Positions 1-64,000 of a stretch of DNA of 64,000 nucleotides are shown piece by piece; position 1 is the first letter of the stretch, and every line of letters begins with the position of its first letter. Below the pieces are notes generated by a model, which was not told the origin of the DNA, ran no database searches, and saw only the letters and a program-made list of their open reading frames with translations. Both the position numbers and the translations under genes were made by a program. This DNA comes from Methanotrichaceae archaeon (GTDB taxonomy: Archaea; Halobacteriota; Methanosarcinia; Methanotrichales; Methanotrichaceae): the NCBI GenBank assembly GCA_963803145.1, contig CAWDLW010000030.1, positions 1-64,000 of the forward strand, given 5' to 3'.

Positions 1-155
1 TCATGAAAGAGCATGCTATTCCAATTATAGTTACATTAATTGAAGAAGATATAAAATTCTACGAGGAAATCCCTATAATCCCCATTTTTAAACTCAATTC
101 ATTCATTGGCGAGGTAGATAAAGGTGTAGATAATACTTCTACGGTCGATGAGTGA
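1..155 (+). CDS. 3' end of a gene running in from the left, possibly a nuclease-fold (NERD/Mrr-like) protein
   Basis: Open frame ...MKEHAIPIIVTLIEEDIKFYEEIPIIPIFKLNSFIGEVDKGVDNTSTVDE* with TGA at 153-155. The family guess rests only on a recalled C-terminal pattern. Confidence 0.45.
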   Translation, partial: MKEHAIPIIVTLIEEDIKFYEEIPIIPIFKLNSFIGEVDKGVDNTSTVDE

Positions 156-242
156 AGGGATATTACTTGAAAGATTACTTGAAGAATGATTGTATAGGAA
201 AGCAGCAGAAAGCCTGGATTTATCTCACTGGGGAGTACAGAA

Positions 243-331
243 GGGCGAAAGACCCCGGCCTTTAGGACTTTCGGAGTGCGCTCCGAAAAAGTCCTGATGT
301 TTCAGTCCGGACACTGGGGATGCAGAGCCCC
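243..331. mobile_element. IS200/IS605-type terminal palindrome carrying an internal ~50 bp hairpin insert
   Basis: GGGCGAAAGACCCCGGCCTTTAGG...GGGGATGCAGAGCCC resembles IS605-group subterminal hairpins. It is interrupted by the stem AGGACTT-TCGGAG-TGCG-CTCCGA-AA-AAGTCCT. No tnpA/tnpB is adjacent. Confidence 0.55.
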
Positions 332-389
332 TCGCTAATTGCTTTCATTCCGCTTGAATTAACAAAGTTCGTCAATCCTTCTATGTTAT

Positions 390-577
390 GTCAAAACTGC
401 GATGGAGGCTTCGAGTGCTACTTCGCAGATCGCTTCTGTTATCAAGGCATCTGGTTGCCAAAGGGTTGGTCCTGTGCGTAAAACCGAGAACGTTGAGTGA
501 CTTACGATACTCGCAATACCGGCCCGGTTCAGGGGGTATTTTCACCTGAACATGAAGATTTATCCTGTATAAATCCT
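390..577. ncRNA. candidate structured RNA (run of consecutive hairpins)
   Basis: Stems CTGCGA/TCGCAG, GGCA/TGCC, CGAG..CGT/ACG..CTCG, ACCGG/CCGGT, GTTCAGG/CCTGAAC and GATTTAT/ATAAATC lie in series next to the IS605-like end. No convincing ORF. Confidence 0.35.
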
Positions 578-609
578 TTAATCCAAACCAATATGTTAAT
601 GTTGTTTAA

Positions 610-1935
610 CTATCTGCCCGCATTAAATTTTAATTCAATATCCTCAATAGTATGAACGAAGGCCAATAATTGCTCTTGATATGCATATCTAAATGTATCA
701 CACCTATCTTTATGGAGATAATGGCTTTTTGCACGATAGGTGCAACCGCCCATGCAAATCGGTAGAGCTATGCAATTGCAGCATTCTTCATCTTCAAATG
801 GGCTATAATTTAGCCATTTTTGAGCCAAACTATTTAGGTTGCGGTAATCTTGGATATTTCCGACTGCCTCTGAAATATTACCTGTCGACTCCCAACATTT
901 GTAGAGATTTCCATCAGAGCCTACGACAAAATCATTCAATCGCATGGCCATGCAATGTGTTCCCAATGGGGCAATACTAAATGGTGAAGAGAATCCATAT
1001 TCTCTTGCCATTTCAACGAATTTATACTGGAGAATGGCAAACTCTTCTGCTGCCAAGCAACAATGCATATAATGGGCAGACGATAGTGCAATATTTTCAT
1101 CGCTTTTTTGGATTCTTCCCGGATAAACGCTTAGTTTGCCCGCAAATCCTTCATCAGCTAATATTTGTAATAGCTCCTCTACACGGTGGAAGTTATCTCC
1201 ATTCAAGCTTATCCGAATTGTAATATCAAAATATTTAATCGCATGGTGTAAGTTCTCTATTATCTTCCAGAATGTACCATTGCCGTTAGCAAGTGGCCGC
1301 ATTTTATCGTGAATATCTGGAGGACCGTCTAAGGTGATTTGCATTGCAGTTATTTTGCTATTATGTAAATCCACACAAGTGCGCGCATCAAGTAAGTATC
1401 CATTAGAAACAATGCTGGCCTGATATTTGATATTTGCCTTGTTACAGCGCTCAATGAATTCTTTAGATAAGTTTAATAATTGAGTTTTACCTATTAAAGG
1501 TTCTCCTCCAAACCATGTTACATGGAATAAGGATATTTGCGGCAAGTAATCATCTAACATCTTTAGGAGCCAATATTGTACATCTCTGCTAATGATAGAG
1601 GGACATTTTTTCTCAAAACAATAGGAGCAATTGAAATTACAGCCTAAGCTAGTTACTACTGTTAATGCTAAATGTGATGTGTCTTGACAGTCAGAATCAT
1701 ATCTAGATTTAAGCAATTCGAGTTCATCACAATCATTCGAAACAAGCATACGGCCTTTCGCCAGATCTAAAAGAAGCTTTGGATCACAATTGGGATCTGA
1801 ATAGTCTAAATAGCGCTGAAGAGAATCACGGGCGTCTTTTGGTATGCGCAGAAGAGCCCCACTAACTCCGCCAAAGATGTAAGCATGTGTATCACTATCC
1901 ACCCAAATATTATAACGTGATTCTCTCATATTCAT
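610..1935 (-). CDS. radical SAM/SPASM-domain peptide maturase
   Basis: CNFNCSYC (CxxxCxxC), WFGGEPL, and SPASM motifs C...GNLYKC...CxxCxxxxxCxxxC...C. The N-terminal SRYN start and RRE-like region are typical of RiPP maturases. Confidence 0.9.
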   Translation of the reverse strand: MNMRESRYNIWVDSDTHAYIFGGVSGALLRIPKDARDSLQRYLDYSDPNCDPKLLLDLAKGRMLVSNDCDELELLKSRYDSDCQDTSHLALTVVTSLGCNFNCSYCFEKKCPSIISRDVQYWLLKMLDDYLPQISLFHVTWFGGEPLIGKTQLLNLSKEFIERCNKANIKYQASIVSNGYLLDARTCVDLHNSKITAMQITLDGPPDIHDKMRPLANGNGTFWKIIENLHHAIKYFDITIRISLNGDNFHRVEELLQILADEGFAGKLSVYPGRIQKSDENIALSSAHYMHCCLAAEEFAILQYKFVEMAREYGFSSPFSIAPLGTHCMAMRLNDFVVGSDGNLYKCWESTGNISEAVGNIQDYRNLNSLAQKWLNYSPFEDEECCNCIALPICMGGCTYRAKSHYLHKDRCDTFRYAYQEQLLAFVHTIEDIELKFNAGR

Positions 1936-1943
1936 ATTTTTAT

Positions 1944-2168
1944 TTAGATTCTAATTTCACATGAAATCTTCAGACGGCATGGCCCAAATGTAAATGGTTT
2001 GCATGATATTGCGGCTTTTGTATCATCAGTCTTCTGTATCTCCTTTATCAAGGTTTCAATGGCGGCTTCAAACGCAGGAGTTAGTTTTGCTCCCTCTCCC
2101 ACATCTATCTTCATTTTTACTTCGCCTGGAGCCGCAGGCTCTATAAGCCATTTATGTTCTTCTGACAT
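1944..2168 (-). CDS. putative RiPP precursor peptide (74 aa; leader plus C-terminal core with 3 Cys)
   Basis: MSEEHKWLIEP...SCKPFTFGPCRLKISCEIRI. A GGAGG RBS precedes the ATG at 2168, and the stop lies 8 nt before the maturase start. Confidence 0.75.
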   Translation of the reverse strand: MSEEHKWLIEPAAPGEVKMKIDVGEGAKLTPAFEAAIETLIKEIQKTDDTKAAISCKPFTFGPCRLKISCEIRI

Positions 2169-2475
2169 ACGATTCCTCCACAATTTATTCCACGTGTGCC
2201 CTTTCTTACTATTAAATGTATTGGTTCAGAAATCCTTAAACTACAAAAATTATGTATTATAAATTTGTTGACATAGTGATTTCGAATCAAGGTAATGAGC
2301 CACCGTTTTAAAGTTCAGGTTTCTCCCATAAACTACAACGTTTTATTGGATCCAGTTAAACAGATTTGAGCTACAACATTTCCCTTGCTTGTCCCTATAA
2401 TATTTGAGGCTAGTATTTGAAGTGCCTTTTGCATTAATTCAATATGGTCAGCGCACAAAATTTTTATATTAGGGC

Positions 2476-2760
2476 ATGATGATTTCAGTACTAATGAGTG
2501 ATGATATGGTTACCGATATAAACGATGGGGTAGAAATATGCGCTTCGTGTAATGGCTCTGGATCTCGGATTTCGCACGACGAGGGTGTTTCTCAAAAGTG
2601 CATAGCTTGCGATGGAAAGGGCAGAGTCTTGGTTAATCAACCGTCGAGAAAATGCCCCGAATGTAATGGTACTGGGTGGATACGCATAGGTTCAGCAGGT
2701 CCCCTAATGCCATGCCCTAATTGCAAAGGAACGGGTTGGCCACGACCTATAATCATATAA
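2476..2760 (+). CDS. stand-alone DnaJ-type zinc-finger protein
   Basis: Four CxxCxGxG repeats and no J domain. The true start may be a downstream ATG. Confidence 0.75.
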   Translation: MMISVLMSDDMVTDINDGVEICASCNGSGSRISHDEGVSQKCIACDGKGRVLVNQPSRKCPECNGTGWIRIGSAGPLMPCPNCKGTGWPRPIII

Positions 2761-3005
2761 TTAAGCTATTAACCTCTATCTAATGGTTGCAAGTTTGTCC
2801 ATGTACATCTTCATCAGCAGAAGCTCATTCGAATTTATTTCGAAGCGCTTCGGCCATGCCTTATTTTTAGATGTCGATTTCTATATACTAATCGGACCCT
2901 CGCCTAAAGAGTAAACGTTATGGAGAACAAAAAACAGATCCACATTTACTAGTTAGCATTTTGTGAAATTATCACTAAGAATCAGCATGCATTGGCGTGG
3001 TTCTA

Positions 3006-3061
3006 TGTGAAGGATGGGATTCGAACCCACGAACGTCTACACGACTGGACCCTGAATCCAG
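3006..3061 (-). pseudogene. 3' half of tRNA-Leu(CAG), a probable att-site remnant
   Basis: The reverse complement TGGATTCAGGGTCCA-GTCGTGTAGACGTTC-GTGGGTTCGAATCCCAT-CCTTCACA gives the anticodon arm (CAG), a long variable arm and the T arm. The D arm and 5' acceptor strand are absent. Confidence 0.8.
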
Positions 3062-3380
3062 ATTCGCTATGCTGCCATTGAAAAAGCCCATAAAAGTAGT
3101 AACATACTATAGAGAACCATATAAGGAATATGGTACTATCAGAAGGGCTGGCATACAGACCGTTGAAATGCTCGAAGTCTTACGTGCACTGATTCATTAA
3201 GCGCATATGGAAGTACATATAAGACAATTGCAGGAAGGCTAAAAGAATTCATGCATCTTCTTAACCACGGCCAAAAGCTCCTTTCCCTTATCCATGGTCT
3301 TATCCTCCATCGGAGTTCGATACAGCATATATTAAGCATTAAGCTTGTCGAATTTCGTGCCCTGCGTCGACATAGAACGA
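3062..3380 (+). pseudogene. possible decayed int(C) fragment of an SSV1/pTN3-type tyrosine integrase
   Basis: The frame reads through the antisense tRNA (CEGWDSNPRTSTRLDPES) into YYREPYKEY. A later frame gives ALSLSNFVPCVD, which recalls an ALxNLSKFLGCYD-like segment. The region is broken by stops and frameshifts. Confidence 0.3.
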
Positions 3381-3613
3381 TACGATTTCGATAGAATATC
3401 TGTCGGTGACAGTTGACCCAAAGAGTTTCGTCGCCGTTTGATTGGTGAGTTTGTCGTTATATATTATATACTAAATCTAATAGGGCAGTGATGCAATACG
3501 ATATAACCTGTGCTTATCATCCTCCTAGTGCGTAGTTCACTTATTAATAAGAAAAATGCAAAGACTTATAGTACTTTAGTTCGGCCAACCGTTATTTACT
3601 CTACTGTTTGCAG

Positions 3614-3818
3614 TACATCATCCTCTCAATCACTACATCTCCTCTAGCGGTTAATCAGCTTGCTATTATGTATAGTGGTGTTCACAATTAGTACCGCCTT
3701 GATTGTAACACCATTCGCGAACGCCTTGGGCATAAAATAGTACCTAAATTCAAATCAGTTCTACATCACCCTTGCAATCGCTATATTTTCTCTAGCGATT
3801 AATCAGCTTGCTATAATG
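3614..3818. repeat. 57-bp imperfect direct repeat, 2 copies (3614-3670, 3762-3818)
   Basis: TACATCAtCCTctCAATCaCTAcATcTcCTCTAGCGgTTAATCAGCTTGCTATtATG; 48/57 identical by manual alignment. Confidence 0.85.
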
Positions 3819-3997
3819 CTCTCTCCCTTTTTCCCGATATGATATTATAATAATATTTAATTCTAAAATTCTAATGTTATTAGGTATGTTCTAGATAATA
3901 GTATATGAATGGGATAAACAGATCGGATTAATTTTTCCCATAGTGTTGAAAATGTACTGTACGTTAGCCGTATTAACCTGTAAATACTAAGCGAAAT

Positions 3998-6634
3998 ATG
4001 ATTTCGGAAGATATCATGCCCAGGCTCTCTCCTCTAATGGATCAATATTATAAAATTAAGGATCAATACAAGGATGCTCTTCTTCTATTCAGAATAGGCG
4101 ATTTCTACGAAACCTTTGGAGAAGATGCGGTAACAGTCTCCAGTGACTTGAATATCACATTGACCTCCCGGCAGAAGGACGACCAGGGAAATAAAATCCC
4201 TCTTGCGGGGGTCCCGCACCATGCTTTAGATACATATCTTGCCAGGCTAGTAAAATTAGGGCACAAGGTTGCGATATGCGATCAGGTCGAGGATCCAAAG
4301 TTCGCTAAAGGCCTTGTCAAACGCGAGATTACGCGAGTAGTCACTCCTGGAACTGTAATTGAGCCCTCGATGCTTGAAGAGTCATCGAATAACTTTCTTG
4401 CAGCTATCCTGCAGGATGATGATAAAGCAGGCTTGGCGTTCGTTGATATATCTACCGGAGAATTTCTAACATCAGAGGTGCCATCGGAAAGAATAGGGCA
4501 TGAGATCGCCAAATTTAGGCCATCGGAATGTATAGCTTCCGCGGAGCAATCTTTGGATTGCAGCAGAGTTCAGCCATTGAATAAGGAGTCCCTCTCATCT
4601 GAAAAAGCCTGCACAATGCTTGAAGACAAGTTTGGCCCTGGATGGATGGAACGGTTTAGGCTGACTGGAAAGGATCTGTCCATCAGGGCATGTGGAGCTG
4701 TTCTTGAATACCTCCACAAGTCACATTTCGATACGCTTGGCCACTTAAACGAGATTCGATTTTATTCTGGCTCGGACTTCATGGTCTTAGATGAGGTGAC
4801 GCTGAGGAACCTTGAGATTTTGAGGAACATCCGGGACAGATCCAAGAGGGGTACGCTCCTTGAGTTTCTCAGCAAGACGAAGACGCCCATGGGTGCACGC
4901 ACCCTTGTCCGCTGGGTCCAGATGCCGCTGTTGTCTCTCGATAAAATAAAAGGGCGACTGGATGCAGTAGAGGAGCTGGCCGAAAATGCTATTCTGCGAA
5001 GTACTCTTGTTGAGGAGCTGAAGGGAACCGCCGATATTGAGCGGCTTATTGGCAGGGTATCCTGTGGTGCTGCAACCCCCAAGGACCTTGTGATACTAAA
5101 GGGCTCTCTGCAGAAGCTTCCTGCAATTCTCAATGCTCTTCCGAACGTGAAATCAAAGGATTTAGAAGACCTGCGGAGCAGGCTTAGTCCACTGGATGAG
5201 ATAGTAGCAATTATAGAAAAATCGATCTCCGATGATCCTCCTGCGAACCTTCGCGACGGCAGTGCTATCAGAGACGGCTTTGATGATGAGCTTGATTCCA
5301 TCAGGTCGCTGCTTAGAGACGGGAAAGGCTGGATATCGCGCCTTGAGAACACTGAGCGGAAAAGAGTGGGAATAAAATCCCTGAAGGTTGGATATACAGG
5401 CGTATTCGGATATTATATCGAGGTCTCAAGGGCAAATCTGCATCTTGTGCCTGATAATTATCTGCGCAAACAAACTCTGGCGAACTGCGAGCGTTTCATT
5501 ACTCCTGAGCTCAAGGAGATGGAGGCCAAGGTGATCTCGGCCCAAGAAAAGTCTTCGGCACTTGAACATGAGATCTTCCACAGGGTAACATCCCAGATAG
5601 CAGATTATGCAAAGGAGATCCAAAAAAGGGCGTCGGCATTGGGCGAGATGGATGTCCTCTGTGGCTTTGCCGAAGTTGCGTGTGGAAGCTCTTTCGTCAG
5701 GCCTGAGTTCAATACCGATGGCAGAATCTCCCTTCGTGCCTCGAAGCATCCAGTCCTTGACGAGTCTATGCACGGCAGATTTGTGCCGAACGATGTCAGC
5801 CTTGACAGCGATAAAAACAGGCTCATTATATTGACCGGCCCAAACATGGCTGGAAAATCTACGTTCATGCGTCAGATCGCAATAGTAGTCATCCTCGCCC
5901 AGGTAGGATCGTTCGTGCCTGCAACGTTCGCCTCCATATGCCTTGTCGATAGAATCTTCACCCGCGTGGGAGCATATGATGATCTCTCCGCCGGCCAGAG
6001 CACATTCATGGTTGAGATGACGGAGCTGTCGAATATTCTCAGCGCTGCCACGAAAGATAGCCTGATTCTTCTGGATGAGGTCGGCAGAGGTACGAGCACC
6101 TTCGATGGCTTAAGCCTTGCCTGGGCGATCTCCGAGTATATTCATAACACTATCAAGGCCAAGGCGGTTTTCGCTACCCATTATCATCAGCTCACACAGC
6201 TCGAGGAGACCTTGTCTGGAGTGAAGAACTACAGCGTGGCGGTGAAGGAGGACCGAGGCTCAATAACGTTCATCAGGACAGTGGTTCCGGGTGCTACCGA
6301 TAAGAGCTACGGCGTGCACGTCGCCCGCCTTGCAGGAATGCCCGAGGCTGTGACCAAAAGGGCTGATGAGATTCTCAAGGAGATTGAGAGGGAGGCGGTG
6401 ATAGATCCTCTGTCTGGCTCGAAGAAAGGCAAAAGGTCGAAATCGAAGTACACCCAGCTGATCTTCTTTGATCAGCCGGGTGGAGAGCCGGAGCTGCAGG
6501 AAAAGCAGATGCAAAGCAATCCGGTTGCGGAGGAGATCATTGGCCTGGATCTTGATTCGATGACTCCACGCGAGGCGCTCAATAGGCTGGCGGAGTACCA
6601 GAAGATGTTGAGGGATAGAGATGCCGGTGCATAA
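3998..6634 (+). CDS. mutS: DNA mismatch repair protein MutS (MutS1)
   Basis: SPLMDQY, GDFYETF mismatch-binding motif, TGPNMAGKST, DEVGRGTST, FATHYH, SYGVHVA and the TPREAL tail. The start may be ATG 4016. Confidence 0.98.
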   Translation: MISEDIMPRLSPLMDQYYKIKDQYKDALLLFRIGDFYETFGEDAVTVSSDLNITLTSRQKDDQGNKIPLAGVPHHALDTYLARLVKLGHKVAICDQVEDPKFAKGLVKREITRVVTPGTVIEPSMLEESSNNFLAAILQDDDKAGLAFVDISTGEFLTSEVPSERIGHEIAKFRPSECIASAEQSLDCSRVQPLNKESLSSEKACTMLEDKFGPGWMERFRLTGKDLSIRACGAVLEYLHKSHFDTLGHLNEIRFYSGSDFMVLDEVTLRNLEILRNIRDRSKRGTLLEFLSKTKTPMGARTLVRWVQMPLLSLDKIKGRLDAVEELAENAILRSTLVEELKGTADIERLIGRVSCGAATPKDLVILKGSLQKLPAILNALPNVKSKDLEDLRSRLSPLDEIVAIIEKSISDDPPANLRDGSAIRDGFDDELDSIRSLLRDGKGWISRLENTERKRVGIKSLKVGYTGVFGYYIEVSRANLHLVPDNYLRKQTLANCERFITPELKEMEAKVISAQEKSSALEHEIFHRVTSQIADYAKEIQKRASALGEMDVLCGFAEVACGSSFVRPEFNTDGRISLRASKHPVLDESMHGRFVPNDVSLDSDKNRLIILTGPNMAGKSTFMRQIAIVVILAQVGSFVPATFASICLVDRIFTRVGAYDDLSAGQSTFMVEMTELSNILSAATKDSLILLDEVGRGTSTFDGLSLAWAISEYIHNTIKAKAVFATHYHQLTQLEETLSGVKNYSVAVKEDRGSITFIRTVVPGATDKSYGVHVARLAGMPEAVTKRADEILKEIEREAVIDPLSGSKKGKRSKSKYTQLIFFDQPGGEPELQEKQMQSNPVAEEIIGLDLDSMTPREALNRLAEYQKMLRDRDAGA

Positions 6635-6873
6635 GTCTAGACCCCTGCGCCTCATTGAAGGGAAATAGGATCTGAAATCTGAAATTTATCGGCAGTGGCT
6701 TATATAGTCTGCAAAATAGGCCCAAGTGCCCTTCTGGCAAAGCTCTTATCCATAGATAAATAAGCACAGATCGGCCATGTTGCAGATCTATTCTTTTACC
6801 GATATCGAAAAAAGAGGGAATGGCTGCAGGTTATTGCACTATATGCACTAAGCCAAGCTTTTGCGCGTTCGTT

Positions 6874-7167
6874 TCAAAGAGCCAAATATTTGACGAACAG
6901 TTCTGGCACTTTTTCCAGAGGCATGGTTGGATGAACCTTTATATGGAAAAATTCTATATTGATTCCCAGTAGTTCCGTTACCTCTTCGGCGCTATTCACA
7001 TTTAGTATCAAAAAGCCGCCACGCTTGTCCGAAAAGAAGCCGCTGGAAATTACTTTTCCCGACTCCATAATTTTTTTGAGTTGGGCTCCAAAACGCTCCC
7101 TTACTCTTTTTATATCTTCATCTCTTATGATAGTGTCGAAAACCTCTAGTTCTACAAAAAGCTCCAT
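6874..7167 (-). CDS. small muconolactone-isomerase/DUF3303/YCII-like protein
   Basis: 97 aa with the pattern ESGKVISSGFFSDKRGGFLILNVNSAEE...VHP. Confidence 0.6.
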   Translation of the reverse strand: MELFVELEVFDTIIRDEDIKRVRERFGAQLKKIMESGKVISSGFFSDKRGGFLILNVNSAEEVTELLGINIEFFHIKVHPTMPLEKVPELFVKYLAL

Positions 7168-7588
7168 AAATTCATCTCCTATCTAAAATATTCTGTGACG
7201 AAAATATTTAAATGTTTTCTAATCGCGATGGAAGTCAAAATATTGCTGTCTTGATGATATCCAATCCTATCTCTAATCGTAAAAAGTGTATGGATGTACA
7301 GCATATTTATAAAATGCTCTCCGATCTTGAACGCTGAAGCAAGTGTACAAGAGTTGCGCAAGTCGTACTTACCTCCTCAAAGTTTGGCACTGTTTGATGA
7401 GGAACCTGCCAATCGATTTCTTCTAAAGCACCGTCCGTTACAACTTTGATTTCTCCGATATCTTGCATTCATTTAAGCAGTTATTCAACACAGCGCTTGA
7501 GCTTTGAGCAAAAGATTTATGCGTAATAAATTTGAGTCATCGAAGTCTAAACATAAGTATTGACTAATAAAATCCAAAAGGTTGCGGA

Positions 7589-8815
7589 ATGACAGAGAGT
7601 TTGGGGAATCGATCCTTCTTTTGGATAGGTCTAATCATCCTGCTACTTCTATTAGCCGGGCTAGTCCAGGCCCAATTAGCGATAAATAAGGATACAGTAG
7701 ACTATTCGGGGCTGAATAGCTCTGCGAAGCAGGTGGAATATATCTCAACCGGTAATCAGGAAGCTCTGTCTTCCACTCATGGCTCCGCCACCAACTCGAT
7801 AAACATAAGCGAGTCATTGGAAGGCAGTCTTATGAGGCGTGTGTCTCCCCCAGTACAGAGTGATGTAGGATGGATTACAGGGTTTCCTGCTGATGGTTAT
7901 GGAGTCATTCTGCACACAATTGACGGTGGAAAAAATTGGACAAGACAAGGCTCTCCAAATACGATACCCAATGTTGAGCTAACTGATGTCCGTGCTATAG
8001 ACGCTTACAGTGCTTGGGCCGTTGGCGGAAATGACAATCATTATAGAGTAATTCTACGAACGGTGGATGGAGGCAAGACCTGGATCAGATGTGGCGCTCC
8101 AGGATCGGTCCCCGATTTCTCTTCGCAGGGAATTGGCGCTGTTGACAGCAAGATCGCTTGGGTTGTCGGAGGCAGTGGTACCATTATCCACACAGAGGAC
8201 GGTGGCAAGACTTGGGTCCAGCAAACAAGTAATACAAACGCTCCCTTATACAGGGTGGCAGTTGTGGATCGTTACAACGCATGGATTGTTGGAAATGTTG
8301 ACAATATCGGCACTATCGTTCTTAGGACAAACGATGGTGGTCTCACCTGGACGCGCCAAGGAAGTGCTTCAACTTTTAGGGCGGTGCCGCTGATCGAAGT
8401 CACTGCCGCCGACAACAAAACCGCTTGGGCAGTTGGACATAACACTACCATTTTTAAAACAACGGACGGAGGTGCATCATGGCAAATCCAGATGGACAGG
8501 GGCGATGGATATGACATGAATAGCGTATGTGCAATTGATAAATACAACGCATGGGCTGCCCGAGATTATGGCCTTGTTTACTGGACAAGCGACGGTGGCA
8601 AAACTTGGCACGAGCAAAATCCGAATGGAATCCACTTCTTCCTCTTGGGTGTGAGTGCAACGACCTTGAAGACGGCATGGGTCGTAGGGGCTTCCACAAG
8701 TGGTCAGGGGGGCATAATACTGCATACAACTAATCGTGGCGTCAGTTGGACGGAGCAATTTGCGCCCATCAACGTGTTTTTCGAGAGCGTATCTTTCGTG
8801 GGAGCGAGATCGTAA
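7589..8815 (+). CDS. secreted YCF48-like beta-propeller protein (BNR/Asp-box repeats)
   Basis: N-terminal hydrophobic signal and seven TxDGGxTW-type repeats, each near an AWxVG motif. Confidence 0.85.
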   Translation: MTESLGNRSFFWIGLIILLLLLAGLVQAQLAINKDTVDYSGLNSSAKQVEYISTGNQEALSSTHGSATNSINISESLEGSLMRRVSPPVQSDVGWITGFPADGYGVILHTIDGGKNWTRQGSPNTIPNVELTDVRAIDAYSAWAVGGNDNHYRVILRTVDGGKTWIRCGAPGSVPDFSSQGIGAVDSKIAWVVGGSGTIIHTEDGGKTWVQQTSNTNAPLYRVAVVDRYNAWIVGNVDNIGTIVLRTNDGGLTWTRQGSASTFRAVPLIEVTAADNKTAWAVGHNTTIFKTTDGGASWQIQMDRGDGYDMNSVCAIDKYNAWAARDYGLVYWTSDGGKTWHEQNPNGIHFFLLGVSATTLKTAWVVGASTSGQGGIILHTTNRGVSWTEQFAPINVFFESVSFVGARS

Positions 8816-8896
8816 AACGTAGATGGAGTCGAACGTTTACGTCGGTGGATCCGCAGATCTCTGCGGTCCATACTTCACTGACCAAGCTTACAGGAT

Positions 8897-9080
8897 CACC
8901 CAATTGATTTTCTTTGACCAGCCTGACGGAGGATCGAGCCCGCAAGAAAAGCAGATACGTAATGACCCAGTTGCAGAGGAGATCATCGGCTTGGATCTTG
9001 ATTCGATGACTCCACGCGAGGCGCTCAACAAGCTGGCTGAGTATCAAGGGATTCTGAGGGGAAGAGATGCTGACCCATAG
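8897..9080 (+). pseudogene. diverged copy of the last 184 bp of mutS
   Basis: TQLIFFDQP...VAEEIIGLDLDSMTPREALNKLAEYQ...RDADP* is colinear with 6451-6634 and includes a 37-bp identical block. Confidence 0.92.
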
Positions 9081-9173
9081 GATCAGATTGGCTTGCCACT
9101 CTTTAGTTCGGCCACATATCATAGAACTAATCCCAGCCATATTTTAAATACCAAGAACCCCTAGGTAATTTCT

Positions 9174-9326
9174 ATGTGTGAGGTTTTGGTGCGTGGAGAT
9201 CGAAGCCAGGGCCAACCCTATGAGTCTGACGCAGACGAAACCGATGAAGAGATCGTAGAAGGTCTGATGGAAATAACGGCCCTATCGCTCACAGATTCAT
9301 TGGCAGATGAACCCGACTATGAATGA
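9174..9326 (+). CDS. putative acidic antitoxin (50 aa, missing from the ORF track)
   Basis: MCEVLVRGDRSQGQPYESDADETDEEIVEGLMEITALSLTDSLADEPDYE*. Its end overlaps the toxin ATG at 9319. Confidence 0.65.
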   Translation: MCEVLVRGDRSQGQPYESDADETDEEIVEGLMEITALSLTDSLADEPDYE

Positions 9327-9669
9327 GGACCTGAAAAAAGGTGACATAGTCTTAGCACCTCTTTCTTATTCAAACCTACTTAATAATAAGGTCAGGCCAT
9401 CGCTTGTTTTGTATCACGATGTAGGTGAGATGCAACTCACTGTTGCATACATATCAAGCAAGGTTCCAGCCATGCCAGGAGCTTACGATATAGTGATTCC
9501 ATTAGGCACGCCTTCCAGCATCAAAGCAGGGCTGATATATAATTCTGTGGTAAAGATCTGCTGGATAGCGATGGTTAAGAGAATCCTGGTAAAAAGGAAG
9601 CTAGGCGAAGCTGATATGAATCTCAGAGAGAGGGTGAACCAAGTTTTGCCTCAAGCCCTTTCCATCTAA
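9319..9669 (+). CDS. PemK/MazF-family toxin
   Basis: KKGDIVLAP...KVRPSLVL...ISSK...GL...SVVK...RKLG pattern. Confidence 0.85.
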   Translation: MNEDLKKGDIVLAPLSYSNLLNNKVRPSLVLYHDVGEMQLTVAYISSKVPAMPGAYDIVIPLGTPSSIKAGLIYNSVVKICWIAMVKRILVKRKLGEADMNLRERVNQVLPQALSI

Positions 9670-9738
9670 AGGCTAAGATTAACCAAAAGTTTATGGCTTG
9701 CGATAGGGCTCTAATGCCAATTCTTTTGGCTGACCTTC

Positions 9739-10863
9739 ATGCATATTGCCTTTAAAAGGCTTATTTACTTGACATTGCCATATCAAACTACACTTGAACA
9801 TGAGATCTTCCACAGGGTAATATCCCAGATAGCAGATTATGCAAAGGAGACCCAAAAAAGAGCGTCGGCATTGGGCGAGCTGGATGTCCTCTGTGCCTTT
9901 GCCGAAGTTGCTTGTGGGAGCTCGTTCGTCAGGCCTGAGTTCAATACCGATGGCAGAATCTCCCTTCGTGCCTCGAAGCATCCAGTCCTTGACGAGTCTA
10001 TGCACGGCAGATTTGTGCCGAACGATGTCAGCCTTGACAGCGATAAAAACAGGCTCATTATATTGACCGGCCCAAACATGGCTGGAAAATCTACGTTCAT
10101 GCGTCAGATCGCAATAGTAGTCATCCTCGCCCAGGTAGGATCGTTCGTGCCTGCAACGTTCGCCTCCATATGCCTTGTCGATAGAATCTTCACCCGCGTG
10201 GGAGCATATGATGATCTCTCCGCCGGCCAGAGCACATTCATGGTTGAGATGACGGAGCTGTCGAATATTCTCAGCGCTGCCACGAAAGATAGCCTGATTC
10301 TTCTGGATGAGGTCGGCAGAGGTACGAGCACCTTCGATGGCTTAAGCCTTGCCTGGGCGATCTCCGAGTATATTCATAACACTATCAAGGCCAAGGCGGT
10401 TTTCGCTACCCATTATCATCAGCTCACACAGCTCGAGGAGACCTTGTCTGGAGTGAAGAACTACAGCGTGGCGGTGAAGGAGGACCGAGGCTCAATAACG
10501 TTCATCAGGACAGTGGTTCCGGGTGCTACCGATAAGAGCTACGGCGTGCACGTCGCCCGCCTTGCGGGAATGCCTGAGGCTGTGACTAAAAGGGCTGATG
10601 AGATTCTCAAGGAGATTGAGAGAGAGGCAGTGATAGATCCTCTGTCTGGCTCGAAGAAAGGGAGAAAGTCATCGAAGTATACCCGGTTGATCTTCTTTGA
10701 CCAGCCGAGTGGAGAGCCGGGGCTGCAGGAAAAGAAGATGCAAAGCAATCCGGTTGCGGAGGAGATCGTTGGCTTGGATCTCGATTCAATGACTCCACGC
10801 GAGGCGCTCAATAAGCTGGCGGAGTATCAGAGGATGCTGAAGGAAAGAGCGACTGATGAATAA
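9739..10863 (+). pseudogene. 5'-truncated mutS copy (mutS homology from 9791) forming an open 374-aa ATPase-domain ORF
   Basis: 9791-10863 corresponds to 5559-6634. The central ~640 bp look identical, with SNPs in both flanks and a different tail (KERATDE). Confidence 0.93.
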
Positions 10864-10960
10864 GATCTGGGTCGATGAGCAGTTAAAGTAACTATAGTTA
10901 ATCATTGAGCTTATTGCCCTATAGATACATTTAATAATTAATGCGTGAAAATACATAGGC

Positions 10961-11458
10961 ATGGGTAGAAAACCTATAATAATTAGGCATATATCAAAGA
11001 TAGACCTTGATAAATTATATAAAAAAGAGACTGATCTAAGGATTAAGGAACGGTTATTGGCAATAATACATTTATATGAAGGGAAAAACGTATATGAGGT
11101 AGCTGATATTTTAAAAAGGGGCGAGAGGACAATAAAATATTGGTTAAGCAGATGGAATAATCAAGGCTATAATGGATTGACACCAAAGAATAGAAATGGC
11201 AAAAAGCCAAAGATGTCTCTTGATGAATGGGATAGAGTTATTAAAGAAATTGAAGACAAAGGAATGACGATAAAAGACGTATTAAAATATGTAAGGGATA
11301 CAAGAGGTATAGATTTTTCATATAAATATGGCTGGCGAATTTTAAGAGTAGTGAAAAAAGTTAAGTATGGGAAACCATACATCAGAAATGAAAAGAGGCC
11401 TGCAGATGCAGAAAGTTTTTTAAAAAAGGATAAAATCAGTGCTGACCACTGTTACTGA
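10961..11458 (+). CDS. IS630 transposase N-terminal (HTH) part
   Basis: ERLLAI...VADIL...TIKYWLSRWN..GYNGL...KYGKPY; T6A6 run at 11416-11427. Confidence 0.88.
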   Translation: MGRKPIIIRHISKIDLDKLYKKETDLRIKERLLAIIHLYEGKNVYEVADILKRGERTIKYWLSRWNNQGYNGLTPKNRNGKKPKMSLDEWDRVIKEIEDKGMTIKDVLKYVRDTRGIDFSYKYGWRILRVVKKVKYGKPYIRNEKRPADAESFLKKDKISADHCY

Positions 11459-11966
11459 TCCTGTTATAGGATTTCTTGATGAAAGCTCTTTACAACAGCG
11501 CCCTAATACACGTAGAGTCTTAAACACTCATTTAATAAATTATAAACCTGGAAAGGTTAGATCAAGAACTATTTTTGGATTTATAGCATTAAATGGCAAT
11601 GATGAGGTTATGGTTTCCAACTCCTCTAAGAAGGAAGCGTTGATGGCATTTGCTCAAAATATAAGAAATAATAATATTATGAGGCCAATTTGTATACTTT
11701 TAGATAATGCTAGAATTCATTTGGCCAAGAAATTTAGAAAACTAGCTGAGGAAATCGATATTCACTTAATTTATAATATCCCCTATTCACCAGATTTGAA
11801 TCCTATAGAATTCGGTTGGAAGGATTTCAAAAGAGAGATCGCCAAATACACTGATTTCGATGAAGCTATTATAGCTAGCCAAGATTGCGCTTTAGAAATA
11901 TTTTATTCCAAAAAGGATGGATATTCAAAGTCCTGGGTGGAGCGATTTCTTAGTGCAAAAAGCTAG
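11439..11966 (+). CDS. IS630 transposase DDE part, in the +1 frame relative to orfA
   Basis: FLDESS, LDNARIH, PYSPDLNPIE.W motifs. Confidence 0.9.
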   Translation: MLTTVTDPVIGFLDESSLQQRPNTRRVLNTHLINYKPGKVRSRTIFGFIALNGNDEVMVSNSSKKEALMAFAQNIRNNNIMRPICILLDNARIHLAKKFRKLAEEIDIHLIYNIPYSPDLNPIEFGWKDFKREIAKYTDFDEAIIASQDCALEIFYSKKDGYSKSWVERFLSAKS

Positions 11967-11970
11967 GAGA

Positions 11971-12165
11971 TTAACTATAAATGATGAAATAATTTAAGTA
12001 ATCAAAAACTACCAACATCCCTAGCGAGAAATCAAAAATTAGCTGAAGAATAAACACGACTGCCGGAATCGCTGCCATCACGATCATCAAATCGTCGCTG
12101 AATATCCTGTTTATAGCATTGCAGATTTGCCCATTACTTGATTCATCTTTATTTGGTTCAGGCAT
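11971..12165 (-). CDS. small membrane protein whose native stop codon was the IS630 target
   Basis: Hydrophobic 64-aa ORF. Removing the IS restores ...TTC ATC ATT TAG. Confidence 0.55.
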   Translation of the reverse strand: MPEPNKDESSNGQICNAINRIFSDDLMIVMAAIPAVVFILQLIFDFSLGMLVVFDYLNYFIIYS

Positions 12166-12600
12166 TTATATATTGTACCAGCTAACTCTGGCTGGCGGAT
12201 AATTTCTACGTATATCAATCTATTCCCAAAACGTGTATTACTCTTTAAACGAAAAGGTGTTTATCGCTTGTTTTAGAAACGTGGAAGGGATAAAGAATAA
12301 TATGGGTTGCATATCTTACAAGGCAAATAGCCAGGGGGTAAAATATCCGCTGAGTATGAAAGAGAAATAAGATAGAATGACATTGGAGGAAGTTGAAGGT
12401 TTTCTCCAAATATTTTTCTTCACTCAAAATAATTGCCGATAATAGGCCAGCGGTAAAAATTGTTGTTATTTGGCAAAGGTGAGTTTTGCCAAAATCAGCC
12501 GAATTTCCTTTTAAGGCTTGAGGGTTAACTACAGCATAATTTTATAAAAATTGTCTTCAAATCATGCGAAAAAGTTAATTATCCCGAAATAATTTTGATT

Positions 12601-13308
12601 TTAAACTTCAGCCTTATATGCACATTCGCTTTTCTTATGAATTTCCCAAGCGTACCGTTCGTTTGGGAAATTCAATTTTGCATGGTTCCCAAAAAATGCG
12701 ATAGCATTCATATCATATGCTTTTGCAGCATCTTCCTCATTATCGAAATATCCCAAATGGTTTGTAATACCATGATATGTGATTTGGGCTCGCCATTTTC
12801 CTAATTTTTTGTTAAAACTAACGCCTTTGAACCTACTTGTAGATTTCTTGTTTGTGTTAATCCTTACTGGTTTCATCGTATTTTCACAATTTTCTATATT
12901 TGATACTAACCTAATATTCCCACGCCTATTATCCAACTTGTTACTATTTACGTGATCTATAATTTCGCCTGTATTTAGTGATCTTCCGATTTTCCTTTCT
13001 GCAATCAAACGATGCATGTAAATGTGCTTCCGATCTTTGTCTTTCCGGGCCGCATAATTCTTACGGGTTTGCCAATTCAAATCTGCAAGATCCTTATCAA
13101 TTTCATCAAGCAATACGATATTTCCTTTTGTAATTTCTAAGTGGATAATGCCATCTTGAATCCAAGACTTGTGTTTTGATTGTTCTTGTCCCTTGTATCT
13201 GCAAGCATTTGAACAATAATGCTTTTCAGCACGCTTTATTTTGCAAGGCTTTCTTTTAAACTTCTTACCGCAAATATCGCATTTCAATTCTACCATAATG
13301 ATCATCAA
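12601..13308 (-). CDS. HNH endonuclease with AP2 domain and N-terminal Zn ribbon
   Basis: CDICG...YCSNAC, MHRLI, DHVNSNKLDNRRGNIR, SRFKGVS...KWRAQI...HLGYF..EEDAAKAYD...AKLNFP. Confidence 0.92.
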   Translation of the reverse strand: MMIIMVELKCDICGKKFKRKPCKIKRAEKHYCSNACRYKGQEQSKHKSWIQDGIIHLEITKGNIVLLDEIDKDLADLNWQTRKNYAARKDKDRKHIYMHRLIAERKIGRSLNTGEIIDHVNSNKLDNRRGNIRLVSNIENCENTMKPVRINTNKKSTSRFKGVSFNKKLGKWRAQITYHGITNHLGYFDNEEDAAKAYDMNAIAFFGNHAKLNFPNERYAWEIHKKSECAYKAEV

Positions 13309-13471
13309 TCATCCAGACATCGAATTTTATTTTACAATCGCATGAATGGCCTGAATCAATAGCGAACCTAATGAGATACCGCAAGCTAAGGCATCGGAAA
13401 ACTCTCATTAAAGTTAGCTATTGATTTGACAGGTTTGTTGGTTTTAGCGACGGATGCGTAAATGGGGCATT

Positions 13472-13639
13472 TAAAGGTATATCATAAAACCAGTATATAG
13501 CAGACCATATGACCAATATGACTCATTTTCGCTATTTTTCTTTATACTATTATACTATTCCCTCTTTTTCCATGCGATTAATAGGAGAAATAGGTCATAT
13601 AAGTCGTATGGTGCTACTGGTGCTGATCTTATACCTTTA
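13472..13639. repeat. nested imperfect inverted repeats, candidate replication origin
   Basis: Pairs TAAAGGTATA/TATACCTTTA, ACCAGTA/TACTGGT and ACCATATGACCAATATGAC/GTCATATAAGTCGTATGGT surround an AT-rich core, just downstream of the helicase gene. Confidence 0.6.
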
Positions 13640-13677
13640 GTTTATATACCCCTATTATATGCCGCCAAAGATCCATC

Positions 13678-15450
13678 CTATTTCTTATCCTTCAGGGATA
13701 TCCCGCTCCAAGACTCAATCTGCTTGTTTCCTATCATTGGGAAATAGGTGCTAACGGGAATAACGGTCTGATCTTTCATCATTCCGCCAAATGCCTGCAT
13801 TGAGCTAGCTGGCGGTAAATTGTTAGCCTTGGCCCAATCGTTATACTCTTTTATAAGACCACCCTTTGGGATACCGTTATCTGACGCGCAGCATCTATCC
13901 TCTAGGAATGCGGAAACAGGGTTAGTTTGCCGCTTGAAGAGGTTGAGCCCATAATCCAGGTCATAGGTGAACTTTTTGTTAGCATGCAGCCTCCTAAGAC
14001 CTTCTAGAGACATATTTAATAATCCGCTCATTTCTGATGGCGTTGATAGCTTTTCGAATAGCTTAGGATCTTCTCTTCCTATCACAGAGTTTCCAAAGGG
14101 TATTGTTATCCACCTAACGCAATATGCCTCATCATAGGTTTTTATTCTCGGGATTTCGTTTGTTGCGAAGATCAGCTTTCCATTATATTTGAAGCTAAAA
14201 GGATGGCCGAACTTATGTTGTGCCCAAACCATATCTTGTCCGACTAAATTCTTGAAAATCTCAAGGTCTGGTAACGGCTTAGGAGACAAATCTCCGCTAT
14301 AATTGAGCATCTTACCATAAAGCTGGCTAACAGAAAACTTGTCCGTGACCAACTTATATAGCGGTACATGGCTACAATTGCTCTCCCCAATCATATTACC
14401 GATTAGCTTTAATAGCGTGCTCTTAAATGTTCGCTTCTCGCCAAATAACATGAATGCTTTTTGCATATCTGAGTTATTCTCAAGAGTATAACCAGTCATT
14501 TCGTATATGCAATCGTGATATTTCCTATCAACATGGTAATCTAGCTTTTCTTGAATGCCAATACACTCAGCATCAGGATCAAAAGCTGTTGGTATTTGGG
14601 TTAAGCTGAGAATATCCGTCCTATGTGGGTATAGCTCATAGCCATCTAGGCTAATGTAGCCTTGTTGGGTATTTAAGATAGGAATCCCCACATTATAGAA
14701 CATAGGTTCCAAATTGGGTATGTTGGAAATTAACCCAAAGGGTACCTTATCAACTCCAAACTCGCTAATTGGCTTACTCGTTAAATGTATAATTTTGGAT
14801 ATAATTTCCTCAGTCTTCTTTCTATCTAGTAGGGGGTAATCCTTTTTTGTCTTCAACTTATAGAAGAAATGATGAAGAATTTGTCGGGCTAGCTCGCCGC
14901 CATCCTTCTTATAAACTCCATCCTCATAATACAGGATTTCCTTAGTTTCGCTAATTGTTACTAGATGAAGGTTATCTATTAACCAATCAACGCATTCATC
15001 TTCAATTAGCATCACCGGGAAACCATCATTGCTATATTTTACGCTGCCCTCCGGGTTAGGCATCCCATAATTATTAGTTGCCGCGCGGATGCTCTTAGAC
15101 TTCGGCTTAAACCTCGTTACAAAGCTTTCTGGTTCTGGTTGGGTGATTCTATTTTCTGTTGGTATTGCGTCATATACCGGCTCACAAGGGCAATCTTGAA
15201 CCGTTGGGATACTATCCAACGGCTCTAAATCTTCGGATCTATCCGATAGTTTCATCTCGGGTATTTCTGGTTCTTCGGGGTAATCCCTTTCCGTTATTTC
15301 CATTTCGGGTATTTCTTGGTCATCATCAGCAATCGGTTCTATATTATCTCCATAGACCGGCTTATTGATGGGTACACTGCTAGAGTTACTGGCCATATAG
15401 GTCACTTTCTCAGTATGATATTGACAAATAGATGGCTGGATAAGCCCCAA
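13678..15450 (-). CDS. phage/plasmid P4-family D5-like SF3 helicase
   Basis: QKAFMLFGEKRTFKST (variant Walker A), LYGKMLN, FKNLVGQD, KLIFATNEIP, and a C-terminal wHTH-like region. Confidence 0.88.
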   Translation of the reverse strand: MGLIQPSICQYHTEKVTYMASNSSSVPINKPVYGDNIEPIADDDQEIPEMEITERDYPEEPEIPEMKLSDRSEDLEPLDSIPTVQDCPCEPVYDAIPTENRITQPEPESFVTRFKPKSKSIRAATNNYGMPNPEGSVKYSNDGFPVMLIEDECVDWLIDNLHLVTISETKEILYYEDGVYKKDGGELARQILHHFFYKLKTKKDYPLLDRKKTEEIISKIIHLTSKPISEFGVDKVPFGLISNIPNLEPMFYNVGIPILNTQQGYISLDGYELYPHRTDILSLTQIPTAFDPDAECIGIQEKLDYHVDRKYHDCIYEMTGYTLENNSDMQKAFMLFGEKRTFKSTLLKLIGNMIGESNCSHVPLYKLVTDKFSVSQLYGKMLNYSGDLSPKPLPDLEIFKNLVGQDMVWAQHKFGHPFSFKYNGKLIFATNEIPRIKTYDEAYCVRWITIPFGNSVIGREDPKLFEKLSTPSEMSGLLNMSLEGLRRLHANKKFTYDLDYGLNLFKRQTNPVSAFLEDRCCASDNGIPKGGLIKEYNDWAKANNLPPASSMQAFGGMMKDQTVIPVSTYFPMIGNKQIESWSGISLKDKK

Positions 15451-15614
15451 TTGCCTTCTTAGTCTCTATATTATTATTGGTTCCATTCATTATTATTGAC
15501 TCCTCATTTTTGTAGATTATATAATGCCAAGTTTTCGACAATGATAATTAAGCTACTATCAACCATAGATGTTGTATTAGCTAGAAGCTGGGGCTTCTAG
15601 CGTTATTTTTCTAT

Positions 15615-16031
15615 TTACGCGTGCATTATAGATAGGCTATTATCTGAGGTTTCTCCGGCTGGTCCTATTTCCTCATCAACATAAACGCTGTAAGCGATAT
15701 CACAGGCGACATAGATAATGGCTGCCAATTTCTCATCTGTCAAATTATCATCATACTTCATAATAACACGTTTTTGTTCCACTCGGGTATAAAACGCGTT
15801 ATTAATTTCCACCAAACCATTGAAAATGTCCTTTGATATCACAGGGCGCTCATCATGAAAACACTTTTTGAATTCTCGAATCATAGGTCCAGCCATCAAT
15901 GCTAGGGTCAAATAATCTGAGTCTTTTGGCTCCCCTAATCCACAATCTGCGAACTTATCTTCTAGCGGCACATGTACAAGCTCTTTGAAAGCCTTGAGAG
16001 TCTCATTATTATAATCTAATTCCATGTTCAA
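15615..16031 (-). CDS. hypothetical protein of the integrated element
   Basis: 138-aa ORF with a GGAGG RBS, co-oriented with the helicase. Confidence 0.65.
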   Translation of the reverse strand: MNMELDYNNETLKAFKELVHVPLEDKFADCGLGEPKDSDYLTLALMAGPMIREFKKCFHDERPVISKDIFNGLVEINNAFYTRVEQKRVIMKYDDNLTDEKLAAIIYVACDIAYSVYVDEEIGPAGETSDNSLSIMHA

Positions 16032-16199
16032 ACCTCCTTATCATCTAGCTGCCAATCAATCTCTATGCATCCACTAACTAATTGTCCGACTTTTATCTCG
16101 TTCATTGTGTCACGTCCTGCACCTCATACAAGGTGCACAATCCTTTCTGTACTCAACGCCAATATTTATACTATTTGTTATATTGAATATATCTGAATA

Positions 16200-16272
16200 A
16201 TAACTAGTTATATTACTAGATCAAAAGAGTATAACGGGTTATCAGCGGTAATGGACCAAGATAACTGATTTA
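16200..16272. promoter_or_regulatory. three ATAAC-NN-GTTAT-like palindromes, putative operators
   Basis: ATAACTAGTTAT (16200), ATAACGGGTTAT (16231) and a degenerate ATAACTGATTTA (16261), ~30 bp apart, between divergent genes. Confidence 0.45.
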
Positions 16273-16297
16273 ACGCCTTACTGCATCTTATCTCCTG

Positions 16298-16642
16298 ATG
16301 GCGTCTGATGAAGATAAAAATGCGTTAACCAAGTTTAGTGTGGAACAAGTTAGAATAATCATTGAGCTTTTAAATGCAAAAGGCCTTAGCAATAGGCAAT
16401 TGACAGAACAACTTGGGATTAAAAAATCAAATTTATCAACAGCGCTTCGTGATTTAGAAGATCTTAAAGTGGTTTCTAGAGGCAAACCAAGGAAATCAAA
16501 AGAAGGCAAGGGATATATGGAAACGCCCTATAACATCAACTTTGAATATCTCGCCGAATCAATAACGGAGCTTCGATTTCTTGAGCTCATTATTGATAAG
16601 CTAGCTAAGATGAATGAAGATGATTTAACTAATAAGTTATTA
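16298..16642 (+). pseudogene. 5' part of a wHTH-domain gene interrupted by IS5
   Basis: LSNRQLTEQLGIKKSNLSTALRDLEDLKVV helix-turn-helix. Excising the IS joins it in frame to 17785-18852. Confidence 0.85.
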
Positions 16643-17780
16643 GAGGATTCCTATAAACCTACCCCCTGCTTTAGCATCGAAAGTGTTAAATACAGCAAAT
16701 AGTATTTATTGTTATGGATTCTTTTACTACTTGGGTATTGAAAGGTCTAAATGCAAAGCAAGAGGAGTCTAAATTAGCTCAAGTATCTGGATTGATCAAT
16801 TGGGTTCCCTTTCGTCCTCTTCTGGAAGGGATGTATACTAATAAGACCGAGAAGGGAGGAAGGCCCAACTGTGATGTTATTCTAATGTTCAGGATCCTGA
16901 TTCTCCAGCAGTGGTATGGCCTGAGCGATCTGGCTGTTGAACGGCAAATGGCTGATCGCATATCATTTATGGCATTTCTTGGTTTTCCTGATCAGTTCCC
17001 TGATTCCAGAACTATATGGTCATTCAAAGAACGAATGGCGGAGACAGGAACAGATAGGCTTGTTTGGGCTGAACTTCAAAGACAGTTGGATGCAAAAGGA
17101 TTGAAGATCAGACGCGGAATTGTTCAGGATGCTACCTTTATAGAAGCAGATCCAGGATCATCGGAGTCAAAGAAACCACGTGGCGATGAGGCTAAGACAC
17201 GTCGCAGCAAGGATGGCACATGGGCTAAGAAAGGCAATGAAACTCACTTCGGATATAAGTTACATCAAATAACTGATATCGATTACAGCCTAATACGTGA
17301 TATAGAGACCTCGACTGCATCACTGCATGACAGTCAGGTTGATCTCTCTATCCCTGGCGTGCCAGTTTTCAGAGATAGAGGATATTTCGGTGTGAAGGCC
17401 AAAGGTATTGATTTTACAATGAAGCGCAGGACTACTGATAAACCTCTTTCTGATCTTGATAAAGAACGCAATCAGTTGATCAGTATCCTCAGATCGCCTG
17501 GCGAAAGGCCCCATGCTGTAATCAAGAGGGTTTTCGAGGCTGGAAGAGTGCTTGTTACATCAGTCAGAAGAGTGCATGTGAAAATGATAGTTACCGCTTT
17601 CGCTTTTAACTTGTATCAGCTTTGTACTCTTAAAAAGGCAAATGTCATTTAGGGATAGCGGATGCTATCGAGAATTAACTGAAAAAAAACAGGTTAGACC
17701 AAGAATAGCGAACATCGTAAGGCAAATCTAGAGTCGATTTAAAAAAACCGCCCTTAGGATACAAGTAAATAGGAATCCTC
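16643..17780 (+). mobile_element. IS5-family insertion sequence (1138 bp)
   Basis: IRs GAGGATTCCTATAAAC / GTAAATAGGAATCCTC with a 4-bp ATTA target duplication. Confidence 0.95.
16714..17652 (+). CDS. IS5-family transposase
   Basis: GGRP, LQQWYGLSD, PDSRTIW, QDATFI, HFGYKLH, DRGY, R...ERPHAVIKR. Confidence 0.95.
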   Translation: MDSFTTWVLKGLNAKQEESKLAQVSGLINWVPFRPLLEGMYTNKTEKGGRPNCDVILMFRILILQQWYGLSDLAVERQMADRISFMAFLGFPDQFPDSRTIWSFKERMAETGTDRLVWAELQRQLDAKGLKIRRGIVQDATFIEADPGSSESKKPRGDEAKTRRSKDGTWAKKGNETHFGYKLHQITDIDYSLIRDIETSTASLHDSQVDLSIPGVPVFRDRGYFGVKAKGIDFTMKRRTTDKPLSDLDKERNQLISILRSPGERPHAVIKRVFEAGRVLVTSVRRVHVKMIVTAFAFNLYQLCTLKKANVI

Positions 17781-17784
17781 ATTA

Positions 17785-18852
17785 ACCTCAGAATATTTAA
17801 ATCGACTAATTGAGAGATTCGGCTTTTTATCTATATATAATATCCTGAAAAATCATATGAGCGATCGAGGATTTAATAAAAAAGCTTCTCACAGTCTACT
17901 AAGTCAACCCGCATTTCTTGGCGAGATACAGAGATACTCCGATAACATACGAAGGGATGTAGAATATTTAGATTGCCCAATTACGGCTTATAATATTCCT
18001 GAAAATAACCTCATAAAGTTGTTAGAAGATTTTGAGCCGATAGAGTCAATTAATTTCTATAGATCCAAAGTTAAGGATACGTATAGTAATCTAATTAGGG
18101 ATTTTGGAGGAGAAGGTTACTCAGAAAATCTCCATAAACTAATTGATTTGGATATGCTCCTAAGTCCCTTTATATCTTATCCGGTTAGCGATCCACTTAA
18201 GCTACTCTTTATGAAGCCGTTTGAAAGGCTATATGATGATGTATATTTAATGGATGAATCCGATTATGAAAGATTCGTTCAAAGGGCTTATATAATCTAT
18301 TCCAATTTTAGCGATATTTTATCTCAAGGAATGCGCTTTCTTAGATCGGAGGAAATATATCGCCTAGATTATGGGATTCGTCAACTCGAAGAAGAAAAAG
18401 CAACGACGGATTTGGATTATTGGGATGATGATAAAGACATATTAATGGAACATATGTTCGAAAGAATAGATTCTTTAGACAATATCGAAAAATCATTAGG
18501 TACTTTAATAAAAACATCGATTTTCTACTGGAATTTAACTTCAAGTCGATTAGACTCGTTATGCCAGAAATTAAATTACGGAAAAGACCACAAGGGATCT
18601 GGAAAATACCATATATTTACAGATAATAATGGCATAAAGGCTATAGATCTTGAAACTAATGAGGATATCTTTAGTCCCGAGGACTCAAAGGAAATAATTG
18701 GCGCTTACTTTTTAATGGATGTCTTATTAGATAATATTAGAGACCCATTTACCTATCTTCGCCCTTGCAATGTATTCAGCGAAGTAGGTTTGAAGGCCGA
18801 AACAAAGACGTATAAGAAATTGCTAGCTGATTTTAAATCACGAATGCAGTAG
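17785..18852 (+). pseudogene. 3' part of the IS5-interrupted wHTH gene (residual ORF 17857-18852)
   Basis: 24 stop-free codons from 17785 lead in frame into the 331-aa ORF. Confidence 0.8.
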
Positions 18853-19258
18853 GACAATATGTATAGAATTAATAGAAAGATAATTCATTATTCAGAGCTA
18901 AGGGTTTCGCGATAAAGAGCTTCCTATGCAATAAATTCTGGATATTTTGATAAATCGAAGAAAATAAAATTCTAAAATGCCCATTAACGCTTGTATTTCC
19001 TTTTCTGAAAAGATTCATCAATACAACCTCAAAAAACCTTAACCATGAAGGAATAGAGCAATCAGAGCCTAGACCTGCGGGTTCAAAAGCTCAGGCTGAC
19101 ATTTATGGCGATCGGAAAAGAACAATAACACATTGAATTTTTAGAAAAAGTTTCATGACAGGGTCCCTGGGAAATGACGCGAAAAGGTTTATATCATCGT
19201 GACAAAAGTCTAATTAAGGCAGTCTTATAACAAAACCGACAACAGCAGATTAATTAAA

Positions 19259-19341
19259 TGCGGGGGACGGGAGTCGAACCCGCGAACACCTTCGTGACAG
19301 GGTCCTAAGCCCTGCGCCTTTAGCCACTTGGCAACCCCCGC
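19259..19341 (-). tRNA. tRNA-Leu(TAG)
   Basis: GCGGGGGTTGCCAAGTGGCTAAAGGCGCAGGGCTTAGGACCCTG...GGGTTCGACTCCCGTCCCCCGCA: full cloverleaf with a long variable arm and no encoded CCA. A TATA-like AAATTATA lies upstream. Confidence 0.95.
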
Positions 19342-19517
19342 GCTTGCTCTATCCGCCGTGCTATAATTTTGGGCTAACCCTTACTAGAGGACAGGGCTAT
19401 ACTAGAACTTTGCGATCCTGTGAAGGATGGATGGAGTTTTGGTGATTAAGCCTATTTCGCCTTGAGCAGATCGTTTATAATCCAACAGGCCTTGAAATAC
19501 TCAATCGTCGTGATATT

Positions 19518-19991
19518 ATGCCACTAGATCCCTATGACTATGTGCGCATCCAGGCCCAGCTCGATTTTCAGTGCAAGCGATGTGGCATTTGCTGTCATGT
19601 AGCCGATCCTATCGATATCTATCCTAAGGATATCCGAAGATTGGCGAGTTATCTTGGTATTTCGATGGGAGAAGTAATCGAAGAGTACACAATGCCTCAT
19701 CCCACTGAACCTGATCTGCGAGCATTCAAGAAAACCGCGCCATGCAGATTCTATGATGAGACAAAAAAGGGATGCAAGATATATCAGGCCAGGCCGATGG
19801 TATGCAGGTGCAGCCCTTTCCTAAGCCCAGGCCAAATTGGGCTGCATGGCATAGAGTTCTATGAAGACTGCCCGGCATCCGAGGAGAGCGTTAGAAGGAT
19901 TGAAAAAGATCTGGATTTACTGCTGGATCCTGATGCCAAAACTCGAAAAAGGCTTGAGAAGGCATTATCCAGGATGATGCAAATAGAATAA
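19518..19991 (+). CDS. YkgJ-family cysteine-cluster protein
   Basis: CKRCGICC...PCRFYD...CKIYQARPMVCR. Confidence 0.85.
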   Translation: MPLDPYDYVRIQAQLDFQCKRCGICCHVADPIDIYPKDIRRLASYLGISMGEVIEEYTMPHPTEPDLRAFKKTAPCRFYDETKKGCKIYQARPMVCRCSPFLSPGQIGLHGIEFYEDCPASEESVRRIEKDLDLLLDPDAKTRKRLEKALSRMMQIE

Positions 19992-19995
19992 CGAA

Positions 19996-20895
19996 CTATC
20001 CAATCAGCCGCGCCAGCACCGCCTTGCTTGTATGTAAGCGGTTCTCCGCCTCATCGAAGACCACAGACTGCCGCCCATCCATCACCTCATCGGTGATCTC
20101 CTGGCCGCGATGCGCCGGGAGGCAGTGCATGACTATGGCTTTCTCATGAGTCAGCCTCATCAGATCAGAGTTTACCTGATACCTTCCGAAGACCCTGAAC
20201 CTTTCAGCCTCCTCTTTTTCGTCTCCCATTGAGATCCAGGTATCGGTTATTACGACATCGGCGCCGTGTGCCGCCTCAGCCGGATCGGCCATGATCTCCG
20301 GCAGGCCACCTAGCCTTTTCGCCTCTTCTAATATTTGGGCCTTTGGCTGGTATCCTTTGGGCGATGCAACTTTTATGTGCATGCCTATGATTGCAGATGC
20401 CAGGATCATAGAGTTGCAGACGTTGTTCCCATCGCCAATCCATGCCACATTCAGCTCCTCCAGCCATCCAAAGCACTGGCGCATTGTCATAAGGTCTGCC
20501 AGAACCTGCAGTGGATGCTCCCAGTCTGAGAGCGCATTGACAACAGGAATGCTCGAATATCTCGCAAGCTGAACAACCGTACTCTGCGAGTAGACACGAG
20601 CAGTTATTCCGTGAACGTATCTCGACAGCACTCGGGCCGTGTCGGCTATAGTCTCGCCCCGGCCAAGCTGAAGCTCGCCCGCGCTCAGGTAAAGCGCATG
20701 TCCTCCCAGCTCCTCGAAGGCTACCTGCAGTGAGACACGTGTTCTCGTCGACGGCTTCTCGAAGATCATCGCCAGGCTCTTTCCTGCGAGCGGCCTGTCC
20801 CTTGACTTCCCCCTACTCTGCTTGAACGCCTCTGCGCTGTTCAAGATGCCGAATATCTGGTTCTTTGTGAGGTCTGAGATGGATATCAGATTCAT
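19996..20895 (-). CDS. argF: ornithine carbamoyltransferase
   Basis: FEKPSTRTR, HPLQ, DGNNV, WISMG, HCLP, AENRLH. Confidence 0.97.
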   Translation of the reverse strand: MNLISISDLTKNQIFGILNSAEAFKQSRGKSRDRPLAGKSLAMIFEKPSTRTRVSLQVAFEELGGHALYLSAGELQLGRGETIADTARVLSRYVHGITARVYSQSTVVQLARYSSIPVVNALSDWEHPLQVLADLMTMRQCFGWLEELNVAWIGDGNNVCNSMILASAIIGMHIKVASPKGYQPKAQILEEAKRLGGLPEIMADPAEAAHGADVVITDTWISMGDEKEEAERFRVFGRYQVNSDLMRLTHEKAIVMHCLPAHRGQEITDEVMDGRQSVVFDEAENRLHTSKAVLARLIG

Positions 20896-20974
20896 GGGCT
20901 TACACCTGAGATTTCATTTGGGTTTCATTTTGGCTTCATTAGGCTTTCGTTTGAATTCATTTGTCGTATGGATT

Positions 20975-21364
20975 TTATTGAGATCTCATCCTCTGGAGCA
21001 GCTCAGATATCTCAGTTACCCTATCCCCCGAAGGAGCTACCTTTGCGACTATGCCCTTGAACTCAGGTATGCCCATATCGCAGTTATCATCCCTGACAAG
21101 CTGATTCGCCCAAGGGCTATTGGTCATGAACGCTAATCCCGGATGAGGTTCATCATCGGAGACCTTGGCAGCCACTATTACGCTACTAATATCATTTGTA
21201 ATGCGAACGTTTTGGCCATCGTTTACCCCGAGCCTTGCCATATCCCCTTTATCAAGTATTATCTGGGCGCTGAGCTTCCTGTACTCCTCAGAGTATCGGC
21301 CCTTCTTCCCAGCCTCATACTGAAATATGTCTCGGAAGGTGACAATCTTAACATCCAGATCCAT
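20975..21364 (-). CDS. fwdD: formylmethanofuran dehydrogenase subunit D-like (molybdopterin dinucleotide-binding)
   Basis: PGLAFM..SPWANQL...GIPEFKG; translationally coupled to fwdB. Confidence 0.8.
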   Translation of the reverse strand: MDLDVKIVTFRDIFQYEAGKKGRYSEEYRKLSAQIILDKGDMARLGVNDGQNVRITNDISSVIVAAKVSDDEPHPGLAFMTNSPWANQLVRDDNCDMGIPEFKGIVAKVAPSGDRVTEISELLQRMRSQ

Positions 21365-22593
21365 CAGATCTCCTCCTTAATTCTCTTCAGTATCTCCTCA
21401 TCTGACGGCAGATCAGATTTGGTGAAGGGGTCGAATTTGATCTTCACGCCATCCATGCGTATTGCGCTCCCTCCAGCCTCAAGCCCATACATAGCAGAGG
21501 GTATCACAACCTTAGCAGCATCAGTGGTCAGCGATCTTCGCGGGTCAATGGCGATAAGCTGAGTTTTTGCGAGGCGCCCAGCAGTTCCAAATGGGAGGGC
21601 GGATAACGGATCCGAGCCTATCACCATAGCCGCATCGCAGGTCTTTGCTGCTGTTACGACACTGTACTCGGGCCCATGCTTAGCGGCTCCACCCTCGAAT
21701 GAGACCTGGTTTATGTAGCCCGTTTGGGCTAAAAGCAGCTCATTGAAGCCGCGCATGTTGTAGTGCCCTACCATCGGTATGACCTTGAATGCTGTGATCT
21801 CGTTCAGCTTTGTGACCAGAGATTTAAGAAGGTCGATATTCTCCCTCAGCGAATAGATCAACCCGAGCCCTGGGAATATCACGCCGAACTCGGTCTTACG
21901 CAAGATCGTGCCAAGCTCAATCATTTTCTTTTTGTCTCCGGACTTGGGGATCTTGCCATCCAGAACTGCCATGATCGACTCTATGAAGCTCGTATCTCCG
22001 CCCGGACTAACGCGGAAGTAGTTCTCACAGAGCTTTGCAGTCGAAGACTTCCGCACATCGATAACTATGCAGGTTCTCTCTTCCTCGTAGCTCTTCTGCC
22101 TTTTCTCGCCACGAGGATAATATGCAAATCGGGACATATGCCTTGGATGGCTGTTCGATGGACCTGCGCCCCAGAATACGGATACATCTGCGAAGTTTCT
22201 TACGTCATCTAAGGTGCACGTTGGAAGCTCTCCGCGTAAAACCATTTCCAGCAGCAGACCCTGACAGAATGAGGATGTATCATCTATGACTGCACCTAGC
22301 TTCTTCGCAAGCTCGATTCCCACGCTCTGTGCCTCAAGTGTGGAGTTCGACCAGCCATAGAGCAGAGGATGTTTTGATTCCCTCAGTATCTCGGCCGCCT
22401 TTTTTATTGCCTCATCGACCGACACATTTCGACCGTCGACCAATGGAACTGTCCTCTCTGTGAAAAGGGCCTGGAAGTGACCATAGCCCTTTCGGCATAG
22501 GTTCTTTGCCTGGGATATGGCTCCAGTCTTCAAAGCAAGCTCAATATCCTCACAGAGCAGAGAGCATCCAGTACATGTTGCCATGATGACCAC
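21364..22593 (-). CDS. fwdB: formylmethanofuran dehydrogenase subunit B-like
   Basis: CTGCSLLCEDI, PTCTLDDVRNFAD, SHPRHMSR, GHYNMRGF, RMDGV. Confidence 0.88.
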   Translation of the reverse strand: MVIMATCTGCSLLCEDIELALKTGAISQAKNLCRKGYGHFQALFTERTVPLVDGRNVSVDEAIKKAAEILRESKHPLLYGWSNSTLEAQSVGIELAKKLGAVIDDTSSFCQGLLLEMVLRGELPTCTLDDVRNFADVSVFWGAGPSNSHPRHMSRFAYYPRGEKRQKSYEEERTCIVIDVRKSSTAKLCENYFRVSPGGDTSFIESIMAVLDGKIPKSGDKKKMIELGTILRKTEFGVIFPGLGLIYSLRENIDLLKSLVTKLNEITAFKVIPMVGHYNMRGFNELLLAQTGYINQVSFEGGAAKHGPEYSVVTAAKTCDAAMVIGSDPLSALPFGTAGRLAKTQLIAIDPRRSLTTDAAKVVIPSAMYGLEAGGSAIRMDGVKIKFDPFTKSDLPSDEEILKRIKEEI

Positions 22594-23055
22594 CTAAACG
22601 AACTCTATAGCCTTGCTTGGGCATGTCACTGTGCAGGCGTTGCACAAAACTTTGTTCGGCCCAAAGCGCCGGCATTCCTTTATGTTCAGACATTTTACGA
22701 CGCCGTCCTCAACAACCAATATCGCCTTATCGCTCTTCGGACCAAGCCCTATGGCGCTCCCTGTTGGGTCGCTGGCCACATTCACTGGACAGGCAACTAC
22801 GCAGTTTCCGCAGCCGAAACACTTCTCCCCATGGATTATAAGGCCTGTCTCCGATGCCTTCTCCAGAGGCGCTAAGACTTCCTTGAGCTTTTTGAGCTTA
22901 TCCGCATATTTAGGATTGAACAGTGCCGGGCAGTCCTCAAGCTTCTTCTCTCTATTGAGTAGAGCTACTGCCAATGCCATACAGCTAGCATATCCGCAAT
23001 CCTTACAGGCATCCTTTGGCAACAATTGGTAAAGTTCCATGGCGCTGACCATCAC
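22594..23055 (-). CDS. fwdG: FwdG-like ferredoxin with N-terminal putative Fe-S domain
   Basis: LPKDACKDCGYASC; CFGCGNCVVACP; CNACTVTCP. Confidence 0.72.
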   Translation of the reverse strand: MMVSAMELYQLLPKDACKDCGYASCMALAVALLNREKKLEDCPALFNPKYADKLKKLKEVLAPLEKASETGLIIHGEKCFGCGNCVVACPVNVASDPTGSAIGLGPKSDKAILVVEDGVVKCLNIKECRRFGPNKVLCNACTVTCPSKAIEFV

Positions 23056-23166
23056 ATGATATCTCCATCTGTTGGGCTTAATGACTTTATGTGCTCAATC
23101 GTATTAAGAATATTGGCCAGGCCCTTCGAGAAACCTTTTCATACCCGCGAGATCTAAATAACATCG

Positions 23167-24918
23167 ATGCCTTTCAGCAACCCTCTGGCGCTACTTGGAC
23201 TGCTCAGTATTGCGCCGCTCATAATAATATACCTCATCAGACCCAAACCTAAGATTATACCATTCTCATCGACGATCTTTCTCACAGAGGGTGAAGCTGA
23301 GCGCTCTGCAATCCTGAGCCGTCTGATTAAAGATCCTCTCTTCTGGATTCAGCTTCTTGTTCTCGTCTCAATATCCGTAGCTGCTGCAGGCCCATATACG
23401 ACGACTGTTGGAGCCCCATCAAGCCATCTTGTTGTGGTCCTGGATGTCTCTGCAAGCATGGAAAACAGCTTTTCGCGAGCATTAAATGTTATAGGTCCTT
23501 ACTTGGATCAATATGATAGAGTAAGCATAGTCCTTGCAAGCAGCATACCTGAGTCTGCCCTCCAATCGGGCAATAGCGCTGAGGCTAGAGGTGTCCTATC
23601 AAAAGTATCGCCGCGAGCTGTAGTTGCCGATATTTCCTCGGCGATGACCTTGGCGAATGGGCTCCTAGGCTCTGAAGGCGGAAATATTCTCGTTGTATCC
23701 GATTTCATAAGCTGGCAGGGCGATGACCCTAATGAAACACGAAAGCTCCTTGAGGCAGATGGCAAAACAAGCATTGTCTTTGCAAACACTATGGGAGGGG
23801 GCGATAATGTTGCAATCATCGGAGGCTGGGATGTATCCGGAACCGGCTATGTAAATCATACCGCACTGGTGCATAACTTCGGAAGTGCGAGAACTGTGCC
23901 CATAACCATTAGAGGACCGGGAGGCTCATCAAGCAGGTCTATAGCCATGGATCAAGGCGGAGACTACTATTTCTCCTTCACGGCATTTCCTGGCGTGAAC
24001 TACATCACTTTAGACCTGAACGATGCCATAAGCTGGGATAACAAGGCATACATCTATGTGCCTGATCAGGGCCAGAAGAAGGTTCTATATCTCGGGGATG
24101 TTACGCCTGCCATTGCTGCCTTGCATTCACTTCCAAACGTTCAGGCAGCGAGATCAGGAGACTACAATAGCTTTGACATAATAGTCGTGGCCAAGAATGC
24201 CTCTGATAACGGCGAACTCAACCGCTACATCGATAACGGCGGAAGGGCGATATACATTGCCTCTAGCCAGAACGATAGCCCTGAATATCTGCCTGTGAAG
24301 ATAACGGGCTCTTCTGCGGGACCCGTGAACCTCTGGTTTAGAAACCCGGTGTTTGCGAGCGATATACATTTCGATGAGATTGGCATCTTCGGCTACCTGG
24401 ATTCCTCAGCTCGCAGGGGTTCCGTCTCGATGATAGAGGCAAATGGAGCACCAGTTCTGGCCTATTGGCGGTTAGGTAAGGGAACAGTGATTTACAACGG
24501 CCTTGAGGTAGACTCCGACTTCTACCAGCGGCCTGAATATCCTATATTCTGGTATGATATGATCAACTGGCTCACAGGTGTTCCAGATATCTCCCAGTCC
24601 AACCACAAAACGGGAGAGTTTATTCCTCTGGGAGAAACAGTGAACGTTGAGTCCCCACAGGGCACGATTACTACATCCAGCCTGCTTCTGGATGAGGTGG
24701 GGATATATAGCTTCCAGGGTACGACTCTCGCTGCAAACTTGTATGATCAGCGCGAATCCGACTTAAGCGGAGGCGCGGTCTATCCCGCAGGAGAGTTTAA
24801 TACCGGCACAACTGGCGAAACTCTTGTTAAGCAGGATCTATCCCAATGGGTTATCATTTTAGCTGTCCTGGCGATACTATCAGAGCTTGCAATCATCTGG
24901 TGGAGGCGTGAGGCATGA
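23167..24918 (+). CDS. BatA-domain/vWA membrane protein
   Basis: N-terminal FSNPLALLGL..PLIIIYLIRP double TM, VLDVSASM MIDAS, and a C-terminal TM. Confidence 0.85.
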   Translation: MPFSNPLALLGLLSIAPLIIIYLIRPKPKIIPFSSTIFLTEGEAERSAILSRLIKDPLFWIQLLVLVSISVAAAGPYTTTVGAPSSHLVVVLDVSASMENSFSRALNVIGPYLDQYDRVSIVLASSIPESALQSGNSAEARGVLSKVSPRAVVADISSAMTLANGLLGSEGGNILVVSDFISWQGDDPNETRKLLEADGKTSIVFANTMGGGDNVAIIGGWDVSGTGYVNHTALVHNFGSARTVPITIRGPGGSSSRSIAMDQGGDYYFSFTAFPGVNYITLDLNDAISWDNKAYIYVPDQGQKKVLYLGDVTPAIAALHSLPNVQAARSGDYNSFDIIVVAKNASDNGELNRYIDNGGRAIYIASSQNDSPEYLPVKITGSSAGPVNLWFRNPVFASDIHFDEIGIFGYLDSSARRGSVSMIEANGAPVLAYWRLGKGTVIYNGLEVDSDFYQRPEYPIFWYDMINWLTGVPDISQSNHKTGEFIPLGETVNVESPQGTITTSSLLLDEVGIYSFQGTTLAANLYDQRESDLSGGAVYPAGEFNTGTTGETLVKQDLSQWVIILAVLAILSELAIIWWRREA

Positions 24919-27287
24919 TAGAGAACATCTACTTTGCATCGCCTCAGCTTCTATGGCTGCTTCCTGTGCTGCTCCTTCCAGGATTGATCTATCTAATCCT
25001 CCGAGCCAAGAACAGGTCTCTGGTAGCATCCAGGCTCGCCGTTCTCTCTCTGATAATAATCGCAGCTGCAAACCCGTATACTATTACGACGCAAACTGTC
25101 AGATCCGAGCAGCCAAGCATAACCCTGCTTGATGATAAAACAGGCTCAATGAATATCTTTGATCCAAATGTTGCGGCTCGCCTAGGCCAGATATTGAATG
25201 GAGCGCAGATCAGATCGTTCTCAGGCGACTCGACTCCACTCGGAGATAAGATCCTCCAATATTCTACGCCCGGCAATGCCCTCGTCCTCGTCTCCGACGG
25301 CCAGAATAATAAAGGAAGACCGCTATCGGACGCGCTAACCCTTGCAAAGGCATCGAACACTAGCTTATTCGCAATACAGATTTCACCTATAATTAGCGAC
25401 TCCGGCGTGGTGATCCAAGGGACGAATACTGCCGTTATCGGCGATGACTACCCATTCAAAGTTGTTATCAATTCCTCGGATAGATATGAGGGAACGCTAT
25501 CCGTCTATGCTGATGATGTACGCATCTATTCAGATAATATCGCTGCCAACAAGACGATATCGATTGGAATCTCCCATACATTTAGGGATACTGGCGCGCA
25601 TATTTTGAGAGCATCCATCGCTCCGGACTCACAGCCTGTGAACGATGAATACCAGAAGGCAGTCTATGTTGTTCCCAAGCCGAATGTGCTCCTAGTATCG
25701 AGCACCCCGTCCCCGTTGGCAACAGATCTTGCAGGCTTATACGGACTCAGCATGGCCACTAGTCTTCCAGCGAACCTCAGCAGCTATAAGACTGTCGTGA
25801 TTGATAACCAGATGTACAGCCCGGAGCTTGATCAGCTCAAGGCTTACGTTCGCGACGGAGGCGGGCTCGTTGTGGTGGGCGGCCCGGCCTCCTATGAGTA
25901 TGGAGGTTACTATAACACCACATTCGAGAGTGTACTTCCCACCAGATCGACGCCCAGCATATTCGAGGGCGGCAAGACTGCTGTGATGGTCATAGATATC
26001 TCCTTCAGCCTTACTGACACCAAGACGAAGGATGGTACGCCATTACTGGATTATGAAAAAGCCCTGGCAATAGAGCTCCTCAAGTCTCCTGATCTTCAGG
26101 ATTACAAGGTGGGACTGGTGGTCTTTGGCACAAAGGCATATGATGTATCAGACCCTGTGCCGCTCTCAAGTGGCAGGACATTCCTGGAGGATAGGATTGC
26201 CAGCCTCTCTCCATCATCAACAGAGAACACTTACCTTGACGGCGGACTTCAGCTGGCTTGGAATATGCTCAATGAGAGCGGCAACAAAGGAGAGCTAATT
26301 GTTTTATCGGACGGCATCCTGCAGAACTACCCCGATGTAATAAAGCATTCTGATCAGCTTATCAAGCAGATGAATGTTACAACACGTCTTATTCAGGTTC
26401 AGGCATTTCCAGATACTACAGGACTTTTCGGTGAAATGGCTGCAGAAACAGGCGCTCAGTTCTACGCATTCACTTATCCTGAGTCAATATCAACGAAGAT
26501 AGCAGGTCAGCCGGCAAACAAGCCTGAAGAGACAAATCAGCTTAAGGGATTCCCGATTGGAGTCGTTAACACTGACCACTACATAACCTCTGGCCTTGAG
26601 ATCAACGCGACTATTACAGGCTTCAACGATATCACGCCGAAGCCTGGATCCCAGAAGCTAGTTGCCATGGCAGATGGAAAGCCTGTGCTTACAACCTGGC
26701 GATATGGTCTTGGCAGAGTAGCGAGCCTATCTACAGATGATGGGAGTGTATGGGCATCTTCGATCTATTCTCCGCCAAACTCAAAGCTCATATCTGCGAT
26801 GGTCAACTGGGCAATAGGTGACCCGAGGCCTGAGGAGAACCGTATAGATGCAGACGATGGCTGGCTTGGCACTCCACTTCAGATCGGCATCACAAGCGAT
26901 GCCAGGCCCAGTATAGATGGTGCAAGCATAGAAAAGATCGGGGATACGAGATATATTGCAACGTTTACACCCGACAAGTCTGGCATATACTATGTCGGAG
27001 ATTATGGTATTGCCGTTAACTATCCTCTGGAGTACAGGGATATAGGCTTCAATCCCGATCTGACCAGGCTGATTATGGCAAATGGCGGCAAGGTATTTAC
27101 TGAGGCAGAGGCAAGGGAGAGCCTCGAGGCAGAAGCTAGCCGCTCAAGCCAGAGGACTATCGAGGATAGGTCATCCAGAAGAGATATTCTTCTACTTGTG
27201 GCGCTATCTATATTTATTGTCGAAGTTGTGGTGAGGAAGCTCGGAGAGATAAAGAGGCGTGGCCGATCCAGAAGGAGACTTTTCTGA
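24915..27287 (+). CDS. vWA / glutamine-amidotransferase-like membrane protein
   Basis: VSDGQNN, YVRDGGGLVVVGG..SY..GGY, IDISFS, WRYGLGRV; overlaps the upstream gene. Confidence 0.8.
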   Translation: MIENIYFASPQLLWLLPVLLLPGLIYLILRAKNRSLVASRLAVLSLIIIAAANPYTITTQTVRSEQPSITLLDDKTGSMNIFDPNVAARLGQILNGAQIRSFSGDSTPLGDKILQYSTPGNALVLVSDGQNNKGRPLSDALTLAKASNTSLFAIQISPIISDSGVVIQGTNTAVIGDDYPFKVVINSSDRYEGTLSVYADDVRIYSDNIAANKTISIGISHTFRDTGAHILRASIAPDSQPVNDEYQKAVYVVPKPNVLLVSSTPSPLATDLAGLYGLSMATSLPANLSSYKTVVIDNQMYSPELDQLKAYVRDGGGLVVVGGPASYEYGGYYNTTFESVLPTRSTPSIFEGGKTAVMVIDISFSLTDTKTKDGTPLLDYEKALAIELLKSPDLQDYKVGLVVFGTKAYDVSDPVPLSSGRTFLEDRIASLSPSSTENTYLDGGLQLAWNMLNESGNKGELIVLSDGILQNYPDVIKHSDQLIKQMNVTTRLIQVQAFPDTTGLFGEMAAETGAQFYAFTYPESISTKIAGQPANKPEETNQLKGFPIGVVNTDHYITSGLEINATITGFNDITPKPGSQKLVAMADGKPVLTTWRYGLGRVASLSTDDGSVWASSIYSPPNSKLISAMVNWAIGDPRPEENRIDADDGWLGTPLQIGITSDARPSIDGASIEKIGDTRYIATFTPDKSGIYYVGDYGIAVNYPLEYRDIGFNPDLTRLIMANGGKVFTEAEARESLEAEASRSSQRTIEDRSSRRDILLLVALSIFIVEVVVRKLGEIKRRGRSRRRLF

Positions 27288-27359
27288 CGATCTTACCATC
27301 AGATTTTAATAGCATATCAGTATTATTGAACATACATCAGCGGAGGTAATTATCACTAA

Positions 27360-27668
27360 ATGAGTTCTCAAATGTGCACTATTTGCGGCCTTCCAACGGA
27401 GCTTTGCATCTGCGAGGAGGTTGCTAAGGAGCAGCAGAGGATTGCAATAAAGGTTCAAAAGCGCAGGTATGGAAAAGAGGTAACCGTTATTCAGGGCATA
27501 GATCCACATGAGATAGATCTACAGGAGCTTTGTACCTACCTTAAATCCAAGCTTGCATGCGGCGGAACCGTAAAGGACAGCATCATAGAGCTCCAGGGCA
27601 ACCACACCCAGCGGATAAAGGAGATCCTTGTGAAGAGAGGGTTCGGCGCCGAGCAGATAAGCACCTAA
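27360..27668 (+). CDS. translation initiation factor 1 (SUI1/aIF-1)
   Basis: [32 protein letters not shown]. Confidence 0.95.
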
Positions 27669-27781
27669 AGATAAGCGCCGGAAGACAAGCGCATAAAATA
27701 TCAGACCCGAGCCTTCACATCGTATCAACGAGCAAGGTCAGCGGTTGCATCTGAATATTTTTAAATAAATTGGAGTAAAGC

Positions 27782-28162
27782 TCAGATGTTCTTATCGTAA
27801 TTCTCTGAACTATCGAGCCCTGTCTCCCCTTCATTGCCAATAACTATGGCAAATATCCATTCGCTGAGCTTCGCACAATGCTCGGGCTCACACTCCTCGA
27901 TACAGCCTGCACAAGGTTCAAAGAGGTCTATAGCCATGAGTGATTTGAATCGTCTGCCCTTAGATTTTTCTGCGCAATGAAGCCTATAGGTCCTGATGCC
28001 ATCGGCGGTTTCCATCTCCCGGGTTATGAGGTTATCCTTCAGGAGCTTGGCAACTATTCGAGAGCATTTGCGAGAATCTATCGCAAGAGCCTTCCAGAGG
28101 TCACTCTGAAGCACTCCATTCTCATGGGACTTTATATATTCAAGCGCGTCTTCAGCAGACAT
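27782..28162 (-). CDS. wHTH protein with C-terminal Cys cluster (TFE-beta/RPC34-like)
   Basis: GVLQSDLWKAL.IDSRKCSRIV wHTH plus PCAGC...CEPEHC..L.EW; located next to lsm. Confidence 0.72.
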   Translation of the reverse strand: MSAEDALEYIKSHENGVLQSDLWKALAIDSRKCSRIVAKLLKDNLITREMETADGIRTYRLHCAEKSKGRRFKSLMAIDLFEPCAGCIEECEPEHCAKLSEWIFAIVIGNEGETGLDSSENYDKNI

Positions 28163-28193
28163 CTTTACCTTACCCCTACTCTAACTCTATACT

Positions 28194-28418
28194 CTACTCA
28201 ATGGGACTTATTAGAATTATATTGTTCCCTCTCAATATCACAGACCCGAGTGAGCGTGTCTTCTCTCCACCTATGAGTTCTACTGTCTCTAGAAGGTGAA
28301 GGTTTAGATACTCATCAACGCTATTCAGAACCCCTTCTAGAACATAGCGCGGCGATCCCTTCATCTCAACCTGGATTTTTGTGCCCACTAATGATTGGAC
28401 TTTTTTGGTTGGAAACAT
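28194..28418 (-). CDS. Sm-like (Lsm) protein
   Basis: LEGVLNSVDEYLNLHL (Sm1) and LGSVILRGNNI (Sm2). Confidence 0.93.
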   Translation of the reverse strand: MFPTKKVQSLVGTKIQVEMKGSPRYVLEGVLNSVDEYLNLHLLETVELIGGEKTRSLGSVILRGNNIILISPIE

Positions 28419-28503
28419 AAATCTGACCTCTTAATTAATTAAGCTGAATAATACTTCAAAGTTTTGTGTTTTAAGACAGTTCTCTTTGAATAGAATTGAG
28501 CAG

Positions 28504-28578
28504 AAATCTATACGGCATAAGCTTATACAGCATAAGCCTATACGGCATAAATCTATATGGCATAAACCTATACAGCCT
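28504..28578. repeat. 15-bp tandem repeat, 5 copies, overlapping the NifU-like stop codon
   Basis: AAATCTATACGGCAT, AAGCTTATACAGCAT, AAGCCTATACGGCAT, AAATCTATATGGCAT, AAACCTATACAGCCT. Confidence 0.92.
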
Positions 28579-28795
28579 CAACGCCCTTTACGCCTGCAAC
28601 GCTCTTCTTAAGCTCTTTCTCAATGAAGTTCTTTATAGTCATCTGAGAAAAGGGACAGCCAGCGCAGCTCCCCTGTAGCTTTACTTTGACTATTCCGTCA
28701 TCTATGCCGACAAGCTTAACATCTCCGCCCTCGGTGCGCAGCGCAGTTCTAATCTTGTCCAAGGCAGCCTCAACGTCGTCCTTGAGATCTTGCAT
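28568..28795 (-). CDS. NifU C-terminal (Nfu-type) Fe-S carrier
   Basis: EGGDVKLV...LQGSCAGCPFSQMTIK. Confidence 0.92.
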   Translation of the reverse strand: MQDLKDDVEAALDKIRTALRTEGGDVKLVGIDDGIVKVKLQGSCAGCPFSQMTIKNFIEKELKKSVAGVKGVEAV

Positions 28796-28801
28796 AATAC
28801 T

Positions 28802-29140
28802 CTAGTCCCCTTTCACATTTATGGATGTAATTTCGTGCCCTATAATCGTGTATCTTTTACCTCTTAAAGCTTCCTCGAGGCCATCAACGATCTTGCTATA
28901 CTTTTCGGAAGCTATAACCGTATTGACCATGATGCCCGGCTCTGACTGGTCTCTTATTGCCTTTAGAGCCATATTCGGCTCCTCGTTGAGACGGAAATCC
29001 TTCCAGGTTTTCGGAGCCATGCCTTGATATTCAATAAGGTAAAAGCCGGTCATCCCAAGTTCGGTCAGCAGATTTATGACCCTTATAAGATGGTCATGAT
29101 CTACGAAAATCTTGACCAACGTCTTCATGAAATACCCCAA
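28802..29140 (-). CDS. MJ1244-like (PII-fold) protein
   Basis: GMTGFYLIEYQGMAP..W..F. Confidence 0.65.
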   Translation of the reverse strand: MGYFMKTLVKIFVDHDHLIRVINLLTELGMTGFYLIEYQGMAPKTWKDFRLNEEPNMALKAIRDQSEPGIMVNTVIASEKYSKIVDGLEEALRGKRYTIIGHEITSINVKGD

Positions 29141-29184
29141 GATGATTATTTCTCGGACGTACCTTAAATAGCTTCGCTAGATCA

Positions 29185-29688
29185 ATGAATATTCTTTTAT
29201 CCTGCGTGCATATCGGAAGTAGCATGGCAGAGAGATATATTATAGACGTGCTAAATAGCATAGGGATCGAACTGGATGACATCGTATCCGCGGCACTGGA
29301 GCTTTACTTTCCCCATCCCGGGGTAGAGACTCGCGAGAAAGCAGAGGCCAAGTTTAGAGAAGAACTAAATATAGCGCTATCAGATCCTAATCTCGCTTTG
29401 CTGATATATGCTGGAGTTCTCCTTGAATCCGAAGGCATAAATCGGAATCTTCCGAACATCAAGCAGTCGGATTATGATAACGACCTGACGTGCCTGATTG
29501 CTGATGAGGTACTAGGCCTGAGCATTGCTAAGTACATCGGAGGCTACAAGGGATTGTTCGATTACGTCAGATATGATAAGGCAAAGCCCGGTATTCTCGG
29601 ACGCTTAGGTCCTTTCATGGATGATTGTATCGGCGGACTGATAGGCGGGGTGTCTGCTAACATGTATACAAGGGCGGTGTTTGACTGA
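29185..29688 (+). CDS. cobZ: alpha-ribazole phosphatase CobZ-like
   Basis: LIADEVLG..IAKYIGG.KG.F.Y.RYD..KPGIL..LGPFMDD; precedes cobS. The start may be ATG 29224. Confidence 0.8.
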   Translation: MNILLSCVHIGSSMAERYIIDVLNSIGIELDDIVSAALELYFPHPGVETREKAEAKFREELNIALSDPNLALLIYAGVLLESEGINRNLPNIKQSDYDNDLTCLIADEVLGLSIAKYIGGYKGLFDYVRYDKAKPGILGRLGPFMDDCIGGLIGGVSANMYTRAVFD

Positions 29689-29693
29689 AGGAT

Positions 29694-30449
29694 TTGATAT
29701 TTGCGCTCAAATCGGGATTCGGCTGGCTATCGACTATACCTGTTGGCATCTCAATGGAGGGCGTAGATGCCCTGATGGGACATGTCTATATCTTTCCCAT
29801 AATCGGACTTGTGCTTGGATCGATCTTTGGGGCGGTCGCATTCATTGTCGGCAAGGCATTGCCTTCAAGCCTGATCGCAATAATAGTAATAATAATCATC
29901 TATAAGCTCTGTGGAATCAATCATATTGATGGCCTCGCAGACTTCGGAGATGGTGTGATAGCTCACGGAACTATAGAGAAGAAGATTCAGGCAATGAAGG
30001 ATGTGAATATCGGCACAGGTGGCGTCGTCTTCATTTCCGTCATGCTTCTAACATTGTTTGCCATTATATCCAATATGCCCACGGGCCTGCTGCCGTTAGC
30101 CCTAATTGCATCCGAGATCTCGGCAAAACAATCGATGATCGCCTTTGCCGCGTTCTCCGAATCTTTGCAGAAAGGCTTCGGACAAATAATGATCGAAAAG
30201 ACCGGCAAACGCGAGTTTATTATTGGTCTCATAATAGCGGCTGCACTATGTGCATCAATACTGGGGCACTTAGGCATTATTATGCTCGCGGCTTCGCAAA
30301 TCGCTGCTTTATATATGACTCAAGTGGCTAAGAGAAACTTCGGCGGGGCAACTGGCGACGGCATAGGCGCGACAAACGAGATATGCAGAGCTATGGCTCT
30401 CGCTACTGCAATGATCTTTGGAGGAATAGTTCCATGGATGCTCTGGTGA
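29694..30449 (+). CDS. cobS: adenosylcobinamide-GDP ribazoletransferase
   Basis: HIDGLADFGDG, AMKD...GTGG, FGGATGD..GA..E; multi-pass membrane protein. Confidence 0.93.
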   Translation: MIFALKSGFGWLSTIPVGISMEGVDALMGHVYIFPIIGLVLGSIFGAVAFIVGKALPSSLIAIIVIIIIYKLCGINHIDGLADFGDGVIAHGTIEKKIQAMKDVNIGTGGVVFISVMLLTLFAIISNMPTGLLPLALIASEISAKQSMIAFAAFSESLQKGFGQIMIEKTGKREFIIGLIIAAALCASILGHLGIIMLAASQIAALYMTQVAKRNFGGATGDGIGATNEICRAMALATAMIFGGIVPWMLW

Positions 30450-31036
30450 TGGCAGGCGGGAAGGGCACACGACTCAAGATGGGCGAAAAGCCGTTGGTCA
30501 AACTTCTTGGAAGACATCTCATCGATTATGTGACCTCTGCACTTGAGGATAGCTCTGTAGAGAGGATATTCATCGCCACTACTGAGAACGTGCCTATGAC
30601 AAAAGATTGGGCAAATGATCGTGATCTCAATGCAGTAGACACACCCGGGACAGGCTTCGTAGCAGATATGATCTATGCAGTTGAGCGTATAGGCGTTGTA
30701 GATCCGGTGATGGTGATTATGGCAGATTTACCACTGATAACTCCCGATCTAATAGATAACATAATAGATATCTACGAAGAACGGCCTGAGCCCGCACTCT
30801 CTACACATACGCCGCTTCACCTACATAGCCGACTGAGCCGAAGGCCAGACTCATTATTCAATTATCGCGGTCAGTTGATAGTTCCTGCTGGGGTAAACAT
30901 TCTTGACGGTGCAGATATAATACATGAGCAAGAAGATTATCATCTGATACTTGAGAGGCTTGAGATGGCCATAAATGTAAACACAACAGACGATCTGAAG
31001 CTGTGCGAGAGGATACTCTTAGGTGATCTTAGTTGA
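30434..31036 (+). CDS. cobY: GTP:adenosylcobinamide-phosphate guanylyltransferase
   Basis: MDALVMAGGKGTRL..GEKP, ADLP, NVNT..DL, in the cob cluster. Confidence 0.88.
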   Translation: MDALVMAGGKGTRLKMGEKPLVKLLGRHLIDYVTSALEDSSVERIFIATTENVPMTKDWANDRDLNAVDTPGTGFVADMIYAVERIGVVDPVMVIMADLPLITPDLIDNIIDIYEERPEPALSTHTPLHLHSRLSRRPDSLFNYRGQLIVPAGVNILDGADIIHEQEDYHLILERLEMAINVNTTDDLKLCERILLGDLS

Positions 31037-31401
31037 ATAATGAATTGATTACAATTGAGGGCGAGAAGTTCTCCGCCCACGATCTTACGCTCCTTACTGG
31101 AGAGGATTCTGTTCCCGAAACACCAAACCATAACCTCCTATTAGTTGCCCGCGCCCTGAGAAATCCAATGAGATTACCATGGCTACTCAAAGAGATATGT
31201 GCGCTAAATCTCGGCTGCGAAGAGCTAAGAGATCTTAGGCTGGCACTCATCCGCGTTCAGGTGGATGCTGAGCTCCGGATGAATGAGGACATCCAGAGGT
31301 ACCAGCAGAGGCGCTATGTTGCACAGGTGATAGAAGTATTGCTGTTCAATGAGCTGATGCTCGCTCCTCGCGAACAGGCAGAAGAGGTTGAGATTGAGTA
31401 G
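31033..31401 (+). CDS. hypothetical protein coupled to cobY
   Basis: 122-aa ORF with a TTG start overlapping the cobY stop and a GGTGA RBS. Confidence 0.7.
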   Translation: MNNELITIEGEKFSAHDLTLLTGEDSVPETPNHNLLLVARALRNPMRLPWLLKEICALNLGCEELRDLRLALIRVQVDAELRMNEDIQRYQQRRYVAQVIEVLLFNELMLAPREQAEEVEIE

Positions 31402-31499
31402 ACCGAATTAATGCAGGGTTAAATGGCGGCACAATCACGCGTCTGAAGGTAGATTCTCCGAGTGGCGAAGCAACTAAAAAATTCTGTTAAATGATGAGT

Positions 31500-31889
31500 T
31501 TATCCTCCGCATCCGCAGCTGCCCCCAGCTGTGCCCGCAGTTGTTCCTCTTGATTCTCCGAGCGGGTACATGATATTCGTATACCCAGTGAGATTTCCCT
31601 TGAGCCTGTCCTGAGCGTATCGGGTTAAATCGAGTACAGTAGGCTGTATATTAATCTTCTGTGTGTTGTTTATTGATGAGTTATTCATCGGCTGGTTATT
31701 CGTGGAGAGGCCGTTTATTGGTGCTCCGCCTATATGATATACTCCTGCACCTGGCTGTGACAATGTGCCAGTAAGCTTAAAATCTCCTAAGTTAATCTCA
31801 GTGCTTCCAGGCAGCCACTGGGCATATGCACCACAGACGAGAACGCCAGATAGAGCTGCTAATGCCATTATTATCTTTTTCGAAAACAT
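31500..31889 (-). CDS. putative secreted protein ending in GGSCGCGG
   Basis: Signal peptide MFSKKIIMALAALSGVLVCGAYA; a GGAGG RBS lies before ATG 31889. Confidence 0.7.
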   Translation of the reverse strand: MFSKKIIMALAALSGVLVCGAYAQWLPGSTEINLGDFKLTGTLSQPGAGVYHIGGAPINGLSTNNQPMNNSSINNTQKINIQPTVLDLTRYAQDRLKGNLTGYTNIMYPLGESRGTTAGTAGGSCGCGG

Positions 31890-31969
31890 AAATACACCCT
31901 CCTGTCGGAAACTATTTCTATAAAAATTGAAAGGGTTATGTGCCCCTGAGGGCACACTGCCATCTTAGT

Positions 31970-33397
31970 TTACTTCGGCTTCGGCGGCCAGAAGCTCTTC
32001 ATCCACTCAGAGATTCGTCCTGAGTCTTCAGGTCCAACCATTATCTTGGTCTTTCCTGCAAAGAGATCCTCGAGCTCGCCGCTGAACTTGGCAGCCATTC
32101 CTGGCAGCACCATGCCAGGAGTCTTCTGGCCTTCCCACTTGAAGTCGGACTCATCGAAGGAATCCTTTATCTTCGTGGGCGTGAGCTGACCGCCTGCGAC
32201 TGATGCCTGCACACCTATTCCATCTGTATTTATGGAAATTATGTAGGCATCGATGCCGTTAGAGGCGATATCGGACTCGACTGTGTAGTATGTCAGGGCG
32301 AAATTCGTCGTGACGAACACTGGTGACTCGGGTCCTGGGTTGCCGACCTTGTATATACCAGGCTTGACCTGCACGGGCTTTCTCGGATCGGTGTAGATGT
32401 TGAACCGGAGGTGCATATCAGGCATCATGCTGTGCGCCTCAGTCGAGTGCTTGATCATTATTGCGCCACCGCGGATGGTGAATGCCGCTGTGAGGACGGA
32501 CTCCCAGTAGGCAGCCCTGACTGGATCTTGTGTTGTTAGCCAGGCATTGATTGGCAGAGCCATTACTGGATAGGCAATATCCCTCTGGGCCTCCTCAACT
32601 GCAGCCCTTCGGAGGTTGATGAAGTTCTTGAGTGACTGCTGTAGCAGCTTGCCGTTGGGTGCCGTACCTGGATCAAGGACCAGATCGGTTAGGCCCATGC
32701 CGGCAAAGGTCGTTGCCATGGACTTCAGGCCATCCAGATCAAATGGCACACTCAGAGTTACTGGTACATTGTAATCGTGTGCAAGCTGGGCGACCTCCTT
32801 CCAGTTATCCTTATTAGCAGCGTAGATGAGCGGCCTATTCTTGGCAGCAACATCAAGTCCTGCCTTCAGAACCTTGGGGTTGAAGGAGCAAAGGATAAGC
32901 GGATAGTCTGTGGTCTCCATTACCTTCTTGACGCATGCCGCAAACTTTGCGGGATCATCGGTAACGGATCGGACCGCAATCATCTCCACTTGTTCCCACT
33001 TGCCGATGTAGAACTTCCTCCAGGTGGAGATCTTCTTCACACGCTCGACGAGCTTGGCCTCGTCCATGTTATCGGTTACATCATAGGCAAAGGGCGGCTT
33101 GTTGAAGAAGGTCATCTGGTGGCGGTACATGATGTCCTCTCCACCAACCTTGATCTGCTTCTCGCCTATGCCTACTAAGACCATCTTCAGCTCAGGGGAT
33201 ATGATCGATTTGAGTGCCTCGAGCTTCTTTGCATACTTCTTTTCCTTGACAAGCGGTGTGCAGTCCTCAACCTTCTTCTTCCGTTCGATGAGCCCTGCAG
33301 CAAAGGCCATGCAGGTCTGTTCGCCGCATTCCTTACAGTTGGTCTGGGGAAGCTGCTTGTAAAGGTTAAGTGGGCTAGTTTCCTTCATGGATCTCAA
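31970..33397 (-). CDS. cdhE: ACDS complex gamma subunit (CFeSP large subunit)
   Basis: [43 protein letters not shown]. Confidence 0.95.
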
Positions 33398-34758
33398 GCC
33401 TCCATCTTAAGCCAGCTGGCTGTATCAGGTGTCTTAGCATCTATAAGTCCCATCAGAGACTGGGTGATCTCATGCACATATGCAACAGCTAGCGGATGCA
33501 TCATCATGAATATGTCCACACCGGCCATTGCCAGAGTAAATCCAGTGAGAATCTCCCAGATTGGGCCACGAAGCATCCTGTCTCCCCAATCGGAATCCTG
33601 CTTGTTGGGGGATCTGACCATCCATGCCTCACGAACGCCCCATGCGTTGGTGGTTCCGGATGACATTGGGAATGTCAGCTCTTCGTCGCCCTTCAGGGCT
33701 CCGAGCCTGATTCTCTCCATATTAGTATATGCGAAATCGAGGCCGTATGCCAGAGCTGCTGTTGTCGGGTCCATTACTATGGATTCCCTTGGCATTCCGA
33801 CGACCTTCATGAGCTTCCTGTTCAGCTCCTTCTGGGAGTTGATCTCAAGCTGCGTCCAGGCGAGACATACGTGTCCATTATCCTTGCATGCCTTTCCTAT
33901 CTTCTCCCAATCCATGTTCAGGTTAGCCGAGGCTATTAGAACGCGCTCGCCCTGGGCCGCTTCAGCTGCCTTGGAGAGCACTATCGGATCCTTCTCAGGG
34001 TTGCCTGAGCCGCCGATGCATATTGGGACTTTAACAGCCTGCAGGACGTCCTCAACTGTCTTCACTGCATCCTGTGGCTTGGTATCCTTCAGCAGCGGGT
34101 CTGTGCTGATCAGGTGTACAGTCACCAGATCGGCGCCAAACTTATCTACAGCCTTCTTGGCCCACGCGGCTGGATCATTTATTACGTCCTCGTAGTGCAC
34201 CTTAACTGCCTTGGCCATGCCGATCGGCGTATCGAAGACATCCATTGTGATCTTGGGCGCATTGGGCATTAGTGCATCTGGGAAGAAAGGCATAGCCTTC
34301 TCGCCGCCGAGCTTCACAACATTGCCCCTGCTTCCGCCATCTGCCTTTGTGGCTCCGATGATGACCTCCTGAATTGGAGTCTTCCAGGTCTTGTCCGTTC
34401 CGACGGAAAATTTGGCTGCATTCAAGGAACCTGCTACCTTCCAGACGGGTACAGCTGCTGCTGCAGCGGCTGCTGCTGATGCAAGCTCTTTTGGTGCCGG
34501 GGATATAGCCTGAGCTACTGCAACCGGCTGAAGCAATGCATCAACTGGATAGCCTACAGCCTTTGCGAAGTTTATGAGCTGCATTGCAATCTTGGCTGCC
34601 TCTTGGCCAAAGTAGTAGGCGAAGAGCGGACCAAAGCCCGCAGCACCTGAGTCTATTTCTATCTCTATATCTCCCTCGATCTTCAAACCTTCAAGGGATT
34701 GTACATTCATTTCTGATAAGGTCTTGTTCAAATCAGATAAAGTGATCTTCTCTGCCAT
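33394..34758 (-). CDS. cdhD: ACDS complex delta subunit (CFeSP small subunit)
   Basis: [44 protein letters not shown]. Confidence 0.95.
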
Positions 34759-34768
34759 TATATCACCC

Positions 34769-35530
34769 TCATAGGCCTATCTCCTTGACGACCGCTCGCA
34801 TCTCAATCACAGCAGGCGAATCGTCAGGAAGGCCCATCAGTGGATCTCCCACTAAGTCAAACTTGGCTAGCAATTCATCGTAGGGAATAGTACCGATAAC
34901 ATTCAGGCCCAAGCTTTTTGCCGTCTCCAGAACCTTATTCTTCCTATCTGGAGTCACCTTGTTGACGATGACATAGAGCTCTTTATACTTGAGCTCGATC
35001 TCCTTCGCCAGATCCCGGATACGTTCAGCAGTCGTAAGGCCTCTCCGGGATTCATCAGTAACAGCAATAAGCACATCCAGGTCGGGTATAGTCTTTCTGC
35101 TGAAATGCTCAAGCCCCGCGGGAGTATCTATGATGGTCAAATCGTAATCATTTACGGTTTTGTCCATAACGCCACGCAGAAGGTTATTTACAAAACAGTA
35201 GCATCCTGAACCCTCTGGCTTTCCCATCACTAGAAGGTCGTATCCCTCCTCCTCCCGAAGGATCTCGAAGAGCTTTGATTCAAAAAGCCTTTGTTTATCG
35301 GTATCTGGAGGCGTAGTGTATCGAGCCTGCTGCATGAACTCCCTCATATCGCCAATGGTCTTTCCTACCTCTACACCCAAGGCGTCAGCGAGGTTGGCAT
35401 CAGGATCTGCATCGATAGCGAGTATTCTATATTTTTTGCTTGAACTTTTTACAAGATATCTAATAAGCATGGCAGTCACAGCAGTCTTGCCTGTGCCGCC
35501 TTTGCCTGTCACCGCAATTACTTTCCCCAC
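34769..35530 (-). CDS. cooC: CooC/AcsF nickel-insertion ATPase
   Basis: [22 protein letters not shown]. Confidence 0.9.
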
Positions 35531-35543
35531 GGTTCAGCCTTCC

Positions 35544-35729
35544 TTATTTCTTCTTGATAATTACCTCTGCCACGTGGACTGTCGCTCCCCGAAGCTCGAG
35601 CGTTATGCCTCCGGAAGCTGCAGGCATGGCAAAAGCTGGCGCGGCTCCTGCTGCTGGCGCTGCGGCTGCGGCGGGTGCTGCTGGAGCATCCTCCTTCTTC
35701 TTAAGCTTGAGCTGAATCTTTCCTGCCAT
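35544..35729 (-). CDS. ACDS-operon microprotein 2 (61 aa)
   Basis: GAGGAGG RBS; MAGKIQLKLK, an Ala/Pro linker, then GGITLELRGATVHVAEVIIKKK. Confidence 0.85.
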   Translation of the reverse strand: MAGKIQLKLKKKEDAPAAPAAAAAPAAGAAPAFAMPAASGGITLELRGATVHVAEVIIKKK

Positions 35730-35769
35730 AACATCCTCCTCACTTTAAATTATGATAGTAGTATTTCGC

Positions 35770-35813
35770 AATAATAAAAGGCCAGTCTCCTCAAAATAGA
35801 GGTAAGGCGGCCT
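35770..35813 (-). terminator. stem-loop plus U-rich tract inside the cdh operon
   Basis: Minus strand: AGGCC..CCTC-TATTTT-GAGG..GGCCT-TTTATTATT, directly after the microprotein 1 stop codon. Confidence 0.5.
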
Positions 35814-35996
35814 CTACTTAGCGAGTACCACCTTATCGATTGATATCTTTGCGTCTTTCAGTATCAGCTTTATGCCGCCAGCGCTGCCTGACATTGAGAA
35901 AGCTGGGGCTGCTGTGCCTGCTGCAGGGGCAGCTGCCGGAGCAGCTGCGGCCGCAGGTGTCTTGGGCTTAAGTTTAAGCTGTATCTTCCCTGCCAT
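35814..35996 (-). CDS. ACDS-operon microprotein 1 (60 aa)
   Basis: GGAGGT RBS; MAGKIQLKLK, an Ala/Pro linker, then GGIKLILKDAKISIDKVVLAK. Confidence 0.85.
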   Translation of the reverse strand: MAGKIQLKLKPKTPAAAAAPAAAPAAGTAAPAFSMSGSAGGIKLILKDAKISIDKVVLAK

Positions 35997-36010
35997 TTTT
36001 ATCTACCTCC

Positions 36011-37420
36011 TCACTCAAGGACGCCATCTGCCTGGAGAGCCTCTATGACCTGCATAAACTGGCCCTCAGACAAGCCGAGCTTATCCTTGACTGCCTGAAC
36101 ATCGATGTCTCCGCCGGTCTCCTGGATGAAGTTGATAACCTTCTCCTTGATCTCATCGGAGATATCCTCGAGCTTCCAGCCCTCGGTGATCTTCTTATTA
36201 TCAACGGGCCTTGTGACACCGCCGACAACTGGATGATCGACCTTCAGCAGGAACTTCTTTAGGGACTCGATGTCTTTAGCATCCTCTTCGGTGGCGATCT
36301 TCGGGTACATCTCCTCTGGAATGCCCGCCTTTACCCTCTCCTTGAGCTTCTTGGACATCCATACGATCCTTCTCCAGCCTCCATCTGCCTGAAGGAACTT
36401 AGAGGAGAAGTAGTACAGAATACCCATGCCCAGGAATCCTACGACCTGCTTGCCGCCGCCTGTCTGGCCTGCCATTGTGGAGAAGGGAAGCCCGTTTGGT
36501 GCAGCGCCCTTGTAATCACGGTCAGCTATGCCGATTCCATCGACCTCAGGCATGTAGAACCCAATGGTTTCGAAGCATCCACAGGATGTGTGGGGAGCAT
36601 CGAAGAAGGTGTACAGCTTCATGATTGAGTACTCGCCACCGGATCTCTTTGCTGCAACCTCGTTGATGGATGCATACTCGCCGGTGACTGCGTCAATTGG
36701 CTCGCCCTTCGGTACTGGGAACTGGGGGCCCTCTGGGTCTACCTTGGCTGCTGCACGGCCATCGAACCAGGTAATGGCTCCGCACAGGGATGGCCTATCT
36801 GGAGAGACTACGCATGCGCTTGTTGGGGCGAATGCCTGGCATAGGGTACATCCATAGAAGACATCGACATCTTCGTCATGAAGTCCCTTGGCCCTCTCAT
36901 CGCGTGCCTTGTAAATCTCCATTGCCTTGGCCAGCTCTTCCTTAACCCTGGCAGGATCTGTGACGATTGTGATCTCCATCTTCTCGATGAAGGGCATCTC
37001 TGCCTTGTAGAGATCGATGATGGGCTTGTAAATCTGCTCCCACTTGGTTACACCCTTCTTCTGCAGGCTCTTGCCCATTCTCATCCAGATGTCATACCTC
37101 TGGTTGAGGTGCATGAGACCTGAGACATAGGATAGCAGTGCGTGGTTTCTCCTCTCTATGATAGACTCCAGATCCTTCTCGATCTTCTCGCCGCCGACTT
37201 TGAAGATCATTCCGAAGGGTATTGTGGAGCCCTCTTTAATCTCTGAAGGCTCAGGGCCAATAACGGTTATCTTTCCATCCTGAATCTGATCCATTGGAGT
37301 TGCCAGGGATAGCTCGAAGCCGTATGCCTTGGGGCCAGCAAGCTCTATCCACAGGTCCTCTTTTCTGATACGCTCCCCTTCATACATTGGGGATATGTCC
37401 AACTTGACTTCATCTGCCAT
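36011..37420 (-). CDS. cdhC: ACDS complex beta subunit (acetyl-CoA synthase)
   Basis: YEGERIR, HLNQR, FYGCTLCQAFAP, LCGAI.W.D, PHTSCGCFE, GGKQV.GF.G. Confidence 0.96.
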   Translation of the reverse strand: MADEVKLDISPMYEGERIRKEDLWIELAGPKAYGFELSLATPMDQIQDGKITVIGPEPSEIKEGSTIPFGMIFKVGGEKIEKDLESIIERRNHALLSYVSGLMHLNQRYDIWMRMGKSLQKKGVTKWEQIYKPIIDLYKAEMPFIEKMEITIVTDPARVKEELAKAMEIYKARDERAKGLHDEDVDVFYGCTLCQAFAPTSACVVSPDRPSLCGAITWFDGRAAAKVDPEGPQFPVPKGEPIDAVTGEYASINEVAAKRSGGEYSIMKLYTFFDAPHTSCGCFETIGFYMPEVDGIGIADRDYKGAAPNGLPFSTMAGQTGGGKQVVGFLGMGILYYFSSKFLQADGGWRRIVWMSKKLKERVKAGIPEEMYPKIATEEDAKDIESLKKFLLKVDHPVVGGVTRPVDNKKITEGWKLEDISDEIKEKVINFIQETGGDIDVQAVKDKLGLSEGQFMQVIEALQADGVLE

Positions 37421-37448
37421 TAATACACCTCTTATGATGAGATGAACT

Positions 37449-38015
37449 TTATTTCTTCAGTGCTTCGATTATTTCGTCGACTGCTGCGTGATAGTCGTCC
37501 GGATTAAATGCCATGTTGCCAAAGGTCATGTTCGCGTTGACGTGATAATACCTGTCTATCGAGACGCGCTTTATGTTCCTGTTGAAGTGCTTTAACGTAG
37601 AGAACATGGCATTGGCGAATTTGTAGAAGATGCCCATGAATATAACGGTATCATACTGGCCTTTGCCATCCAGACCCATCCAGTCCTCGAACCTGAGGTA
37701 GCTGGTGAGCGGATGTAGACCAATCTGATAGACATTAGTCATGTAGCCTCTGTCTACAAAGCCCTTCACGCTGTGTGCTGTAGCTGCGATCGGTATACCT
37801 GTTTTGCCGATCTCAATCATCTTGTCGAACATCACCGGGTCATCAAAGAGCTCTGCTCCCACAACGAGCAGAGGTCTCTGCGACTTCTTGATTATAGCTG
37901 CGATGACCTTCGGCATATAAGTCTTGGCCATCTCGGGCCCAGGGATCTGGGCCATCTCAAAGGGAACTGGATTTTTGGTTGTATCAATACCCTTGGGTTT
38001 TGCTTCAGCTGCCAT
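37449..38015 (-). CDS. cdhB: ACDS complex epsilon subunit
   Basis: IKKSQRPLLVVG, W.GLDGKGQYD, RYYHVNA; lies between cdhA and cdhC. The start was taken at MAAEAK. Confidence 0.92.
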   Translation of the reverse strand: MAAEAKPKGIDTTKNPVPFEMAQIPGPEMAKTYMPKVIAAIIKKSQRPLLVVGAELFDDPVMFDKMIEIGKTGIPIAATAHSVKGFVDRGYMTNVYQIGLHPLTSYLRFEDWMGLDGKGQYDTVIFMGIFYKFANAMFSTLKHFNRNIKRVSIDRYYHVNANMTFGNMAFNPDDYHAAVDEIIEALKK

Positions 38016-38032
38016 TTTGATCACTTCCTGCC

Positions 38033-40450
38033 TCACTTCTTAGCCCTTATCTTCCTCGGGAGGTTCGTCGGATCAAAGCTCACATCTGCGGGCCGCAAGG
38101 GGCCTGACAGGAACTTCTTGTTCTTCCAATCGACCTTCCAGCCGTGCTTCGACTCAAGCTCCTTCATCATGCTGTCCTTATAGGTGATGGGCAGGTCCTT
38201 TGCATCCCTTACATAGATGTACCAGTCATCAGGCAGCTTGCCGAAGTACTTCATGGAGATGTCGCACCAATGGTTCAGCTTGATCGATCTGCCCATGCTG
38301 TTATCTGAGGGCCTGAAGCAGAGCTTTGCCATCTCCAGCATTGCCTCCTCCTTGGTCTCAGCTATGTAGAGCATCGCCTCAGGAGCGGGCTCAATCTGCT
38401 GCATCTTGCCGTCGCGGGCATCTATGACCATCCAGTCCTCGGGCTTGTCCGCCCTTCCCATGAAGGATCTCCTGTACATGACGGAGTGGGGCTGGACGAC
38501 TACTGGAATACCCAGCCGGTTGCAGCCTGTCGCGATTGATGCTGCCTTCTGAGAGTATGCGCCCCAGGCAATGCCGCAGGCTCCGACCTTGGAGAGGATG
38601 TAGTCTGCAATATCATCGAAGTTTGCCCTGTGGTTCCTGTGAGCGAAGATTGTTGCTACCTTGATCGCAGCATCAGCAATGTTTGCGTTGGCAACGCATG
38701 AGCCGGTGTTGCAGATGTTCCTGCCGTCAAAGCCTCCAGGATACTGCTCCCAGATGCTCTTGCCCTCCTCGTTCTTGTAAAGGGACATATCCATTGCCAT
38801 GCAGCCGGAAGTGACGACGATATAGCCCCGATCCACGAACTCCTTGGCAATATCGTAGCATTCCTTTGTGCCTCTCGGATAGTTACTGCATCCGACCAGA
38901 GCGATGACTCCCGGGATTGTTCCAAGCACGATTGGAGCCCCAACAGCCCTGATCTCTGTATCCCTGGCGGGTCCGCGCCCGGCTCTCATCAGGAATTTCT
39001 GATTCTTAACATACTCACGATTGGCATACTCGTAGAGGTCCATGATGGGTATACCTTGCGGGCATACCGTCTCACACCTGGCACAGCCAACGCATATCTC
39101 ATACATCGATGAGAATGCCTCAAGATTGCCCTTCTTGGCCTCATCGATGAGATCGCTGATTCTGGTGTGGGGCGGGCATACGAATGCGCACTGGTTGCAT
39201 CCCGTGCACTTATCCAGGGCCTCCTTGAACTGCGCTTCAGTCAACTTGGAGGCTATCTTGGTCTCGGCACGCTTAGGCTTGACTGCAATGGCAGTCCTAA
39301 TACCAACTGCTCCAGCCTTCTCAGGATCAAGGATGGCAACGCCAGGAACTTTGAAGTTCACAAGGTCATCCACAATCTGGTCTATAGGATCATTAGTCCT
39401 GTCCTGCAGGCCGAGCATAATCTTATCAGTGGTGGCAATGAGAGGGATCTTGCGTTTCTGACAATCCTCAAGAACATCGCAGTAGACGCACTGCTCATCA
39501 ACCATTACAGTATCCATGACTCCGGAGCGGACCATCTTCCTCCACCAGCCCATAGCTCCTGCGATCTTGGCTTTTGTTCCAAGGTTTTTCGCCAGGCTCG
39601 GGTGTCCAATACCCTCCGCAATCCTCGTCAGATCGAAAGCAGTACAACAGACGCCTCCGATGTCCACCTTATCCCAGAGCTTGTTTGCCTCTGCGTAAAT
39701 CATGGCCTCGGCGCCTGCTGCCAGGTTATGGCCGTAGGCGATGAGAACGCCCTTATTCTGATCCAGTGTGCCCATGCCGACCTCGATTAGAGGGGCATCT
39801 GCAGCACCACGCGGCATATCGTATGCCACGATCTGAAGCATATCGCATATCTCCATGCCCAGAAGATCCAGCATTCCAGCATGCAGCGCCTTGGATTCGA
39901 AGTCTTTGTAATAGCCCTCTTGGCCGGTATGAGTCGCGGCAACGAGCTGAACAACTTCTTCCTCCAAGTAGCTCAAGCCCTCTCCAAAGTCCTTGAGTGT
40001 CCTGGGCTTGCTGCCAACGATTGTCTGGTAAATAGGTGAATCTACAAGAATCTCATCGCCCATATCGAACTTCATATCTCCGAATCTGTCCAGGCACCAG
40101 TGGTACAGATGTCTTCCGTGGGCGGCATGAGCGCAACATCCCATCAGGCAAGCGATGAGGACGATCCTACCGGAGTAGGCTGCCATATCCATACCGCAGG
40201 CACCACGCTTATCACCAGTCAGGTCACAAGGTCCATAAGTACAGAGCGTGCAGGTATCATCTGCTGGGGCATACATGATTCTATATCTATTCGCTATCTT
40301 GAAGTCCCAATCACGGAGCGTTGCTACGCCGGGCTTGGGGAAAGGACCCATAGGTTGGTCCCACTCTTCCTCTTCCTTAACGACAGCTCCGATGTTGATC
40401 TGGACGTTCTTCATGTCCTCAACAGCAAAACTGCCCTCGGTTTTTACCAT
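38033..40450 (-). CDS. cdhA: ACDS complex alpha subunit (CO dehydrogenase)
   Basis: GPFPKP...LRDWD, CTLCTYGPCDL, HAAHGRH, GVCCT, DEQC, two ferredoxin motifs, GCSNY, GSCV, WGAYSQK. The start was taken at MVKTEG. Confidence 0.97.
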   Translation of the reverse strand: MVKTEGSFAVEDMKNVQINIGAVVKEEEEWDQPMGPFPKPGVATLRDWDFKIANRYRIMYAPADDTCTLCTYGPCDLTGDKRGACGMDMAAYSGRIVLIACLMGCCAHAAHGRHLYHWCLDRFGDMKFDMGDEILVDSPIYQTIVGSKPRTLKDFGEGLSYLEEEVVQLVAATHTGQEGYYKDFESKALHAGMLDLLGMEICDMLQIVAYDMPRGAADAPLIEVGMGTLDQNKGVLIAYGHNLAAGAEAMIYAEANKLWDKVDIGGVCCTAFDLTRIAEGIGHPSLAKNLGTKAKIAGAMGWWRKMVRSGVMDTVMVDEQCVYCDVLEDCQKRKIPLIATTDKIMLGLQDRTNDPIDQIVDDLVNFKVPGVAILDPEKAGAVGIRTAIAVKPKRAETKIASKLTEAQFKEALDKCTGCNQCAFVCPPHTRISDLIDEAKKGNLEAFSSMYEICVGCARCETVCPQGIPIMDLYEYANREYVKNQKFLMRAGRGPARDTEIRAVGAPIVLGTIPGVIALVGCSNYPRGTKECYDIAKEFVDRGYIVVTSGCMAMDMSLYKNEEGKSIWEQYPGGFDGRNICNTGSCVANANIADAAIKVATIFAHRNHRANFDDIADYILSKVGACGIAWGAYSQKAASIATGCNRLGIPVVVQPHSVMYRRSFMGRADKPEDWMVIDARDGKMQQIEPAPEAMLYIAETKEEAMLEMAKLCFRPSDNSMGRSIKLNHWCDISMKYFGKLPDDWYIYVRDAKDLPITYKDSMMKELESKHGWKVDWKNKKFLSGPLRPADVSFDPTNLPRKIRAKK

Positions 40451-40681
40451 TGGGTTCTTGGCCTCCTCTTTCCTTTGATATACGCCGCTCCCGTTGGCTG
40501 AAATTACATAAAACACTTTCGGATACCAATTAATATAAAATAACCCTGATCACCAGTATTTTCATCGAATTATTACTATATTGGTCATATATGCTGCGAT
40601 GCGCGAACGCGATCACGATTGTTAATGTATAATATCTATCCGTCAACTTGAAATGCGGACACGAAAGTATGCCTCTGGCTC

Positions 40682-41785
40682 ATGCTAGACAGAATCAGAA
40701 AGAGCTTTGCGGCAAGCAGAGAATGCTACCATGGAGGCAAATTCAGGGAAGCAGCCTTGCAAGGGACCACGCAAGCTCCTCCCCCAATGGATTTCAGCGC
40801 CAATATAAATCCTCTAGGTGCTCCCCCACTGGAATCCGTCGTTTTAAAAGAGCTGGAATCTATAGGCTATTATCCGGATAACAAATACACCGAGTTCAGG
40901 AGTGCCATCGCTCGCTTTGTGGATGTGGAGCCTGAGAACGTAGTTCCGGGAAACGGTTCATCGGAGATCATCAGGCTCTTCGCGGAGATGGTCCTGGAGG
41001 AAGGAGATCTGGCACTGATACCTTTTCCAACCTTCGGGGAGTATGAGAATCAATCCCTCTTATCAGGTGCCAGAGTCAAGCGAATAGAAACGGATTCGAA
41101 AGGCATGCCCATAATAAGTGATCCTGACCTTAGTGATGCCAAAGCACTCTTTGTATGCAACCCAAATAACCCCACTGGGGCATTGATACCAAGAGAAGAT
41201 ATTGCAGCTCTTGCGAAAAGATGCGAGCGAAATGAAGTATTCCTCCTGGTTGACGAAGCTTTCATAGAACTATCCGACCCTGATCAGAGCATAGCATACC
41301 TCGCGCCTGATATGGAGTACTTGCTTGTCATGAGATCTCTGACAAAATCATTCGGCGTTCCGGGGCTAAGGCTGGGCTTTGGTGTCGCAAACCCCCTATT
41401 TATAGAGATAATGGATAGATCCAGGATACCCTGGTCAATAAGCTCCATAGCGGCTGCCGCAGGAGCATATCTCCTCGGTAATGCTGATTACCTTGAGGAT
41501 TCAAGGAATCTTATCAAGAGAGAACGGGAATGGCTTACTTCTGCACTATCGAATTTAGGGCTCAAACCTCTTACTAGCAGTGTTAACTTTATTTTAGTAA
41601 ACATTCAGCCAGCAGGCATTGGCTCGGATGAGCTTACAAAATATATGATTGCACAGGGAGTGCTTGTCAGAGATTGCCAATCCTTCGGCCTTGGAAAGGG
41701 CTACATAAGAGTGGCAGTTAGAAATAGAGAGGAGAATGAGCAGCTAATAGAAGCCCTGGAGCGTGTCATCAAATGCACCGATTGA
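40682..41785 (+). CDS. cobD: threonine-phosphate decarboxylase (class I/II aminotransferase)
   Basis: HGG, DFSANINPLG, CNPNNPTG, DEAF, SLTKSFGVPGLRLG; precedes cbiB. Confidence 0.88.
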   Translation: MLDRIRKSFAASRECYHGGKFREAALQGTTQAPPPMDFSANINPLGAPPLESVVLKELESIGYYPDNKYTEFRSAIARFVDVEPENVVPGNGSSEIIRLFAEMVLEEGDLALIPFPTFGEYENQSLLSGARVKRIETDSKGMPIISDPDLSDAKALFVCNPNNPTGALIPREDIAALAKRCERNEVFLLVDEAFIELSDPDQSIAYLAPDMEYLLVMRSLTKSFGVPGLRLGFGVANPLFIEIMDRSRIPWSISSIAAAAGAYLLGNADYLEDSRNLIKREREWLTSALSNLGLKPLTSSVNFILVNIQPAGIGSDELTKYMIAQGVLVRDCQSFGLGKGYIRVAVRNREENEQLIEALERVIKCTD

Positions 41786-42015
41786 ACTGCGAGCGATATC
41801 CCTGTCATTTCCCCAAGCAGGATTGTGCCTTCTGCTTTTGTCCTTTTTATCCATGTATGGATGAGAGGACTAAAGGTCATATGAAGGGAGATACCTGGGC
41901 TTGCGAGGACTGTGTTGTTATCCATTCTCCAGAAATATCCTATATAATCATGGATGCACTTATGGGAGGCAAGGCCATAACGGAAGCCTGGAATATTCTC
42001 ACGGAGCTATTATGA
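41773..42015 (+). CDS. cysteine-rich small-domain protein
   Basis: CERYPCHF..QDCAFCFCPFYPC...WACEDC..IH. Confidence 0.85.
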   Translation: MHRLNCERYPCHFPKQDCAFCFCPFYPCMDERTKGHMKGDTWACEDCVVIHSPEISYIIMDALMGGKAITEAWNILTELL

Positions 42016-42932
42016 GCTCAGATGCATTTCTGGTATTCCTATTAGCCGTTGCCTTTGATCTGATAATAGGGGAGCCTACCGCGAAAATACACCCTGTTGT
42101 TTGGATAGGCAAGCTTATTTCCTTCCTGAAAAGCCGCGCTAGGCCAACAAAGGCTGATGGCCTAATGGTTGCAATGGCAGTGATAATAACAACGGTTTTC
42201 ATAGGCCATGCAATTGTCATTGCCGCAGGACAGATCCCTATTTTCGGCGGGCTGTTTAGTACTGTAGCCGCTGCATATTTGCTAAAATCGACATTCGCTA
42301 TAAGGTGTCTTCTCCAGACATCAAATGATATAGGAAAAATGATCGATAGCAATATCGATGAGGCCAAAAGGATGCTTCCGGCTCTTGTAGGTAGAGCGAC
42401 AAAGGATCTTACATCTGCGCAGGCGGCATCTGCGGTGATCGAATCTGTCTCAGAGAACTATGTGGACACTATAATATCTCCGATATTTTATTTCCTTCTC
42501 TTCTCGCCCTTCGGCCTTGGGCTCGAGGCGGCCCTCGCATTCAAGGCGATGAGCACAATGGACAGCATGTTGGGCTACAAAACAAAGGGCCTCAAGGAGA
42601 TAGGCTACGTGCCTGCGAAGCTGGATGACATTGCCAATTATATCCCGGCAAGGCTCAGCATACTCCTTATAGCCCTTGCGAGACCATCAAGAGCTGCTGC
42701 GGCAATAGCATCTGCCCTGAGGTACCACTCTAAAACGCCCAGCCCCAATTCCGGCTGGCCTATGTCGGCATCGGCGGGCAGCTTGGGCGTTAAGCTGGAA
42801 AAGCCGGGCTTCTACGTGCTGCTTGAAAAGGGAAAAGAGGCAGCTACATCAGATATACCGGATGCCGTCAGGCTCATAGGTCGGGCATCGATCTTTGTGT
42901 TGGCAATATCTTCGCTCATACTGCTGTTGTAA
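42012..42932 (+). CDS. cbiB: adenosylcobinamide-phosphate synthase
   Basis: GEP...HPVVWIG, LVGR, ESVSEN..D, DSMLGY, AKLDD.ANY.PAR, SPNSGWP. Confidence 0.93.
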   Translation: MSSDAFLVFLLAVAFDLIIGEPTAKIHPVVWIGKLISFLKSRARPTKADGLMVAMAVIITTVFIGHAIVIAAGQIPIFGGLFSTVAAAYLLKSTFAIRCLLQTSNDIGKMIDSNIDEAKRMLPALVGRATKDLTSAQAASAVIESVSENYVDTIISPIFYFLLFSPFGLGLEAALAFKAMSTMDSMLGYKTKGLKEIGYVPAKLDDIANYIPARLSILLIALARPSRAAAAIASALRYHSKTPSPNSGWPMSASAGSLGVKLEKPGFYVLLEKGKEAATSDIPDAVRLIGRASIFVLAISSLILLL

Positions 42933-43016
42933 TGTTTACCAGATCATGCTTTGGTAATGTTTTCCCGTGTTATGCCACGGTAATATTTATCCGGATCGAA
43001 GGCTGAACTACTACAG

Positions 43017-43667
43017 ATGGAGACGATGGGAGATCTGCTAGAGAAGGTCAGAGAGTTTGGATCTAAGGGCAGCCAGAAGGAGGATGCCCAGAAGCTCTTT
43101 GGCTGGAGCATTCAGGATGTTGTGACCAGGACCCCTGCGGCCGATGAGGCTTCAATCGCTATAGTCTTTGATAATGGGCTGATAATCTACGCCAGATATT
43201 TCCTCAATCTTGATCCCACTGAGTCTGAGGATAACTGCGAATTTATCCTTGGACTGAGGAATGACCTCCGGTCCCGGATAAGATATAATGTATTTTACTC
43301 GGGCTACATACACGGACAGGGATATATAAGGGTCAAGATAGCTGAAACTGATAACAGAACGGTGCAGAGGATGCTTGATGATTTATATGTCCCAGCACTC
43401 AAGAACATCTATAAACCCATAATAACTCAATTCAAGGGATTCTATTCAAAGGATTATTTCGGCGTTGAGGCGGATAATAACCACGGAGAGATTTATTACT
43501 CGCCCGTAAGATATAGAAGCGAGCATAAGGCATCAAAAATCTGGGACGTTCTCGGCCGGCTCCATGAACTCGATGCGCTCATGCGCGAAGGCAATATTAG
43601 GCATGCTCTTGCTGAGCTTGATGTGCAGATGAGCTTTCTTCCGAGCGTTATATGGTCTGACATTTAA
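43017..43667 (+). CDS. hypothetical protein
   Basis: 216-aa ORF with host-like composition and a TATA-like TATTTAT upstream. Confidence 0.75.
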   Translation: METMGDLLEKVREFGSKGSQKEDAQKLFGWSIQDVVTRTPAADEASIAIVFDNGLIIYARYFLNLDPTESEDNCEFILGLRNDLRSRIRYNVFYSGYIHGQGYIRVKIAETDNRTVQRMLDDLYVPALKNIYKPIITQFKGFYSKDYFGVEADNNHGEIYYSPVRYRSEHKASKIWDVLGRLHELDALMREGNIRHALAELDVQMSFLPSVIWSDI

Positions 43668-43678
43668 TCTAAAACCAC

Positions 43679-46600
43679 CTAATTTAGGATCTCAAGCGCA
43701 CTGGGCAGATTCTCCAAAATACCCTTGTAGTCCTTTTCTTGAAGCTTAGCCTTCATAGAGACCAAAAACTTCCGTGCCTCAGGAGCAAGATTTGCTCCCT
43801 CAAAGTAATCTACAATCCGGGATATAAGCAGGCTAGCGGTATTTAAATAAACAGAATCGCTGTGACTTGTCGCCAGATGCAGAGCACGATTATAATCGTT
43901 TAAGGCTGTGTCTTTACGGCCTGTTTGAGCCTCGCAATCTGCGAGCGTAATCAATGCCCTAATGTTCAAATCCAAATAGCCCATAAGTCTCGTGTGGCGC
44001 TCCGATAGAACAGCTATCTCCTCGGCCTTTACGAGATCTTTTTGATCCAGGGCAACTGTAGCCATATCATCATAAACTAAGAGAAGATCATATACAGCAC
44101 CAATCTTGCTGAAGATCTTTGATGCGTCCTTAAGTCTGGCCTCAGATTCGGAATAATCATTCTTAAATTTGGAGATGAGGCCGATATTCCTCAAAGCTTT
44201 GGCCTCCTCATATCTGTCGCCCAGCCTTCTTGATAATGCCAAAGCCTTTTGGTAATTATTAAAAGCTTCATTATACAGCTGTTCTCCCTGGTAGAACTCA
44301 CCCCAAGCGCTATAAAGCTGAATACGCATTGGCTGATAGTTTAACCTATAAATTAAAGTCTCTGCCTTGGATAAGTAGAATTTGGACTCCAGTGATTGCT
44401 GAGAATGCAGCTTAAACCTTGCCATTGCTATGTAGCATTCGCAAAGATCAGGCATTGCGCCTAAGCTTTCAAACGATTTCATTGAACTCTGCAGAAGCCC
44501 CTCAGCATTCCCCTCCCACCCTCTCAAGCTCTGGATGGCGCTCAAGCTCATTTTTGTAAGGCCTATGCACGGCTCGGCTTCGAGCTTGCTGAAAATCTCA
44601 AGGCTCTGCTCAAGCATTTCCGCGGCCATATACCAATCGCCCTTGCCTCTATAAACTGTGGCAGCATTGAGCATCGTCTGGGCTGCGCCATATAAATCAT
44701 CTAATTCTTTGAAAAGGGCAGTGCTTTCCATAAACCTTGATATGGCCTCGTCCCATTCGTACCTATCTGCATGGGCGCTGCCTAGTGCCGCCAGCACCTC
44801 GGCCTTGCCGCTCAAATCGCCCTCGTCCTCCACATCATTCAGCTGTTTCAGATAACCATCGACGCTCGCCTTGACATCGCCCTGACCTGATTTGATCATA
44901 TCTATATCTGCCTGCATCTCTGCAGCGCCAATGGCATCTCCCTGATGTAAGCGAATTTCTAGTCCTCTTTGGAAATGCTCCATTGCAAGAGCCCATTCGC
45001 CCCTGCGGTAATAGAATGTCCCTAGATTATTCAGTACCTTAGCAATGCCATCGGAATCGTCAAAGGCTTCGAATATATCCAGGCTCTTCTGATAGCATTC
45101 CAATGCATTAGACCAATCGCCCTTTTTATAGTAAATGCTGGCTATGTTGCTTAAAACAGAAGCTGCACTGCTATCGTCTCCGATCTTTTCAAAGCACTGG
45201 AGGCTACAATTATAATGCTCGAGTGCATTGGTCCACTCGCCACGACGATAATACATGTTTCCGAGATTATTTCCTGCTACAGCCATGCTATAGTCGTCGC
45301 CTAGCCTATTCAAAATCTCCAGGCTCTCTTTATAACTGGAGATGGCCTCGTTCCAGTTCCCGTCCTCCATATAGATATTGCCCAGATTACAAAGTACTAC
45401 CGCAACGCTATAGAGGTCCCCCTTTGATCGAAATATCGCCAATGCATCACAATACTCATCGATAGCTTCCCGGTTTTTGCCTAACTTGTAGCAGAGTTCT
45501 GTAAAATTGTTCAGGGATAGGATCAGCTCGCGTACATCTTCAAGGGTTTTCTGTAACCTTATGCACTCCTCATAATAGCCTATGGCCCTCTCTAAATCTC
45601 CAGCATCGGCCAATATGATTCCCATGCCTTTCAGGGCATTTGCCTCTCCCTTCGTATCGCCTAGCTCTCGAAAGATCCTGAGACTCTCAAGGCAACATTC
45701 TTCAGCCTTTTCCATCGACCCGCTTTGGCAATAGATGCTTCCAAGATTGCCCATAGTTGTTGCAATACCGTGTCTATCCCCAAGTTTGCGTTTTGCATCC
45801 AAGCTCTGAGTGTAATATTTTATTGCCTGAAGTTCATCTCCCACATCTGCGTAGATATTCCCAAGGTTGTTTAAAACCGCAGATAAGCAATGAGAATCTC
45901 CGAGATCTTCGAAAGATTCCATTGCCTCCTTGAAGTGGCCAATGGCCTCATCCAGATCTCCTTTGAGCTGACATGTGTTGCCTAGATTTACATGAACTGT
46001 TGCAATGCCTTGGGAGTCGCCCAGTTCCTCTTTAATATTTAGGCTCTTCTGCAGGTGCTCTGCTGCAGTAGAGAAGTCTCCCTTGAGCTGGCAGATAAGG
46101 CCGAGGTTGTTCAATGTCTTTGCAATTCCTTGTCTATCGCCAAATCTCTCCTGTATCTCGAGTGTTTCGCTGTAGAGATCAACGGCCGCATCTAGATCTC
46201 CCTTTAGCTGATAGATACTTCCGAGATCTGATAATGCTTTGGCTGCACCCAAATCATCTCCGGACTCCCTCAAGAGTTCTATGGACCTCTGATAGCATTC
46301 AACAGCATTATCCCACTCGCCCATATCGAGGTAGATCAGCCCCATATTATTCAGCGCAGTCGTTATGCCGTGAAGATCATCCAGCTTCTCTTGGATCTCC
46401 AAGTTTCGGCGATAGCAGCTGATGGCATCTGTATATTGGCAAAGTTTATAGTGAATGCTACCTAGACTTGATAGCGTTCTGGCAGCGCCGCTCGAATCTC
46501 CCTGGCCCGTCTGTATATCCAAAGCCTTTTGGAAATGTGCTATTGCATTATTCCATTGTTTTATCTCAACGGATACAAGGCCCATTGAGTTCAATACTGA

Positions 46601-47533
46601 TGCGACCTCTCCAAGATCGCCTATACACTCGAGCGATGCCAAGCTCTTATGATAGTACTCCAACGCCAAGTTCCATTTTTCTGCCTGTGAGCAGAGACTA
46701 CCCAGAGTACTCCGTATCCTGGCCACGCCGGCACTATCCCCTAAATCATCAAGGTTATGGAGTGCTATCTCATAATAATCAATGGCACGATCCCATTCTC
46801 CATCAAGCTGACGAACCATGCCGAGGCTTGCGAGGACTTTTGCTGCACCCCTTTTATCTCCACAGCGCTCTATTTCATTCAAGCTCTGCTGGTAATACTC
46901 CTCCGCAGATGTTAGATCTCCCTTAAGTTGACATATCCTTCCAAGGTTACTGAGAACGTCTGCAGTGCCGGATTTATCTCCTGCATCCTCGAGTATAGCT
47001 AAACTCTCCTCATAGCATCCGAGTGCATGCCCCAGCTCTTCCAGGCGAAGATAGACGTTACCGAGGCTATTCAACACAGATGCCGCAGATAACGAATCCC
47101 CCACTGTATTTAGAGCATCTAGCTCGCGTTTATAGTATTTACAGGCGCTTTCCCAATCCTCTACCTCTGAATAGATATCGCCCAGGTTATTCAACACTCG
47201 GGCAGCATTTCTTCCGCTGCCCTCCGCCTCAGCCAACCTGAGACTCTGCTCATAATACTCAATTGCAGCCTGATTGAAGAAGAATCTGTGGGCCAAAACT
47301 CCCAAGGAAAACCAGGTTTGGAAGCTATTCTGGATTGATGCGTGTTCTGCTAGTTCCTTGAGCTTTGTATGCATGAGAGCGCCATCTGAAGATAAGGCCG
47401 CTTTAATGAAGGATGAAAGTGGATCGGGTGCATTATACGAAATGATCTTCAATTGCTCGGGCTCATAGCCCTTTGGGTTCGCCAGTACTTCGGCAAAAGC
47501 GTTAAGACCTGAGAGAACGCTATCCTCAGACAT
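43679..47533 (-). CDS. giant tetratricopeptide-repeat protein
   Basis: About 30 tandem ~40-aa units of the type A..LNNLG..Y...G.W..A..YY..SL; no enzymatic domain recognised. Confidence 0.93.
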   Translation of the reverse strand: MSEDSVLSGLNAFAEVLANPKGYEPEQLKIISYNAPDPLSSFIKAALSSDGALMHTKLKELAEHASIQNSFQTWFSLGVLAHRFFFNQAAIEYYEQSLRLAEAEGSGRNAARVLNNLGDIYSEVEDWESACKYYKRELDALNTVGDSLSAASVLNSLGNVYLRLEELGHALGCYEESLAILEDAGDKSGTADVLSNLGRICQLKGDLTSAEEYYQQSLNEIERCGDKRGAAKVLASLGMVRQLDGEWDRAIDYYEIALHNLDDLGDSAGVARIRSTLGSLCSQAEKWNLALEYYHKSLASLECIGDLGEVASVLNSMGLVSVEIKQWNNAIAHFQKALDIQTGQGDSSGAARTLSSLGSIHYKLCQYTDAISCYRRNLEIQEKLDDLHGITTALNNMGLIYLDMGEWDNAVECYQRSIELLRESGDDLGAAKALSDLGSIYQLKGDLDAAVDLYSETLEIQERFGDRQGIAKTLNNLGLICQLKGDFSTAAEHLQKSLNIKEELGDSQGIATVHVNLGNTCQLKGDLDEAIGHFKEAMESFEDLGDSHCLSAVLNNLGNIYADVGDELQAIKYYTQSLDAKRKLGDRHGIATTMGNLGSIYCQSGSMEKAEECCLESLRIFRELGDTKGEANALKGMGIILADAGDLERAIGYYEECIRLQKTLEDVRELILSLNNFTELCYKLGKNREAIDEYCDALAIFRSKGDLYSVAVVLCNLGNIYMEDGNWNEAISSYKESLEILNRLGDDYSMAVAGNNLGNMYYRRGEWTNALEHYNCSLQCFEKIGDDSSAASVLSNIASIYYKKGDWSNALECYQKSLDIFEAFDDSDGIAKVLNNLGTFYYRRGEWALAMEHFQRGLEIRLHQGDAIGAAEMQADIDMIKSGQGDVKASVDGYLKQLNDVEDEGDLSGKAEVLAALGSAHADRYEWDEAISRFMESTALFKELDDLYGAAQTMLNAATVYRGKGDWYMAAEMLEQSLEIFSKLEAEPCIGLTKMSLSAIQSLRGWEGNAEGLLQSSMKSFESLGAMPDLCECYIAMARFKLHSQQSLESKFYLSKAETLIYRLNYQPMRIQLYSAWGEFYQGEQLYNEAFNNYQKALALSRRLGDRYEEAKALRNIGLISKFKNDYSESEARLKDASKIFSKIGAVYDLLLVYDDMATVALDQKDLVKAEEIAVLSERHTRLMGYLDLNIRALITLADCEAQTGRKDTALNDYNRALHLATSHSDSVYLNTASLLISRIVDYFEGANLAPEARKFLVSMKAKLQEKDYKGILENLPSALEILN

Positions 47534-47672
47534 CTCCCCCACCACCTAGACAGCTCGGCAGTAGATGGCGTAAAGACGTATATGGATAATTGAACGAAAA
47601 TCTGGATGAAGTCTTACTGAATAACAAGTAGCTATGAATTTCTCCCATAAAGTCAACCTTATTATCGGCCAT
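47526..47672 (-). CDS. possible 48-aa peptide overlapping the TPR start
   Basis: Purine-rich AGAGGGGAAG before the ATG; MADNKVDFMGEIHSYLLFSKTSSRFSFNYPYTSLRHLLPSCLGGGGDV*. Confidence 0.3.
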   Translation of the reverse strand: MADNKVDFMGEIHSYLLFSKTSSRFSFNYPYTSLRHLLPSCLGGGGDV

Positions 47673-47996
47673 CGTTTCTTCCCCTCTATTGCTGCCTTAG
47701 TATAGGTATACTACTTATTCCATCAGTAATAACTGTCCATGCATATAAAATCTCCGATTTATTAGGATTAAATATCATATCATACTAAAATTAATAGTGA
47801 TATTATTCATATCCAAACCAAAGCCTTTGTAGCAAATTGCGGTTGCTTTTAGACCGGTAACTTGGAGTTATAATTCGAAAGTAATAACTAAGATATACTT
47901 TGTGAAAAATGCTTATGTGGCACCTCATAGCCCAAGTCTGAGTGCAGTGGTATAAATAAAAATGATTACTTAGATCCCTTCGGATCTAACATTAGA

Positions 47997-48383
47997 CTAC
48001 TTCAATACCAACTTCAGGGCACGCTGTGGGCAGCCTGTGATACAAGCCCCACACTGTATGCACCTGCCTGGATCGGCAACAACCCGCCAATCATCGAACT
48101 TAAATGTTCCTGTCGGGCATACAGAAACGCAGGCTCCACAGTGTATGCACTCATCCTCGTCCTTTATGACAGGTATCTCAAGGGTGACAACCTTGACGCC
48201 CCTGCGCTCAAATGCCTCTTTGACCTCCTTGCACTTATCTTTTGGTACTTCAAGGACAATCTCACCGGTGACGGCATCTATGCTTGCCCTCTCTATATTG
48301 ACCAATGTAGAGGTCTCCAGAATTACAGAGGCTATGAGAGGCTGGCGTACGATGCCTGGAGCCACATGCAACATCAGCTTCAA
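47997..48383 (-). CDS. NIL-domain ferredoxin (homocysteine biosynthesis partner)
   Basis: VNIERA NIL domain plus CIHCGACVSVCP and CIQCGACITGCP; follows the DUF39-CBS gene. Confidence 0.9.
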   Translation of the reverse strand: MKLMLHVAPGIVRQPLIASVILETSTLVNIERASIDAVTGEIVLEVPKDKCKEVKEAFERRGVKVVTLEIPVIKDEDECIHCGACVSVCPTGTFKFDDWRVVADPGRCIQCGACITGCPQRALKLVLK

Positions 48384-48385
48384 CC

Positions 48386-49888
48386 CTATCGCCTCCTCGC
48401 TAAGAGCCTCGATATGTGATCGCTTGTGACCATTCCTATAACGCGATTCTCACGATCCACGACAGGCAGTGCAGAGATCCTGTGAGTATCAAGGGTCCTG
48501 GCTGCAAGCTCTATCGGCTCATCCGGTCTCGCGGAATAAACCCTGCGCGTCATTATCTCAGATATTTGCGAGACCGCTCCGTTGGCGACGGCTTTGGATA
48601 TATCCCAGGCAGTTATTATTCCTGCCAGAGTTCCCCTTTCGGAGACTACCGGCAGATGATCGAAGCTTCCTCCCACAATCAGCTTGGCAGCCTCGTTTAT
48701 ATGAATGTCCTCGCGAACTGTAACTACATCGCGACTCATGACATCCTCCACGTTCGGGAACTCCTTTGTCTGCTTCATCGGCTTGCTCGAGCCCACACGC
48801 TGCAGAGGCTCGACTGCCTGAGTAGGGATAAATTCGCCCATCTCTATTGACTTCTTCAGCAGCTCTGCGATCTCCCTGGCCATGTAATAGCTTGAAAGCG
48901 ATGATGTCGGTACCTCTTTGCCGTTCAGCTTTACTGAGCCTGATTTGAGCATCTCGTAATTTACGATGGTGACTGTGGGCCTGTCGCGACGCTGTATTCC
49001 ATAGTCAACTATCGGCACAGGTATATCGCGGTCTCTAACCGCTGTATTCTTCGCAATCCTCTCGTTCAGCACTGGTATCGGAATTCCTATCCCTAAGTAA
49101 AGGCTTGGGCCGTATCTATGAAATGTCGCTCCGCGAAGATACCTGGAGTTCATTTTTTTCAGGTCGCCGGTAACCATTAGAGTCGAAAAGTTGTTCTGAG
49201 GATTGTGCTGTGTACCTGAGCCGATGACAAACCCTTGTGCACCTGCCAGAAATATCCTTGTGCCTACCCCAATGTAATCGAAGTTTGGGTCATTGGAAAT
49301 TGGTGAAAGGATGCCTGCACCGCTGTAATGGATATTTCCGTAGCGCGGGAGAAGGGTGCCCATGTAGGTATGCATCGTCCTATCAGAGGAGTTGGTGGCT
49401 GCATTATATCTTTGATACGCATTTCTGGGGTTGACCATCATTGCCTGGTTGAAGTCCTCCAGTCGCAGGCTCGTCTCAAGCTCGAGCTGTGGATAGCAAT
49501 CGGTCCCTACACCCTCAGCCTCGACATCAATCTGCCTTCCTGCAACAAGGTCCTCTATGACGTGAGCTCCACCATATTCTATGTCGCGATCCTCAGATGG
49601 TTGAGTTGCCCCCAAAAATAGGTCTACTGCTGCCACGCCACCATATGCCTCAACTTTGTTAAGCCAGGCTCTTGAAATTTTTATAGGGGGATCGCTATGG
49701 CCTAAGTTTAGAAAAACGCCAGAGGAGCACATTGCTCCAAAGGTGCCTGTTGTTACGACATCTACCTCGCGCACTGCACCGGCTGTGCCAATTTCGTCTA
49801 CAATGTCGGGCATCTCCTCGGCTGTGACGATGCGGGCGCTGCCATTACGTATGCGCTCGTTGATCTCGGTGAGCGACTTCTCTTGCAC
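48386..49888 (-). CDS. L-aspartate semialdehyde sulfurtransferase (DUF39 + CBS pair)
   Basis: VDVVTTGTFGAMCSSG, YGGAHVIEDL, PRNAYQRY, GTQH, and a C-terminal CBS pair. Confidence 0.92.
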   Translation of the reverse strand: MQEKSLTEINERIRNGSARIVTAEEMPDIVDEIGTAGAVREVDVVTTGTFGAMCSSGVFLNLGHSDPPIKISRAWLNKVEAYGGVAAVDLFLGATQPSEDRDIEYGGAHVIEDLVAGRQIDVEAEGVGTDCYPQLELETSLRLEDFNQAMMVNPRNAYQRYNAATNSSDRTMHTYMGTLLPRYGNIHYSGAGILSPISNDPNFDYIGVGTRIFLAGAQGFVIGSGTQHNPQNNFSTLMVTGDLKKMNSRYLRGATFHRYGPSLYLGIGIPIPVLNERIAKNTAVRDRDIPVPIVDYGIQRRDRPTVTIVNYEMLKSGSVKLNGKEVPTSSLSSYYMAREIAELLKKSIEMGEFIPTQAVEPLQRVGSSKPMKQTKEFPNVEDVMSRDVVTVREDIHINEAAKLIVGGSFDHLPVVSERGTLAGIITAWDISKAVANGAVSQISEIMTRRVYSARPDEPIELAARTLDTHRISALPVVDRENRVIGMVTSDHISRLLARRR

Positions 49889-49977
49889 AAAGGCAATTCT
49901 TTTGGCCGATACGATAAAAAGCTATTGGGGCTCCGGCTCAACAGCATTATCACCAGAGAAGAAAAAGCTCCATCCAA

Positions 49978-51471
49978 ATGCCGGGAAAAAAGATTGTCCT
50001 GACCAGCGATACCACTATGATGAGCAGCTATCATGGCGGGGTGCTTCTGGGCTTTGCTGCCATAATGCCTAAGAAAGTCATGCCCGATTGGATATTTGAG
50101 TGGCTCTTTTGTCCGCCTGTGGACGCTGGCGCTGACGGCAGAGCGGTCTTAGCTCCCTGCGGAATGCGCAAAGTAGAGGCTGCGCTCCTTGAGTCTGGCT
50201 TTGATAGATCGGAGGTCATTGTTGCACATCCTCAGCACCTTGCTAAATCCATCGGCCCTGATACTGAGATCGTTGGCATAACGCATGATGATCCTTTGGG
50301 GAAGATCGCAGTTCGAGAGATAGAGGAGATGATAGGGCGCGGAGAGCCCCATAATAGATCCAAATTTCTCTCGCTTATCAACAACCCCATCATAAAGGAA
50401 CATAGGCCAAAGATTGTCGTAGGAGGGAACGGCGCCTGGGAGCTGATTGGGGAAAATGTTGGCGTAGATCACATCTATCTAGGTGAGGGGGAGGCAGATT
50501 TTCCTGATATATGCAGGCGCATAATAAAGGGGGAGGATGTGCCGAGGGTAATACATGGAAGCGTTGTCCCAGGCGAGATGATTCCTGTAAATCGCGGAGC
50601 AACGATCGCAGGCATCGTAGAAATCGGCAGGGGATGCTGGCGTGGCTGCTCCTTCTGCTCTCCTACTATGCGAACCTTGAGACATAGGCCGCTCGAGAGA
50701 ATATTGGAAGACGTAAAGGTAAACCTACAAAGCGGCCAGAGAGATGTGCTTCTACATTCCGAGGATGTCTTTACCTACGGCTCGAAGGGCATGGTCCCGG
50801 ATAAGGAAAAGGTAAAAAGGCTTGTAACCACAGTAAAGCGGCTCGGCCCGCGTACCATCGATGTGTCTCATCTCAGCCTGGCTACAGTTCACCAGAGCCA
50901 GGATCTTCTTAGGGATGTCTCTGAGATTGTGGGCATAGGCGCGGATCAAAGATATATGTCGGCCTGGATAGGAATTGAGACAGGAAGCTGCAGAATACTT
51001 GAGATGCATATGCCTCGCAAGGCCCTTCCCTCTGAGACCGCTATGTGGCCCGAGATCGTAAGAGACTGCTACAGCCTATTTAGCGAGGAGTCGTGGCTGC
51101 CTATAGCAAGTTTAGTTTTAGGTTTGCCGGGAGAGGAAGCTCAGGATGTCGTGAAGACAATAGAGCTTGTAGAATCGCTTAAGGATTACACCGGTCTGAT
51201 GCTGCCCCTCTTTTTCACGCCTATGTCGGAAACGAAACTCGGAGGAATAAGAGGCTTCGGACGAGATCGTGCGCTGCCGGAACACTGGGAGCTTATTGGC
51301 CTATGTCTGGAGTACAATCTTAGACACCTCAAGAGTCTGCACAGCTTCTATAGCGAGCGTATGACTGCAGGGCCTGTTATTCATGCCGCTCTTAAGTGCA
51401 TAAATATGATCGCAGATCTGGCGATGAACAAGTACATGAACAGAATGAAGCGAGGAGAGCCGCCGAACTGA
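49978..51471 (+). CDS. radical SAM protein (B12-binding-domain-like N-terminus)
   Basis: VEIGRGCWRGCSFC, IGIETGS, LGLPGE. Confidence 0.88.
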   Translation: MPGKKIVLTSDTTMMSSYHGGVLLGFAAIMPKKVMPDWIFEWLFCPPVDAGADGRAVLAPCGMRKVEAALLESGFDRSEVIVAHPQHLAKSIGPDTEIVGITHDDPLGKIAVREIEEMIGRGEPHNRSKFLSLINNPIIKEHRPKIVVGGNGAWELIGENVGVDHIYLGEGEADFPDICRRIIKGEDVPRVIHGSVVPGEMIPVNRGATIAGIVEIGRGCWRGCSFCSPTMRTLRHRPLERILEDVKVNLQSGQRDVLLHSEDVFTYGSKGMVPDKEKVKRLVTTVKRLGPRTIDVSHLSLATVHQSQDLLRDVSEIVGIGADQRYMSAWIGIETGSCRILEMHMPRKALPSETAMWPEIVRDCYSLFSEESWLPIASLVLGLPGEEAQDVVKTIELVESLKDYTGLMLPLFFTPMSETKLGGIRGFGRDRALPEHWELIGLCLEYNLRHLKSLHSFYSERMTAGPVIHAALKCINMIADLAMNKYMNRMKRGEPPN

Positions 51472-51537
51472 TGTTTGTATTAATATCGGCGACCAGTACC
51501 AATAGTGCTATTGATAATTTTGAGAAATTCAACAATG

Positions 51538-51840
51538 CTAATAGCTTTCCAGGACAGACCTCACTGCACCCTTATGATCGCTTTTTAGAGAATATACATT
51601 ATGGTCTCCCGAGACATCTATGCTCAGGATTCCCAGGCGGGTATTCATAAGCCCCACCATCGCAGATACACCGCGATAGCTCACATCAAAGCCTTCCTTC
51701 TCCAGGTAGGCAAAAACATCCTCGGTTGTATAAGACCCATCGCTCAAAAATAGCTTCAAAACGGCCTTTCTAATGCCTATGCCATCCCGTTTTAGGTAAT
51801 TCCTGAGCCTTTCCTGGATTCGATCTTCAGCACTCTCCAT
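51538..51840 (-). CDS. DUF2551-like wHTH protein
   Basis: RLRNYLKRD..GIRK.VL...SYRGVSAMVGLMNTRLGIL. Confidence 0.75.
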   Translation of the reverse strand: MESAEDRIQERLRNYLKRDGIGIRKAVLKLFLSDGSYTTEDVFAYLEKEGFDVSYRGVSAMVGLMNTRLGILSIDVSGDHNVYSLKSDHKGAVRSVLESY

Positions 51841-51878
51841 CCGGCAAAATCACCGCCTCTCAGCAATGAATCTAAGGA

Positions 51879-52922
51879 TTATAAAGGTATTCTCTCTACA
51901 ACAAGCCCGTCCTCTAAGGGATATCGCTCGATTAATGAAACAATGCAGCCTATGCTTTTTAACTTTTTCGAAATATCTTCCAGAATTGGTGCTGAGATAT
52001 CTATCTCGTCTCCTTTTAGAGAATACATTTCCTCTGGCACTTCAAGTGCCAATAGAACCTCAAGAGCATTTTCTATATTTCCACATATTGTGCCATGGAT
52101 AAGAGTTCCATCAACAGTTGGAATATCAAAGGGACGCGCAACACGTTCACAGCGCCTCTTGAACCTTTCCCTAAGTTGTACCGCATCCTTGAACCTCGAT
52201 GGGCAGTAATGCATTTTCACTCCATCGGGCATAAAGTGCTCTCTAGCTATTCTCTCACTGCCTATAGCCCCGCTGTGAAGTTCTTCAGGCCTAAAGCCAA
52301 GTGATTTCAGCTCTTCAGCGTTCGTGTCCGAAAATTCGAGCTCATTGATGTTCATAAATGCATCCGCGTCTCTTACGGCCTTTATTATCTCAGGTGCTGG
52401 CGCGATCGCTGGAATCTCTACACCAGCCTCAAGGCCCAGAGATTTCGCCTCTGCGAGCGCCACCTTTAGGCCTAACGGGTTCTGCCATTCCGGATATGGC
52501 GGATGAAATCTTATCTCATCAAGTCCCGCTTCCTTCAGCTTTATCAGGACATCTCTTCCAGGCATTAGGCCGGTGTAGAGATGGATATGATGCTCAGGCC
52601 CAAATGTGCGTTTTAAGGCCCTTATGTACTCCAGGACCAAGTCTAGCTTGAGCAGAGGCTCGCCACCCGTGATTCCTGTCCCCAGAGCGCCGATAGCCTT
52701 TGCCTCCTTGATAATATCCTCTATATCTTCCACAAGCTGCTCGTCTGCAAATACGACATCTCTCCCTTTTCGCTCCTCTGACAGCGGGCAGTAGAAGCAG
52801 CTCCGCCCGCACTTTCCTGTTACGAAGAGCACAAGTCCCGCCCCAATCCTGCAGATCTCACAGCCCTTTGGCAGATAATTGTAAAATGATCCTATAGAAT
52901 CCTCAGACCAGGCCATTCTCAT
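51879..52922 (-). CDS. archaeal radical SAM protein
   Basis: LPKGC..C..GA.LVLFVTG.CGRSCFYCPLS, ITGGEP, LDEIRFHP. Confidence 0.9.
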   Translation of the reverse strand: MRMAWSEDSIGSFYNYLPKGCEICRIGAGLVLFVTGKCGRSCFYCPLSEERKGRDVVFADEQLVEDIEDIIKEAKAIGALGTGITGGEPLLKLDLVLEYIRALKRTFGPEHHIHLYTGLMPGRDVLIKLKEAGLDEIRFHPPYPEWQNPLGLKVALAEAKSLGLEAGVEIPAIAPAPEIIKAVRDADAFMNINELEFSDTNAEELKSLGFRPEELHSGAIGSERIAREHFMPDGVKMHYCPSRFKDAVQLRERFKRRCERVARPFDIPTVDGTLIHGTICGNIENALEVLLALEVPEEMYSLKGDEIDISAPILEDISKKLKSIGCIVSLIERYPLEDGLVVERIPL

Positions 52923-53033
52923 TTAGTACATCGCCCAAGCGGATCAATTTTTCCTTTTTGATCTCAGGTGGTCTCCCGAATTTAAGTATAGCGCGGCCAA
53001 AACATAAATAGTTTAATTGTAAACAATAGTATT

Positions 53034-53261
53034 ATGTCTACTGTTGTTTACAGTATCCGTCTTGAAGATTCTACCCGACGGATGATGGACGAAATGGCTG
53101 ATGTCAACTGGCAGTCTGAGATCAGGGCGATGGTTGAGGATTTGGTAAAGGCGAAGAAGAAGCAGCGGTTTTTAGCAGAGGCCCGTAAGTTAAGGCTGAG
53201 GATGAAACCTATCGGAGTGAGCGCAGCAGAAATGATTCGAGAGGATAGAGATGCCAGATAG
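53034..53261 (+). CDS. VapB-type antitoxin
   Basis: VYSIRL...VNWQSEIR...SAAEMIREDRDAR; overlaps the PIN gene. Confidence 0.85.
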   Translation: MSTVVYSIRLEDSTRRMMDEMADVNWQSEIRAMVEDLVKAKKKQRFLAEARKLRLRMKPIGVSAAEMIREDRDAR

Positions 53262-53664
53262 TGTGATCTTGGATTCATCAGTTATTGCAGCTATATTTCT
53301 TTTTAGCGATGACGAGGACAATGCGGCTGAAAATGCCATCACAAACAAGCGCTTGATAACCTTGGACTTATCCATGGCAGAAGTAGGAAACGTGGCCTGG
53401 AAACGTGTCATTCATTTTCAGGAAGATAAAGAGATGATGCAAACAGCCCTTCGGAATTGTCTGGGCTTCATCTCAGAAGCATGTGTGGTCGTCAAAGCAC
53501 TTGATCTGGCAAATGAGGCATATAATATTGCAGTGGAGGACAAGATCGCTTTCTATGATTCGCTTTTCTTAGCAGCTGCTGAGAGGGAGCAAGTGCCTCT
53601 TCTGACCATGGACAAGAAGCTGTATGAAAAGTCGAAAGGAGATAGAAACGTCCGGTTAGTGTAA
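53251..53664 (+). CDS. vapC: VapC/PIN-domain toxin
   Basis: ILDSSV, AEVGNV.WK, FYDSLFL, LLTMD. Confidence 0.9.
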   Translation: MPDSVILDSSVIAAIFLFSDDEDNAAENAITNKRLITLDLSMAEVGNVAWKRVIHFQEDKEMMQTALRNCLGFISEACVVVKALDLANEAYNIAVEDKIAFYDSLFLAAAEREQVPLLTMDKKLYEKSKGDRNVRLV

Positions 53665-53761
53665 AACGCTTTTTTGATTGTGGCTCGGGGTATGCCATCA
53701 GGCATTACCTGAGCAGGGATTCGCACTTCCTGGGCTATTAGTAATGAGAGCCGATTTATAT

Positions 53762-53968
53762 TCTTGCACCTAAGGAAGGCTTGAGGATCTCGATATTGCA
53801 GCGAAGATAATTGGGGATAGGAAGATCAAGGCGTGAACTTTGATTATACCCACATCGCGCCGGGTGCTGCTCGATGCGCTTAAGGCGGGCATAATTGAGA
53901 CCTTGGTTAAAGCCGGTGCCATTTTGCGCCGCCTGGATGCGGATCTTGCCTTGGGGCACATATGGGCG
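53762..53968 (+). pseudogene. internal fragment of an isopropylmalate/homoaconitase large subunit (LeuC/HacA family)
   Basis: SCT*GRLEDLDIAAKII...IIPTSRRVLLDALKAGIIETLVKAGAI, then a frameshift to PPGCGSCLGAHMG; two in-frame stops. Confidence 0.85.
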
Positions 53969-54055
53969 CTGATACTCCGGAATCCTGAACCACCGATTTT
54001 TGAATATATTCAAGACTGACAATTTTTCGCTCTTAATTTCTCCGCTGGATGGCAT
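53958..54055 (-). pseudogene. 5' stub of a DUF262 (GmrSD-type) gene
   Basis: MPSSGEIKSEKLSVLNIFKNRWFRIPEYQRPY with a GGGAGG RBS; homology ends at the leuC-like fragment. Confidence 0.75.
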
Positions 54056-54754
54056 TTATCATTCCTCCCGAATGCAGGATAAGCTATCTATCAGTATTAA
54101 GTCATTCTATAGGGTACCAAGAGTGCAGGGTTCTCATTCCCTGAAGTAATCCATAAATTACTTATGGCACCGATGGCTGATGCTGCCCTAGGTGTCCTAC
54201 CCCGAAAAGCATTCGATTACAATAGCTTATGGCCACTTTCATTCTTAGTAGGCGATTCAACTTCTATCTGAGAGTAATAGCATTTTGCAGTTAAAAGTTC
54301 ATCGTTTGCTTATAATACAGCTGGATATCCTTTTTTTATGCTGGAACCGTTCATCTTATCCCCTTCAACCTTATAGTCTGCGCTTCCAAAACCTTCCCCC
54401 ATAGAGGGGCCAGGGGCAGCCCGCGCGGCGACTGAGCGCGCTAGTATAACCATTAGTTTTAGCGCCAGAAGAAAGTGTAGGCTTTATTTTGATTGACCCA
54501 AATGCAAAGTCAAAGCAGTTCTGGAATGTATGCTCTTGGGTTGCAATCTCTCTTGAAGAACGCCCTAGAATGGATTATTGATCAACTAGCCAGCACGGAA
54601 AATAGTAAACTGGCATCAAATGCTGTAAATTTCCATTTCGGCGAACGTTTTTAGGAAATTGGCCATATTAAAGGATTGCATATTCGCCATACGCTCTTAC
54701 CTCCTACATTGCCCTTAAAATAGTAAAACCAACATTGTTCATTATATCAGGGAG

Positions 54755-55642
54755 ATGAACATGAATCTACCGGAGAAAGACGTGGATCGCTTTTTCAGAC
54801 TCTTTCACGGTCTTTTATTATATATCAATAAAAAATTCAAGATTATAAAATCTCTGAAAAAGCCCGATGATATTTTCGGAGCGCCCATAAATGATGTATT
54901 GGAACTCAAAGAGAAGCTATACTCCGATCCGGCGATGATAGATACTTTTGCAGAAGAAAATCCAATGGGTTTTCCATCCGAGGACCTGGACGTTATTCGC
55001 AGCTGGAAGAATTTTGTTAGAGGCAACTTCATAATCATGAGCTACAAGAAGAATTATACAATTTTTCTAGAGCTAACTGATCCCCCAAAGGCTTACGGCT
55101 TATTGGGCCTGCGTTCTTCTTTTCAGGAGATGTTGGGGCAATATCTGCCCATATCAGTTGAACTGACGATGCTGCCGTATGAGGATAAAATTACATATGA
55201 CGGAACCCTTCTCTCCAATAGAGTAATTTTTGGCCCCAATATGCGAAGAGATTTCCGCATCCATCTTAATCAGGCCAAAGGGCTGTATGGGATAATAACT
55301 CGGCTTCCTTTCGAGCCAGAAAAATCTGAACCTACCGATCTTGAAAAGCTGGAAATATACTTAAAAACCAAAGACAGCAGAGATGCATACTTTTCCGAAA
55401 TTCAGGATCTGATAAGTAAAGATCCCGAACTGAAGATATACTATTCACAAACTATGGGCAAGGTTGAATCTCAGACCTTGAAAAGAAAACTTAAGAGCGC
55501 TGGCGTGAAGAGAGGCTGGTTTGCCTTACTTGATAACATGATCATAGCAGGCGGAAGATCAAAAGGCGAAATCGAAAGCGCTCTGAACGAGATGCTGGAT
55601 GATGATAAGAGAAAGCATGTGTATTTATTCAATTTGAAATGA
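54755..55642 (+). CDS. hypothetical protein
   Basis: 295-aa ORF with a GGGAG RBS and lower GC than core genes. Confidence 0.75.
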   Translation: MNMNLPEKDVDRFFRLFHGLLLYINKKFKIIKSLKKPDDIFGAPINDVLELKEKLYSDPAMIDTFAEENPMGFPSEDLDVIRSWKNFVRGNFIIMSYKKNYTIFLELTDPPKAYGLLGLRSSFQEMLGQYLPISVELTMLPYEDKITYDGTLLSNRVIFGPNMRRDFRIHLNQAKGLYGIITRLPFEPEKSEPTDLEKLEIYLKTKDSRDAYFSEIQDLISKDPELKIYYSQTMGKVESQTLKRKLKSAGVKRGWFALLDNMIIAGGRSKGEIESALNEMLDDDKRKHVYLFNLK

Positions 55643-55789
55643 ATCCATATACTCGCCTAAGTGCATTTTGAATCATGAAGGGTTTATCGTCTCAGCAACA
55701 GTTCCAATCATCAAAACGGTTATCAGATAGAAGCGGCGATATCCTCGCAGAATAGAATATCAGATAAAAATATATTAGGATGGCTATCT

Positions 55790-57592
55790 GTGAGAGAATA
55801 TCTCCTGGGAAACACGGCTATTGCAAAGGGCATTCTCGAGGCGGGAGCAGGGCTTGTGGCCGGCTACCCTGGAACCCCCTCCTCAGAGATCATTGAGAGC
55901 ATTGTCGGACTCAAGGGCAATCTGCCGATGCATGTGGAATGGTCTGTGAATGAGAAGGTCGCCCTTGAGGTGGCAATTGGAGCCTCATGGAGCGGCACAA
56001 GGTCTGTGGCAACTATGAAGCATGTAGGCCTGAATGTAGCAGCAGATCCCTTCATGACATTGGCATACCTCGGCGTCGGGGCCGGGTTAGTTATAGTATC
56101 TGCAGATGATCCGTATTGCCACTCATCCCAGAATGAGCAGGACTCAAGGCGATACGCGAGCTTCGCATCCATACCGTGCCTCGATCCGAGCGATCCTCAG
56201 GAGGCAAAGGATATGACGGTCTTCGGTTTTGATCTATCGGAGAGGTTCAATGTCCCAGTGATGCTCCGGCCAACGACGCGCGTCTCTCATGCTAGGGCTG
56301 ATGTTGAGATCGCTGAGCGTAAAGTTGAGCGTAATCAACCTGGCAGCAACGCACATTTTATCAAGGACCCATCACGGCGTGTTGCACTGCCGGTCCACGC
56401 CAGACCTCTTCATACTGAGCTACTAACGAAACAGCCGGAGATTGAGAAGGCCCTTCATGATGCGCCCTGGAATAGGCTTGCCTTAAAGGGTGATCATGGA
56501 ATCATCGCCTCAGGCATAGCCGCGCTATATGCTGAGGAGGCGATACAAGACCTTGATCTGGACATGTCATTCCTGAAGATCGGAACGTTCCCTGTGCCAT
56601 CTGCTATGATTGAAAAGCTGCTGAAGAATGTCAGCAAGGTCATGGTGGTCGAGGAGCTTGAGCCTGTTTTGGAAGAGCAGGTGGAAAGGATCGCGAGGAA
56701 AGTCAATCCCAATGTTGAGATTTTGGGGAAGGATGGCCATATTCCGAGAGTTGGCGAACTTGATTTACTACCTGTCAGAAATGCCATAGCAAGGATGGAA
56801 GGTAAGGCTCCACGGCCGGACGTGAGGATTGATGCAGTGAAGATAATTCCACCGAGGCCGCCTGCGCTGTGTCCCGGATGCAGCCATCGAGCGACCTACT
56901 ACGCAATGCGCAAGGCATTCGGCAAGAATGCGATTTATCCCAGCGACATCGGCTGCTATACAATGGCTGTCAACATGGGAACTGTGGATACCTGCCTCTG
57001 TATGGGAGCAAGCATTACTTTGGCAAGCGGCATAAGGTTCGGAGGCGTTACAAATGATATCTGCTGTAGCATTGGAGACTCTACATTCTTGCATGGAGGG
57101 CTTACCGGCCTGCTGAATGCCGCATACAATAATGCAAAAATAACCGTAACTGTTCTGGACAACTCAACCACAGCCATGACAGGCCATCAGCCTCATCCGG
57201 GCACAGGAGTTACGGCTGAAGGAGTGCGAACAAACCAGGTATCGATTGAGGCGGTAGCAAAGGCTCTGGGAGCCGGCCTCGTGGAGGTTATCGATCCATA
57301 CGATACAGGAAAAGCAATAGAAGCATTCCGCAGGGCGAAGGAGTATCCAGGGCTCTCAGTCGTTGTTGCAAGGCAGGCATGCGTTATAAATGCACGAAGA
57401 TCCGGGGCCAAACGAAAAGTTTTCGCTGTGGGCCAGGACTGCGCGGGCTGCAAAATCTGCGTCGAATTCGGCTGTCCGGCTATAGAGTTCGATGCTGAGT
57501 TGGAGAAGGCAACGATTACATCCCCATGCACGGGCTGTGGCGTCTGCGCACAGATATGCCCGAGCTCCGCCATAGAGGAGGTGTTGGGATGA
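55790..57592 (+). CDS. iorA: indolepyruvate:ferredoxin oxidoreductase alpha subunit
   Basis: GYPGTPSSEI, NEKVALE, MKHVGLNVAAD, SSQNEQD, CPGCSHR, DIGCY, GDSTFLHGG, TAMTGHQP, and a C-terminal ferredoxin. Confidence 0.96.
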   Translation: MREYLLGNTAIAKGILEAGAGLVAGYPGTPSSEIIESIVGLKGNLPMHVEWSVNEKVALEVAIGASWSGTRSVATMKHVGLNVAADPFMTLAYLGVGAGLVIVSADDPYCHSSQNEQDSRRYASFASIPCLDPSDPQEAKDMTVFGFDLSERFNVPVMLRPTTRVSHARADVEIAERKVERNQPGSNAHFIKDPSRRVALPVHARPLHTELLTKQPEIEKALHDAPWNRLALKGDHGIIASGIAALYAEEAIQDLDLDMSFLKIGTFPVPSAMIEKLLKNVSKVMVVEELEPVLEEQVERIARKVNPNVEILGKDGHIPRVGELDLLPVRNAIARMEGKAPRPDVRIDAVKIIPPRPPALCPGCSHRATYYAMRKAFGKNAIYPSDIGCYTMAVNMGTVDTCLCMGASITLASGIRFGGVTNDICCSIGDSTFLHGGLTGLLNAAYNNAKITVTVLDNSTTAMTGHQPHPGTGVTAEGVRTNQVSIEAVAKALGAGLVEVIDPYDTGKAIEAFRRAKEYPGLSVVVARQACVINARRSGAKRKVFAVGQDCAGCKICVEFGCPAIEFDAELEKATITSPCTGCGVCAQICPSSAIEEVLG

Positions 57593-58176
57593 GAACATCA
57601 GAATGCGACATAGTGATAGTAGGTGTGGGAGGCCAGGGAGTCATACTTATCTCAGATGTCCTAGGGCGGGCAGCGGTCATTGCCGGCAAGGCAGTTCGCG
57701 GAGCAGAGACTCACGGCATGGCGCAGCGTGGAGGCAGCGTCATAAATCACACACGTATAGGCTGCAAATTCAGCCCAATGATCTCCTCAGGAAGTGCTGA
57801 TGTACTCCTCGCGCTCGAACCTGCAGAGGCACTGCGTTTCGCTCATTACCTCTCCCCCGACGGCATCGCACTTGTGAACACTAGGCCAGTGCTGCCAATA
57901 ACTGTAACCACGGGCAAGGCAAGCTACCCGCCAGTGGATGAGATCCTGAAGCAGCTTCATGGCATCTGCAAAGAGATGAAGTCAATGGATGCGACATCTC
58001 TTGCGGCGACTGCAGGAACGCCGCAGGCGATGAATGTCGTCATGCTGGGCGCTCTCTCGAAGTACATCCCTCTGGCAGAAGAGCTGCTTATTGATGCGCT
58101 TTGCGATGTAGTGCCAGCAAAGTATCTGGATATCAATAAACATGCCTTCAGGCTTGGAAAAGCTGAAGTAGAATAG
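57589..58176 (+). CDS. iorB: indolepyruvate:ferredoxin oxidoreductase beta subunit
   Basis: GVGGQG, ETHGMAQRGGSV; ATGA overlap with iorA. Confidence 0.95.
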   Translation: MRTSECDIVIVGVGGQGVILISDVLGRAAVIAGKAVRGAETHGMAQRGGSVINHTRIGCKFSPMISSGSADVLLALEPAEALRFAHYLSPDGIALVNTRPVLPITVTTGKASYPPVDEILKQLHGICKEMKSMDATSLAATAGTPQAMNVVMLGALSKYIPLAEELLIDALCDVVPAKYLDINKHAFRLGKAEVE

Positions 58177-58194
58177 GCATCTACTAGTAAAATC

Positions 58195-58869
58195 ATGGAA
58201 GAAGAAAAGAAGTTGGAAGAGCAGAAGGAAGAAGATAAGGAAGCAGAAGGGGAGAAGCCTGTAGTAACACGGTCGATGATGGAAGAGGCATCGTGCGCCA
58301 CATGCGGAGCTGAAGAGGAAACGGCGATGCCTGCAAACCTGCCAGATCCCAACTGGCCTACTGAAAAGCTTGTAGAGGCCCTAAAGGATAAGCATATGCT
58401 CGTTCGGTCGAATGCTGTCATGCTTCTATCGAAGAGGCCGCTTCAGGAGTCAACCGAGCCATTGGTAGAGGCTCTAAAGGACAAGGATTATCTTGTCAAG
58501 AGCAACGCGATGATTGCACTATCATCCTTCGGCCGCCAGATTTTCGATAGAATGCTTGCAGCCTTGAGCGATCCAGATCCCGACGTGCGCGCTGGTGCCG
58601 CGTGGATTTTAGGAGAGCTAAAGGATCAGAGAGCGATAGATGCCCTACAGAAAGTTGCAAATGATGATTATCCGCTTGCACGGATACAGGCAAAGGCATC
58701 GCTGATGTCTATGGGGGTAATAAAGCCCAAGAAGGTCGAGAAGAAGGCTGAACCCGCCGAGAAGCCTGAAGAGACAAACGAGATGCCTGAAACGACAAGT
58801 GAGAAGGCTGAAGGAACAAGCGAGAAGGTTGAAGAAACAGGCGAGAAAGCTGAAGAGAAAAAAGATTGA
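58195..58869 (+). CDS. HEAT-repeat protein with charged tails
   Basis: Repeated LVEALKD....V.SNA and VRAGAAWILGEL units; Glu/Lys-rich ends. Confidence 0.85.
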   Translation: MEEEKKLEEQKEEDKEAEGEKPVVTRSMMEEASCATCGAEEETAMPANLPDPNWPTEKLVEALKDKHMLVRSNAVMLLSKRPLQESTEPLVEALKDKDYLVKSNAMIALSSFGRQIFDRMLAALSDPDPDVRAGAAWILGELKDQRAIDALQKVANDDYPLARIQAKASLMSMGVIKPKKVEKKAEPAEKPEETNEMPETTSEKAEGTSEKVEETGEKAEEKKD

Positions 58870-59163
58870 GCAAGCGTCCCCTTCTGAGCTCAAGTTCCAG
58901 AAGGGATTCTTTGTTTTAAATTCGCTATTTTAATAGTACGTATGATTATCGGTAGGCACTTATTATTATCAACACTAGGATCTATGATCTTTTGAACATT
59001 TGGTTTATCCATAAATACTGTATCATGATTCCATCGAATATCAATTGAGATCAGAAGTTATCTGTATCGCATTACTAGGAATCTGCAGTAAAATAAGCTC
59101 TGATCTCGGTATACCTAATAAAATATATCAATATAAAGATACACTAAAGTATTACGGAGTATA

Positions 59164-59388
59164 ATGGCAGGAAGCGTATACAGTATAATAGAGCTTGTTG
59201 GATCATCCCAGAATAGCTGGGAGGAGGCTGCTCAAAATGCAGTTGCTGCAGCCTCGAAGAAGCTTATGAACATCAGGATTGCCAGGGTAGCAGAGCTTGA
59301 TGCAAAGCTGGAGGACGGAAGGATTGTGGAGTATAGGGCAAAAATTAGATTTTCATTCAAGGTTGAAATTGAGCCCGAAACGCTTTGA
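59164..59388 (+). CDS. dodecin-family protein
   Basis: SVY.IIELVGSS..SWEEAA.NAV...YRAKI.FSFK. Confidence 0.9.
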   Translation: MAGSVYSIIELVGSSQNSWEEAAQNAVAAASKKLMNIRIARVAELDAKLEDGRIVEYRAKIRFSFKVEIEPETL

Positions 59389-59486
59389 TGATAATTTGCT
59401 TTTAGCCATATTGCAATTTGTTCGCTGAGATAACCTTCTTCACCGCGCATAAAATCCAAAAATTTCGATCCGGATTTTGGAAACGG

Positions 59487-59605
59487 CTGCTGTGTCGCAT
59501 AATTCAGGAATCACGATGGCAATAGGTATCGATTTCACTCATTTTACCTACAACGCTACTATGCTCCGTTGCTTATCGATTTCGGTGAGTTATGCAACAC
59601 AGCAG
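59487..59605. mobile_element. MITE-like element (119 bp)
   Basis: Terminal IRs CTGCTGTGTCGCATAATTC / GAGTTATGCAACACAGCAG (17/19) with no ORF inside. Confidence 0.6.
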
Positions 59606-59643
59606 AAAAAGAAGGATTTGCCAAAATCTCCCTCAAGCCCACC

Positions 59644-60387
59644 TCATTGATTATCAGTGTCTTGATACATGCCGTTAGATTCCTGCATATTGGGTACATA
59701 TTCTCCCCTGGACGCTGCTAGAATATTATCAAGCTCATAGAAATCATCTGATTCTGCTTGGGAGATATCCTGAAGAGTCAGCTCTTTATTCGTCTGAGCT
59801 GCCTTATTATTGGAATCAAGTATAAGCGCCTTATTAAAACAATTCAGGGCTTCCTGATATTTTTTCTGATCTCTAAGAACAACTCCCTTGTCATTCCAGC
59901 CCTTTGGATCCAGTGGATTTATCGTTATAGCCCTATCGAAGCTTGCAAGAGCTTCATCCGACATGCCTAAATTGGATAGAGTCATGCCTTTGATTATCAA
60001 TGCGCCGTAATTATTAGGGTTGAGCTCTAGAGATTTATCGAGACATGTAAGGCCTTCGTTGTATTCTCCTAGATTTACAGAAAGCGCGGTGCCTTTATAG
60101 TACCAGGCATTAGCATTAGATGAATTTAGCGAAATGGCCTTATCAAAGCTAGTAAGGGCATCGCTGTATTTGCCGAGGTTTGCGAGTGCTACCCCTTTGC
60201 TGACCAATATAGTGGAATTGTTTTGGTCCAGATCTAAGGCTCTATCGTAAGCGGAAACGGCCGTATCGTAGCTGCCACTGAGGGAGAGCTGATCGCCCCT
60301 GGCAGCCCAATCGTTTGCAGTGACTTCTCCCATAGCAGGCAACATGCATATCGCAATAAACACCAGGATAGTAATAGCGATCTTCAT
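59644..60387 (-). CDS. secreted TPR protein
   Basis: Signal peptide plus five 34-aa TPRs (W..KG..L...Y.EAL..FDKA...NP). Confidence 0.88.
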   Translation of the reverse strand: MKIAITILVFIAICMLPAMGEVTANDWAARGDQLSLSGSYDTAVSAYDRALDLDQNNSTILVSKGVALANLGKYSDALTSFDKAISLNSSNANAWYYKGTALSVNLGEYNEGLTCLDKSLELNPNNYGALIIKGMTLSNLGMSDEALASFDRAITINPLDPKGWNDKGVVLRDQKKYQEALNCFNKALILDSNNKAAQTNKELTLQDISQAESDDFYELDNILAASRGEYVPNMQESNGMYQDTDNQ

Positions 60388-60661
60388 AGAAGCCCTTATT
60401 ATTCTAAAAGGTAATATATCTCTATCCCTTCGCTTTAAAATATAATTGTGTCCATTATTTCCATAGCATCTTTGTGAGTTCGGCTAATGAATGATGTCAT
60501 ACTAAACCGCAAAGACATAAAGACGCAAAAAAAGGATCTGCGCTGATGTTCTGAGAGAGCCTCAGCTAAAGAAGTAATGTTAGCAGCTTCTGGTCTATTG
60601 TAGTACCGTCGAAATATCTTCCCATCAATCAAGAAGCCATAAGCTGGCTATGATATCAGTC

Positions 60662-60826
60662 TTAAAGCCAGCGCCGATGGCGTCCCAGTATGATCGCTAT
60701 TATGGCCAGAACAATGAAGAGGATAACCAGCCATATGGCGGGTATTCCTAAGATACTCACTCCTAATATCCCCAATATAAGGGCGATTATTAAGAAAATT
60801 ATAGCCCAGTTAAGGAACTTTGCCAT
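60662..60826 (-). CDS. small membrane protein, DUF1328/UPF0391-like (54 aa, missing from the ORF track)
   Basis: MAKFLNWAIIFLIIALILGILGVSILGIPAIWLVILFIVLAIIAIILGRHRRWL*; AGGAG RBS. Confidence 0.75.
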   Translation of the reverse strand: MAKFLNWAIIFLIIALILGILGVSILGIPAIWLVILFIVLAIIAIILGRHRRWL

Positions 60827-61105
60827 TTATGGATACTCCTAAATATTCAGTCCAATTCTATATCGTACTCTAAACTATTTATAAATTTTCTGTAAGATAT
60901 ATGATATGTATCACTAAATACCTAAACGATTTGGACTTATGCAGTAAGGCTGGCTCCTTTGTTCGATCGCTATCCTCACATAAAACAGAGAACGCTGCTA
61001 ATAAATGAATAGCATGATTTTATTTCACCGCAGTCCAGCAAGATCACGCCCAGCGCTCCAAGCGCTCTCACTAAGAAACCTTTATAAACCATGGGTTGAT
61101 GTTTA

Positions 61106-61951
61106 ATGATTAACAGCGATAATATTCGCATAGGAGGGAGGCCTATTAGAAGAATTACCGCATTAGGTTATAGTCTGGCACTAATTTTTGTAATTGTATC
61201 GACGGCTACTATTTCATGCTTTGCCGCAGATCAGACAGTTTCACCGAGAGATATGACCTACATTACAGAGCAGTTTCCACCATACAACTTCGAGAAGGAT
61301 GGGAAGCTGCAAGGAATCTCTGTAGATCTACTAGAGACGGTCTGGCAGAAGATGAACGCAAGCCTTAATGAAAGCGCCATTGAGCTTCTGCCCTGGACTG
61401 AGGGTTACCAAAGGACGCTGGATGAAAAGAATACTGTACTATTCTCAACTGCTCGTCTGCCGCAAAGGGAGCTGCTCTTTAAATGGGCTGGGCCGATCGG
61501 GCCAATCAGAAATGTGCTTCTAGTAAAGAAGGATAAGAATATCAGCGTTACATCGGCAGAGGAGCTGAAAAAATACAAGATAGGAGCCCTCAAGGATGAC
61601 AGCGCCGTGCAGATGCTCCTGGATAAAGGCGTGAAGAAGGAAGACCTTAGGCTCGAGCCTACATCGACGCAAGCTATAGAGATGCTGCAGAACGGGAGCA
61701 TTGATGCCTGGGCTTACGGCGATACTGCTGGCATGTGGCTGATCCAGGAGTCGGGCGCAAATACAAGCGATTTCAGGGTGGCCTATGTGCTGGGGCAGAT
61801 AGATTACTACTATGCATTCAACAATGAAACTCCTGATTATATAGTGCAGTCGTTCCAGCAGGCAATAGATAATGTCAAGAATAGCAAAGATAAGGATGGA
61901 GTGAGCGAGTACCAAAAGGTTCTATCTAAGTATGTTCCTACAATGCTGTAG
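61106..61951 (+). CDS. extracellular solute-binding protein, family 3
   Basis: TEQFPPYNF...GISVDLL, PW, R...RE..FKWAGPI; N-terminal TM; no adjacent permease. Confidence 0.88.
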   Translation: MINSDNIRIGGRPIRRITALGYSLALIFVIVSTATISCFAADQTVSPRDMTYITEQFPPYNFEKDGKLQGISVDLLETVWQKMNASLNESAIELLPWTEGYQRTLDEKNTVLFSTARLPQRELLFKWAGPIGPIRNVLLVKKDKNISVTSAEELKKYKIGALKDDSAVQMLLDKGVKKEDLRLEPTSTQAIEMLQNGSIDAWAYGDTAGMWLIQESGANTSDFRVAYVLGQIDYYYAFNNETPDYIVQSFQQAIDNVKNSKDKDGVSEYQKVLSKYVPTML

Positions 61952-62273
61952 GGTAGAGGTTCGCTGAAAAGGCGAAATACTTTTTTGGCAGGAATTAGAG
62001 AGGTAAGCCCTTCAAACATGAAGATTATACTATTTCGATTATAAAAAACGTATTAAAAGATACGGTACATGAAGATAGGCTGGTGGATGCCGTCCACAAT
62101 GCCAAGAAAAAGTACAGTCCGATATACATCGAAGGCGTATTAAAGGCAAGTGGTATCCTGCAATAGACATGTTAAGGTCAGTGTGAAAACAGATAGCAGT
62201 AAAAGCGTTAGGTGCGGGGGATGGGACCCCCGCTTTTAACATATTACCTCACACTTTGCAGTTAGTTTTCAGG

Positions 62274-62927
62274 TCACTCCAGTAGCGTCACCGCTCCGCT
62301 ACCAAGGCTGTAGCGGGCACCGAGAATCTTAAGCTTGCCCTGTTTGTAAGCCGATGAGAGAATCGGTTCAGAAGATTTTAGCTTGGCTACGACGTTCTGC
62401 GTATTAACATCGATAGAGTTGTTCAGAAGGTCACCCTTCATCCCCTTTGCCACATCTACTGCGGGCTTGATTGCCTCCACAAGGCTTCCGATGTGGCCAG
62501 GATTTTCACCACCTGCAATTGCCGCTTCCACCGCTCCACAGCCGTCGTGACCCAGGACCAAGACTAATTGAACGTTCAGGTGATCCACTGCGTATTCTAT
62601 GGTTCCTAGGGTGGCGTTATCCATTACTTCTCCTGCGGTCCTTACCACAAAGATATCTCCGAGCCCCTGATCGAATACGATCTCTGGAGGAACCCTGGAA
62701 TCGGAGCAGGTCACTATTACTGCGAATGGTTGCTGAGAGGTTACCAACTCAACTCGCCGATCTGCTATGGACTGGTCCGGATGGGTTGCATTTCCAGAGG
62801 CGAACCTGGCGTTACCTTCCATCAGATTCTTCATAGCCTGATCAGCTGTTATTCCAGAATTCTCTTCAGAGGCCAACCCTCCAAATGTACATGTCAGAAT
62901 TAATAGGCCGATTATCAAACAAGTCAA
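62274..62927 (-). CDS. beta-class carbonic anhydrase with signal-like N-terminus
   Basis: LMEGNARF, CSDSRVPPE.VFD...GDIFVVRTAG, LGHDGCGAV. Confidence 0.93.
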   Translation of the reverse strand: MTCLIIGLLILTCTFGGLASEENSGITADQAMKNLMEGNARFASGNATHPDQSIADRRVELVTSQQPFAVIVTCSDSRVPPEIVFDQGLGDIFVVRTAGEVMDNATLGTIEYAVDHLNVQLVLVLGHDGCGAVEAAIAGGENPGHIGSLVEAIKPAVDVAKGMKGDLLNNSIDVNTQNVVAKLKSSEPILSSAYKQGKLKILGARYSLGSGAVTLLE

Positions 62928-63273
62928 AATTTTTACGTTGATTCCTCCTTTATTTCCTCTAATTGTGGATAATAAAACTTATAAAACTTTTTGTCGTGAA
63001 AATAATTATGAGCGTCAGGACAGAGCTGTCATTGTTATTCCTCACGGCTCTTGGATGACAGGTACATATAACGCGTAACTTTTTCTTTTCTTTTTCGTTA
63101 CTATACCTTTAGGGAGGACTTTATAAATATCTTCTCGACCCACTACCCCGAATGTCTTCACGCTCCAGATTCTATGTTTTCAAGCAGAGATACCATTCGA
63201 CAACGTCTGCACTATTGGCAGATAAAAAAAGTGGTTATCATTACACAAGTTAAATATATGTCCATAGATGGAC

Positions 63274-63528
63274 CTATACAGACTTTATCCGCTCAGTCTT
63301 CCAATATGCATTGTGCCAAGCTTTATGCCCATTCTCGCCCTGCCTCCGATCGCAATCTACCCAGCCCCATTTTATTAATGACCTGAGGGCTCTGGAAAGC
63401 TGGCGTTTTGTCCTGGCCATGGCAGTGTATGAAGAGATATCCAGGCCCAATGCGAGGGCAATCTCCTTCATGGATATGGCTTCGTCTTTGTTATCAGGAA
63501 GAACTGCCAAGACGGCCTCTGGATTCAT
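63274..63528 (-). CDS. small wHTH protein
   Basis: AISMKEIALALG...LSRALRSLIKWGWV. Confidence 0.65.
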   Translation of the reverse strand: MNPEAVLAVLPDNKDEAISMKEIALALGLDISSYTAMARTKRQLSRALRSLIKWGWVDCDRRQGENGHKAWHNAYWKTERIKSV

Positions 63529-63561
63529 GCTAACCCCCTGAAGCATTATTGCTGATAACTT

Positions 63562-64000
63562 GAGGATTCCTATTTACTTGTATCCTAAGGGCGGTTTTTT
63601 TAAATCGACTCTAGATTTGCCTTACGATGTTCGCTATTCTTGGTCTAACCTGTTTTTTTTCAGTTAATTCTCGATAGCATCCGCTATCCCTAAATGACAT
63701 TTGCCTTTTTAAGAGTACAAAGCTGATACAAGTTAAAAGCGAAAGCGGTAACTATCATTTTCACATGCACTCTTCTGACTGATGTAACAAGCACTCTTCC
63801 AGCCTCGAAAACCCTCTTGATTACAGCATGGGGCCTTTCGCCAGGCGATCTGAGGATACTGATCAACTGATTGCGTTCTTTATCAAGATCAGAAAGAGGT
63901 TTATCAGTAGTCCTGCGCTTCATTGTAAAATCAATACCTTTGGCCTTCACACCGAAATATCCTCTATCTCTGAAAACTGGCACGCCAGGGATAGAGAGAT
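63562..64000 (-). mobile_element. second IS5 copy (3' part, runs off the window)
   Basis: The reverse complement matches 17342-17780, including the IR and the transposase C-terminus (63690 to beyond 64000). Confidence 0.96.

Follow-up and report, generated by a model that had tools for sequence, protein, structure and literature searches.

ACDS cleaves acetyl-CoA in acetoclastic methanogenesis, the process that is the source of most biogenic methane. How the ACDS supercomplex of ~2 MDa holds together could not be settled by two recent structural studies (PMC11474084, PMC13370988). In M. thermophila the CdhC subunit carries an extension of ~75 aa that is invisible by cryo-EM and the function of which is called unknown in the account of that structure, it is thought to be important while ACS swings between CODH and CFeSP, and the complex is easier to resolve after limited proteolysis that truncates the beta subunit (Biester et al. 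2024, PMC11474084). [quoted passage not shown] 2026 preprint, PMC13370988). For Methanosarcina, the tail of CdhC has been suggested to anchor ACS on the disordered hub of the ~2 MDa supercomplex; this role of the fused tail is put forward as a proposal, the preprint stating that biochemical data are lacking for the disordered regions of CdhA and CdhC (PMC13370988). One confident crosslink is reported, from CdhA E15 to CdhC K452 of M. acetivorans (PMC13370988). Counted back from the end of a 470-residue chain, residue 452 is number 19, and on the Methanosarcina-type tail of one of the loci compared here (L052) K452 would by this count be the lysine of TFKNAK within the tail motif. Methanothrix (Methanosaeta) goes unmentioned in the main text of both studies; the extended-data figures of the preprint may place the CdhC proteins of this genus (PMC11474084, PMC13370988).

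The fused module opens with an acidic run, passes through an Ala/Pro-rich linker and closes with a basic, beta-hairpin-like motif, GG(I/V)K(L/I)xLKNAKIxIDKxII, and in most ACDS systems it is a covalent part of CdhC. Small proteins that associate with a large methanogenesis complex have also been described, as MtrI and MtrR on the Mtr complex of Methanosarcina mazei are both <100 aa and are described as condition-responsive modulators (PMC12774963, PMC13370731).

The ACDS operon of a Methanotrichaceae genome and its two small genes

The window analysed here, a stretch of 64,000 nucleotides from a Methanotrichaceae genome, contains a complete ACDS operon with all genes on the minus strand, as judged from the open reading frames and Pfam matches. 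Between cdhC and cooC it also contains two genes for small proteins, here called microproteins A and B. The features are as follows.

38033..40450, minus strand: cdhA (listed as 38033-40516; the likely start is an ATG at 40450 behind GGAGG)
37449..38036, minus strand: cdhB, epsilon subunit (open reading frame; BLAST reference labelling CdhB in related loci)
36011..37420, minus strand: cdhC, ACS beta subunit of 469 aa (Pfam CdhC and ACS_CODH_B_C)
36014..36226, minus strand: CTD, the C-terminal domain formed by CdhC residues 399-469; acidic, with three predicted helices
36005..36012, minus strand: Shine-Dalgarno sequence of A, GAGGAGGT, overlapping the TGA stop codon of cdhC
35814..35996, minus strand: microprotein A, 60 aa (open reading frame between cdhC and cooC)
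35777..35815, minus strand: stable stem-loop with a T-rich loop between A and B, beginning at the stop codon of A
35735..35741, minus strand: Shine-Dalgarno sequence of B, GAGGAGG
35544..35729, minus strand: microprotein B, 61 aa (open reading frame between cdhC and cooC)
34769..35530, minus strand: cooC-type accessory ATPase (Pfam CbiA, AAA_31 and ParA families)
33394..34758, minus strand: cdhD (Pfam CdhD)
31970..33397, minus strand: cdhE, gamma subunit (open reading frame; BLAST reference labelling CdhE in related loci)

A first-pass annotation made from the sequence had pointed to two open reading frames of ~60 aa between cdhC and cooC, each with its own ribosome-binding site and both of the same layout, and these are indeed present. 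Both microproteins start with MAGKIQLKLK and continue through an Ala/Pro linker to a C-terminal motif, which is GGIKLILKDAKISIDKVVLAK in A and GGITLELRGATVHVAEVIIKKK in B. The basic N-terminal strand of A is MAGKIQLKLKPK and its C-terminal motif is of the canonical CdhC tail type; B is a paralog of A (32/60 identities, 53%, BLASTP E 5e-11) in which the N-terminal strand and linker are alike and the C-terminal motif has diverged. Within the first ten codons the two genes differ at four (GGG/GGA, ATA/ATT, CTT/CTC and AAA/AAG), every one of these differences being synonymous, as had been pointed out. Neither A nor B has a Pfam match at E <= 1, and the linker of B has a weak match to NCBIfam SucB_Actino (E 0.081). 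The linker does resemble the swinging-arm linkers of 2-oxoacid dehydrogenase E2 chains in composition and in the idea of a flexible arm within a megadalton complex, but A and B are without a lipoyl or binding domain, and the likeness is one of composition and not of membership.

Each microprotein has its own start signals, with 8 nt between the end of GAGGAGGT and the ATG of A and 5 nt between the end of GAGGAGG and the ATG of B. Microprotein A is separated from the TGA stop of cdhC by a gap of 14 nt and lies in a different frame with a separate Shine-Dalgarno sequence, A and B being separate open reading frames and not the C-terminal part of the CdhC polypeptide. The same is apparent when 53 distinct cdhC-microprotein junctions are compared, where three different stop codons precede a gap of 1-52 nt that is spread over all three frame classes (24/19/10), with a Shine-Dalgarno-like site within 16 nt upstream in 52 of the 53. 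That the gap occurs in all three frame classes and is nearly always accompanied by such a site argues that the microprotein frames are initiated independently and are not read through from cdhC. A fusion of cdhC and A by readthrough or frameshifting was considered as well and is ruled out, since spacing, frame and stop codon all vary among these junctions.

Microproteins A and B are real genes that are kept in tandem under purifying selection across the Methanotrichaceae. A profile built from 23 such small open reading frames (the A1 profile) finds matches with E of 1e-19 to 1e-29 in 66 of 74 other Methanotrichaceae genomes, in small open frames of 56-129 aa, and nearly all of these 66 genomes have two copies in tandem. 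B is found 64-117 nt downstream of A at 42 of the 45 family loci examined, and an N gap and two contig ends account for the other three. In a set of 63 Methanotrichaceae loci both genes are found in 55, both are broken by a frameshift-ridden assembly in one, a single copy is found in one and no copy in another (a second cdhABC cluster in another context), with the remaining five on contigs that stop <=620 nt from cdhC.

It had been argued from the synonymous codons that selection acts on the protein, a view that is upheld by the C-terminal motif, where 44 sequences of A give a pN/pS of 0.13 and 42 of B one of 0.22, calculated as Nei-Gojobori sums over all pairs of distinct sequences, with the orthologs of A chosen by the protein motif, which 44 of the 45 loci carry, and those of B chosen by position. 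All 19 third-codon positions of the motif are variable, as against 2 of 19 second positions in A and 7 of 19 in B. Conservation covers the start and the motifs at either end, the linker in between varying in length from ~20 to 60 aa, and conserved ends on either side of a linker of variable length fit the two-ended, bivalent layout that had been proposed.

The suggestion that annotation usually misses these genes does not hold, as 254 homologs (33-105 aa, E <= 0.001) are already predicted proteins in public collections, where NCBI gives them the name 'hypothetical protein [Methanothrix sp.]' and JGI 'CO dehydrogenase/acetyl-CoA synthase beta subunit'. The family is a small one, with 38 proteins at E <= 0.001, mostly of 39-110 aa, among 1.84 billion cluster representatives. 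Annotators can now give its proper name to a fragment that recurs as 'hypothetical protein' or 'beta subunit' in Methanothrix, Methanoliparia, Syntrophoarchaeum and some Methanocellales genomes.

Homology to the CdhC tail and the C-terminal domain of CdhC

Profile comparison shows that the C-terminal motif of A and B and the extension at the C-terminus of canonical CdhC are homologous, and the earlier claim that the peptides carry the tail motif of CdhC is borne out by the NCBIfam models of CdhC, the C-termini of which match both. Microprotein A matches NF003379 over profile positions 418-458 of 464 (E 8.6e-5) and TIGR00316 over positions 426-460 (E 0.0043), and B matches NF003379 over positions 413-460 (E 0.015). 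The CdhC of the window matches NF003379 over positions 1-413 of 464 only and TIGR00316 over positions 2-421 of 460, the latter with 639 bits against a cut-off of 356, so that the CdhC core is a member of TIGR00316 from which the tail is missing. When 21 microproteins from six families were aligned with 19 fused tails, hhalign gave a probability of 98.5% and an E of 2.9e-15 over 31 columns of the C-terminal motif.

The Methanosarcina-type tail of linker and motif, which the first-pass annotation had described, is found in the fused CdhC proteins of the sister family. Here the A1 profile matches once per operon, inside CdhC frames of 467-483 aa, in 63 of 67 genomes, and the matches cover profile positions 12/13-61. 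At the end of the fused CdhC an acidic run leads into an Ala/Pro/Met linker and then GGIKLTFKNAKISIDKMII or GGVKIILKNAKVSIDKVII or close variants, and cooC follows directly after the fused-tail cdhC. The CdhD N-terminus of this family is nearly identical to the M. acetivorans sequence as printed in the preprint (PMC13370988). The genome of the window has two copies of the tail motif only, those on A and B, and a single CdhC.

The extension of Methanosarcina CdhC (~70-75 aa and disordered; PMC11474084, PMC13370988) is like A and B in its Ala/Pro-rich linker, in its homologous motif and in its position directly after the CdhC core. Unlike the fused tail, A and B are separate polypeptides with their own Shine-Dalgarno sequence and start, they occur as two paralogous copies, and they have a basic strand instead of the acidic run, with the CdhC of the window having an acidic three-helix domain. 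The two also differ in charge, the first 16 residues of the microproteins having a charge of +2 to +6 in 21 of 21 sequences, as against 0 to -13 in the first ~22 residues of the fused tails (counted after the conserved W where this is present), 14 of 19 of which are at -3 or lower. The acidic run before the linker, a feature of fused tails, is absent from the microproteins.

The CdhC of the window, the sole CdhC in its genome, consists of the A2/A3 core without a fused tail, and it does end, as had been described, in a different and helical-looking domain (...KLGLSEGQFMQVIEALQADGVLE). This CTD occupies the position of the acidic run in fused tails and is itself acidic, with a net charge of -8 in the window and of -5 to -19 in 17 of 17 sequences. 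It probably has a winged-helix-like fold, the assignment being a weak one. Its matches to Pfam DUF7343 (E 0.0024, 18.1 bits against a gathering threshold of 27.6) and HTH_24 (E 0.014, 15.4 bits against 21.9) are sub-threshold, as are those to the NCBIfam CdvB C-terminus over profile positions 212-256 (E 0.0043) and to SelB. An AF2 model of the CTD (pLDDT 66, pTM 0.43) has helices at 40-53, 59-65 and 70-83, and a Foldseek search of the PDB with this model gave no match at E <= 0.001. The top matches are all winged-helix or helix-turn-helix proteins, the best being the CdvB winged-helix domain 2xvc with a probability of 0.93 and an E of 0.54, which is short of significance. The CTD model differs from 2xvc in being without a wing after helix 3, and the similarity of the two is not significant in either sequence or structure. 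We take 2xvc to be a small helical CdvB domain that holds a short C-terminal peptide of CdvA, a mode of holding a peptide that could serve as an analogue for the CTD and the N-terminus of a microprotein.

Co-occurrence of microproteins and the C-terminal domain across archaea

The CTD is found in 64 of 74 Methanotrichaceae genomes, where it always ends a CdhC-sized frame, and in none of the 67 genomes of the sister family nor in those of two further families (0/3 and 0/4); its profile gave one stray match (E 0.0086) to a 167-aa frame other than CdhC. It was also absent from 25 of 25 fused-tail CdhC proteins examined. The idea that the presence of the microproteins tracks the loss of the CdhC tail agrees with this distribution, the microproteins occurring with CTD-type CdhC in the Methanotrichaceae and in other families, and the tail being fused in the sister family.

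It had further been proposed that this lineage has moved the motif onto free peptides. The free motif stands, but its confinement to the lineage does not, as the same architecture occurs in at least five other families. A phylum-level search of 301 genomes gave matches in 104, among them free small frames outside the Methanotrichaceae. In 12 of 12 loci taken around such free frames, from five other families, a CdhC that ends in a clearly homologous CTD is followed at once by one open reading frame of 52-92 aa with a basic N-terminal strand (KKLQLKIKKK, KPLKLKIKKK, KIKLKKK or similar), an Ala/Pro/Thr linker and the motif. This combination of a CTD-type CdhC and one microprotein is found in Methanocellales MAGs, Ca. 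Methanoliparum, Ca. Methanolliviera, Ca. Syntrophoarchaeum and two other families, and exactly one microprotein lies right after cdhC in 8 of 8 CTD-type loci of Methanocellales, Methanoliparum, Methanolliviera and Syntrophoarchaeum, the sets of 12 and 8 loci overlapping in that some are the same contigs. Only the duplication into A, with the canonical motif, and B, with a diverged motif, is specific to the Methanotrichaceae.

The two forms of CdhC may also occur side by side, as Ca. Syntrophoarchaeum and family f32 have a second CdhC with a fused tail beside the CTD-type operon. Some Methanotrichaceae have a second CTD-type cdhC without adjacent microproteins (locus L137; genomes G048 and G015). 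In the loci of Methanoliparia and Methanocellales MAGs there are, in addition, free microproteins that resemble the N-terminus of CdhD.

A tree was made of 50 CdhC cores, 25 of the CTD type and 25 fused, with four rows omitted as duplicates or truncated; it is a quick maximum-likelihood IQ-TREE with SH-aLRT support only. On this tree the CTD type is not one clade, with 5 changes needed, at least 4 of which are forced by well-supported branches, and the pairing of CTD and free microprotein recurs at four or more separate places. The number of changes suggests that the two forms have been interconverted or exchanged repeatedly.

The fused tail is already known, and what appears to be new is the free form, the CTD itself and its pairing with that form, together with the duplication that gave A and B and the occurrence in several archaeal orders; we have found no description of these in print, and the two structural papers are silent on them (PMC11474084, PMC13370988).

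Possible roles of A and B, and the hairpin between them

We lean slightly towards the reading that A and B are free subunits of ACDS which supply the tether tail in trans. In the window CdhC has its acidic three-helix CTD, and linker and motif would come in trans. The C-terminal motif would dock at the site used by the fused tail, near the N-terminal segment of CdhA and the N-terminal hub of CdhD, homology to the fused tail pointing to this site for the motif of A and perhaps for that of B. The basic N-terminal strand (K-L-x-L-K-L-K-K/P-K), which is a feature of the free forms only, would bind the acidic CTD and give a noncovalent tether. This is the simplest reading, in which the strand restores the tether without a covalent bond, and it is suggested by the co-occurrence of strand and CTD and by their complementary charges. 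A complex prediction for the CTD (as an 87-aa alignment) and microprotein A, run without controls, scored 0.02 against a mark of 0.32, which weighs neither for nor against such binding. Microprotein A keeps the canonical motif and B, in which it has diverged, may address a second docking site. We infer from sequence that the microproteins are incorporated into ACDS and that both ends bind in this way, and a cross-linking of ACDS subunits by A and B would be by analogy with the proposal that has been made for the fused tail (PMC13370988).

The putative docking partners are conserved in the window. The CdhA motif GSF(S/A)(I/V)ED..VQI.I is found there, the N-terminal segment of the window CdhA being MVKTEGSFAVEDMKNVQINIGAVVKEEEEW, and the CdhA segment near E15, which is GSFSIEDLESVQITI in Methanosarcina, matches GSFAVEDMKNVQINI in the window. 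A comparison of N-termini indicates that the N-terminus of the window CdhD is conserved and corresponds to the region that forms the hub in the Methanosarcina complex. As they are described, MtrI and MtrR would be like A and B in being small proteins (<100 aa) attached to a large complex of methanogenesis, but A and B are unrelated to them in sequence, being homologous to part of a core subunit and having their genes within the operon.

The N-termini of the microproteins also allow another reading, as MAGKIQLKLK resembles the CdhD N-terminus MA(E/G)KITLSDL, and with this likeness the partner of the strand could be whatever binds that strand of CdhD rather than the CTD. A and B would then be ACDS subunits that do not bind CdhC and act as two-ended cross-linkers within the disordered hub, with ACS held by the CTD directly or untethered; one form that this could take is the N-terminal strand in the position of the CdhD strand and the C-terminal motif on the CdhA N-terminus. 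The conserved ends and the linker of ~20 to 60 aa would suit such a cross-linker, as would the conservation of the CdhA and CdhD N-terminal motifs in the window, and the free CdhD-N-terminus-like microproteins of related loci indicate that modules of the hub can stand alone. We nevertheless consider this unlikely, as it leaves unexplained why the free form is always found with the CTD and never with a fused-tail CdhC, and the likeness to CdhD extends over ~7 residues. Less probable again is that A and B are transient assembly or maturation factors that work with the CooC ATPase, for instance by delivering ACS so that nickel can be inserted, rather than stable subunits. The genes do lie directly upstream of cooC in Methanotrichaceae, Methanocellales MAGs and Methanoliparia, but in the loci of Ca. 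Syntrophoarchaeum and family f32 (L062-L064) cdhD comes directly after the microprotein and cooC is not between them, and in Methanosarcina the mature beta subunit keeps the homologous fused tail permanently.

The genomes of Ca. Syntrophoarchaeum and family f32, which hold both a free microprotein operon and a fused-tail CdhC, might be taken to suggest that the free tails are decoys or regulators that compete for docking sites and thereby adjust the amount of ACS or CODH retained in the supercomplex, and the conserved hairpin between A and B could allow the two to be dosed separately. In the Methanotrichaceae the free tails would have no rival, the single CdhC being without a fused tail, and yet purifying selection is strong, which makes this role very improbable. 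Scarcely credible is the view that A and B go untranslated and were left behind when cdhC was split, or that they are chance reading frames in GC-rich, Ala-coding DNA; whilst the DNA of the Ala/Pro linker is open in several frames, the genes are conserved across six families with purifying selection at the codon level, and the Shine-Dalgarno sites, the start and both terminal motifs are conserved.

If A and B do supply the tail in trans, a wider proposal can be made, although as a whole it is a tentative one that we would consider doubtful. ACDS would have two interchangeable tethers, either a covalent tail or a 'split tether' of an ACS receptor domain and free two-ended microproteins, which would have been interconverted or exchanged on several occasions among archaeal lineages, and in Methanothrix A would go to the canonical site near CdhA and B to a different site. 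The supercomplex of Methanothrix would then have another stoichiometry and a reversible, tunable attachment of ACS and, together with the free CdhD-N-terminus-like microproteins, the ACDS hub would be a modular set of detachable docking peptides. To our knowledge Methanothrix is one of only two genera of acetoclastic methanogens, and we know of no form other than a two-subunit CODH that has ever been purified from it, which the proposal, if true, would explain. A natural split version, made up of a tail protein of 6 kDa and a candidate receptor domain on ACS, makes the question of the tether directly testable.

There is some sign of expression in RNA libraries. In nine metatranscriptome runs 5-19% of the sampled words were present, and both open reading frames are covered by contigs from three peat metatranscriptome libraries, from near relatives, which is weak support for expression as RNA libraries may hold DNA and contigs show no level. 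An apparent step-down in depth after A was set aside, contigs being unable to show level, ends or strand. Downstream of the hairpin, which begins at the stop codon of A, come a T run and an AT-rich stretch. The 55 nt from this stop codon fold at -16.2 kcal/mol with a z of -3.05, the same hairpin within a stretch of 96 nt giving -21.7 kcal/mol with a z of only -1.18. RNAalifold found only 3 consensus pairs on the alignment of the A-B intergenic region, as the aligned stems do not lie in register. When each sequence is folded by itself, a comparable hairpin with z < -2 is found in 30 of 39 distinct family sequences, the stems of which differ in sequence.

Free-standing hub-like ORFs and variant operons

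The microproteins may not be the only free-standing modules associated with ACDS, as short ORFs resembling the N-terminal region of CdhD, the proposed disordered hub of the complex, lie between cooC and cdhD in four cdh loci of related archaea.

ORFs similar to the CdhD N-terminus
L055:2885-3109, minus strand, between cooC and cdhD
L057:4943-5170, plus strand, between cooC and cdhD
L060:4932-5156, plus strand, between cooC and cdhD
L066:5180-5425, plus strand, between cooC and cdhD

These ORFs, of 75-82 aa, come from two loci of one family, one of them that of Ca. Methanolliviera, and from two loci of Methanocellales MAGs. They match the CdhD hub region by BLASTP (E 9e-11 to 4e-6) and have no Pfam family. 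In all four loci the CdhD downstream is full-length and retains its own N-terminus. The ORF looks like a second type of free-standing ACDS docking module.

The operons whose CdhC carries the acidic C-terminal domain (CTD-type) also vary. In those of Ca. Syntrophoarchaeum and the archaeal family f32 (L062, L063, L064) cooC is absent between the microprotein and cdhD, and CdhD is ~500 aa with a Cys-rich C-terminal extension that is similar to the N-terminal cluster-binding part of CdhE. Some Methanotrichaceae have a second CTD-type cdhC, found in locus L137 and in two genomes; the L137 cluster consists of cdhABC only, and microprotein, cooC and cdhDE are all missing downstream of it.

Matches to the second CTD-type cdhC
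G048:C1:1657344-1657556
G015:C58:2079-2285

When the profile of the microprotein motif was searched against the library of cluster representatives, 16 separate stretches of one entry of 3288 aa (P0160) matched profile positions 47-60, this entry is probably a repeat protein unrelated to the microproteins.

The hairpin between microproteins A and B

A stable stem-loop separates the two paralogs in the window.

About 35777-35815, within 35730-35815, minus strand: stem-loop with T-rich loop, beginning at the microprotein A stop codon

On its 3' side a run of T and AT-rich sequence lead up to the SD of B. With 39 distinct family sequences each folded singly, the region has a median of -20.7 kcal/mol over 55 nt and z < -2 in 30 of them, while the stem sequence varies from genus to genus. 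The hairpin might terminate or attenuate transcription or affect mRNA stability, and would split the operon between the paralogs.

The cdhA start and flanking genes

The listed start of cdhA is a GTG at 40516 (minus strand), yet sequence features point to an ATG at 40450 (minus strand; protein MVKTEGSF...) as the likely real start, namely a GGAGG site and the motif conserved at the CdhA N-terminus. In L160, a split-type operon of the Ca. Syntrophoarchaeum type, the CdhA N-terminus contains KVLNLKLKKFRTGSF, where a strand similar to the basic N-terminal strand of the microproteins immediately precedes the conserved GSF motif.

On both sides the cdh operon is bordered by cobamide nucleotide-loop genes (29185-31036 and 40682-42932); a 151-aa ORF without a Pfam family is also listed.

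Genes flanking the cdh operon
29185-29688, PgpA-like protein
29694-30449, CobS
30383-31036, MobA-like NTP transferase
31500-31955, minus strand, 151-aa ORF with signal-peptide-like start, Asn-rich middle and C-terminal GGSCGCGG
40682-41785, class I/II aminotransferase
41901-42932, CobD/CbiB
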